A stretch of 64,000 bases of DNA from contig NW_026865611.1 in assembly GCF_026571515.1 (NCBI RefSeq), forward strand, positions 62,001-126,000, read 5' to 3'. A program made the position numbers and the translations under genes. How positions within the stretch are numbered: position 1 is the stretch's first letter; each line of letters begins with the position of its first letter. The stretch is from Ruditapes philippinarum (taxonomy: Eukaryota). Positions 1 through 64,000 of this stretch are shown here, piece by piece. The notes under the pieces are model-generated. The model did no database searches and was not told the origin of the DNA. It was given only the letters and a program-made list of their open reading frames with translations.

Positions 1-1498
1 AAATTTTGTATTCGTATTCGTTGAAAAATAAAGAAGAAAAATGACAGCTTTTATGGACCCAACTGTAAAACAAGAAATGTACTTGTTAAGATTTATTCAA
101 CCCCCAAAAAATACTTCAGTTACAAAAGACATTCAAGACCATCTTACAATCTACAAAATAATGCTATTTTACACAATTATGCACTTATTTATCCATATTC
201 GGTCTATAACACTACCTTTGCTATAGATGAAATATTTATAAAACATTTTGTCCATAAAAAAACAATATCATTTAATTATTTATCAATCTTTATTGCAATA
301 GGATTAACAAGAAAACAAAACATTTTATATTATGCATATAACTGTAGAAGACCCGCTTCAAGGATGCATAGATAACAGTAATCAAAACAAAATTAGATTA
401 GAAACAGAACAACATTTTGGTAAAACAGGATAAATGAAATGCGGTTAAAGGGACGTAAATTATTATCTTATCGCCAAACTCCTCGCAGCGGTTACTTCCC
501 TTCATAAGTACGCCCCAAGAAGACTCTACGCCAGATATCCGGATTTTACTAGTTAACTGCTAAGCTATGTATGAAAGCATGTTATTATCTGGAAAAAAGT
601 ATAATCAAAGCAGGAAAAGAAAAAGAATAATTACAGGTCTCACAAGGAAGTATCAACGTTATAACATATTATCATGTTGAAAACAACAAATAATGGGGTA
701 GATTCTAAATAGTCTCTGGCTGTAAAATTCTTAAAACTTTTAAAACGTAGAATAAAAAGATATACACTGCATTAAAACCCTGCAAAATATCAAAAATACT
801 TTTTTTACAAAATATATGCCATAGCAAATATCTAAGACAAAAATAAAATGCAATATTTTTCACAATCACACAAGCATAGATATTATATTTAGAATAGTAA
901 AAAGAAAGTTTTAGTTATGAATTATGCATGTTTTATGATTCAATTAATTGTGTGTAGATAGTTTTATACTTCACTTTTAATTGTATATGATACTAGACAT
1001 GTTAAAAATGTTTTTTTAATCACATACAACATTTTGTTTCCTGTGTATATGTGAAATGTATGATAACAAATCATTTTCATCAGTAAATTTTCTGTCTATA
1101 TGCTAACCCGAACATTCATTAATATAATCTAATCTGTCAGGGGAGATATATCAGTTTTTATCACAGTTAAACATGTGACGTCATAAAACTGACGTTAATA
1201 AACGCGTGTCGTGTTGATCTTCCAATAGCACAAATATCAATCGATTCAAACCATTCTTATGTGACGTAAACCCAAAGAACTCAACATTTTCCAGAACGTT
1301 TTGACATCGGAAAAATGTAACAGCCGTCTGCTACCAGGACAATACGCTATTAAGCGCTGATTATTATTATTAAATTCAGTGTGAAAGTCCGGTAAGAAAT
1401 ATAAAGCACTTCAGTAACTAGAACGGGCAGAAAACCAGCTCTGCCTTTGTTTGCTTTCCACATTCAACTTCGTCGTACACTGTTTTTTTTTTTCAATT

Positions 1499-4400
1499 TC
1501 AATAACGAGTCCTATTTGCATCAGGATGTTCCGGGGAAGTCGCAACCTTCCTTTTTCTCAGTCGTCGTATCCGCCGGCGGTTATACAATATGATGATAAT
1601 CAACGGTAATGAGATCACGGGACTAACTGCCAGCACTATTCCGACGGCAAGAACTTCCGGGTCGTCATTTGCTGTTGCATACACGCATAATAATACACCT
1701 TTAAAAGAAAAAGAAGAAAAAAAAAATGTTTAGAGACACACCGAGAAATGATTTTTCGCACGCGAACTATTAAGGCGAAATTATTAATATTTTTATTTCT
1801 GACTTTGACTTTAAAGGCACAATATATCTCAGAAACGTACAAATTTGCTCTTTAGAAAGAGCAGACATGAATTTTATAACGTTAAAATAATAGTTTTAGA
1901 GAAGGTTAGATACTTATTACCTGAAGAAATTAGCGCAACATGTGAAATTATTTGTCATTTTAATTGTGGCAAAATGTAAACAAAGTCGTAATTTGATTTC
2001 CATACAAATTACTAAATCACAAAAGTAACCATTCCTGAGGCATGATGTGCCTTTAACTTCTGTTCATTTTACAATGGTAAGCACGATCCAAATAAACGGA
2101 TAAAAACAAATGACAAACTAATTGATAATGAAATTTAGGCACTTGATCACTTTTTCTTAATGACTTACTCGATTTTCTGGAATCTAAATGTAATGGCGGA
2201 ATTTCTTTAGAATGCCAAATTGAGAATATTGATAGTTTTTTAAGTATATTAGTGTTACTTTTTGCAGATGACACGGTTCTTATTTCAAAAACCCCGCAAG
2301 AATTCCAAAAATGTTTAAATGATTTTAACGATTATTGTCAAAGATGGGAATTAAAAATAAATACTAGCAAAACCAAAGTTATTTTCTTTGGCTCAAATAC
2401 ACGTGGGGTACGCAATATGTCATTTACGCTTAACGGAAATGCTCTGCAAATAATCGATAGTTATAAATACTTAGGCGTTATGTTTAGTCCTAATGGGAAA
2501 TTTAAGAAAGCAAGAGATCATTTAATTACACAAGCTAGAAAAGCGATGCACCTTTTGTACAAACGAATTAATAACCTTAAATTTGTTTACCTCTTGATTT
2601 ACAACTCAAACTATTCGATAACACCATTGTTCCAATTTTGTTATTTTCATGCGAAATATGGGGAATAGAAAATACTCAAGACATCGAAAAAGTACATATT
2701 GAATTTTTGCGTAAAATAACAAATTGCAGAAAAAGTACTCCTGCGTACATGCTCTATGGCGAATTAGGTAGATATCCGCTTGAAATTGTTATCAAAACAC
2801 GTATTATTAAATTTTGGAAAAATTTAGTGCAAGTTCATCAATATAAATACTCAAATTTTATCTACAAATTTATGTTAAATAGTGATTACACATTCAAATG
2901 GCTTGATTATGTTAAATCTACCCTTGATCTAACCGGTCACAGTGAAATATTCCTAAATCAAAATTCTTCGAACTTATGTAACGTTCATTTGTTAATTAAA
3001 CAAACACTGATTGATCAATTTATTACCGACTGATTTAGTAGAATGCAACTATCAAATAAAGGCAAACTCTATAACTTGTTTAAATATCAGTTTGAGCGTG
3101 AAGACTATTTGAACATCATTGCCAAAACACTTATACTTACCTATTCTCAAGTTTAGGACTGCAAATCATAAATTCCCTGTTGAAACTGGCCGTTGGTCTA
3201 ATATCCCATATGTTAATAGAAAATGTCCACTATGCCAAAATGACTTAGGTGATGAATTCCATTATTTGATGGTTTGTAATTATTTCACCGAAAAAAAGAA
3301 AGCAGCTTATTCCCAAATTATTTTCACAGATATCCAAATATCATTAAATACCAAGAACTTCTTAAAAGTAGTAACAGCGAAATCCTAAAAAATCTTAGTA
3401 TAATTTATAGCGCACATCATGAACACATTTACACGTTAGTTTTTACTTTTTGAAATAGTATTTTACTCCGTCAATGACATTCCATAGTAACACTAATGAA
3501 TGACGTAAATAAGTTTTACACGCTTTCCACGTGCTCCACTTTATCTCCTATAGAAATTAGACAGTTAAATATCGCTGTCCCCATACTTAAATTTATATTA
3601 AGTTTTAAGGTTAAAAAAAAATGTTTCTTGTTGTATTACGTGTACTAATTTTCGCTTGATTATCTATCATACTTGACGTAAAACATGTAATTGTTTTCTA
3701 TATTGATACCCACGCATGTATTTATTTACTAGATTATTGTAATGTCTGTTGTTACAAATGTAACCTTGACGAAATAAAAGAATGTTGTATTGTTAAGTTG
3801 TCATGTTCGATGACATCTTTATCAATTGATAACAATTTTAACGTCTATTGGCTGTCGACGTTATTATTTATAAAGATTTTTGACAGGTTATATGATCCTA
3901 TATAAGCGGTCGCTCAACAGGTTGTTGGACTGTGAATAGGGTGACCCGAGTTCGATTCCCGGACGGTACAGGCCACTTTCGTTGTGATTGATCATGATCT
4001 ACTCTGGCATGTACAGAAGTTTCAGTTCCTTGCGAAAGTAAAGTGAAGGCAACTAGTACTGGTAAACTGCTTGACAGCTTGCCAAGGAACGGCGCGGTGT
4101 CTTACTGTGCTATAGTAAATTCAATGTGGCTTACAGCCGTAATCCGGAGTGAAAACTACCAAAACCACCACACCACAGCCGTTTATATACGGCCAAATAG
4201 CCTGTCAGAAATATTTATAACGAATTTATAAAACATCAAGCATCTTTTTAGAGGCAAAAAAAAAAAAATAGTTTTCATCATAAATTTACAGCACCCGTGT
4301 ATATAAACTAAACTATATATTATATATAGTAAACGTTACGATTATCCAATGAAAAGCGACGTTACAAATGTGCAGTATTACAAATAGTTGAAACATGCGA

Positions 4401-7400
4401 CGCCGCTCTGAAGATAAACAGTTTCTATCTGACCCTCTCTAAACTGTTTAATTTAATTCTTTTTATAAATCATGGGACAAACTTGTTTACTTTAGTCGTG
4501 ATAAGATGAAAGAATTGAAATTCTGATAAAAGTTAAATAAACAGAAAATCACATAATGATCTTTCCTCTAGAATATAAGTGTGATAGCTGTAGTCGAAAC
4601 AGTGTTAAACTTTATAACCAGCTAGGGTTAGTGAGAGATGTTGCACTGATATAAATTATCTCTCATCGAGCCGATTCTGCAATTTTCATATTATTTTTTC
4701 ATTGATTCCGAACTAATGTTAAGTAGTATAAGCTCACATAAGGTAACTAAAATCATTCTTTAAAGGCCCATTATGCCCATGAAATTATTTCATTTGTAAT
4801 AATAATTATCGGAAACATGCTATTTTTGATGTCTTGTTAAAGGTTCTAAAACTTTTTTACTGGCATATAACCTAAATCATATTTTGCTTTTGTTACATTT
4901 TTGCAATTAGTGTACAGTTGATTTATTACTTTGAATGGAAGTCAAAGTACTACTTTATTTACATTTTGCTTTTTAATGACATTTAATTGCACATTTAATG
5001 CTACTTTTTTAAGGTAACAAGCATCTTACGTGCTTAAAACCATGATCGATTTACAGTTTTTAAAACAAAATATAAAAAGAAAACACACACACAAAAGAAA
5101 ACTTACCGTGGAGTGTTCAGCTTTAATTATCTTTTATAAATAATACTGTAATATGTTTACAAGTACGAGCAGAGCCGACAGATATAAATGTTTGACTGAC
5201 CTATTTTTAACGTAAAGAAAGACAGTTGTTTAACCTCTGTAGAGCAATCACCTTCCGGGAGGCAAAGATTTCAGTCGCTTCCCAGAGGTGTTGCTCTAAA
5301 AATATTAATTCTAATTTGAAGTCTTACTTTTGAGAAAAGTAAGACTGTTGTAAAGTATGTTAGCTGGCAGTTGCTCTACATAGAACTCAATAGAATTTTT
5401 ACTTAAGTCTACCATACCTGTGGGTAAAGCTAGGAAAAACAAGATGGCCACAGCGATTGTGGTCAAGCACCCACTTAAACAGCAAATCTGTAAGTCCTCC
5501 ACTTCCTCTTCATCTATAATGTAAATAAAGTCAGTGTTTATAATTGAGCCGCGTCATGACAAAACCAACATAATGCGTTTGCGACCAGCATGGATCCAGA
5601 CCAGCCTGCGCATCCGCGCAGTCTGATCAGGATCCATGCTGTTCGCTATCAGTTTCACTACTTGTTATAGGGTTTGTTAGCGAACAGCATGGATCCTGAT
5701 CAGAATGCGCGGATGCGCAGGCTGCTCTGGATCCATGCTGGTCGCAAACGCATTATGTTGGTTTTGTCGTGACGCGGCTCAAATATACAATGTTTGTCGA
5801 TGTCGTCGTGGGATATATTGATATACAATGTATAATATTGATAATCTATTAATAAACAATTGATATGAATATGCATACGTATACCTAATATACCACGTGT
5901 CAAATAATTATAACAAGAGGATATTTAACTGTTATATACATACCAAAATAACTGTTATACATACCAAATTAACTGTTATAAATATCAAATTCACTGTTAT
6001 AAATAGCAAAATACATGGAAATTATATTATGTTAGAAATATATTGTATTCACACAGGCCAGCTGCTAGTTTTCAACATTGTAAAATTGTTTTGAAAACGC
6101 TTCATTCGTGTCATATATAAACTGCTTATATCTTCCAATTAACAATGGCAACATCTCATCCTAGCTGCCCTCGACATTCTTAAATTTAAACGCTGGTATC
6201 ACCGAAATAATAAATAATAATTAACCGTATAAACCTAATTTTGCAAAAAAGGATGCAAATTATTGCGTGTACAAAACTTACTTTGTCAGAGTTTCTAAAA
6301 AAGAAAATTGACACCATAATTCGCATTTAAAAGGATAAAATATGTTTCAATATGAACACATTACTTGTTATGCAATTTAATTTTTGTTTCCTGCATGGTG
6401 TCTACAGGGACATTATTCTGAGATATAAAAAAATGAAAACTCATGAATCAGTCTCTATTTATGAAACGGAAGCTAATTAGAATGAAGTATTTGTTCTCCG
6501 CGTGAAACAAAGTATGTGTTAATACAACACGTGTTTACGCGTGTTCTGTTCATTGTTTACATTATAGCTAATTGAAGCCTGGTAGAAACCTGTTATATTT
6601 TAATACAAAACACTCGCTTTTTGTTCTTTATTGTTTATAAATGATAGATCTCTTCTTATAAACTGTTAAACACACTATAATATTTATATACATTGTTTTT
6701 GTAATGATTACAATATTGATAAGCCGCTTACAACGATAAGAGAATTGGAGGAATTAAAATAAATGCTATACTTGAAGAGCGTCAATGACGAATTGACCCC
6801 ATCCTGTCTTATTTCAAGTACATTTATAAGATAGCCTAGAATTCTGTAGTATTTGTATCAAACATAATCAAATTATGAGCCGCGTCACGACAAAACCAAC
6901 ATAGTCCGCGCAGTCTGATCAGGATCCATGCTGTTCGCTATCGGTTTTTCTACTTGTTATAGAGTTTGTAAGCGAACTGCATGGATCCTGATCAGACTGC
7001 GCGGATGCGCAGGCTGGTCTGGATCCATGCTGGTCGCAAACCCATTATGTTGGTTTTGTCGTGACGTGGCTCATTTTACGTATTGTTTTGTTTTGACAAC
7101 CATACGTATTTTGGAATCAGTCCACTAATATCTTTCGATGTTATAACGTTAAAATTTCTATTCATGTATGTAAGATATCATATTTTACCTTCTTATGCTC
7201 CATTAAATATTTGTTAAACTCCTTTAATCAAGACATGGTCAGTTGTTTTACAGTCTTCGGGCATTTTATGGTATCATTTGATGACAATAATAAATACACT
7301 TTGATGTTTAAGAAAATATCTGTACAAAACATCATGTATATGGTTTATATTATATTAAATACATTTGTGTATGTACACGTCGAAATTTATATTGAAAGTA

Positions 7401-7574
7401 TCATGACTACAAATTCTAAATGAAATATTCTATAAAACACATACCTTCCTCGTTCATGATTCTCGTCTGACACTTCTGTCCATCTACTATAGCTGGGTCA
7501 TTTGTCACTAGCTCTGTTTCTCCCGATCCTTGCTTGAAATCATGTTTTCCCCAACGTCCGAGACATTTTACCAT
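1499..7574 (-). CDS. Small two-transmembrane protein, 141 aa, 3 coding exons (7574-7445, 5513-5418, 1698-1499); architecture like PIRT/TMEM100-type hairpin membrane proteins
   Basis: ATG at 7574 is preceded by an in-frame stop. Splice sites: GAG GAA G|gtatgt; ttatag|AT GAA...ACA G|gtatgg; tttcttttaaag|GT GTA. Both introns are phase 1 and 130+96+200=426 nt. Product: MVKCLGRWGKHDFKQGSGETELVTNDPAIVDGQKCQTRIMNEEDEEEVEDLQICCLSGCLTTIAVAILFFLALPTGVLLCVYATANDDPEVLAVGIVLAVSPVISLPLIIIILYNRRRIRRLRKRKVATSPEHPDANRTRY*. Joins ORF-track fragments 5311..5502 and 1499..1684. Confidence 0.8.
1811..2056. mobile_element. Kolobok-like MITE (TTAA target, AG...CT ends)
   Basis: TTAA-AGGCACA at 1811 and TGTGCCT-TTAA ending at 2056 form short inverted termini flanked by TTAA. 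Confidence 0.45.
2147..3793 (+). mobile_element. 5'-truncated, frameshifted non-LTR retrotransposon (LINE) 3' half, antisense in intron 2 of the 2-TM gene
   Basis: Reads SLFLNDL...VLLFADDTVL (RT motif), YKYLG, LYGELGRYP, and a C-terminal CPLC...DEFHYLMVC zinc knuckle, split over ORFs 2252..2668, 2638..3033 and 3119..3388. AATAAA near 3773 is followed by a short TTGTA-like tail. Confidence 0.88.
3900..4177 (+). mobile_element. Degenerate tRNA-derived SINE (central domain resembles Deu/Nin-type SINEs)
   Basis: B-box GAGTTCGATTCCC at ~3948; core CAGTTCCTTGCGAAAGT...AGTACTGGTAAACTGCTT; (ACC)n-like tail. Confidence 0.55.
5544..5782. mobile_element. Palindromic MITE, full length (family P1)
   Basis: ~105-bp near-perfect inverted arms TTGAGCCGCGTCATGACAAAACCAAC.../...GTTGGTTTTGTCGTGACGCGGCTCAA; related copies at 6876 and 24637. 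Confidence 0.85.
5926..6010. repeat. ~21-bp tandem repeat, ~4 copies
   Basis: Unit approx. TAACTGTTATACATACCAAAA. Confidence 0.6.
6876..7073. mobile_element. Palindromic MITE (family P1), left arm internally deleted
   Basis: Same termini as 5544-5782; about 40 bp are missing after CCAACATA. Confidence 0.85.
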
Positions 7575-8654
7575 TCTCTAACTTACACTTTAACATTCAA
7601 TACCGATATTGTCCCTTGTAACACGCGATTAAACTTCCATAAGCTAAGAGTTACAATCAATACCCGGCGATAAAATCCGCTTTCAACTGAAGGCCATGAA
7701 CAGGTACAAGCAATTAATGTAGAACTATACAGGTATTGAAAATTTTACGATCCTACGTCCTGAGATACGAGTACAGAATACCTATATCTCTAGAATCTAA
7801 CAATCTTAGTAAATACCAGGATACATTCACTTCCTGAAACAATACATGTGCGTGCTTTGCTTTTGCTTTCACACTTGTTTATGTCTATTCTTTATACATC
7901 CTTTTCATATGAACACGGTACACATGCAAAAATTAAAGTCCGCTTAAATCGATCCTGGTTGATAAACAATTAGTTAATGTGTCAAAATAGAATCTTAGTC
8001 ATTGCAAAGTTAAACACAATTGTGGTCAAAATATAGGATACAACGATTATATTATTTACAATTTATTGCGTGCGGTATATACGTCCTGTTCTTCACGTAT
8101 AGAAATATAAAGCCTTAAGCTTTATAACCGTATTGATTTGCCATGCATTAGACCCAATTACAAAACAGGACAGAAATAGCGCGCACCTTGTATTTACTTA
8201 AGTAAAATAATAATTGATTTATATAACACTTAATACACGTATAACCTTCTGTTTCAGGTGTAAATATACGTAAACCTGGAACATTAAACATGTATATATA
8301 CATATTTATAGCACTCTGTGTGAAAACCCAATCATGATTAATAAATTATACAGCTCAAGATCAATACTTTATGTATCGATCTTTAAAGAAAGTATTGTTG
8401 AATCCATGTCAGGCTTTATTTTCATTTTACGTCATCATAAAAAGAAAATTAGCGTATGAATGTAGTTGCATGTTTGAGATATGATTGAATATTAAGTTAC
8501 AAAACCTATTAAACCTGTTTTAGAATGTCCAGGTGGTGACAAAATCAAGATCTCAACACGGCAGAAACATTACGATTATAAATATGAATTAATATTCACT
8601 TGAGTTGATTTGAATTCAAATATTTGTACATTGTATATATTTATTGAAACATAA

Positions 8655-8655
8655 C

Positions 8656-8693
<38 letters not shown>

Positions 8694-9990
8694 GTATAAA
8701 TAATAATAATGATAATAATAATAATAACAATAATAATGCTCCACAGCGTTAGAAACTCGTGAAAAAATGGCGTACGAAATATTTTTTGTAAACTTCTCAA
8801 TGTTTACTGGATTAGAGTTTTATAAAATTATATCTTCTCTACATTTAATTTAACAATTTAAAGCTGGGATTTTATTATTAGAGACAGAACATTTATGTTC
8901 CTATAGATAACATTTACTATTTATGTTATTTATATAAATTAGATGAGGCCTGGAAATTCCGTCAACGCAGCAAGTATTGCATACTCTGTTTGATTGAGCG
9001 TGCGCATGGGCGGTAGTGGTAAATGCAAGCGACCGTTCACACACACCCCATCACCGGTTTCAACTAAACTCAACATTTAAACATGAACATAGTGTTTTAC
9101 AAATGATTAAGTCTGATGACGGAAACTTCAATGTCTCGCTTTCGCGTCCTTTCATAAAATCCGGCATATGACCCTTATATAAATACATGGGTGTGCCCGT
9201 TTCGAAGTTTAACCTCTGCACTGTTTATATCAAAAAGGAAGAATTTGATTTCAATTCAAATATGTGTATTCGTTTTTTTAATGGCGATAATAATAATAAT
9301 AATAACAACTACAATAATAATCTTAGAATGCTCAACGGCGTTAAAAGTCCGTAAAAAAAGGCACACGTGTTAAATTTAGAAGAAAAAACATGCTGCTGTC
9401 GTTTCCGTAGATTTTTTTAATTTCTTAATGATTACTGGATAAGAGTTTTATTTATATCTTCTCTACATTTTGATTAAACAGTTAAGTCAATTATAAAGCT
9501 GTGACTAAATAGTCAGACAGAACATTTATATATACTTATTAATAACATGTATCTTTTTGATAAAATATAGATTTAGCCACACGACAAAATTCAGAATATT
9601 GCAGAGCGTGTTCATCAGTAGAATTTTCATGGACTATATATATATATAATTCATGCAAGCGACGGTTGACACTCCCGACACTGGTATCAGCAAAATTTAA
9701 AACAAAACAAAAATGAACATGGTGTTTAACAAATGATTTTAAAAACATCCGCAGATGTGATCAAACAGCGACGGTTCACACCCCCAGACATACAACAGTA
9801 GTAATGGAACCTTGGAACTCTCGTGCCCTTTAACAAAAACTGCTTGTGACCCTTATATAACTGTATGGGTGTATTTTAAACACATTTAAACACATTTGTA
9901 GTAGGCTGACAATTTAGTTTGGTTTTTAGCCTCCAGTGTAATTTTGTATTATGAACGTATCCTGTTTCGAAGTTTAACCTATCCACCGCT
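8655..9990 (+). repeat. Diverged tandem duplication (~8660-9225 and ~9285-9990) of dispersed repeat family R1, each unit led by an (AAT)n microsatellite
   Basis: Shared collinear blocks: ATATCTTCTCTACATTT, AGACAGAACATTTAT, TGCAAGCGAC, TGACCCTTATATAA, GTTTCGAAGTTTAACCT. Reverse-complement homology to 57900-58080. Confidence 0.7.
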
Positions 9991-10769
9991 TAGGTCATCG
10001 GTATCAAGTATAAATGCACTATTTCGACATGTCCGAACAAGCTTGACTTGTACATTTCTTAGCATACTATTAGATACTAGTATTAGATACTAGGTATTAT
10101 TTTCGCCGATGAGGCACAAAGATATTAAACAAAAGTTACACCGTTCCTTTTTATTGTAGATCTTATTTATCCGATCATAACTTAATATGATTATCAAAGT
10201 TTTAACATTGATTAATTTTGTTTGTCATTAATTGTTTGCGATACAAGTCATCTCAAGCTAGAAATTACAAGAAGTTTATTTCGAATCAGGTTTTACAGTT
10301 TTCTTGGTTGCTTCTCGCATTTTCCTTACAGATCCTAACACGATTGAAAAATGTTTTTGTATTTTCTACTGCTAAAATAAAAAAAAAATAAACAATAAAA
10401 AATAGGACAATCTACACCAGAATACTTTTATTATTTCTGTCGATACATGCCCGAGATTCTTAGGATTTTGCGATGGACTTTAAATTAGAATATTACTGAG
10501 AATTGTATGATGTTAACATGGTCCATCGGAACGGACAGATGTTGCGAAGATTCTCCTAACTTTTAACTTTCTCTTTATTGGTCTCGATGAACCTTCCCTT
10601 CCTTATTAACAGACATGAATGCAAATTAGACAGCTTATTTTCATACCATTATATTGAAACTGTGAACATAGCTATGCTTACATATCATTAAAATTATAAT
10701 TATTATTATTAATGAGCCAATGATATAATGCCTTGCATTCGGATGTATGTTCATAAATCATTATATTCG

Positions 10770-11480
10770 TAGTCGTAACTATTCGTAACTATAGCCATAT
10801 GTCTATAAATATAGTAATAACTAAAATAAATTTATATTAAGCGTAATACTATAGATTATAAGCATGTAAGTCATAACTGAGGATATTTATAATAAGCGTG
10901 TGTCAACAAACTATGAGCTTTAATTGTAGTTATAACTAAATTAGACAGTTATATAAAGTGTATATTTATGTACATGTTTTTATATATAACTACACAGACA
11001 TGAAGTTATAAATAAAGCGTATGTCCATAAATCTTAAAGTAATGTAGTTATTACTGACTCAATTTGTATTAAGCGTATGTCTATAAATAAGAAGCCTTTT
11101 AGTTATAGCTGAAGACATTTACACTTTACCTATAGATATAAACTATAAGTCAAGTAGCTATAACTAAAAAGCCATCATAGTGTATAATTAAATGTAGTTA
11201 TAACTAAATAAATTTGTCTTAAGCGTATGACCATACATTATAAGTTGTTAAATTATAACTTAAGACATTTATTTTAAGTGCATATCAAAAAACTATAAGC
11301 TTTGTAGTTTAAAACTAAATAAGAAATTTTAACTTTATATGTGTATAAACTAAAAATAAGCCTTGCAGTTATCAATTAAGATTATAATAACAAGTGTATA
11401 TGCATAAACTATAAAGTAATGTTGCTATAACAAAAATTAATTATATTGAGTTATAAATCATTTATATAAAGCTTATGTCC
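10770..11480. repeat. Degenerate ~55-60 bp tandem array upstream of the MYORG-like first coding exon
   Basis: GTAGTTATAACTAAA and TTAAGCGTATGTC.ATAAA recur at ~10839, 10894, 11015, 11071, 11221 and 11276. Confidence 0.6.
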
Positions 11481-11724
11481 ATTGTTATATCCCTTAAACA
11501 AAGTGCATACAATTATCATCTTTTATAAGGTATCTTTACCACCATATTTATTGTAAGTTATAACAGTACTTGTACGTACTAGTACACAATAATTAATTGC
11601 TTTCTTTTTCTAATTGCTAGCAACACTATAGAATAATAAATAACATTATAAATAAACAAATGTAAATTTTATCTCCTTTATTCATTTAAGGTACACAACA
11701 AGCTAACAAGTTGGTGAAGAGAAA

Positions 11725-14700
11725 ATGGCCGACCAACAGCCAGATGGATCTCCTAGAGAACGCCGTCGAAGCCGGAAACAAACGATTTTGTCACAGGGCC
11801 CGCCGGAATTTGCGTCCATTTCAATCGACGGTGATAAAAATGTTCCTGTTGCTGACACAACTGATTCCGAAACAGATGACTGCGTTTTTAAAGATAATTT
11901 AACAGACAATGCATGCGAAATTTCATATGATGAAAGTCATTCTAAAGAAGTAAACGACGCTAAACAAGAGAATCACGAACACGCAGCCACTAAAATTGAA
12001 AATGACATAATCAGTAAAAAGAATGAGGTTCCGGATATTGTTTACGATGAAACAAAACCAAAAAGGCTTTCGCACAATAGGCCTCAGAAATTAGACTTAG
12101 AAAGTCACAGTTCTAATACTTTACATGAGACTATAAATTTTCTTATATCCCCAGATGATAGCCCAACCAGAAGGAAAAGACGGGCTCTAAATACAGTGCG
12201 ATCAGAGCCAACAATCGGGAACCACAGTAACGATTATAATCATGAAGCACTTGACAGTCATGCAAGAGAAAATCACCGAAAGCATGATACTGATCCGAGG
12301 AGTAAACAGATGCAAACGTTGAAACAAACACATTACGAACAAAGTCCTGAAAGTACTCGGAGAAAGGTATCATCACCAGTACAAAGACTTATGGTAAAGA
12401 ACAGTGCTCTAGCGGCTGCAGCGGCAGCAAATAGCAAAGACCGAAAAGGTTCATCAGAAGCCAGACAAACGAACAACGCAAATTTTGTCTATGTTGGACC
12501 AAGACGTAAGATTTCGTCCGATGCTAGACTAGAACATCGTCATATAGAAGAAAGCCTTTCCCTTCCAACAAAACAAATGCCAAAAAGAAAGGTCTCATTC
12601 GATACAAGTGCGTTAGTTAATGGAAACAAGATTATGCCATTAAACGATGAACCAATTTTGAAGGAAAAACCAGAACATATCATAGAAGAAATATCCGAGC
12701 CTCAAGCAGAATATGGTGTTGATGAGGAAAGCATCAAAGAAAGTCCTAGGCTTGAAATTAAGATCCCAAAAGTCATCTTTACAAGCGATGATGATGAAGG
12801 TTTTGTTCAAAATGAAAGGGAAAGTCCGAGAAACGACGAGAGTGTGAGCGAGAATAGCGAAGAAGGTGAGGATGGCTATGCTAGTGGTTGTGATAACAAA
12901 GCGTACGTGAGAGACGAAGATGAACATGTACAATCTAACGGATCACTGGATACAACCAATGAAAGATTTACAAATTTTCAAAGTGAGGCTCATAGTAAAC
13001 GAGGGCGGCGTCTTTCACCAATGTCGGCTCAATCATACACATTTGAAGAAGCTGCTGTCATTCCACATATGAATGTGGATCATTTAACAATGGATAGAAG
13101 TGTTTCAACTGGTTCGATTGGCTCCTACAGTGGAAGACGTATATCAGCATACGACGACCAATCTCCACCAAAGTCAATTTTAAAAACGAGACTTGAAGAT
13201 GCAGAATCCGTGAATTCCGAGATCTCTGTCAAAAACTTCAAAGTCAGGAAAGATTCCATTGCCTTGTTTATGGACCAACATGGTGAAATAGCTATGCAAG
13301 AGTTAATAAAACAGCATGATGAAAAGTTCAAATGCTTTGGAAAAGACGATATTAAACAGGTAATTTGACAATTATGCTTCATTTAAATGGAAGGTATATA
13401 AGATATAATGAATACAGATGTCAAATTGATGAATGCTTGTCTATAGGTCAGACAATTGTGTATAAGTAATACATGCTCTTGGTTTAAACTTATTTATTTA
13501 AGCTCGATTGCGAAACAAGTTCTTGCAACTTATTTTAATCAAGTCCGCTTCTTGGAACAAACCAGTACTGGTGTCATATGAAGAAACATGGTCGTGACCC
13601 GTTTAGGGCTCGAACCCATGATCCTTTGGTTGCGAGGCAGACACCTTGACCGCTAGGCCACCTCTCCTCTTATATGTTAACTTGAGTGCAAAACAAAGAT
13701 GTTATTCATTGATAAGTGTCTAATGGGAACAGAACAAGGTCTGTCTGTATAAATATTGATTTACAAACAAAGAGTCAAATCAAGTACTCATGAAACCAGG
13801 ACAATTTGAGAAAATTTAATTCATTGCAAGTAAATCGTTAAGTAAATGTATTTAGAAAGAAACAGTGTTAACTTATAGCTGGCTTTTATTTACTTAAGTC
13901 CCAGTTAGTTCTATCATAACTTGCAAATGTGGGGTATATGATGCCATTCCATTTCATTGCAACTAATTTGAGTTCATCTCAGTTATACATGAACATATTG
14001 GAAATGATACTGTCGTCACTAATATCTTTGACAAAAATTGAAAAAAAAACACCGATAATAATGTATAATTTAAACAATACATTTGAGTATTCATATAAGT
14101 ATCCACCATTTTTTAACTTGTTGACTTTCTCTTCTATTTCAGCTTTGGGAAAACCGTAAAATGCTTTTGGAAAAGTACAAACTTCACTTACTAGTTCTTA
14201 CACTATTCCTACTGACCTTCTCCTTCGTAATAGTGGGGTTACATTTCCACAGCGAGCATCATAAAAAGATGGCCTCTTCTCAAAAGGTTTTCTTTGATGC
14301 AAAGCTGAAAACGTTAACGCTTAGTGATACAGAAAACTGGGACACATTGACAGGGTCGTTAGGTTTAGATATACCTTCATGGAAGATGCCAATACATTGT
14401 TATCCTAATTACAAGAAGATCATGGATAAAACTTGTTTGAAATGGAAAGAACACGGTCAGTTGGATATTGCTTATTTCATCAAGAACAACACACAATGCT
14501 ATAATATAACTTGGAATCTGTTACCAGGAACTTCCGCTTATGACTGTTACGAGATAGGAGGTAGAAGCTGGTACGGACCTTTAAACATGACAAAATCACA
14601 ATGGCCAATCAAGTCAAATCCTTTTAGCTTTACTGTTAGTAAGTCAAAACACCATGGAAGTGGCACGTTTTCGTCGGCTGTGGAATATTATTGGTTGTCG

Positions 14701-16173
14701 TCACGGGGCGAGGCGGTAGTTGTCGATTCGAACTTCCCATTAGAAGTTAGTTGGAACAAAAAGAAACCAGGCTCTTTTTGTGCAATAAGTAAGCGTTCTG
14801 GGGATTTCTACAGCAAAACAGTAACAGCAAAACGTACATTTAGCTACTCAGTTTGCAATGGAATAGATATTCAAACCACGCATGCGCTGATCAGAGAGAG
14901 GTTTTATCCTGCAATTACTAGCTTACCAGATAGACAATTCTTAGAGAATCCTCACTGGTCAACAGTAGCAGATTCCGATGATTTTCGTCTAAATGATACG
15001 GTCGTGTACAATGTTGCCGACGCTATAAAAAACAATAACCTCAACTGTAGTTCTATGGAATTAGACGGGCAATGGGAACACAGATACGGGGACCTAACTT
15101 TTAACCCAAAATTGTTTACAAACATGTCTGACCTTGTTCTTCATGTTGCTAATGCAGGTTGTGAGATATCGTTAAACGTTCACCCTTTCTTTAGCTTCCA
15201 TTCAGTAAATTTTATCGAAGGGATGAATAGAGAATATTTTGTGGAGGATGCAGGTGGGACTGTCCCTGCTCTTCTAAAATGGGAGCATGGAGTTGGTGCT
15301 ATGTTAGATGTTTCGAATCCTGCGGCTCGTGATTGGTATGTGGGTAAGATCAGGAGAATTTCTTCTAAATACAATATTGATACGTTCCGTCTAGTGTATG
15401 GGACCTCCGCATGGGTTCCAAAGAATCCGGTATTTCACAACGACGGTATAAGTCCAACAAAGGTTAAGCTATTGTTTTCTGATTTGATGGCTTCTTTGGG
15501 GAATGTTGTTCTTGAAAGCACATCTCAGTCACAGCATTTGTCCACTCTGGTTGGAATTTCATCTTCTGTTGTCACTTCAGGTGACAAATTTTGCCTGAAA
15601 AATATAATACCGGAAATACTTAATTTAGGTCTTATGGGCTATCCATTTGTCTTATCAGATGGGTTTGATATCGATGACAAACACAGAAACAATGATGATT
15701 TTATACTTCCGAGCAGAGATCTTTATATTCGATGGATGCAGCTTTCGGCATTCCTTCCAGCTGTTAGATATACCGTAAAACCTTGGTCGTATGACGCCAA
15801 AGTTATTGAGGCCTCAAGGAATCTCACAAAATTTCATAGCGATGTCGTTCTTAATACTATATTCAAAGCAGGTGAAGACATTCTCAAAGGTTCTCCAGTT
15901 GTTCAACCCATGTGGTGGAATCGGTCAAATGATAAGAGGACATTTTTAATCGATGATCAGTTCGTTTTAGCCGACAAGATCTTGGTGGCGCCAATTTTGT
16001 GTGAGTGTCATATAGATGAAGATTTAGCGGAAAGAGACATTTATGTTCCAGAGGGAGTGTGGAAGGATGCCAGTCACGACAAGGTTATCATTGGACCAAG
16101 ATGGATAAAGAATTATAAAGCTAAACAGTTTGAAATTCCGTATTTTGAAAGAATGTCAGAAGCTACATATTGA
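11725..16173 (+). CDS. MYORG: MYORG-like (KIAA1161/NET37) glycoside hydrolase family 31 type II membrane protein, 1221 aa, exons 11725-13359 and 14143-16173; probable pseudo-enzyme
   Basis: Acceptor ttcatttaag| at 11690, phase-0 donor AAACAG|gtaatt at 13359 and acceptor ctatttcag|CTT TGG at 14143 join the 547-aa and 670-aa ORFs in frame. TM helix LLVLTLFLLTFSFVIVGL. GH31/MYORG motifs: EYYWLSSRG, PHWST, YGDLTFN..LF, LDVSNPAARDWY, LGLMGYPFVL, LYIRWMQLSAFLP, DDQFVLADKILVAP, RDIYVPEGVW. The symbol denotes family similarity, not proven orthology. Confidence 0.88.
13481..13667 (-). mobile_element. tRNA-derived SINE (family S1, Meta-like core) in the MYORG-like intron
   Basis: Minus strand GGTGGCCTAGCGG (A box)...GGGTTCGAGCCC (B box), core CATATGACACCAGTACTGGTT..CCAAGAAGCGGACT; highly similar to 51558-51752. 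Confidence 0.8.
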
Positions 16174-16523
16174 AAAAGTTATATCTTACTTGGTTGTACT
16201 TAACTGTAAGAAATGTTTTCGAAAATATCCAGCAGGACTGGTTAAAATGGAATAACTTTATATGGTATTATGTTTTGGCATTAAAACATGTTAAATGTAG
16301 CATTTTTAATGAAAAGAAAAATCAATTATGTTTTAAAATGTTCCGTATATACAAAATAATAATGATGATTTATGAGAGGGAAACGACGATTATACAACAA
16401 AAAGAACTTGAACGTCGCTATCACAAAAAAATGACTCCATATTGTGTTGTGTTTTTGTCCTACTATGTCGAGATCAAGTATTGTATAAGTGGAAATTATC
16501 GACAAACATTTTAGACTTCCTGA

Positions 16524-16529
16524 AATAAA
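16524..16529 (+). promoter_or_regulatory. Candidate polyadenylation signal of the MYORG-like gene
   Basis: AATAAA about 350 nt after the stop codon, followed by a pyrimidine-rich tract. Confidence 0.35.
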
Positions 16530-16824
16530 ACTTCTTTCATTTCTAGTGAAATAAGCATGGACATAACAGTATCGATACCTGTGATGTAGATGCTCATCAT
16601 ATAGAGCACTGTGATTATTTGCCTTAATACTGTTGACTGATTTCATCATCATAGGTTAAATGTTATCTGATAAAAACCAGCTCCTATATTGCTACGCCAT
16701 ATGTAAGAATTAATATGAAAAGTAAATCTGAGCCTAAGGCATTTGGAATAGATACAAATACTTTGCACTTAAATATAAGCAGAAGTTCAATATCGAAAAT
16801 AACATTAATAATACCAAATGCATT

Positions 16825-17400
16825 TTCGATAAGTAGCTAAATCATACCGACAACAGTGCCGAAAACTAGCTACAACATACCAATAATGTATCGAAAATTA
16901 GCTACACCATGCCAATAATGTGTCGACAACAAGCTACTACATGCCAATAATGTGTCGAAAACAAGCTACTACATACCAATGATGTGTCGAAAACTAGCTC
17001 AACATACCATTAATGTGTCGAAAACTAGCTTAACATACCAATGATGTGTCGAAAATTAGCTACAACATACCAATAATGTGTCGACCCAAGCTACAACATA
17101 CCAATAATGTGTCAAAAGATAGCTCAACATACCAATTATGTGTCGAAAACTAGCTACAACATACCAATAATGTGTCGAAACTATAGCTACAACATACCAA
17201 TAATGTGTCGAAACTATAGCTACAACATACCAATACTGTGTCGAAACTAGCTACAACATACCAATTATGTGTCGAACCTAGCTACAATATACCAATTATG
17301 TGTCGAAACTAGCTCAACATACCAGTAATGTGTCGAAAAATAGCTCAACATAGCAATAATGTGTTGAAATATATTTACAAGACACCAATAATGCGTCAAA
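16825..17400. repeat. Minisatellite, 31-33 bp unit, ~17 copies
   Basis: Unit ATACCAATAATGTGTCGAAAACTAGCTACAAC; central copies are most homogeneous and there are no unique spacers. Confidence 0.92.
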
Positions 17401-17771
17401 ACTGATATGATATCAAAAACTATCTGTAATTTTCGTATGATATATAAAATATGTAATAGTATTGTTAGTAATCGAGATGCATTTAAATGTACGTATCATT
17501 TATTTTTCATACATCATTTATTACTATTGCCATTTCGTACACTTTCAGATTTTATAGAATGTGTATGTTTCTTAGACAAAATTAATATATATCCACTCAA
17601 AGAGACTTTTATGAAAGTACAAGCATACATGATCATTGTACTTGAAAAAGAAACATTTATACATCGGTTTCATTGCTGCATTATGTACGGTCAACATTAT
17701 TCACTGTTTATAAATTAATAACTACATTGAATTTGAATAGTTCTTTTTTACTCAAAACTTTTGTATTTATG

Positions 17772-18082
17772 TGTCACAGGGTGAGAAAAATGTGCAGCCT
17801 GACCGGGACTCGAACCCGGGACTCTCGGAATACCATGGCTGCTATATTGAAATTCGTCCTCGAATTTCTCTGAGGTACAGAGCAATGTGAATTTAACTCT
17901 GAGCTATGTACAGTCACGGACCCCCGTTGGGCGCCTAATGTCAAAGGGTAAGAAAAATGTGCAGCCCGACAGGGACTCGAATCCTGGATATTTGGAATAC
18001 CGTTTCGCGGCTCTACCGACTGAGCTATACGGCCACTCACACACTATCTCCCATAAATAGTGAACAGTTATGAACCTTGACA
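17772..18082 (-). mobile_element. Miniature non-autonomous LTR retroelement (TRIM) with tRNA-like LTRs (Helenus-like)
   Basis: 144-bp LTR TGTCA...TGACA (18082-17939) containing TAGCTCAGTCGGTAGAGC, GGATTCGAGTCCC and TTTTT; then a tRNA-Lys-like PBS AGGCGCCCAACGGGGG; partial second LTR ~17834-17772; flanks TATG/TATA. Confidence 0.72.
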
Positions 18083-18944
18083 TATAGCATAGTTTTTTTT
18101 TCATGTTTTTTTTTTTTTTTTTTTTGGATTGTTTTTTTTTTTTTTTGTTTTTTTTTTTTAATTTTTCATTGTCATTCTTTTCTAATTAACAGTTTTCATA
18201 ACCATTATTTAATAATTGTTTTGAGAGATATGTAATTATTTTGAATAGCTTATATGTTCATTTGTTTTGTTTTTTTGCCATGATGTTTAAGGTAGACAAA
18301 AAAGTTTGCAATGTCGCAAATTCAACAAGAGAAATATAAGCACACTACTCAATAGTTTTGTGATTGAAAATTCCTGTACAAATTACCACGGATTTATATT
18401 ACAATAATAATATAAATCCGTCAAATTACTTACTTCCAAAGCAAATGGAAATAAATAATGCAAATGAAAGAGAAACATGTTCACTTTATCAGAATAAGAT
18501 AAAAAAAAATAAGTATATTGAATTTGAAATGAACTGAAGACAGAATGAATGTATACAAATAAACTGTTCTCAGTACATGTACATATGGAGGCATATGAAA
18601 CATCTTGTACATATCTTAAAACAGTTAATTTGGTTTTTTTAAAAAAAGAACAATTTATTAATTGATGTTGTTGCAATGATTGCCCTTTTTATGTTTTTGT
18701 TTCGTTTTACTTTTGCAAAAAATTGTTTATGATATTATGTAAACGTTAGCAAATTAAAGTTGACACAATTCATATCAAAAATAAAATATACTAAGCGTTT
18801 ATATGTAGCTTTTTCATTCAATTTTGTAATGAACGGTCTGTATAATTACTAATTACTAAGATACAGATGTTTTGTAGTTTATCTTAAATATTGCCCATTG
18901 TATAGCACCAGCACGATCCTATATTAAATGGTCATGTTAATTGT

Positions 18945-20160
18945 AAAAATGAGCACAGCAATGGCGGGGCAATGTACGCCCGAATGTTAATTTGTTTGAA
19001 TATTCAAAACTTATCTTTTAATTAGGAAGTTTGTTTGTTTGTTTGCCACACCGACGCAGTATATGTCATTTGGCGACGTTCCAACTCTACTGGTGAAGGA
19101 AGACCTCAGGTGCCCTTCCGTGCATTATTTCAGGCACGAACGGGTTCCTGAGTAGAACCACCGACGTTCCGTTAGCTAGCTGGATAGCTTCATCACATGA
19201 AAGAATCCAAAGTTCCTGTCGGGATCCGAACCAACAGCGGTGAGGGGCAAGTGTTCAATTAGGAATAGACCTTATCAAGAAACTATGAAAAATGCTTTAC
19301 CTTAATTATCCTTATTAAACTAAATGACCTCCAGGGTGGGGGCATTTTTACCTTAGGTGCAAGATTCATAATTTTTAGACGTCTACTAAGCAATACTATG
19401 TGCCCAATAAAATATAGAAGTTCTTGTCATTATAGTCTTCCACAAAACGGTAAGAAGTGTTTTCCTGAACATTAGTCTACATAAAGCAAATGACGCCTGG
19501 GGCACGCCCACATTTGACCTTTTGGTCAAGATGAATATAACTTTTTTTAGAAAACTACAAATTGATGCTGCATGTCAAATATTTTAGCTATCGGATTTTT
19601 GATTTCACAAAATAATACTTAAATGTGTTTTCCTATGTAAGTCTTTATAAATCAAGTGATCTCGGGCTGGCCAGTATTAACCCCAGGGGCATGACTGATA
19701 TCAGTTTTGTAATCGGTCCACAAGGCAACGCTACATGCTAAATATTAAAGCTCTTGCTATTGTAGTATGACATATTAAGACTTTTTCATAATAAGTCTAT
19801 ATAACTCAAGCAAACCCCTGGACGGGACCAATCTTGCTCTGAGAAAGTCCACAAATGTGTTCAAACATTGTCTCATAAATTATATTAAATTCCTGCCAAA
19901 ACTTGATTTCTCATACCGAACGGGCGCGAAGGTTTAAAGTTCATACAAAATGACTTGGTGTGACCTTGACAATAACCTGAAGAAGGTCAACCCTGCGTTC
20001 TGCACATCGTCTCATTTTGGTTAACATTTCTGCCAAGAAGCTTTAATTTTCTTTCGTCGGTTTTAAAGATACAGACCTGACGCGAAATTGCTAACAAACG
20101 TACGGACGACCAGGTACATAACAATATACGCTGACATTCTTTTGGATGTGTAAAAAATGA
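18945..20160 (-). mobile_element. Old HINE-like element with degenerate core repeats, interrupted by a SINE
   Basis: Recurrent units TGACC.C..GGG..GG.CA.TTT.ACC at ~19325, 19490, 19658 and 19810; GTGACCTTGAC block and GACGGAC-like remnant near 20100; related in reverse to 38613-40020. Boundaries are approximate. Confidence 0.5.
19029..19256 (-). mobile_element. tRNA-derived SINE (family S2), 5'-truncated, 9-bp TSD
   Basis: AATTAGGAA at 19020-19028 and 19257-19265; (AAAC)n tail; homologous to 35146-35405 and 51818-52108. Confidence 0.85.
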
Positions 20161-22248
20161 AATCCTTAAAGAACGCCTACAATTGTAAAACTGAAAAGGT
20201 TGTATATTCGGTTTGATTAAGCTGGTGCTTTGACAGTGCCTAGTGGTAGGTGCAAACTACCGTCTACGCCCCCTTACAGCGGACAACATCTATGCATACT
20301 CAAATGTATATGAAAATGGTGATATTTTGAATTATAAACACCCGCAGATAATTTTATTCACATACTTTTACCACTCTACAAAGTAAACAATTAAAACAAT
20401 TCTGGTAAAACAGCAGCGTTTGAGATTCTCTTTCTTGTAGAGTTGTCATTACTTTTTGTCTTCTTTTTTCTTCATACACATACATGAATACACTATATAT
20501 ATGATATTAACTTATTAAGTGATCGGCTCTGTCTAGTTCTATAAATGCCTCACAAAATACTTCCAGATGTAGTAAAATTCAGTACATTATATGTGTAGTC
20601 TTTCAAAGCCATTTTGATTAGCGCAATTAAGGGTCGACACTGACAAGTAATTTATTTATCATTGGTCTTTAATATAATATGATTTTTCGGTCACTGTGGA
20701 CAGCGCAGCTGTATTTTCACCAAGCGTATCGATGCGTAAGACTGGTCAATATATAAGGTGTATGTACACGGGTATTTGACCATTCGAGGTACTATAGGTT
20801 CACTACACACAGACGCCCACCCACCGCACCCTCGTTTTGAGATTACACTTAAGATTGTATATGTCATGCTGGACTTTGTAATGTCACAATAATGTTTTAA
20901 AAAAATGTATACTAAAGTTAAGATTAATCAACGGTATTGATTAATGTTTATTTAATATGGAAATAATCTTTGTTTTGTCTTTTCCAGAGTAGACAATTTT
21001 TTGTTGTCTTTTGATAACGTTGCAAGGATGGATGCTAAGTTTGAGTGAGTTTTGTGGTTCTGACTTTGAGGTAACACATTTGTGTGTATTAAGACATTAT
21101 TCCATACAGCGCACTGGAATTACACGGAACCACGATTTTTGGAATGTTCGGATCGACGACATGGGACTTTTATATGAGCATATGTTATTATTGTTAAGTG
21201 AAGAGACACTTCTCACTAGTTTAAAGTGATTTTTTTCAAGTGCTGTCGATATGTATGAATGTATATAAATTTATATAATAATAAATTAAAGTGAACCTGT
21301 AGTAGCCACTCCTACATTGTCTTTCTTTTTTATATTTTATCCATGTAGGATATTAATTATGGAGTTAAATGATAAATTATTTATGTTTGGCTGAATGAAA
21401 TGAAAGAAAACATAGTAAGTTTTGTGAAGGTCGTCCAGAGAAAAGTGAATATGTTGCAGGCTTTCGTTGATTATGTTTGAATATGCATGGTCAGCAATCA
21501 TTAATAAAAGCTTCAACCTATGCACCACATTTAAATGTATCTCTCCGCACCTACAGATATCTTGGTTAAGGAGAAAACAACTTAAACATAATCAATTATT
21601 GAAACGTTTGCCAATGAAAAGGAAATGACCAATAAATGTTAAAAAACTAGGTTCTATGTTCAAATAGATAGATTTTTTTAGTATCTGAAAATACGTACAT
21701 GCTAATAAAGACTAGACAAACGTTTAATATTATTTATTTATTATCCTCCATTTGAAAGCTATATATATAAAATTCCCGATCAATGCAAACATTTACATGT
21801 AGAACGTTTTGCTTGCTATATGAGCCCATACGGCTAGCTTCTTAAAGCTTCTTTAAACTTTTCAGTTTCTTTTCCAATTACACTGCTGGGTAAGTATACT
21901 TTAAAGAAAGATGATCGAAAGGCAAGGTCATCTGATATTGCACAAGATTGTGTAGATAATGCCAGTAATTGATACAACAATTAAAATATGTATGTATCAA
22001 TGTGATACATATGCTGTATAAATCTTCACAGACACTTAATTGGGGTTCAGACTACATCCCGCGGCTTGATGTTTCCCTGTCAACTGCCAAGTGCCAATAA
22101 AAACTACAAAAGAGTCTTATTTATTTATTTATAACACAATCTTAAAAATAAAACTTGTTTAGTCCTCAGAAAAAATTACGATCAGTTCTCAATAAAAGTG
22201 CTTTAAGTACTGTATGGTAATTTTTGCGTTTCCCCCCTCTTTTTTCAT

Positions 22249-22407
22249 NNNNNNNNNNNNNNNNNNNNNNNNNNNNNNNNNNNNNNNNNNNNNNNNNNNN
22301 NNNNNNNNNNNNNNNNNNNNNNNNNNNNNNNNNNNNNNNNNNNNNNNNNNNNNNNNNNNNNNNNNNNNNNNNNNNNNNNNNNNNNNNNNNNNNNNNNNNN
22401 NNNNNNN
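22249..22407. other. Assembly gap (159 N)
   Basis: Run of N immediately upstream of the first copine coding exon. Confidence 0.99.
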
Positions 22408-22566
22408 CTAATTTGTGTTGTTCAACCTATATGAGCAAATATTTAGTTGTCTTCTACATGCATCATGATCACGAGGTGCTTTCGTATTTTGCAATCGTCC
22501 GAATGTATTTTTTTAGATGATCAAAAAATTCTAAAAATTTGCTATTATTTAAGCTTTTTATAGCTG

Positions 22567-46036
<23,470 letters not shown>

Positions 46037-48514
46037 TTAAAACACACTTAAACAATGTAGTTGTAATATACATAAAAAACATTGTGCAAAGTAGTGCACC
46101 TATTTTATACAAATATCATACATTATATAGTAATATATTAATGTTATTTGTAGATAAACTAAAATTGTATCAATTTGCATCAAGCATTGTAGAATTCTTT
46201 TCTATCAAAAGGAGTCTTACAAAACATATATAAATATTTATATACAGTGAAAACATGATGGGGATTTTTGAGATTCTCAGATTACTGAAAAATCAGCCAT
46301 TAATTACACATAGCATGTCAATTATTACTTGAAGCTTCAATCTTTTACTTTTCCTAAAATCTTAGTACATTTTTCTCAGGCTTGATTTTGCTGAAATATT
46401 TTGGCTCATCTGGAGGCATGCTGCTTAAAAGACTGTGTTATAACTCTGTTGATACGTATATTCAGTATATGTTGCTTACATAATGCATTCAAAGTTTATA
46501 ATGCATTGGCATTAGAGTTATGCTTTTTAAAGTTATGAGGCATTAGAGTTTACTTGCTTAAGTGTTTATGAGGCACAACTTTTATGATAAGAAGGACTGA
46601 CAGGGTATTCACTTAATTCTTCAAACATGTCTTCTTTTACTAAAGTGGAGGTCACTTTCTAAAATGCAATAATGCTCTAGCATGGTTTTTAATTGAGTTA
46701 TACCTTTTTGTAAAATTAGAAAATTCTTAGATACTGTATGTCTTGCAGAGTGTCATATAGAGATTTACATTTGCCGTCTTGGTGGAAATTGTACCTTATT
46801 TACAAAGACCCAGAACTCGAACATTGACTTTCACTCAATTATAATACCCCTTTAAAAAATATAAAAATTTCTGAACTATCCAAGATCTTTGTTGAGAATA
46901 GTCAAGTAAGTTTTTGATCTGACAGCTCTTGTTTATTACACGTGTTTATGCTCAAAGTTATTATGATGACTGTTCTATTTGTTACGAAATCTTAAATGCT
47001 GTTTTAATTACTGATGTAATAAAGGTCCTACATATTTACATACATTTGCATTCTTTTGATTCAGATAACAATATGTTCAATATGTGTACAAAAAGTATAA
47101 ATTTACATCAACATGTTACAATGCTGTCTTTCAGCACATACATTTCTTTTTCACAAGTTTTAAATAATTCAACCGTGATTTAATAACAACATTTGCGCTT
47201 TTATACTACTCATTAATCAATAGATGAGGGGGTATATTTCATAAGGCCTTGAACATATCACATGTGTTAACCTATTAAAATATGACATTGAGACCTATAT
47301 AACCAAGTTTTTCAAGGTCAGAATTTATCAAAAAGTTTAGAAATTACACTATATCATAAAATATCAAGACAGTTACATCAAAAGATGATATCTAGATATA
47401 TATGTTTAAATTTTTTAAAAAGATATGCACATTATATATTTTATAATAGACTGCAATAAAAGTATAAAAGAATTTACCCTGCTGCTGAGACATTTAGTTT
47501 CATTCCTGATATATTTTAATTCTCCTGTTTATCATCATATATTTGCACAATGGTAAAACTTAGGGTCGCAACAATGGTGCTTAACTTTTTATAAATTCAT
47601 GATAAATCTTTATAAATATTTAGTTATTTTTTGTGTTATTTTTACTGTTGTCTTCCTTTAAGATTAACAATTATAATTTTGACGTTATGTCATTTGCAAA
47701 CTATAAACACGTCAATGTAAAAATTGATTCATTTTAACTGTAAACACTTCTGTTTTAGATATGTCATAAAAAGAATATTATATTCAAGTGGCTTCATTAC
47801 TAACTTTATTTAACTGGTTCTATAAATTTTGAGTATTAAACCATCACTAATTTAATATCCTCTATTTACTATACCTTTTTGTTTCAAACTTGATGTAAGA
47901 CAGTTCAATTATTTCAGTGTAAATCTGCCATCTTTTGATACAATGATCAATGATTATTTCATGATAAGTACAAAGATAAATTATCTGATAGTGCTCTTCT
48001 GATTGGATGACTCTACATTGTGTGTTATTTCTCTATATGATATGCTTTTTATACACAATAAATGTTATATTAACCTGACTTGTAATTCATAGATAACTTA
48101 TATAGGCAACATTGTATCATTCATTTTTTGTATATAACTAAATTATATATATAAATGTTGGTTTTTACATACCTATATGTATTTATTGTGCAATAATATG
48201 TTTTTGTCCAGGTTGGTTTTGATTGAATTTACAGTAGTTAATAGGTAATTTTAAAGATATACTATGCTCATCCTCGGGTAAAATATTTTTATCACAGAAA
48301 TTTATTGAAATCTATGAAATTCTAATTTGAAAGGGAGAACGAATAAAGTAGTAATTGAAAACTCCTTTCCATATCACAGTTCAAGTAATGTTGGTCTTTT
48401 TATAAAAAACTGGCAGTTTTTTAATAACGCATTATGTTCTTACTGTGACAACCTAAAGCGTGTAGAGATCAAAACATAACATATCTACTTTAATATGTAA
48501 AGTCAAACATGTTT

Positions 48515-49356
48515 GTTTTTAGCTCGACTTTTCTATGAAAAGGGGAGCTATCCTACTCGCCCCGGCGTCGGCGTCGGCGTTAGCGTTGGCGTCACACCTT
48601 GGTTAAGTTTTTCGTACCACCCCACTTTATTTCAGAAGTATTACAAGTATGGCTTTGAAACTTACCATACTTGTTCACCATCATAACCTCCATCTACAGA
48701 CAAGAGTACATAACTCTGTCAAGGTTTTTGACAGAATTATGGCCCTTTTTTGACTTAGAAAGTGTATTGAGCTTGGTTAAGTTTTTTGTACCACCTCACT
48801 TTATTTCAAAACCATTGGAGGTATTGCTTTGAAACTGACCATACTTGTTTACCATCACGACCTTCATCAACAGACAAGAGGACATAACTCTGTCAAGGTT
48901 TTTGACAGAATTATGCCCCTTTTTGACTTAGAAAATACATTGAATATGGGTAAAATCCACTTATTGCCTTAACCCTTTGAGATATTGCTTTGAAACTTTT
49001 AATGCTATTTCACATCATTACCCCCATCTGTACGCAAGAGAAGGTAACTCTGTCAAGGATTTGTTTTAAAAATTAAGGCCTTTTATCGACTTAGAATCTT
49101 GGTTAAGTTTTTAGTACCAGTCCACTTTTTGACTGAACTGTTTGAGATATTAATTTGAAAGTTGGAATACTTGTTTACAATCATGATTCCCAAACATGTC
49201 CAGGAGAAGGTAATTCTGTCAAAGATTTTATTTGAATTATGGCCATTGTTCACTTTAAAAATACAGAGATTCTTGTATTGCCTTTTACTGCAAAAACTTT
49301 TTTTATTGGCAAGCAATAAAAAAGTCGAGCGCGCTGTCTTACGGACAGCTCTTGTT
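48515..49356 (+). mobile_element. HINE-like element with ~165-170-bp core repeats (4 copies), related to the 43036 family
   Basis: GCTCGACTTTT ... AAAAGTCGAGC subterminal inverted repeat, (GGCGTC)n, 3' hairpin GCTGTC..GACAGC TCTTGTT. Confidence 0.88.
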
Positions 49357-51557
49357 TGTTTATAAAGTGACTGTGTGGCAATTATCAGTATTTTCAGACA
49401 TCAAATTTGAGCATAGTATAGCTCTATTATGTTTAGTAAATTCTGCCTACAAAACAATTATCATTCTTATTATAGCTTTCTCATTTGGACTTTAATTTAT
49501 CTGAATATTTTTGATAGTTAAATTCATTTTAGAAAATATTGGCCTTATGTATTCCTTTTTATATGTTATATGAGTGAAAAAGTTTAAAAAATTAGCAAAT
49601 AAAACACATTTAAAATAACTTAAAATCAAAAAAAATTTGTTTCTACATTTTTCATAATTTTTTTTTAAAGATATGAATGAAATGAGAAAATGTATGCAAA
49701 TAAACACACTTTTAATTCTTATTATTTATTTTTCATTAACTTTGAACAATATACTTTTTAAAAGAAATGAGATTGATTTAAAGATGTGAACAGAATTAGA
49801 TTGATTTATCTGAACCAATATTTAACAGACATATTCTTTTCTGACTATTGATATGTTGTAGTAAAATATTTTCCTTTTGAACAAAATAATTGTTCTGTTT
49901 ATTACTTTACAGTAGGAAACATAATTTTACTTTTGAATGTTATGCTGTTAGGTATACTGGTTAATTTTTGAAACGTCTCTATTTTATATTCTTTTAATTT
50001 GTTAGATTGGTTTAAACTAATTTCCCCATGTAAAATCATTCATATTACATTGACATTGTCTTTTTGTAATCATTAGATTTTAGTCTGTAATAAATTGTCA
50101 CTTTTGTTATCGTGATGTTATATTGAATAATATGGTAATGTTTTCTTTGGTACACATTTGTAAAACATATATTCATACATACAGTGTATATTTATTTTAT
50201 TAATTTACTAGCCATGTATTGTTGTAAGTTGTTTGTGTATGAACTATCTTTGTTTATAGCAAATGGCATACATATTTAACAACAAGAAATGTAATTATCT
50301 TTGAAGAGCAGTTGACTATAATTAAGCAAATCTTTCTCTCAAGTTAACCTTGATTTACACGAAAGCTTGCTCTGTGGTGCACTGTAAACCCTGGCACTTC
50401 AACGCTGTAAGATGGAATCCTGTTCGGAAATGAGATTCTTTTATGTCGGGAACCTCTCTATCAAGCTAATTGAAGCCTTCTGGCTCTACTGTGTTGCCCG
50501 CCTTTGTCTGCAGTAATGCGTTGATGGATACCGGAGATTTAATTAAGATTAATGGAAAATAGATAGATTTACCTCTACCAAAAACATTACATGTATTGCT
50601 TAATCATAATATTCTTTACATTTTGCACGGTTTTACAGGGAGAGATATTTCGACTTTAATTTCTGTAATTATCAAATATACTATAATATACTAAACTGGC
50701 TTTGTTTTGTTTATTTGCTCATACTTTAAATTTCGTATATACTAAGAACACCATGTATGATCCCTTGTTTGATTTTACAGCAATATTTTAATCTACGAAA
50801 TATATCTAAAACAGTTATAATTTATGTTTTGCTGAATAAGTTTTTAACCATATATAGCAGAAGTTAAAATGGAGTAAAATACAGGATGTAAACTAGGGTT
50901 TTTATAAAAAAAAAGTTCAGACAGATAAGTAGATTAAACTTGGACAAAACAGCTGATGCACAGTGTAGGATAAATACAGATATTTGTGGTATTTGATGGC
51001 TAAATGACGTTACTTCATGATCATATTGTGAAAAATGCCCGTTTTCATTGAAAAGCCTCCTGTAACAAGTTCAAACTGCCATGAAACTATGAAAAATGCT
51101 TCAATATTGATGAAACTTGGCACAATGTCGACTGGACTAGCCTCTGTAACATCATGCTCAATCTTAAATTTCCTGTTAACATGGCAACGGGGGACGTCCC
51201 AAAATTGCCAAAATTACTATTTTGCATTGGGTTCAAAACTGATTTCAAAGTGCTGCAATTTCGCAATGGATTGAGATAGAGTAAAAGGCTTTTCAGCGTT
51301 GGTTACACGTTACTTTATGATCGACCTGAGGCCATTTGTAGCCTGTCACATGTCCAAAATTTTCTTGGCGACGAGGGGGATGCCATTCCCTTCAAATCGC
51401 AGAAACATAAGGGGCACAACCTCCTTCTGGCAACCCCCTTATGTACTTTTTTGATAGGGGGCGGCGCCGAAAAAGTGATAATTTTTTTATCAACATTTCA
51501 CAAACGAAAATGGTGTTTGGGGCGTAAATACGGCATTTTTTCACTATTTTAGGCCTT

Positions 51558-51752
51558 GGTTTAAACATACTTATTTAAGCTCGATTGCGAAACAAGTTCT
51601 TGCAACTTATATTAATCACTTTCGAGTCCGCTTCCTGGAACCAACCAGTACTGGTGTCATATGGAGAAACATGGTCGTGACCCGAGTAGGGCTCGAACCC
51701 ATGATCTCTGGGTTGAGAGGCAGACACCTTAACCACTAGGCCACTGCTCCCC
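51558..51752 (-). mobile_element. tRNA-derived SINE (family S1), full length, 11-bp TSD
   Basis: TTTTAGGCCTT at 51547-57 and 51753-63; A box GTGGCCTAGTGG, B box GGGTTCGAGCCC. Confidence 0.88.
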
Positions 51753-51817
51753 TTTTAGGCCTTAAAAAGCAGGGGGGTCGAAAAGCCGTCAACACACGTC
51801 TATGAGGTAAAGGGTTA

Positions 51818-52108
51818 GGGTTACGATCGTTGACTTCAAACCACTTGCCCTCACCGCTGCGGGTTCGAATCACAACAGGACCCTTGGATGTTAGGAAGCT
51901 ATCCAGCTAGCTTACGGAACGTCGGTGGTTCTACTCAGGTGGCCGTTTGTGCCTGAAATAATGCACGGAAGGGCACCTGAGGTCTTCCTGCACCAGTAAA
52001 GCTGGTAAACGTCGCCATATGACCTATACTGTGTCGGTGTTACGTAAAAATCCAGAGACATAGATGTTATCTATGTCTCTGAAAACTCCAATCAATCAAA
52101 CAAACAAA
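51818..52108 (+). mobile_element. tRNA-derived SINE (family S2), 5'-truncated, with a 29-bp palindrome inserted in its 3' end
   Basis: GGGTTCGAATC B box, S2 core, (CAAT)(CAAA) tail; insert at 52053-52081. Confidence 0.85.
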
Positions 52109-53126
52109 TCACGTTTTAAGTAGGGCCTGGAATATTTTATTCGAATATTCAAAACACTACCGAACATTCAAAAGGGAAAAACAAACGATTTTTTTCTCTC
52201 ATTTGTCTCAAAATTTCAAAGTATGAGGATCGTAGTTCTTTCAATCAAATAACTCGCTTGTTTTTCAAACTCTTTATATCTCATGAATATGTTTGTCCTC
52301 AATAGTACATGACTTCTTATTGTTGATGTTCAAAGTAAGACTGACCACAAATTGTTTGCGAAACAATTTTGCATACAGACCCAGACCCAACAATTAGGTG
52401 ATGACCTTCTGATCTTATTAAAATTGCTATAAATGCGTCATATGTGTTGCATTTACATCTTTTTACATCTTATGAGACTGTGTAGAACCAACATTTTAGA
52501 CACGCTGAAGTTTCACAATTTGTATTTGGTTATATTTGTATTTTAGACAAACTTCTTGTACGGGTATTCATTTTCTTAAAAAAAATGTTTCAAAGTTGTA
52601 TTTTGCAGGTTTGCTCATCACAAAGCAGTCCTGATGGATATAATCCACTTGTATAAAGCACTATATATCTATAAGGAATATAGCTTGCTTGATAAGGGGG
52701 TACAATGCCATATCGAACATAAAAAGTGATCAAATTATCATCATTCTCTATCACATTTGCACTTATCGTTATTTACTGTTCCTAGATGTTCCATTTGAAT
52801 GATGTTTCACCTAATACAATAATAAACATGAAAACAAGCAAACAGAAACTCTACTGATTTTTTTTTATCTCAAAAGTAATCAGAATGTCCTAGATGTTTT
52901 AACTGCGGGGCTTTTATTAATTAAAAAATAATTTGTGGTAAATTAAAATATTTATTGGCAAAATGATATGATACGATATATTACAAAATGTCACTGTCAA
53001 CTTTCTTTCGGGAAGATAGTTCTCATTTACAGACACTATCTTTCTTATAATGAATTGCCTTCTATAATTATTAAATTAAAATAAATATAATTTCATTCCA
53101 CTAACGAATTGAAAGGTTTCATATCT

Positions 53127-54943
53127 CTAAGCCAATTTTACGCTAAGTATTTTGATTATATCACGACACGGAAAAATCATTCCTTTTTCAGATGAACAAC
53201 TAATGTACAGTTTATGAGTTCTATCATTGTAATATACGGCAACTGGATTATAAAAATCAGTTTTCTCTATACCTACAATTTCACATTTCTTGAAGGTGCT
53301 CGACAATCTTACAATATTGCTACTGTCTTTGTAGCAAACTAACATCGTACCATCATCCAACTCTTGTATTCCTTTAGGACATTTATATCCTTGATCCTCG
53401 AATCTTTGTACACTTTTACCTTGCCAGTCTACTTTTACAACTCTACTATGCTGAGTTATCTGATCAGATACAACTATGAACTTCTCATCACTGCTGATAA
53501 CAATCTTTTCGGGCCCATTAAACAATCCAGGAGTATCAAACACCTGTATCATATTTCCGTCTAAACCCAGAATAACCAGCTTTCCTGGACTGCAATTACA
53601 GCCTACTACTAGCTTGTCCTGACAATAAGCTACACAATAACACCATTCTCCGACATCTATACGACGATCTAAAGACAAACTAATGTCAGTGTAAGACATT
53701 ATCTGAATACACTTTTCATCAAATAATGCAACAGCAAGTTTGTTTTGCGGAAGTTTTATAACATCTGTTGGTGATGAAGATAGGATTATCTCTGATACCA
53801 GCGTTCCTGTGTCTATATTAATTATTTTAATTTTGTTATTGTTTTCGTCAGCGACGATCATATTTGTTGTGGAAATTAGTACCATTCCAGAGATATCGCA
53901 TTGTTTATTATCAGAGGAGTATTTCACTCGCATTGTTCTTTCATATTGGACACATTCTGCACTTTCTGCACAAGGTCTTCGGTATGTTGTTATCCTTCCT
54001 AGAGATTTGTTATTTTTCAGCTGACCAAGCATCATTTCGTTTCGGATAAATTTGACATGGCCATCCGTTTTATTATTTTCAACCAATTGTTTCTCTTCAT
54101 GTGATAGTTTTGCAACTTGGGGTTCAACATGTTTCATCTCAATAAACAGCTTGTTCTGCTTGTTTTCGTCACTCAGAGACTTGAGCATTGACATTGTACT
54201 TGACATTTCCTCTGCGATATGTAAGCTACCTGTTTTTATATTTTCTTGTTTACACTTTGCTGACAGTGCACAAGATTTAGCGTCCCTCATAATTTCGGCT
54301 TCCATCTTATCCAGACATTCGTTTATTTCATTTCTGAAAACTTTGATATCTTCAACAACGGACTTGTACATTTGTTCTATGTTTGCTGTAGCAGACTCGG
54401 CAATTGTGACATTACATTGACACTTTTGAATAAGTGGCTTCATTCTGTCAATCAATTTTTCAAGCTCATTAGACACATTTCTTGAAACATCGGGAATATA
54501 GTCTACTTTGCAGTGCTTGTGTTCTAGAGTCACACACACGTAACAGGCATATAGAATTTATGTGTGTTTGACATACCAGAATTCCAGTAGTTTGTGCGCT
54601 AGTGTTTCGTACAAAAAATCAGTTATTTGATGCATTTTTTTTTACATTATTCCGCGTCCTTCAAATTTTGTCTGCCTGGCATTCTAGATCATTATATGCG
54701 ATAGACTGAGCACACAGGAAAAAGCTTTGGTTATGCCAACAGAGTAGTGTTGCAGGTAGCACGTTGGTAGTAAGGAGTGTTTATGATTTCCTAATGGTGT
54801 TTATAACAACTCTTACAAAGATGTTCCTCGCAGTCCTGGCAATAACCAAAAGCTGGTTCTTTTAAGCCATCTCTGTCGCATGGAAGGCAGTAAAGATTGA
54901 AATCTTGTTCCGAAGAAACAGCTAATTTCCCTGATACTTCCAT
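53127..54943 (-). pseudogene. RING-less TRIM-like gene (B-box1, B-box2, coiled coil, NHL-like beta-propeller); 5' part disrupted (pseudogene or assembly error)
   Basis: Acceptor tttattccag| before 54950, ATG 54943: MEVSGKLAVSSEQDFNLYCLPCDRDGLKEPAFGYCQDCEEHLCKSCYKHH* (TAG 54793-54791). B-box2 remnants (CTKH, LEFW, YACYVCVTLEHKHC) lie in shifted frames. An intact 470-aa ORF follows with coiled coil and NHL-like repeats (ISGM..MIVADENNNKIK, PTDV, PKGI). Confidence 0.75.
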
Positions 54944-56802
54944 GTTTTATCTGGAATAAAGATTGAAAAGAAACTTGTATATAAAAATTTATTATACGAA
55001 ATATTATTTATGATCAAAAGTAATAATTATCATAAGTAATTGACTATAATTCTTATTTGAGCCATAGTTTAATAAGATCTCAGGAGCGTATACAGAACAT
55101 GGTTTTCTTGGGGGTGACATATGGTTGTAATATTTTGACAAGAACAAAAAAACAATACAACAGGTTTGAAGATTGGGCCAGCATCTTGTTCATGTGACAA
55201 AAATTGTAATTTATATCTTTTTAGCTCGAGTCTACTGGGTGACAATGTACTTTTCTTATTTATGTGTATACTACTGTGTTGTAAATAGGTTGATGATAAG
55301 ACTGGAATTAAGAAAAATTTAAGTGATTGGGGTCGGTCTGGGAGGGGTGTCGCCTCCAATGGACGGAGAAAATTTTGAAATATGAGGTTGAAAATGGTGT
55401 TATTTCATTGACTTTCTAATACTGTTTATGGTATATTTTGGATGGTTTAACATCACAATGTATTTTGTATGGGTTAGTGTTTGCAAGGTCGTTCAAATAG
55501 AATTCCCATGGGGTTTAGTAGTAAGCAATTACGAAATAACAGCACACTTACCAATGTATGTGCGACCGTTAATAAAAAAATCTCGATCAATTTACTCGTC
55601 TGATTAATAGTTAGGCGATTTGACAAAGTAAAGTGTTATTGCCTTTCTAAATTGTATAATAAAAATAATTTCAAACACTAATATTCAATAAGAATTTTTT
55701 CCATTAATGAATCCATTTATGATATTAAAAAGGTCAGTACAATTTAAATTTGATTTAAAAAAATATAACTGCCATTAAAATTATCCAATAATTTCATCTT
55801 AATAAAAATCTTAGTAAAACTAAATTAAAACTCTATTTTTTAAATATTATCTCTTTATAAAACTCGCCACCATTTTAATTTACAAGTCACAATTTTCAAT
55901 TTCTTAATTGCTTTAGCAAAGAAAAGGAAAAACAAAGATAGTAATTTAAAATAATCTACACAATTTAATCAGGCCAGCTTCATTATCTTATATTATTAAT
56001 TAGACAGATTATAAATAGCCAATATATTAAACAAAGAATGAATGTACGTCAAAATTAATGTTTTTTGAAAGATGTATTTCAATTAATAGTTTAGCTTTGG
56101 TATAATGCTTTTAATAGAACGTAAATTAAATGATCCACGTAATTACATTCATGCGCAGTCTCCATTTATATCGATATATTTTGCTTTCAATGTCACCTTT
56201 AGTAAATTCACTTTAAACTAAACAAACTATTTTCTCACATACGAACTTGCTATTTGCTAAGTCTCGAAAGAGACATTTACACTATAGCGGCTGTCGTATA
56301 GTAGGCCTACAATTTTATTACTATACAATTACTAAGTCATATCCCATTCAAACCAGTAAACTGTTAATTCGTTATGTAAATTTAATCCATGTTTTGAAAT
56401 AAATAGGTAAGTGACCTACATTTTGATATTCAAAAGACTTGAACAAATGTGTATCATTAAATGGATATATCATAGACTTACAGCGTTTGCAGTGGAATAT
56501 GCTAACTTGTACAATATGCGGATATTCCTTTTCCTACGTGTACACAATCTTTTAAAATATTTTACAACAAAAATGATAAATAGAATAATTACCTGTCTCT
56601 CTTTTAATAATCCAGTTGAAACATGCACTTTGGAAGCGGAAGTTCTAAATATAGTTTTCAGGGGACACAACTTCATTTACACGTTGAATTTACTGGTACA
56701 TCGATTATCTCCCTTGTCACTAAACTGATTTGCTAATTGATGTTATTAATGATTTCATTTTTCTTGATTTTGTTTTTATTTTTGTCCTATTTTTATCTGA
56801 TT

Positions 56803-59289
56803 GTACATTTTCGACACTTATTTCCTGGCATTTAATTCGTTTAAATTACGAAATATTAATTCGTAATTACGAAAAATCAAATTCGTTTTTACGAAATAAT
56901 AATTCGTTTTTACGAAATATTAATTTGATTTTACAAAATATTAACTCGTTTTTGCGAAATAGTAATTCGTTTTTACGAAATAATAATTCGTTTTGTACGA
57001 AATATTAATTCGTAATTACGAAATTTTAATTCGTTTTTCTTCGAAATCTTATTTAAGGTCATTATAAGTTTGACAAAAAACCTACTATTTTCACATTGGG
57101 GTCATTTACAAGCCTGGATCAACCTTGCGATTATAAGCCGAATTTTTCTGAAGTTATTATATTTAAGTGAAAAGGTTTTTGGAGTGAGAAATCATTCTCA
57201 ATCCAAAATATTCTCTTTTTTCCCATTGTCAAATACATGTTCCAATCAGCAATGTTTTAATGTTTGGGGCAATTAATCCTTTCTGACATGTTTCTTTAAA
57301 AAAGAAACGTGCTATATTATTACTTTCTTTTATCATATACATAAGTAACACAGAAGGGGGGGGCTCCAGATTTCTATAATCTAATCAATTTTAAAAAGTT
57401 TATTTCCTTACAATTTATGTATGGGCACCGTGCGATCATAAAAAACAGAATATTTTATTTCAAAACTCAAAAATATCGACAAAACGAATCAGAAAAAAAT
57501 TGTCCGTGTTTGGATTTGAAGCACATGACCCCCATTTTAAGAAGATTTCCCTAGCGCGAGACCTACCCACGGCCCTGGGGCGGCTAATGCTATTGATAGG
57601 CAATTGTTTCCCTATTATACAAATCTTTAAGTTATGAAACTTAAGTTATGAAAAAGTTAAAGTTATTAAAATATCCTACTCTGGGATATAATGTTGAATC
57701 ACCCTAAGTGATATGTTGCTTTGCTTTTTACATTTGTCTTTTGGCGTCTTATCTGTGATACACAGGCTTCATAACCTCTGATCCCCTTTCAAAATTCCAT
57801 TTTATTTCGTTCCCCCATTGTTTTCTCGTTTAGGGCACGCGCTGTTTTATTACTTTGGGACCATACGCCCTTTCATGGAATGACTACAGTGTCACATTTG
57901 AAGTTCCATGATAACCGCCGTATTGAACACATCTGCGGATGTTTTAAAATTCAAAACTTTTTACCATTTTAGTTTTAAATGTTGAATTCTGCTTAACCGG
58001 GTGCTAGGGGGCGTGGACGGTAACTTGCACTTTCCAGTACCGTCCATGAACAGGCTCAATCAAACCGAGCCTGCAACATTTTCAATTTTGCCCGTGTTGG
58101 GCTTTCTTTAGGGATTCAGTATGTATCTATTTTATGATCACATCCGTGTTATTTGTGCCGTTGTGGCGGCTGTAAAAAATCTCCCCGTACATTTAATCAA
58201 TGATGTTATATTTTCGATCCTTGAAGATCGTTCAGCACGACATTATTGTTGTACTTGTGGTATTTTTAGTTTTAAATTTTTAGGCATTTCTAGTTGGGTG
58301 GTTCCAATATTCCTACTTGAATAATGTTGAATCACCCTGAGGATATGTTGCCTGCTTTTTAAATTTGTCTTTTGGCGTCTTATCTGTGATACGCAGTCTT
58401 CAATAACCTCTGATCCCCTTTCAAAATTCCATTTTATTTCGTTCCGCCCATTGTTTTCTCGTTTAGGGCACGCGCTTTTTATTACTTTGGGACCATACGC
58501 CGCTTTTCATGGAATGGCACTACAGTGTCACATTGAAGGTTCCATGATAACCGCCGTATGAACACATCTGCGGATGTTTTTAAATTCAAAAATTTCACCA
58601 TTTTAGTTGTTTAAATGTTGAATTCTGCATAAGCCGGTGCTAGGGGGCGTGGACGGGTAACTTGCATTTTGCCAAGTACCGTCCATGAACAGGCTCAATC
58701 AAAACCGAGCCTGCAACATTTTCAATTTTGCCGTGTTGGGCTTTCTTAGGGATTCAGTATTTATCTATTTTTGGGAGAAAAAATACTATTTTTTATTTTC
58801 AAATTTACATGCCTTTTTATTTTTGTCAGGAAATTAGTTTTTAAGCCCCTTCTTTTTAAAAAATTACAAAAAATTTTTAAAACCCCAGAAAAAAATTTTA
58901 ATCGTTTTCAAATTTTTAACGAATTATGATTTTGTAAAACACAAATCACATTTCATTTTTACGAATGAATATTTCGTAATTACGGAAATAGTTTTTTATA
59001 AAAACGAATTAATATTTCTTAATAACGAATTAATATTTCGTAAGAACGAATCTATGTTTCGTAAAAACGAATTAATATTTCGTTAAAGCGAATTAATATT
59101 TGGTAATTACGAATTAATATTTCGTAATTGCGAATCAATATTTCGTAATAACGAATTAATATTTTATAAAAACGAATTAATGTTTCGTAATTACGAATTA
59201 CTATTTCGTAATTACTAATTATTATTTCGTAAAAACGAATTAAGTTCCGGAGGAAAAAGTGTGGAAAATGTCACCTCAGGGGCTCCGTA
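56803..59289. mobile_element. Foldback-like element: long TIRs built from 21-bp tandem repeats, enclosing a direct duplication of R1 sequence
   Basis: Left GTACATTTTCGACACTTATTTCCTGGCATTTAATTCG + (TAATTACGAAATATTAATTCG)n 56833-57045; the right array 58965-59243 and flank are the reverse complement, ending GGGGCTCCGTA. Confidence 0.75.
57670..58771 (-). repeat. ~460-bp direct duplication (57670-58133 and 58306-58771) of family R1
   Basis: Near-identical copies differing largely by single-base indels. Confidence 0.88.
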
Positions 59290-59614
59290 TGATTGTGATT
59301 TGACAAAAAAATATTTTATTTGTAAATAACTTGGAGTATCACGTATTGTTCAATAGTATCCAAATGTTTTAATAAAGTTTAACGTACATTGTGCTAACTC
59401 ATATTCTTATATATTTCCAATGTTTTATTTTTGACAATTATCATAATTGACTATGCTGTCCATCAAGATACCACTTCATCTCTGTTAGTCATAACCTACT
59501 CGTCTTTTTGCCACAGTCTCTTAATTGATAATACCTGCTATAATACGTTTTTTTGCTCTTTAAAATATCTCGAAAACGTAATCTCTCGGAAGAATTAAAA
59601 ACATCAAAATTACA

Positions 59615-61385
59615 CGAAAATTGCAGGCTCAGTTTGATTGAGTCAATGAAAAAGTTAAACATGACTCACGCCTCCTATTAGCGGCTTAAGCGGTACTCAA
59701 TTTGCATCACTTAAAAGCACTGGGTTCAATAATCCCAAGGGGCCAAAATATAATAACACTTAAGTGAAGCGGTGACTTACATTAGAAAATCAATCAGCTA
59801 AGTTTAGAACCTTACTCTAAACGTGATAACAAAATTGGAATTTAAGAAACATAAAAATATGTCAAACTTCAATAGATTTTGTGTGCGTTTAACACTGTTA
59901 TTAAGCACTTAATATATAAACCGTATGCACACTAGTTTTATTTCAACATAAATACGGCTATTGATGACACAAGTATTATAGAATAAAATGTTCGATCAAA
60001 GTCTGCCATAAATAAATTAACTCAATTCTCTTTAAAATCAAGAAGTATGATTTTGGAATTGATAAACAGAAATTTTGGCATAATTTAAATACACTTGGAC
60101 ATAAATATAATCTATATCTATCTTAACACATTATGCATGACATTTTGAGTCTGAAGTCAGTTTGAAAATGTATTGCGAATGACATCAGCAATAACAAACG
60201 CTTGGTCTAACTAATTTTTTCTTTGTAGACAAGCGTTCCATGAGTCATGTTTCATTTGTTAATAGTTTAACATAAACAAACGTCACCTGAAATAATTCAT
60301 ATAATATTTCATTCTATATTGAAATCGGATGAATTGATAAATGAGCAATGCACATATTTTACTTTTTGTTTCAATGGATACTAAATGCAACTATTGTAGA
60401 AATACTCGGTTCTTGTCATTTATTTATAAGTTCAACTCAAATTACACAAAACAGATTGCAGAATCGCAGAATTAAGTTATAACATCTTTGTACGAAACTT
60501 TGTACAAGAAATTTAAACCTTAATGAGCACAGTTAATCACCTAAATAAATATTAAAGATTTTGTCGCATATTCCATCAAGTTTCATTTGAATAATAAAAA
60601 AAATATTGAGGAATGCTGCTCTAAAAGATATTTTTCACGAACAATTGAAAAGACTAATGATTTGATAAATGTTACAAAATTAATACTAATTAAATTGACA
60701 TTTAGTTTGAAGGAGATCTCAAAAAAGCACTAGGTTTGATTTAATACTGAGTGTTTACTTTTAATATGCACCAAGTATTTCAGTTTGTCCGCTTAATAGT
60801 TATTTGTGACCGTTTTGAAATGTAGCACTATTTGAGGGACATATTTCATTCTCATAATAAAAAATATATGAAGAAAAACCTACATTTTAAGATGCGCTCA
60901 TAAAAGTCAACCCAAGTGCTCAAATCATGTTTAAAGTATCAATTTGATTTTTTTCTTTGTAACTCGGTGCTTGAGGCGTGAGGGATGTTGCATGTATTCA
61001 TTATTCCTCATGCACAGACTCTATCAAACCGAGTCTGCAATTATCTTGTAATTTTGTTGTGATTAATGCTTCCGAGGGATCACTTTGTTTCCAGATTTTA
61101 TATTTCACAACATCAGGTGTCAAGTACTGTGTGGCAGCTGTAAAAAGTTGCCCCGTACTTCACTTCAGTGTTGTTATATGTTTCTGGTCGTTCGGGATCA
61201 TTGATGCCAGCACTATTAAGTGTTGAGAATTGAGTACCGCTTAAGCCGGTGCTAGGGGACGTGAGGATGTTGCACGTATTCATTTATCACTCATGTACAG
61301 ACTCAACCAAACCGAGTCTGCAATTCTCTTATTTTTTGTTGTGATAATGCTTTCCAGGGATAATATTGTTTCCAGATTTTTGACC
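59615..61385. repeat. Further R1 fragments: 59615-59705 (+), 60960-61100 and 61228-61380 (-, tandem)
   Basis: TTGCAGGCTCAGTTTGATTGAG and CGGCTTAAGCGGTACTCAATT on + strand versus AATTGAGTACCGCTTAAGCCG and CAAACCGAGTCTGCAA. Confidence 0.6.
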
Positions 61386-62569
61386 TGATTAAACGATGTT
61401 CTTAATAGTAAGGTTAATATTAATCTCATGGAGTTTACTAGAATACTCCTTGATCATATTTAAATCTTCAAATGTCAGCAGTTTGTTTAGGTCCGATTTA
61501 TGACTTTTAACTGTTTAAAGGATATGAATGATTCATAATTTGTGTTATGACTACAAGAAGAACACATATTGCACGCATTAGAATTATGGTTTAATTATAT
61601 CAGTTAATCCAGGAACGACATGTCCATTCTAGATCATATATACCTGAATTTATATGATTTATCGGTTTTTAGTGACGTATATTATATATATATATATAGG
61701 TCCAAAGGATCGGATGCTTTCAATACATCAAAAATATTGTATATTTGTAACATATAGAATATGTTAACTATAATGAAAATATTTATTTACTTACTTATAT
61801 TGTGTATATTCTATATCCTTTATCTCTAAAAATCGTTTAGATTATCTATTATGTTTTGGTCGAATGTTAATAATAAGGAGACAACGGAAATACATGTGTT
61901 GTGTGAAATATTGATTTTGTACCAATTTTAGAAAATACTTCATTCAAACACATTGTGTAAGATATTATTTATAAATTACATTTTTGTCATAAGAATGTTA
62001 TAATATTATATAACTAAAAAACTAATGTTCAATATTGATAAAGCATGGTTGGTAAAATAAAAACTTTGCCGATTTATTCTTTTTATATTAAACAGTTCAT
62101 TATTACTGTCAAAGATTGGTTGTTGATATAAAATATTGATTTAGTAGAACAATGTTTATTCAATGCTTTCAGTGAGCATTTTCTTTAACTAAAGTAACAT
62201 TTTGATCATTATTTCTCAATCAATTTGAGCTGAATTAGCGATACATATTTTTGAAAGGTCGACTGTTATAATGGTCATTAATTGAGAATAAAAATGTTAA
62301 CAAAGATACAAACAAAAAACTGCCTTAAGTAACAAAGACTGTCCTATTCTTTTTATCATGTTTATGATACACTCCGGAGGATATTTTTAGAAATTTCCGG
62401 AAGTCCTGTGAAAAATTGACTATTAAAGTAAAGAAGAATATGAACTTGAAAACAATTATAGCGAAATGAAAAAAAAATGTTTACTTTACTGATCACCATT
62501 TTCACTTGAATGGTTTAAATTTCGCTTTCATAGAATATAAGAAAATACCTTCTAGAATTTTTGTGCAAA

Positions 62570-63095
62570 AAAAGTGTAACCTTTTCATTGTGATATTTTT
62601 TATGGCAGAAAGTTAACACTTAATCTTCTATTGTTTCCCAGATTAAGATCAATGCGGACAAAAAATATTGCAATACCCTTAAAGATGTATAGAACATCAG
62701 TTATCAAAATGAACATCAGTTATCAAAATGAATGTTTTATTATCATTAATTGCATTGTTAGAAACATAACATTTTCCTGTTGATCTTTACTTTCATAGGT
62801 TAATATTTATATTGTTCTTTTTTACAGCTTCTACCATTTCGAGATGTTATCAGTCGTATGGGATCACAGAATCCCCCAGATTTCACAAGCAGCATTAGCA
62901 AAAGAAGTTCTAGCCGAGATTCCTGACCAGATAGTGTCTTTTATGAAGATAAATTGAATCAAGTCTAAACGACAAGACCTGCTACTGCTACACCTCCATA
63001 CCCTTTATTAAAACACAATTAAACAATGTAGTTGTCAACTTAAACGTGTAATACATAAAAAACAGTGTACAAAGTATTGCGCCTATTTTATACAA
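62570..63095 (+). pseudogene. Decayed duplicate of copine exon 20b with flanking intron and 3' UTR (pseudo-exon 62828-~63007)
   Basis: Collinear with ~45680-46112. Acceptor tttttttacag| is intact; +1 C frameshift in AATCCCCCAG; GGA>TGA in the ancestral frame; PPPY altered to TPPY. Confidence 0.88.
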
Positions 63096-63174
63096 ACCCA
63101 GCAAACACCTGACGTTGTTTCAACGTTGGATCTAAGTTGGATTTATGTCACGACGTCAAAATCCTAAATACAAA

Positions 63175-64000
63175 ATATGAAAAACAAGATCAACAAGGAA
63201 AGGTGGCGTTCAATGAACGCAACCCCCATATGACCCAGCAACAATAACCAATGGCAAGGAGCCCAGGCGGACCCCAAACATAAAAAGGACAGGGCAACGA
63301 CACGTTAATCATTAAATGATAAATAATTTGTAACCGATTAGGAATTCAAAGAAAATAATAATAGGCCCACAAAGGGAAGGGGACAGAAGACCGGGGAAGG
63401 GGGAGGGGGGTTAATCAAAGAAATAAAAACTAGAGGCAATGGGGAAGATACTTACCGTAGACGAGAAAACAACAAGGGACACAAGCAAAAGTGTCACCAA
63501 AACAGTATGAAACAACATAGACATACATCTGAGGAACACAGTGGGGCGCCGCCTTGGAACGGTCAGCAGCATAATAATGACTGCTGGGGAGTTTAAACCG
63601 CGTTAATGGTGCACCAAACCTCGCTCTTAGCCCCACCATGTTCCTATAAACGAGACAGTGTAAATAAAATGAATCCCCGCCAAGTGAAATTCTAACAGTT
63701 GTCATGGTTACAAAAGGTTAAATAAGTAAAACACTAAAATGATCATGTAGAAACATATAAAAGTAAACCCAATGACCATAACAAAAGTACTCAATGTCCT
63801 AAAGGAAGACAGAGCAACAAGAAAATCACCTACAAGGGCCCGACGAAGCAAGGCAGAAGACGAACATTAAGACAATTCAGTCCCAAAGGGCTTTACGAAC
63901 TATCCATCATAGAGTCTCCTACTTGGTTCGTCAGATGCAATCAAAAGAGGAAAGCGTAGTGTCCAACTGTAAAAGGGTTGAACACTAAACATGCAGTATG
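63175..64000 (-). mobile_element. 3' end of a Penelope-like retroelement, probably Naiad clade (ORF C-terminus, SECIS-like hairpin, 3' region); runs off the window
   Basis: 64000-63893 reads HTACLVFNPFTVGHYAFLF*LHLTNQVGDSMMDSS*, like the xTACLVVNPITV...DSM terminus I recall for these elements; downstream block CTGACCGTTCCAAGGCGG. Confidence 0.65.
63855..63920 (-). promoter_or_regulatory. SECIS-like (type II) hairpin with one mutated core base
   Basis: Helix I AGGAGAC/GTCTTCT; core ATGAT; helix II GGATAGTTCG/TGAATTGTCT; unpaired TAAA; apical CCC/GGG mini-stem; the 3' core reads TAAT instead of TGAT. Confidence 0.6.

Follow-up and report, generated by a model that had tools for sequence, protein, structure and literature searches.

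The window analyzed here is a 64,000-nucleotide stretch of the Ruditapes philippinarum genome (contig NW_026865611.1, positions 62,001 to 126,000), and it carries a gene whose two coding exons encode a long N-terminal tail joined to a glycosidase-like domain (Table 1). A preliminary description made from the sequence had proposed that the first of these exons adds 545 residues, and the frame indeed contains 545 stop-free codons. It opens at position 11707, directly after an in-frame stop codon. The ATG at 11725 is supported as the start by this stop just 5' of it and by the matching N-terminus of the Mercenaria ortholog. At least one more exon lies 5' of position 11691; contigs from public sequencing runs stop aligning near position 11681 and carry 147-209 extra letters, and the place of this exon was not found using these contigs.

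Table 1. Features of the gene, given in positions of the window
Feature	Position	Strand	Basis
5' UTR start of first coding exon	11691..11724	+	Acceptor AG ends at 11690; in-frame stop at 11704-11706
Coding exon 1: 545-aa tail, predicted disordered, presumably on the cytosolic side	11725..13359	+	Sequence, AF2, charge-hydropathy
Conserved island DIVYDETKPKRL, aa 104-115	12034..12069	+	Alignment; YDxTxP recognizable in Sinanodonta and scallop
Three basophilic R-K-x-S-S units, aa 212-271: RRKVSS, RKGSSEAR, RRKISSDARLEH	12358..12537	+	Shuffles, alignment
RVxF match KRKVSF (aa 287-292), hydrophobic pair in predicted beta-hairpin (aa 296-303), PLNDE	12583..12651	+	Shuffles, alignment, AF2
PKVIFT, PxIxIT match, possible calcineurin site, weak	12766..12783	+	Aligned in 6 of 9 close relatives; consensus from PMC4654906
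GCDNKAY, NxxY/F type, possible PTB or FERM sorting signal	12886..12906	+	Present in 12 of 13 tails from bivalves and 4 of 7 from other molluscs
PPKSILK, SILK match, C-terminal to RVxF	13165..13185	+	Aligned in 9 of 13 bivalve tails
RKDSIALF, basophilic site opening predicted juxtamembrane helix (aa 509-531)	13246..13269	+	13 of 13 bivalve tails; AF2 helix
Intron, 783 nt, GT..AG, phase 0	13360..14142	+	GT at 13360, AG ending at 14142; run contigs
Coding exon 2: TM helix and MYORG-like GH31 ectodomain, 676 aa plus stop	14143..16173	+	Translation, Pfam, alignment, fold search
Single predicted TM helix, about aa 559-580, basic residues before	14182..14247	+	KD19 2.44
Val963 at the place of MYORG nucleophile D463 (FKFDAGE)	15394..15396	+	Alignment to 7qqh
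Ser1019 at the place of MYORG acid/base D520	15562..15564	+	Alignment to 7qqh

The junction 13359^14143, on which the idea of one continuous protein depends, was found in six of seven distinct public runs (six studies; no run is labelled as RNA). It was present in four of four runs in a first set and in three of four in a second, with run X1 belonging to both sets. These runs are contigs, which carry no start, strand, or expression level. One X1 contig of 3109 nt spans positions 12285 to 16176 and includes the RVxF, PxIxIT, and SILK matches together with the whole GH31 exon. The run that lacks the joint, X20, has contigs that cross both exon borders as DNA would. Because the GT..AG skip is missing from this DNA-like run, it is best read as splicing. 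The spliced product is a single-pass membrane protein of 1221 aa.

Exon 2 matches Pfam families PF01055 and PF21365 and comprises an N-terminal beta-sandwich, a TIM barrel, as well as one proximal beta-sheet domain, which is the arrangement of GH31 proteins of the MYORG kind. Human MYORG is the best sequence match (E 1e-89, alignment to 7qqh), and MYORG is also the best fold match in a Foldseek search against the PDB (TM 0.77, E 2e-46). A single TM helix precedes the GH31 part, and the tail has no hydrophobic stretch of its own in a hydropathy scan (maximum KD19 0.63). The C-terminal part holds eight N-glycan sequons and two invariant cysteines specific to the clade described below. Hydropathy and sequons thus point to a type II topology, with a lumenal or extracellular domain that would be glycosylated and disulfide bonded.

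The closest characterized protein is MYORG (NET37, KIAA1161), a GH31 alpha-galactosidase with known structures (PDB 7qqf-h), which shares the type II layout and the same three ectodomain parts; its residues D463 and D520 serve as nucleophile and acid/base, and nine sugar-contacting residues are named for it (PMC9491548). The clam protein has lost both aspartates. Among the nine sugar-contacting positions, D353 and W426 are kept and K461 is replaced by Arg, whereas W321 (a column that rests on the pairwise alignment to 7qqh only), D354, D463, R504, R517, and D520 are lost. This loss extends across the ortholog group: an Asp occupies the nucleophile position in one of 37 clade rows, neither Asp nor Glu is found at the acid/base position in any of them, and none keeps both aspartates. 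The two proteins also differ in their tails, that of the clam protein being about 555 aa and that of MYORG short, and intact MYORG-like genes reside elsewhere in the clam genome. The preliminary description had regarded the protein as MYORG-like with an extension. Because both catalytic aspartates are lost, it is better described as a separate pseudo-enzyme paralog. It does not qualify as an active MYORG alpha-galactosidase, given the missing D463 and D520, the loss of most of the galactose-binding set, and the placement in a separate clade. What the clade conserves as its own includes the two cysteines, a sequon Asn, and Gly, Tyr, Ser, and Gly residues at or near the active-site motifs, a pattern consistent with a folded domain, lumenal or extracellular, that selection has kept for something other than catalysis.

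Relatives were collected with a profile of the exon 2 region run against 1.84 billion representatives; the best 150 of 11,153 matches were kept, and 171 rows were aligned. Among the matches listed, the clade includes sequences from Solemya, a scallop, an ark clam cluster, Sinanodonta, Lottia, Aplysia, Lymnaea, Nucella, and Octopus. Support for this grouping is 0.93 in a FastTree analysis of 167 of the 171 rows, and SH-aLRT values of 96 were obtained in IQ-TREE quick searches both on 54 rows and on 35 rows with a mixture model. Branching within the clade follows mollusc classes, as would be expected of one ortholog group. By its position in these trees, the gene belongs to a mollusc-wide pseudo-glycosidase clade that stands apart from catalytically intact MYORG-like proteins. 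Full-length orthologs of 963-1288 aa are present in Mercenaria, Mactra, Mya, Dreissena, Sinanodonta, Ylistrum, Tegillarca, and Solemya. The clam genome has five further MYORG-like loci, three with FKFDAGE (the acid/base exon was read in two of these three) and two without it, one of which sits in a sister mollusc clade.

Lingula, Tachypleus, and insects also contribute dead GH31 rows. Many of these carry a similar motif just before the TM helix, and the insect rows are long-tailed as well. In the trees, the dead rows all lie to one side of the active ones (SH-aLRT 95-98, on long branches and with a chosen outgroup), and a single origin for all dead copies is possible. The pre-TM pattern [YF][KRQI][LF][HKR] occurs in 25 of 30 clade rows, 14 of 51 other dead rows, and 1 of 20 active rows, and several positions in and beside the TM helix are near invariant within the clade. 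Tails are longer in the dead rows than in the active ones (82 versus 18 rows, P 0.0015), a difference that deserves little weight given that the rows are related, that some are exon-only fragments, and that the search was seeded with the dead clade.

The tail had been described as disordered, and both AF2 (mean pLDDT 43, pTM 0.15, from a 12-row alignment whose shallow depth is partly behind the low pLDDT) and charge-hydropathy (0.377 against a boundary of 0.426) predict it to be so. Within it, AF2 models a hairpin at aa 296-303 and a helix at aa 509-531. The amino-acid bias of the tail is only mild (S 11%, E 10%, D 8%). Pfam returned nothing credible for this region (DUF2729, E 0.19), an ESM Atlas search with tail residues 250-545 gave scores of at most 0.79, which is chance level, and a genome search revealed no second copy. 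Stretches of 10-20 kb upstream of four paralogous loci showed no long tail exon, although short or distant exons could have escaped this survey.

Short motifs can arise by chance in a sequence of this length, and chance expectation was therefore estimated from 500 shuffles of the tail. A strict RVxF match is seen once (0.02 expected, P 0.024), as is SILK (0.04 expected, P 0.04). The broad PxIxIT pattern is seen twice (0.57 expected, P 0.11), and its T-ending form has a P of 0.048. By far the strongest excess is that of the recurring basic-x-S motif noted previously: [RK][RK]x[ST] occurs 10 times against 1.9 expected, a count reached in 0 of 500 shuffles. The LIR, di-leucine, YxxPhi, LxVP, and 14-3-3 patterns are not enriched in the tail by the same test, and L.[VI]P has no match at all. 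The phosphatase-docking matches lie where they had been placed (KRKVSF at 12583-12600, PKVIFT at 12766-12783, and KSILK at 13171-13185), and the distance of about 195 aa between RVxF and SILK was likewise reproduced. The three R-K-x-S-S units that precede the RVxF are likely kinase sites and internal duplicates, as judged from the shuffles and the alignment.

Conservation offers a second line of evidence. The tail is 62% identical to that of the Mercenaria ortholog and averages 39% identity across nine close relatives. In these nine, RKVSFD, PKSILK, RKISSD, and RKDSIA rank in the 98th to 99th percentile of identity within the tail, and PKVIFT ranks in the 60th. Thirteen full-length bivalve tails were compared, four of them counted as bivalve by tree position only; because they are related and nine come from one subgroup, the counts that follow are not independent. 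An RVxF occurs in 12 of the 13, at about 0.02 expected per shuffled tail, and is missing from Tegillarca. In Solemya it takes the form RKISF, the scallop tail has four copies, three of them in a tandem repeat, and the Sinanodonta tail is a compact form with YDxTKP, RKVSxxARL, RRVSF, and PLND in the same order. Neither RVxF nor SILK was found in any of seven non-bivalve mollusc tails. This breadth, and the 98th percentile rank of RKVSFD (RKVSF is one of the motifs that the preliminary description proposed to examine as conserved islands), support PP1 docking. The absence of RVxF from all seven non-bivalve tails and from Tegillarca indicates that such docking is not the ancestral job of the clade. 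Conservation alone cannot separate a docking site from a kinase site, since RKVSF is one of ten basophilic sites and RKISSD is equally conserved.

The other two proposed docking motifs fared less well. SILK is an island in the nine close relatives, at the 98th percentile, and it degenerates in deeper bivalves: it is present at the aligned place in 9 of 13 tails, replaced by PILK or SIMK in two more, represented by an unaligned SILR in one, and absent from Solemya. Its strict form is confined to the subgroup with Mercenaria, Mactra, Mya, and Dreissena. PKVIFT, which matches the consensus Px[IVLF]x[IVLF][TSHEDQNKR] (PMC4654906), is less clearly an island; it is at the aligned place in 6 of 13 bivalve tails, all among the nine close relatives, and is not there in the three deeper bivalves aligned. 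Two elements that the preliminary description did not flag are as widespread as the flagged ones or more. The most conserved element of the tail is RKDSIALF, with RKDS[IL]AL in all 13 bivalve tails, and an NxxY/F motif occurs in 16 of 20 clade tails including those of snails and octopus, a pattern set after viewing the alignment. Motifs of the NxxY/F class bind the Numb PTB and SNX17 FERM domains (PMC6927325; PMC11589680).

NxxY/F, RVxF, SILK, and PxIxIT reach different depths among mollusc tails and so form layers: the oldest comprises NxxY/F together with the TM region, RVxF and RKDSIAL are bivalve features, strict SILK belongs to the subgroup just named, and PxIxIT is narrower still. The PP1 module appears to be a bivalve addition, and the later arrival of a PxIxIT site is doubtful. 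Among 36 listed coding variants, a small sample, 14 change an amino acid, and all 14 lie outside RVxF, PxIxIT, NxxY, SILK, and RKDSIAL; one of those listed, S244L, falls in the RKGSSEAR unit.

The explanation that best accommodates these observations, to which we assign a probability of about 0.6, is that the gene encodes a non-catalytic membrane scaffold whose predicted disordered cytosolic tail of about 550 aa docks PP1 through the conserved RVxF. The segment from KRKVSF through the hairpin to PLNDE is likely a PP1-docking module, judging from its motifs and predicted structure. A hydrophobic pair after the RVxF is a feature of extended PP1-binding modules, and such a pair is kept in close relatives of the clam. 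All three RVxF consensuses given in PMC3792071 are matched by KRKVSFD, which lies in a predicted disordered region and has basic residues before it and acidic residues after it. PP1 would bind KRKVSF and the hydrophobic hairpin that follows, with no more than a secondary contact from SILK. Phosphorylation of the R-K-x-S array, RVxF serine included, would fall to a basophilic kinase, for instance PKA. Phosphorylation within an RVxF blocks PP1 binding in other regulators. Since this serine sits in a basophilic site, since phosphorylation is inhibitory elsewhere, and since Asp is excluded at the x position of the consensus (PMC3792071), a switch can be proposed in which phosphorylation of the RVxF serine would release PP1; the kinase would load the tail, and PP1 would reset the tail and its neighbors. 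The NxxY/F motif might sort the protein through the plasma membrane and endosomes, and the dead GH31 domain might be a module that dimerizes or that binds a glycan or a protein partner.

Some parts of this arrangement have precedents. LAP1B (TOR1AIP1) has a lumenal domain with a dead AAA+-like fold. It is a type II protein and a substrate of PP1, to which it binds by an RVxF located in the N-terminal domain, and a second nucleoplasmic RVxF and a C-terminal SILK, which is not conserved, did not mediate PP1 binding (PMC3792071). The clam protein resembles LAP1B in its type II layout, its long N-terminal domain, its RVxF, and a SILK located C-terminal to the RVxF. The lumenal folds differ and no kinship is expected, the clam SILK is conserved, and the nuclear-envelope location is that of LAP1B. 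According to the same source, SILK is always N-terminal to RVxF in PP1 interactors (PMC3792071), whereas that of the clam is about 195 aa on the C-terminal side. Inhibitor-3 and Rif1 likewise have disordered chains with RVxF and SILK matches (PMC10776994; PMC6506691), but the clam protein is anchored in the membrane, and its motifs are in the order just given; the passage on Rif1 in PMC6506691 gives no motif order. In Inhibitor-3, SILK adds little affinity (PMC10776994). Use of the conserved, C-terminal SILK for PP1 contact is thus doubtful. Calcineurin docking at PKVIFT must be judged somewhat less probable still, because PxIxIT sites arise and vanish quickly (PMC4654906) and the tail lacks LxVP. 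Of the combined PP1 and calcineurin scaffold that had been suggested, there stands one spliced protein with a conserved, PP1-type RVxF; the calcineurin site is weak, and SILK is conserved in an atypical order.

A tentative alternative, which is compatible with a scaffold, is that the protein is an auxiliary subunit of a transporter or channel, or a trafficking chaperone, resembling 4F2hc (SLC3A2). In this case the TM and juxtamembrane helices would hold a partner, NxxY/F would route the complex, and PP1 docking would be a later add-on. It is the main rival because the TM region and the sorting motif are the most ancient of the conserved parts. The widest reach belongs to the pre-TM motif and NxxY/F rather than to RVxF, and these two are accompanied by the near-invariant positions in and beside the TM helix. 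A further hint is the automatic name of the scallop ortholog, 'SITS-binding protein-like', which presumably derives from the Torpedo electric-organ membrane protein SP105. The latter is described as a GH31-like membrane protein of unknown function. However, the name is a mere similarity label, the partner is still only hypothetical, and neighboring genes offer no hint. 4F2hc itself is a type II protein with a dead GH13 ectodomain, a short tail, and a known transporter partner. Its resemblance to the clam protein is in layout only (type II, an ectodomain of dead glycosidase fold, and conservation of the TM and juxtamembrane parts), and the clam protein has a GH31 ectodomain in place of GH13 and a long tail in place of a short one. 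The SLC3A2_N Pfam domain and the GH13 fold that would be anticipated in an SLC3-type heavy chain were not found in the clam protein. The part played by 4F2hc in heteromeric amino-acid transport is mentioned briefly in PMC7560691.

Less probable is the view that the tail is simply a multi-site kinase substrate, with RKVSF as one of a duplicated R-K-x-S series, KSILK as a basic patch, and the docking matches as incidental. The ten strongly enriched basophilic sites and the R-K-x-S shared by the repeat-like units agree with this view, as do the atypical side on which SILK lies and the rapid turnover of PxIxIT motifs (PMC4654906). Yet all 12 of the 12 RVxF tails, including that of Solemya and all four scallop copies, retain the V/I and F residues that would occupy the PP1 groove, whereas the equivalent positions vary freely at the RKGSS unit. 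The hydrophobic pair after the RVxF also argues for docking.

It is very unlikely that the ectodomain is still an enzyme, acting through relocated catalytic groups or on another substrate, with a tail that regulates it. The fold and most core residues are kept, the D353 and W426 equivalents persist, and an acidic residue takes the place of R504 in 25 of 37 clade rows. Against this stand the acid/base position, devoid of Asp or Glu in all 37 rows, the 11 different residues in the nucleophile column, and the change of D354 to Gly in 33 of 37 rows; furthermore, no acidic residue specific to the clade reaches 85% conservation in the 37 rows. Finally, the notion that the two open reading frames are separate genes, or that the long exon is artefactual, has nothing in its favor other than the lack of a run on record as RNA, and it is already refuted by the GT..AG joint in six of seven runs, absent from the DNA-like one, and by full-length orthologs in eight bivalve species, which together uphold the proposal of one spliced protein over separately transcribed frames.

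A broader evolutionary account may be entertained as an improbable extension of the PP1 scaffold. An old animal subfamily of dead MYORG paralogs, found in molluscs, a brachiopod, a chelicerate, and insects, would consist of single-pass receptors or transporter subunits. The bivalve member would have gained a signaling tail with PKA-type sites, an RVxF and a SILK in reversed order, and later a calcineurin site, by which binding in the remodeled pocket would be coupled to phosphatase recruitment, making it a pseudo-glycosidase receptor.

PP1 regulators anchored in membranes are a known kind of protein, as are pseudo-glycosidases, and what is new is their union in an apparently undescribed mollusc-wide family. 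The loss of both MYORG catalytic aspartates throughout a mollusc-wide ortholog group, none of whose 37 rows keeps both, is reported here for the first time as far as could be established: the literature searched, whose coverage leaves out most subscription journals, yielded nothing that describes a dead MYORG clade or such a tail. The portion consulted of a survey of mollusc glycoside hydrolases lists MYORG under GH31 activities without mention of dead copies (PMC7560691). Proteins of the clade are labelled 'myogenesis-regulating glycosidase' or uncharacterized in databases, and they may therefore be counted as digestive or glycan-processing enzymes. Human MYORG causes brain calcification by an unknown route, and the clade offers a natural case in which to test whether the MYORG fold can have non-catalytic roles. 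The tail is a clear case of stepwise gain of short motifs along a lineage, and it is also a test of whether SILK works when placed C-terminal to RVxF. The protein family is conserved and mislabelled in databases, and its proposed role, which is directly testable, rests on motifs.

The RVxF-type motif, the probable PP1-docking site, is multiplied in the scallop orthologue (Ylistrum, P0032), in which residues ~58-150 hold three tandem copies of the unit SP[RK]VSFS, which contains it, and a fourth RKVSF adjoins this triple repeat. The clam genome carries four PP1-like loci (L017-L020), two of which lie on one contig (C8499) with ~14 kb between them.

Two more MYORG-like genes of the clam, at L004 (G000:C1706) and at L005/L007 (G000:C3691), both lack the catalytic motif. 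In trees, L004 falls within a sister mollusc clade of likewise dead copies, whose other members come from Octopus, Solemya and Mizuhopecten. At L014, the locus of an active MYORG paralogue, the upstream tract 5450-7200 is a long simple repeat with several frames open.

Other features of the window were also recorded (see table). The joint 5513/7445 of the gene upstream of the main gene, bounded by CT..AC, is present in contigs of three of four public runs, and the translated exons suggest that its product would be a small protein, ~130 aa long, which carries two hydrophobic helices as well as a basic stretch at its C-terminus. The summed contig depth of the intron repeat reaches thousands in the public runs, and this element looks like a candidate short retroposon.

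Features of the window in and around the main gene
Feature	Position	Strand	Basis
Spliced gene upstream of main gene, opposite strand	~7970-7445, 5513-~5416, ~1696-1497	minus	run contigs, exon translations
High-copy interspersed repeat, within main gene's intron	~13479-13700		run contig depth
Tandem array, 31-bp unit, ~18 copies, downstream of main gene	16826-17403		
Open frame, 476 codons	53127-54557	minus	weak NHL and beta-propeller matches, under Pfam cut-offs

The acid/base Asp is also absent from an insect GH31 clade (P0105 Leptopilina, P0111 Anopheles, P0133 Schistocerca), whose tails of 250-430 aa contain basophilic sites. This insect clade also has a conserved juxtamembrane motif of a different kind.

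Follow-up and report, generated by a model that had tools for sequence, protein, structure and literature searches.

A locus in the 64,000-nucleotide stretch of Ruditapes philippinarum DNA analysed here (the window) raises the question of whether a glycosidase-like domain can be kept after its catalytic residues are gone. The sequence-only reading had suggested that a GH31 domain resembling MYORG has lost both catalytic aspartates at this locus and serves a non-enzymatic role. Human MYORG is a primary familial brain calcification disease gene for which neither a natural substrate nor a cellular role has yet been established (PMC9491548). The clam gene corresponds to RefSeq LOC132729744, which is annotated as an "uncharacterized protein" of 1221 aa encoded by two exons. 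Each exon served as its own query; the one full-length sequence in the analysis is the database protein P0035. The gene is organised as follows:

11725–13359, + strand: exon 1, 545 codons, 100% identical to residues 1–545 of XP_060571556.1 (P0035)
13360–14142, + strand: phase-0 intron, 783 nt, with GT...AG boundaries
~13530–13680: dispersed SINE-like repeat in the intron, with at least 1948 candidate genome copies at 86–91% identity
14143–16173, + strand: exon 2, residues 546–1221 plus stop, 100% identical to residues 546–1221 of P0035

Exon 1 ends in the donor site CAG/gtaatt, and the acceptor site of exon 2 (tttcag/CTT) lies at position 14143. Searches of the intron with ARAGORN and Rfam found no tRNA and no RNA family. 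The gene calls of several other species read through an intron and end in ...FQ directly 5′ of the L/I-W position, as would be seen if these species had an intron at the same place. In addition, intron-less Logan contigs of about 4 kb from several species encode the tail and the GH31 domain together and provide expression evidence. The 670-codon frame noticed initially (14161–16173, + strand) lies within exon 2 and is indeed intact; it is not the whole protein, its ATG being the internal Met552 of the 1221-aa product. Residues of the GH31 part are numbered below according to this frame.

Exon 1 encodes a tail of low complexity with no Pfam domain, 68% of which consists of S/T/P/E/D/K/R/Q/N/G, and which carries ten basophilic R/K-R/K-x-S/T sites. 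Exon 2 encodes a juxtamembrane segment, a transmembrane helix and the entire GH31 ectodomain, with the following parts:

14182–14244, + strand: single transmembrane helix LHLLVLTLFLLTFSFVIVGLH, a type II signal anchor and the hydropathy maximum in every orthologue
14293–14925, + strand: N-terminal beta-sheet domain of the GH31 fold, ORF residues ~45–255
14992–15834, + strand: GH31 (beta/alpha)8 barrel with insert region, ORF residues 278–558, from PF01055 (3e-25) and the MYORG alignment
15889–16152, + strand: GH31 C-terminal (proximal) beta-sandwich, ORF residues 577–664, from PF21365 (1.7e-14)

Membership in GH31 is indicated by the scores of PF01055 (89.7 bits, cut-off 23.5) and PF21365 (54.5 bits, cut-off 24.4). 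A PDB search returned 47 GH31 matches, with human MYORG (7QQF/7QQH, E 1e-89) as the best solved relative. The AF2 model (pLDDT 79.6) had its best Foldseek match in MYORG 7QQF as well (TM 0.78/0.84), above the bacterial GH31 alpha-galactosidases. MYORG is thus closest in both sequence and fold, the protein has one N-terminal transmembrane helix, and it groups with MYORG-like proteins in the trees, as expected of the MYORG-like subgroup. A protein atlas search confirmed the family assignment and added nothing further. The N-terminal domain, with conserved C80, C92, C113, C129, C207 and C232 and the sequons N115 and N142, was delimited from the secondary structure of the AF2 model, the Foldseek alignment to MYORG (~650 columns) and conservation counts. 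These features are best explained by a 1221-aa glycoprotein that spans the membrane once in type II orientation and carries a lumenal or extracellular MYORG-type GH31 domain.

The catalytic roles of MYORG D463 and D520 have been established, and the beta4 Asp is the nucleophile in all characterised GH31 members (PMC9491548). The corresponding positions of the clam protein were located by alignment to MYORG:

15394–15396, + strand: V412, nucleophile position (MYORG D463, end of beta4), codon GTG
15562–15564, + strand: S468, acid/base position (MYORG D520, end of beta6), codon TCT
15064–15069, + strand: D302-G303, which retains MYORG D353 and has Gly in place of D354; D and G are each present in 42/46 members of clade A, the mollusc clade of the clam protein
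15592–15594, + strand: C478, which pairs with C614 (16000–16002) as a clade-specific cysteine pair

The proposed loss of the nucleophile is borne out by the alignment of FKFDAGE in MYORG to FRLVYGT (D463 to V412), and that of the acid/base residue by QSQNISCFFRLVDRDS against QSQHLSTLVGISSSV, in which D520 is replaced by S468 and R517 by G465. The changes of EIDD to ELDG (D302-G303) and of LPDM to LSDG are likewise seen in the alignment. The acid/base column can be read directly from 7QQH, which carries the D520N mutation, and the alignment to 7QQF/7QQH is ungapped around both catalytic motifs. An active enzyme that had simply been misaligned was considered and rejected, because both motif regions are gap-free between identical anchors (QSQ to GYPF for the acid/base motif). 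Superposition on MYORG, carried out as a sequence and Foldseek alignment and not as residue geometry, placed no Asp or Glu in residues 410–414 or 466–470; several pocket loops of the AF2 model have a pLDDT of only 54–66.

The sugar contacts of MYORG comprise D213, W321, D353, D354, W426, K461, R504 and R517, along with D463 and D520 (PMC9491548). Eight of these ten residues are replaced in the clam protein (W321 by V269, D354 by G303, W426 by E375, D463 by V412, R504 by E452, R517 by G465, D520 by S468 and D213 probably by Ser), the exceptions being D353, kept as D302, and K461, conservatively changed to R410. Since both catalytic aspartates and most of the residues that hold galactose or glucose are gone, it is well supported from the sequence that the GH31 domain would be unable to act as a retaining glycosidase.

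Orthologues were found in the bivalves Mercenaria (LOC123529674), Mactra, Mya, Dreissena, Sinanodonta, Ylistrum and Solemya, the gastropods Haliotis, Lottia, Nucella and Bradybaena, and the cephalopod Octopus. The Octopus and Haliotis orthologues are named "myogenesis-regulating glycosidase(-like)". Across the three mollusc classes, frames are intact and the topology is that of the species tree. In the rooted tree, clade A is supported by an SH-aLRT value of 94, with cephalopods branching first, followed by gastropods and bivalves; clades A and B together have a support of 100, and active sequences are basal. The all-dead clade was reproduced in a 170-row tree, where it comprises 57 rows. Contrary to the possibility that orthologues keep the Asp residues, none of the 46 members of clade A has acidic residues near both catalytic columns. 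Two close relatives have an acidic residue in the nucleophile column (Asp in P0054, Glu in P0004), and neither has the acid/base residue. Among aligned family members near the query, 103/176 are without both catalytic aspartates, in a hit list that is biased towards the dead query. The R. philippinarum genome also encodes at least three active-looking MYORG paralogues (L002, L003 and L006). The best explanation is that the pseudo-glycosidase arose from active MYORG-like ancestors before the cephalopod/gastropod/bivalve split. Its retention in molluscs for more than half a billion years probably implies a non-enzymatic job.

Literature searches turned up no work on molluscs and none on inactive relatives of MYORG. 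It is fair to call the protein undescribed, as it was initially, given that RefSeq lists it as uncharacterized and no paper was found; it is not a one-off, belonging to widespread non-canonical MYORG-like lineages.

The dead clade appears to be as constrained as its active relatives: members of clade A share a mean pairwise identity of 0.41, those of the active group 0.40. A comparison with the 59%-identical orthologue L010 gave a dN of 0.32 with saturated dS. L010 was the sole match of an alignment-based metagenome scan; a scan with the single protein gave no match. The nucleophile column is hypervariable in clade A (A11 T10 S9 V7 and others), whereas its neighbours R410, Y413 and G414 are conserved; these and D302 and G303 are each kept in 37–42 of the 46 members. 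The acid/base column contains S26, T13 and A4. The pocket of the clade is therefore remodelled but conserved, as D-G, F-R-L-x-Y-G and S-D-G. The sequons N115, N142, N321 and N554 are kept in 34–43 of the 46 members, and ten cysteines are conserved. C478 and C614 are each present in all 46 members of clade A, in 11/11 and 10/11 sequences of the sister clade B, and in none of 47 active-looking relatives.

The loss of catalytic residues would also be expected of a duplicate under neutral evolution or of a pseudogene in decay. RefSeq supports the 1221-codon frame, which is uninterrupted; this, the intact orthologue frames in three mollusc classes, with their species-tree topology, and the dN of 0.32 at saturated dS speak against decay. 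Cross-class conservation effectively refutes this explanation, to which we assign next to no probability. Purifying selection on clade A since its origin is the best explanation instead. The earlier proposal of a dead GH31 domain kept for a non-enzymatic role is upheld as far as sequence can indicate, the aspartates and contacts being gone and the domain being conserved in bivalves, gastropods and cephalopods at a rate close to that of active relatives.

Conservation of the pocket rim (D302, E306, D500, Y413, H459, E/Q375 and E/Q/D452) makes some ligand-directed function likely, and would also fit an enzyme with relocated catalytic residues or different chemistry in the remodelled pocket. No carboxylate is strictly conserved at a new position, however: residue 375 is E19/Q16 and residue 452 is E26/Q8/D6. 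The position at the end of beta4, which supplies the nucleophile in all characterised GH31 members, is hypervariable and small. We consider a surviving enzyme very improbable.

The cytosolic tail of the clam protein contains three conserved segments:

12583–12603, + strand: KRKVSFD, RVxF-type PP1-docking motif, tail residues 287–293
13174–13185, + strand: SILK motif within the conserved PKSILK, tail residues 484–487, in 10 bivalve orthologues, with SIMK in Ylistrum
13243–13269, + strand: VRKDSIALF, the most widely conserved tail island, which holds an RKDS phospho-site consensus

The sequence [KR]VSF is found at the aligned position in all ten heterodont/pteriomorph-like bivalve tails, with variants in Sinanodonta, Ylistrum and Solemya, and VRKDSIALF is conserved from Ruditapes to Solemya, Ylistrum and Haliotis. 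This conservation stands against a background identity of ~26%. Both RVxF and SILK are short, and about 0.3 chance matches to RVxF are expected in a tail of such length. SILK lies C-terminal to RVxF in the clam tail, which is the reverse of the usual order. By sequence, the putative docking motif has the character of the RVxF/SILK class, being located in a disordered region and conserved among bivalve orthologues. RVxF and SILK are absent from Octopus, Nucella and some other members of the clade, which therefore cannot have had PP1 docking as its ancestral function. For the idea of a phosphatase-coupled scaffold, the support is at the level of sequence: RVxF/SILK-type motifs are conserved in bivalve tails and missing from the octopus and some gastropod orthologues.

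Taken as a whole, the best explanation, which we regard as likely, is an ancient transmembrane pseudo-glycosidase acting as a scaffold or receptor, with a putatively PP1-linked tail in bivalves. The ectodomain would serve for binding or scaffolding and, as in MYORG, would probably be dimeric. The bivalve tail would recruit protein phosphatase 1 via RVxF (KRKVSFD) and SILK, under the control of phosphorylation by basophilic kinases, and the protein could in this way couple an interaction in the lumen or outside the cell to dephosphorylation in the cytosol.

Dimerisation of MYORG is obligate and involves F402, V406, L419, L422 and I429 (PMC9491548); the clam counterparts F351, M355, V368, L371 and V378 are hydrophobic, and the clade conserves them. 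The protein might accordingly be a regulatory dimer partner, forming a heterodimer through the MYORG insert-region interface with an active-looking paralogue, at least three of which are encoded by the same genome (see above), and controlling its activity, location or stability. The same interface supports a homodimer equally, and a heterodimer leaves the strongly conserved remodelled pocket and transmembrane helix unexplained; we find this possibility unlikely. Complex prediction for the homodimer (two copies, residues 240–670) gave a score of 0.00, which is no verdict and counts neither way. We infer the phosphatase and dimer-partner mechanisms only, from motifs and interface residues.

A more speculative and quite doubtful proposal is that molluscs harbour a large unrecognised family of MYORG-derived transmembrane pseudo-glycosidases, with other forms in arthropods. 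The present clade would then represent a signalling receptor or ancillary subunit, whose remodelled acid-rich pocket, lumenal or extracellular, might bind a non-glycoside ligand or a partner protein, with the PP1-recruiting bivalve tail transmitting the signal. If this were true, the family could be relevant to how shell-forming animals regulate the deposition of calcium salts, given that MYORG loss leads to brain calcification in humans.

An ancient conserved relative that is dead but retains the scaffold indicates that selection can act on a non-enzymatic use of the MYORG fold, and offers a natural "catalytic-dead" comparator for MYORG. It is also a warning for annotation, the family name being no basis for inferring activity. 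The bivalve-specific tail with its conserved PP1-type motifs provides a concrete membrane-scaffold hypothesis.

The closest known system is human MYORG (KIAA1161/NET37; PDB 7QQF/7QQG/7QQH), a GH31 alpha-galactosidase. The clam protein has the same fold, with ~30% identity over 556 residues: an N-terminal beta domain, a (beta/alpha)8 barrel with insert region and a proximal beta-sandwich. Type II topology, an N-glycosylated lumenal domain and hydrophobic residues at the insert-region interface are also common to both. Unlike MYORG, the clam protein is without D463, D520 and eight of ten ligand contacts, has the additional conserved pair C478/C614, and carries a tail of 545 aa in place of the short MYORG tail before residue 80. 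It belongs to a separate mollusc clade, and canonical MYORG-like genes are found in the same genome.

In overall architecture, the protein also resembles CD98hc (SLC3A2) and rBAT (SLC3A1), two type II membrane proteins whose GH13-like ectodomain has no catalytic activity. Like them, it has a cytosolic N-terminal tail, a signal-anchor helix, and a TIM barrel that has lost catalysis together with a beta-sandwich. By this analogy, the clam protein could serve a membrane transporter or channel as its ancillary "heavy chain", with the helix packing against a polytopic partner and the ectodomain stabilising or trafficking it. Relative to the tail, conservation of the transmembrane helix is unusually high: it is nearly identical among bivalves, against ~26% identity in the tail. 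The scallop orthologue bears the NCBI name "SITS-binding protein-like", and the Torpedo SITS-binding protein was reportedly isolated on an anion-transport inhibitor column; going by this name, which is an automatic pipeline name only, the Torpedo protein would be related to the MYORG family. The clam ectodomain is GH31 and not GH13, no transporter partner is known, and there is no juxtamembrane Cys for a light-chain disulfide: no Cys occurs between the helix and C80, the first conserved Cys, ~50 residues past the helix. Overall, a heavy-chain role seems rather improbable.

A parallel to the tail is offered by regulatory subunits of PP1 that dock through RVxF, such as PPP1R3A/GM with its RRVSF. 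The clam KRKVSFD fits the RVxF consensus, its Ser lies in a predicted basophilic kinase site, as in GM, and SILK is also present; there is no homology beyond the short motifs, and SILK follows RVxF instead of preceding it. For the ectodomain, the parallel is with Klotho proteins (GH1-like, type I) and chitinase-like lectins (GH18-like, soluble), the classic animal pseudo-glycosidases. Their folds and families are unrelated to those of the clam protein, whose sugar contacts are also largely replaced, yet in all of them a glycosidase fold has outlasted its catalytic carboxylates and may be reused, as it is in Klotho and the chi-lectins, for binding or co-receptor roles.

The frame 14161–16173 (+) runs for 670 codons without a stop. 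A second open frame lies upstream (11725–13359) and closes at the donor CAG/gtaatt; reading is picked up again in phase at 14143 after the acceptor tttcag/, six codons before ATG 14161. Position 14143, taken as a start in the sequence-only reading, is the acceptor of exon 2. The exons were compared one by one, and their translations are 100% identical to residues 1–545 and 546–1221 of XP_060571556.1 ('uncharacterized protein LOC132729744', Ruditapes philippinarum), the database entry used as the full-length protein (P0035). The window is accordingly Manila clam DNA. Given this identity and the splice signals, the 670-codon frame is open as described, yet it is part of a two-exon, 1221-aa protein and not a whole gene. 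Inside the intron lies a repeat:

13530–13680, dispersed repeat of ~150 bp, SINE-like (tRNA-like T-arm motif and genome copies)

At least 1948 candidate copies of this repeat (86–91% identity) in the clam genome argue for a SINE-like element; ARAGORN and Rfam called nothing in the region 13530–13680.

Pfam models of both GH31 domains, TIM barrel and C-terminal, match the protein. Human MYORG is the best solved relative (E 1e-89) and the best fold match (TM 0.78/0.84) of the AlphaFold2 model (pLDDT 79.6, pTM 0.79). The MYORG nucleophile is D463 and the acid/base residue is D520 (PMC9491548). The alignment runs without gaps from clam residue 302 (numbering of the 670-codon frame) to about 450, so D463 pairs with V412. 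The stretch between the shared anchors QSQ and GYPF measures 41 residues in both proteins, which places D520, its column identified by the D520N mutant (structure 7QQH), opposite S468 and the conserved arginine R517 opposite G465. No Asp or Glu was found within two residues of V412 or S468. By alignment, EIDD has become ELDG and LPDM has become LSDG. The earlier observation that the catalytic motifs, including both aspartates, were lost is confirmed. Ten MYORG residues are given as ligand contacts (PMC9491548).

Ligand contacts of MYORG and their counterparts in the clam protein
D213: probably Ser (low-confidence loop), replaced
W321: V269, replaced
D353: D302, kept
D354: G303, replaced
W426: E375, replaced
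K461: R410, conservative change
D463: V412, replaced
R504: E452, replaced
R517: G465, replaced
D520: S468, replaced

Of these ten contacts just two are left, so that binding of alpha-galactosides in the canonical manner also appears unlikely. Residual or novel catalysis is one rival explanation.

The first sequence search returned 18 relatives and later searches more, with identity down to ~31%; named orthologues were identified in Mercenaria, Mactra, Mya, Dreissena, Sinanodonta, Ylistrum, Solemya, Haliotis, Lottia, Nucella, Bradybaena and Octopus. The acid/base residue is absent in all of them. The nucleophile column holds A, T, S, V, G, N and others, with D once (P0054) and E once (P0004), and none of these sequences has acidic residues near both catalytic positions. 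In P0054 and P0004, which come from two species and are closely related to the window protein, the motif reads FRLDYGS and FRLEYGS, respectively, and the acid/base residue is still lacking; this fits free drift at the nucleophile site and not regained activity.

In a tree of 170 rows, the window protein lies inside a 57-row clade without canonical members. The IQ-TREE analysis (53 rows, rooted with bacterial GH31) places the mollusc orthologues in clade A (16 rows, SH-aLRT 94), whose branching order, cephalopods and then gastropods with bivalves, is that of the species tree. Its catalytically dead sister, clade B, comprises L004, another paralogue from the clam, and members from a scallop, a snail and Octopus. 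Clades A and B are joined with support 100 and the basal positions are held by active sequences, hence the catalytic loss is derived; it is therefore older than the A/B duplication, which in turn is older than the split of the three mollusc classes. Mean pairwise identity is 0.41 within clade A versus 0.40 in the active group. Against L010, the single orthologue compared at the DNA level (59% identity), dN is 0.32 and dS is saturated. The orthologue tree, these identities and dN 0.32 with saturated dS rule out a pseudogene or a neutrally evolving copy. The proposal that the GH31 domain is kept rather than decaying thus holds: orthologues also lack the Asp pair, follow the species tree and form a dead clade in both phylogenies.

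Beside the variable nucleophile column, clade A conserves R410 (37/46), Y413 (42/46) and G414 (42/46). D302-G303 is present in 42 of 46 members, position 375 is E/Q and position 452 is E/Q/D; 64 positions reach at least 93% identity. The pocket looks remodelled and maintained, not eroded. Four N-glycosylation sequons, each kept in 34–43 of 46 members, and ten conserved cysteines fit a putative lumenal or extracellular domain. Two of the ten, C478, just past the former acid/base strand, and C614, within the C-terminal domain, occur in 46/46 clade A members each, in 11/11 and 10/11 of clade B and in 0/47 active relatives; this pair marks out the dead lineage. At the MYORG dimer interface, the hydrophobic residues are conservatively kept in clade A (F351 44/46, V368 42/46, L371 41/46).

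The clam genome (G000) also holds at least three active-looking MYORG-like genes, and two further non-canonical loci:

L002, G000:C8155, active-looking MYORG-like paralogue
L003, G000:C9209, active-looking MYORG-like paralogue
L006+L009+L008, G000:C4788, active-looking MYORG-like paralogue, at least three exons
L004, G000:C1706, MYORG-like paralogue without canonical catalytic motifs, clade B
L005+L007, G000:C3691, MYORG-like paralogue without canonical catalytic motifs

EIDD and FKFDAGE are present in L002, L003 and L006, as is LPDM where read; L006 begins with a signal-peptide-like segment, not a long tail. L004 shares the C478/C614 pair. The nucleophile motif of L005, which was not included in the trees, reads LRLINEV. 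Regulation of active paralogues through heterodimers is another rival explanation for the window protein.

The 176 aligned family members (150 best cluster representatives plus earlier matches) were ranked by likeness to the dead query, which biases the proportions: neither catalytic Asp is present in 103, both in 50 and the nucleophile only in 22. Proteins named 'myogenesis-regulating glycosidase' in Rhodnius and Tachypleus fall in non-canonical lineages; fish MYORG is canonical. With that annotation, P0116 (Rhodnius), P0183/P0277 (Diamesa) and P0107 (Tachypleus) lack the acid/base Asp and EIDD, and the insect proteins P0116 and P0183/P0277 keep Asp at the nucleophile column. The arthropod non-canonical proteins branch apart from the mollusc clade, in lineages of their own.

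A single hydrophobic helix directly follows the tail in every orthologue; among bivalves it is nearly invariant, whereas the tail is only ~26% identical. Ten matches to basophilic phospho-site consensus sequences lie in the low-complexity tail, together with the conserved islands YDETKPKRL, LISPD, RRKISSDARLE, KRKVSFD (RVxF type), GCDNKAY, PKSILK (SILK type) and VRKDSIALF. The RVxF and SILK islands occur throughout bivalves and are absent in octopus and in several gastropods, where the orthologue has a much shorter tail; PP1 docking, if real, would thus have been added in bivalves and would not be the original role of the clade. For several orthologues there are intron-less Logan contigs of ~4 kb that code for tail and GH31 domain and are best read as mRNA. 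Four RVSF/KVSF motifs occur in the tail of the orthologue from the scallop Ylistrum balloti (P0064, 'SITS-binding protein-like' at NCBI).

Taken from sequence, these comparisons show a conserved GH31 fold, putatively glycosylated and disulfide-bonded, that lacks catalytic machinery and sits on a predicted single-pass type II anchor. The ectodomain may serve as a dimeric scaffold or receptor, and in bivalves the tail would recruit PP1; we put this forward as a tentative reading, somewhat more doubtful than probable. A CD98hc-like ancillary subunit is a further rival. A literature search for inactive MYORG relatives found no paper. Membrane pseudo-glycosidases are already known as a kind, e.g., Klotho and CD98hc; the clam protein resembles them and differs by its GH31/MYORG origin, and what is new here is a membrane pseudo-glycosidase of that derivation conserved across molluscs.

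Follow-up and report, generated by a model that had tools for sequence, protein, structure and literature searches.

Selenoprotein-encoding Naiads of clams and spiders have already been published (Craig et al. 2021, PMC8557442), and that paper describes two elements, Naiad_Mmer and Naiad_Scon, that closely resemble the family reported here. Like our family, both have the endonuclease-first frame of a Penelope-like element, carry UGA at the first Cys of the CCHH motif, at the Cys ahead of GIY-YIG and at DKA+8, and place a selenocysteine insertion sequence (SECIS) right behind the stop codon. As in our family, the UGA adjoining the SECIS of Naiad_Mmer acts as the stop and a UAA lies inside the hairpin; by eye, the published Naiad_Mmer 3’ end aligns with ours nearly base for base. 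An RT6 UGA of Naiad_Scon falls in the column of our codon 866. The differences found lie in the 3’ core of the SECIS, which is UAAU in our family as opposed to UGAU (Mmer) and GGAU (Scon), and in the first Cys of the CxC motif, which is UGA in our family and in several metagenome relatives, whereas the Mmer and Scon consensi have Cys.

Eukaryotic SECIS elements at large (RF00031; core UGAN/KGAW) share with our family helix I, the internal loop, AUGA, a 10-bp helix II, the apical AAA and the position behind the stop, but the 3’ GA is absent from our family. A precedent for the substituted base comes from k-turns: Kt-23 of Thelohania solenopsae and the SAM-I G2nA variant have a 2n adenine and A·A at 2b·2n. 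For these, PMC3985660 reports the k-turn fold and L7Ae binding; the Thelohania motif is ribosomal, has a 3-nt bulge and was paired with archaeal L7Ae, whereas ours is a SECIS with SBP2 as the expected partner. The preliminary description of this locus had presumed the phenomenon to be described already, and for selenoprotein Naiads it is; a SECIS with an A core would be the new part. A literature search that covered subscription journals thinly found no report of a eukaryotic SECIS without the 3’ GA and, in the same, mainly non-subscription, literature, no follow-up to Craig et al. on selenocysteine (Sec) Naiads.

The window is the whole stretch of 64,000 nucleotides of Ruditapes philippinarum DNA analysed here (contig NW_026865611.1, positions 62,001 to 126,000). 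At its right-hand end it contains

63172..64000, minus strand: the 3’ part of a Naiad copy of the YU subfamily, 1.43 kb in all, 5’-truncated and frameshifted

The copy starts about 600 nt past the window end, and its RT core and RT6 TGA lie in that outer part. It is dead, being 5’-truncated and carrying insertions of one base at four places in what is left of its ORF. YU is a young subfamily of the family; by identity to the natural copy L045, the subfamilies fall at 79-82% (O), 85-90% (M1/M2) and 96-100% (YS/YU). When TGA is read as U, L045 has a frame of 1065 codons with six TGA codons, and in this single frame the GIY-YIG endonuclease lies N-terminal to the RT, the arrangement by which Naiads are recognised. 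The frame also has a CX2-5CxxC finger, a KR-rich block, the CxC motif (appearing as UxC) and the DKA motif. A Pfam search with the L045 protein itself returned 0 families; its homologs carry PF01541 and PF00078. Family copies show 5’ truncation, partial tandems and inverted pieces, as Naiads do. General Rfam scans of the element loci gave no hammerhead match, and no twister matched at E<=10 in 63100-64000. Frame and motifs mark the element as a Naiad, which bears out its initial identification, and by eye its family stands near Naiad_Mmer. A G+C-richer stretch lies in the Naiad tail at about 63640-63540 (minus strand). Inverted repeats of 32 nt, 3.9 kb apart (63097-63128 and L031:4995-5026), flank the copy, which was probably inserted into a DNA transposon. 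About 7 kb past the window, a frame of at least 395 codons (L031:8811-9998, minus strand) looks by eye like a beta-propeller (NHL-like) protein.

A SECIS-shaped hairpin had been proposed at the end of the ORF, and each of the parts then named was located where it had been placed. The hairpin and its surroundings, all on the minus strand, comprise

63857..63918: the SECIS-shaped hairpin, matching Rfam SECIS_1 at 33.0 bits (gathering score 35)
63920-63914 with 63861-63855: helix I, 7 bp, with changes on both sides in five of seven pairs
63910-63906: the 5’ core AUGAU, canonical, its ATGA unbroken in 151 of the 154 aligned pieces that cover it
63905-63896 with 63879-63870: helix II, 10 bp, all paired in the MFE structure, with two-sided changes in all ten pairs among 14 sequences
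63894-63892: the apical AAA
63890-88 with 63884-82: the apical mini-stem
63869-63866: the 3’ core UAAU, whose A at 63868 takes the place of the G found in SECIS elements
63934-63923 with 63851-63840: a basal extension helix beneath helix I
63990-63954: a second conserved hairpin in the final coding codons, 11-bp stem and 9-nt loop
63895-93: a TAA within the apical loop, the next in-frame stop, met only on read-through of the TGA

The fold has a z-score of -4.55, and none of 200 shuffles was equally stable. The hairpin was the best of eight Rfam matches with E<=10 at positions 60000-64000, matching the whole SECIS_1 model (E 6.8e-4). Across 14 related sequences, 15 of the 17 pairs of helices I and II are changed on both sides, and 91.6% of the helix cells pair, as against 36.6-53.8% in slid registers. 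These measures confirm that the hairpin is genuine and beyond chance.

Much of the canonical SECIS definition is present: two helices, an internal loop, a helix II of about 10 bp with covariation, the 5’ UGAN and the unpaired apical AA. The 3’ KGAW that completes the GA/GA tandem is not, since the family reads UAAU throughout, and on inspection the hairpin has no other GA/GA register. The search with a SECIS profile that the preliminary description recommended matched the window copy, which, like other A-core copies (32.7-33.0 bits), stayed under the gathering score; G-bearing copies of the same hairpin scored 40.1-41.6 bits. We therefore do not file the hairpin as a canonical SECIS, because its 3’ core is UAAU family-wide, without GA/GA. 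Three signs had been named that would speak against a SECIS, namely loss of the 3’ GA from the family consensus, stems without covariation and no conserved in-frame TGA; the first is found, while the stems covary and the UGAs are conserved. Scans of four loci found no second SECIS-like match inside a copy’s own span; a weaker one at L034, considered as a second SECIS of the element, belongs to a neighbouring copy. The basal helix and the final-codon hairpin that flank the SECIS are conserved, and are present too in relatives with a canonical core. Among 14 Sec-Naiads the final-codon hairpin has a conserved 9-nt loop and two-sided changes in 8 of 13 pairs; it might serve in template recognition or in termination.

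The A at 63868 had been read as a G>A hit in the window copy. It is instead the state of the family: the genome contains 876 exact matches to a 27-mer that ends in TAATG and three to its TGATG version (not strict copy numbers, as the assembly may contain allelic duplicates), and A stands at the core in all 29 other best-matching copies. The private change of the window copy in this region is a G>A at 63928, and the A at 63920 is common to three of the 29 other copies. An older form of the 5’ arm has 528 matches, and the 30 loci fetched gave 27 A, 0 G, two other letters and one unreadable core. Among 144 de-duplicated copies covering the hairpin, 127 have TAAT, 11 TGAT and six another core, the TGAT copies having come from searches that selected for G. 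TAAT is the majority in all four copy groups of this set, and every subfamily has it. With the core column masked, G copies fell at scattered positions of the tree, one of them inside O, two inside M2 and three at or in Y. Another six, which are decayed and may be relics of a G phase, were unplaced, and two more align poorly. The six best SECIS_1 matches in the genome, with 130 of about 35,290 RNA candidates scored, all come from the window’s family. A looser 5’-arm pattern (20 of 630 matches fetched) led to nothing beyond this family and an unrelated repeat, and a set of nine loci with a GTGA-type pattern also turned out to be an unrelated repeat.

The core was compared in relatives and in the host. 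A metagenome scan, from which the best 80 of 209 Naiad relatives were kept, found UGA at one or more conserved Cys columns in 39 of the 80, some at five sites; on this count Sec-Naiads are far commoner than the four published families. Thirty relatives had their 3’ end aligned, 19 of these have a SECIS shape, and the core is G in 19 of 19 top hits, by a script that left the core position free and with some of the 19 being near-duplicates. The relatives’ cores rest on this custom script because Rfam missed the SECIS of host SelK and reached its cut-off in only one of 20 relative loci. Three relatives (L218, L220 and L224) have a SECIS shape and no UGA at the columns covered. In the host, the SelK gene (L267, G000:C10825 about 226600-220680, minus strand) ends in GGU-G-R-stop, and about 1.1 kb behind this one gene lies a hairpin of canonical SECIS shape with a G core. 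The genome has two tRNA-Sec genes. Since the SECIS shapes of the relatives, of Naiad_Mmer and Naiad_Scon, and of host SelK have G, the G-to-A core change is, on this comparison, derived in the Naiad family of the window. There is no sign of altered host machinery, because every other SECIS core seen retains G.

An extension past position 64000 had been suggested as a check on whether in-frame TGAs align with Cys of related proteins, and at four codons they do. The TGA codons of L045 are

codon 130: first CCHH Cys
codon 141: Cys ahead of GIY-YIG
codon 430: first Cys of CxC
codon 568: DKA+8
codon 866: RT6 region
codon 1050: stop codon of the family ORF, equal to 63943-41 (minus strand)

UGA is retained at codons 130, 141, 430 and 568 in 42/44, 44/44, 51/52 and 57/61 copies, respectively, with only three covering copies below 95% identity at the first two sites; TGC or TGT occurs in none of the 201 copy-sites at these four codons. 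In an alignment of 40 homologs, Cys occupies the same columns in 18/20, 17/20, 29/35 and 34/39 rows, and the W in most non-Cys rows at 430 and 568 is probably TGA translated by table-4 gene callers. Column 866 has no Cys among the 40 homologs (Ser 17, Asn 7, Asp 3, other 5, gaps 8). In the first 100 of 447 matches, codon 866 is TGA in 74 and TCA in 26; UGA866 marks M and YU, and Ser is found in O, YS and 8 of 12 outgroups. A stop at this codon would truncate the RT just past the YLDD motif. The column flips between Ser and UGA repeatedly (UGA in Scon, L206 and M+YU, and back to Ser in YS). We dropped the proposal that UGA866 was gained after the core change, as the order of the two events is not fixable. 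The retention of UGA at conserved Cys columns supports the reading that near-full copies would encode a selenoprotein with four or five Sec sites, depending on the subfamily, and agrees with the earlier proposal that the family recodes UGA.

The last TGA, at 63943-41, is a different case. The preliminary description doubted that it encodes Sec and attributed it to compensating indels around the residues LFDC, and the relatives bear this out: Naiad_Mmer and L186 have one T fewer at the site and read L-F-D-C-V-stop, and by eye a +1/-1 indel pair separates the region from more distant relatives. Of 15 O-subfamily copies, five that share linked changes have TAA instead of this codon, as do 195 of the 2209 X21 reads, and L205, the closest metagenome relative, has TAG. 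The codon stands 30 nt ahead of the core, below the minimum UGA-to-SECIS distance of 51-111 nt given in PMC3753652, and Sec at this position was rejected on both grounds; the nearest candidate Sec codon (866) lies about 580 nt upstream of the SECIS, well beyond that minimum. Craig et al. argued likewise for Mmer that the UGA beside the SECIS is a stop (PMC8557442). By these comparisons, TGA 63943-41 is the working stop of the family ORF, codon 1050 in the L045 frame. The hairpin had been described as overlapping the ORF end; because the ORF ends at this UGA, and not at the TAA of the loop, it lies just behind the ORF.

Subfamilies with the A core have evolved under selection. Among the 1043 codons compared between the sister subfamilies YS and YU, both with the A core, 21 synonymous and 10 replacement changes were counted (P 3e-8), and after UGA568 the ratio is 13 to 5 (P 4e-6). 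M1 and M2, also with the A core, differ by 13 synonymous to 3 replacement changes over 238 codons, and by 8 to 1 after UGA866 (P 3e-5). Ahead of codon 130, the sister comparison gave no selection signal (2 synonymous to 4 replacement). The dN/dS between subfamily majorities is 0.055-0.126; private post-insertion changes have pN/pS 0.61-1.56. Purifying selection between A-core sister subfamilies implies that the protein behind the UGAs was still needed.

We had sought to date the A core by the distance from O to Y (dS about 1.1), and withdrew the estimate, because the SECIS block may have been exchanged between the two. In the stretch that begins at the stop and runs 62 nt past the SECIS, 8 of 149 positions distinguish O from Y, against 31 and 33 of 148 that distinguish them from L205, whereas their ORFs are about 20-25% apart, about as far from each other as from L205. 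The near-identical block of 150 nt spans 63943-63795 (minus strand) and its counterparts in O loci such as L113 and L135. It would be either a module that was exchanged, in which case recombination may have moved the SECIS between O and Y, or a segment under unusual constraint. The 3’ UTR likewise looks younger than the ORF between M and Y.

Two RNA runs gave 310 and 776 unstranded reads on the 4-kb element, mainly in its 3’ tail; the endonuclease region was covered to a depth of no more than about 2, and the 5’ ORF had little coverage. These reads neither show nor exclude full-length expression. Two further runs labelled RNA-Seq (X21 and X22) were rejected as expression evidence and treated as DNA: their loose ends show GATC, 77% of the reads continue into unlike sequence and both strands are equally represented, so that they behave like GATC proximity-ligation DNA libraries. 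At 63867, the core A neighbouring 63868, another letter appears in 5/9 (X23), 4/14 (X24) and 12/3201 (X21) reads; in X23 and X24 it is probably from one transcribed old copy.

We consider it probable that the hairpin is a working, though probably weaker, SECIS with a family-wide A core, through which four to five UGAs would be read as selenocysteine. Alternatively, the A core might function poorly or not at all, and the UGAs might be read by another route, such as the adjacent helices or near-cognate decoding as Cys, Trp or Ser. The published requirements lend this some weight: GA/GA is termed invariant in SECIS and held essential (PMC3316567, PMC1874613), the tandem is required for SBP2 binding and the G of its A·G pair recurs in all SELEX winners (PMC1874613), and tandem mutations abolish L30 binding (PMC3706390). 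Two extra conserved helices do flank the SECIS, and codon 866 does alternate between Ser and UGA. The same helices, however, occur in relatives with a canonical core, and the 5’ core and helix II remain intact. Any other route would have to serve four to five UGAs in series, only one of which among the L045 Sec candidates (568) is followed by C, and the four Cys sites show no reversion to TGC or TGT. We regard this alternative as unlikely. That the family is non-autonomous, moved in trans by another Naiad whose SECIS is canonical or which has Cys codons, draws on the scope of the genome survey, in which 130 of about 35,290 candidates were scored; yet the best SECIS_1 matches of that survey and the loci fetched with the looser pattern led back to the window’s family or to an unrelated repeat, and the dN/dS of 0.055-0.126 that separates the subfamilies, where private changes give about 1, is that of a protein under selection. 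Trans-mobilisation was thus already largely refuted, and we give it very little credence.

A-to-I editing of the transcript, by which 63868 would regain a G-like base, would fit the sequence context, in which this A lies within an RNA stem with U as its 5’ neighbour. A 5’ U in a stem favours ADAR. Among 40 of 166 rows, however, no row showed T>C at 63868 (9 and 14 reads from two RNA runs, those at the core coming mostly from older copies), and inosine has no 2-amino group, which the sheared pair uses. Editing appears highly improbable. A canonical family SECIS mutated in the window copy alone would agree with the canonical cores of L205 and, in their published form, of Naiad_Mmer and Naiad_Scon; against the 876 TAAT and three TGAT matches and the 29 of 29 copies with A, it has next to no chance of being right.

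The preferred reading, a working SECIS with an A core, suggests the following mechanism. The hairpin would be the 3’-UTR Sec-insertion signal of a high-copy Naiad family and likely recruits host SBP2/eEFSec, so that four or five UGAs in the endonuclease-reverse transcriptase frame would be read as selenocysteine. If, following the nomenclature of PMC3985660, the 5’ GA corresponds to k-turn positions 1b and 2b and 63868 to 2n, the core would adopt a k-turn fold in which 2b·2n is an A·A pair held by one hydrogen bond instead of two, and SBP2 would probably bind it more weakly. According to the same paper, which knows A·A at 2b·2n from one ribosomal k-turn, the A·A pair formed by an adenine at 2n is isosteric and has a single hydrogen bond, and the k-turn still folds and binds L7Ae, L7Ae being the protein family of SBP2’s RNA-binding domain. 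Translation would end at the UGA 30 nt ahead of the core, too close for recoding, and the full-length protein would then mobilise its own RNA.

GA/GA has been regarded as the one invariant part of the eukaryotic SECIS, and this family puts the rule to a natural test: its recent copies number in the hundreds and need four to five UGAs read, yet the core is A across several subfamilies. A tolerance of core mutations that depends on context is reportedly suggested by the title of Martin 1998, which could lessen the surprise of an A core. The family offers ready-made G and A versions of one hairpin for reporter, binding and structural work. On balance, we lean towards the broader view that a SECIS without GA/GA recodes up to five UGAs in series, in two distinct retrotransposon lineages of one host (possibly by swapping of the 150-nt module), and belongs to a class that pipelines miss. 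SECISearch3 discards candidates without GA-AG, according to PMC3753652; if our reading is true, selenoprotein searches have a blind spot in which A-core SECIS elements are filtered out, and SBP2, like L7Ae, accepts this k-turn variation. More speculatively, a weaker signal might let the retrotransposon limit its output or reduce its draw on host selenium.
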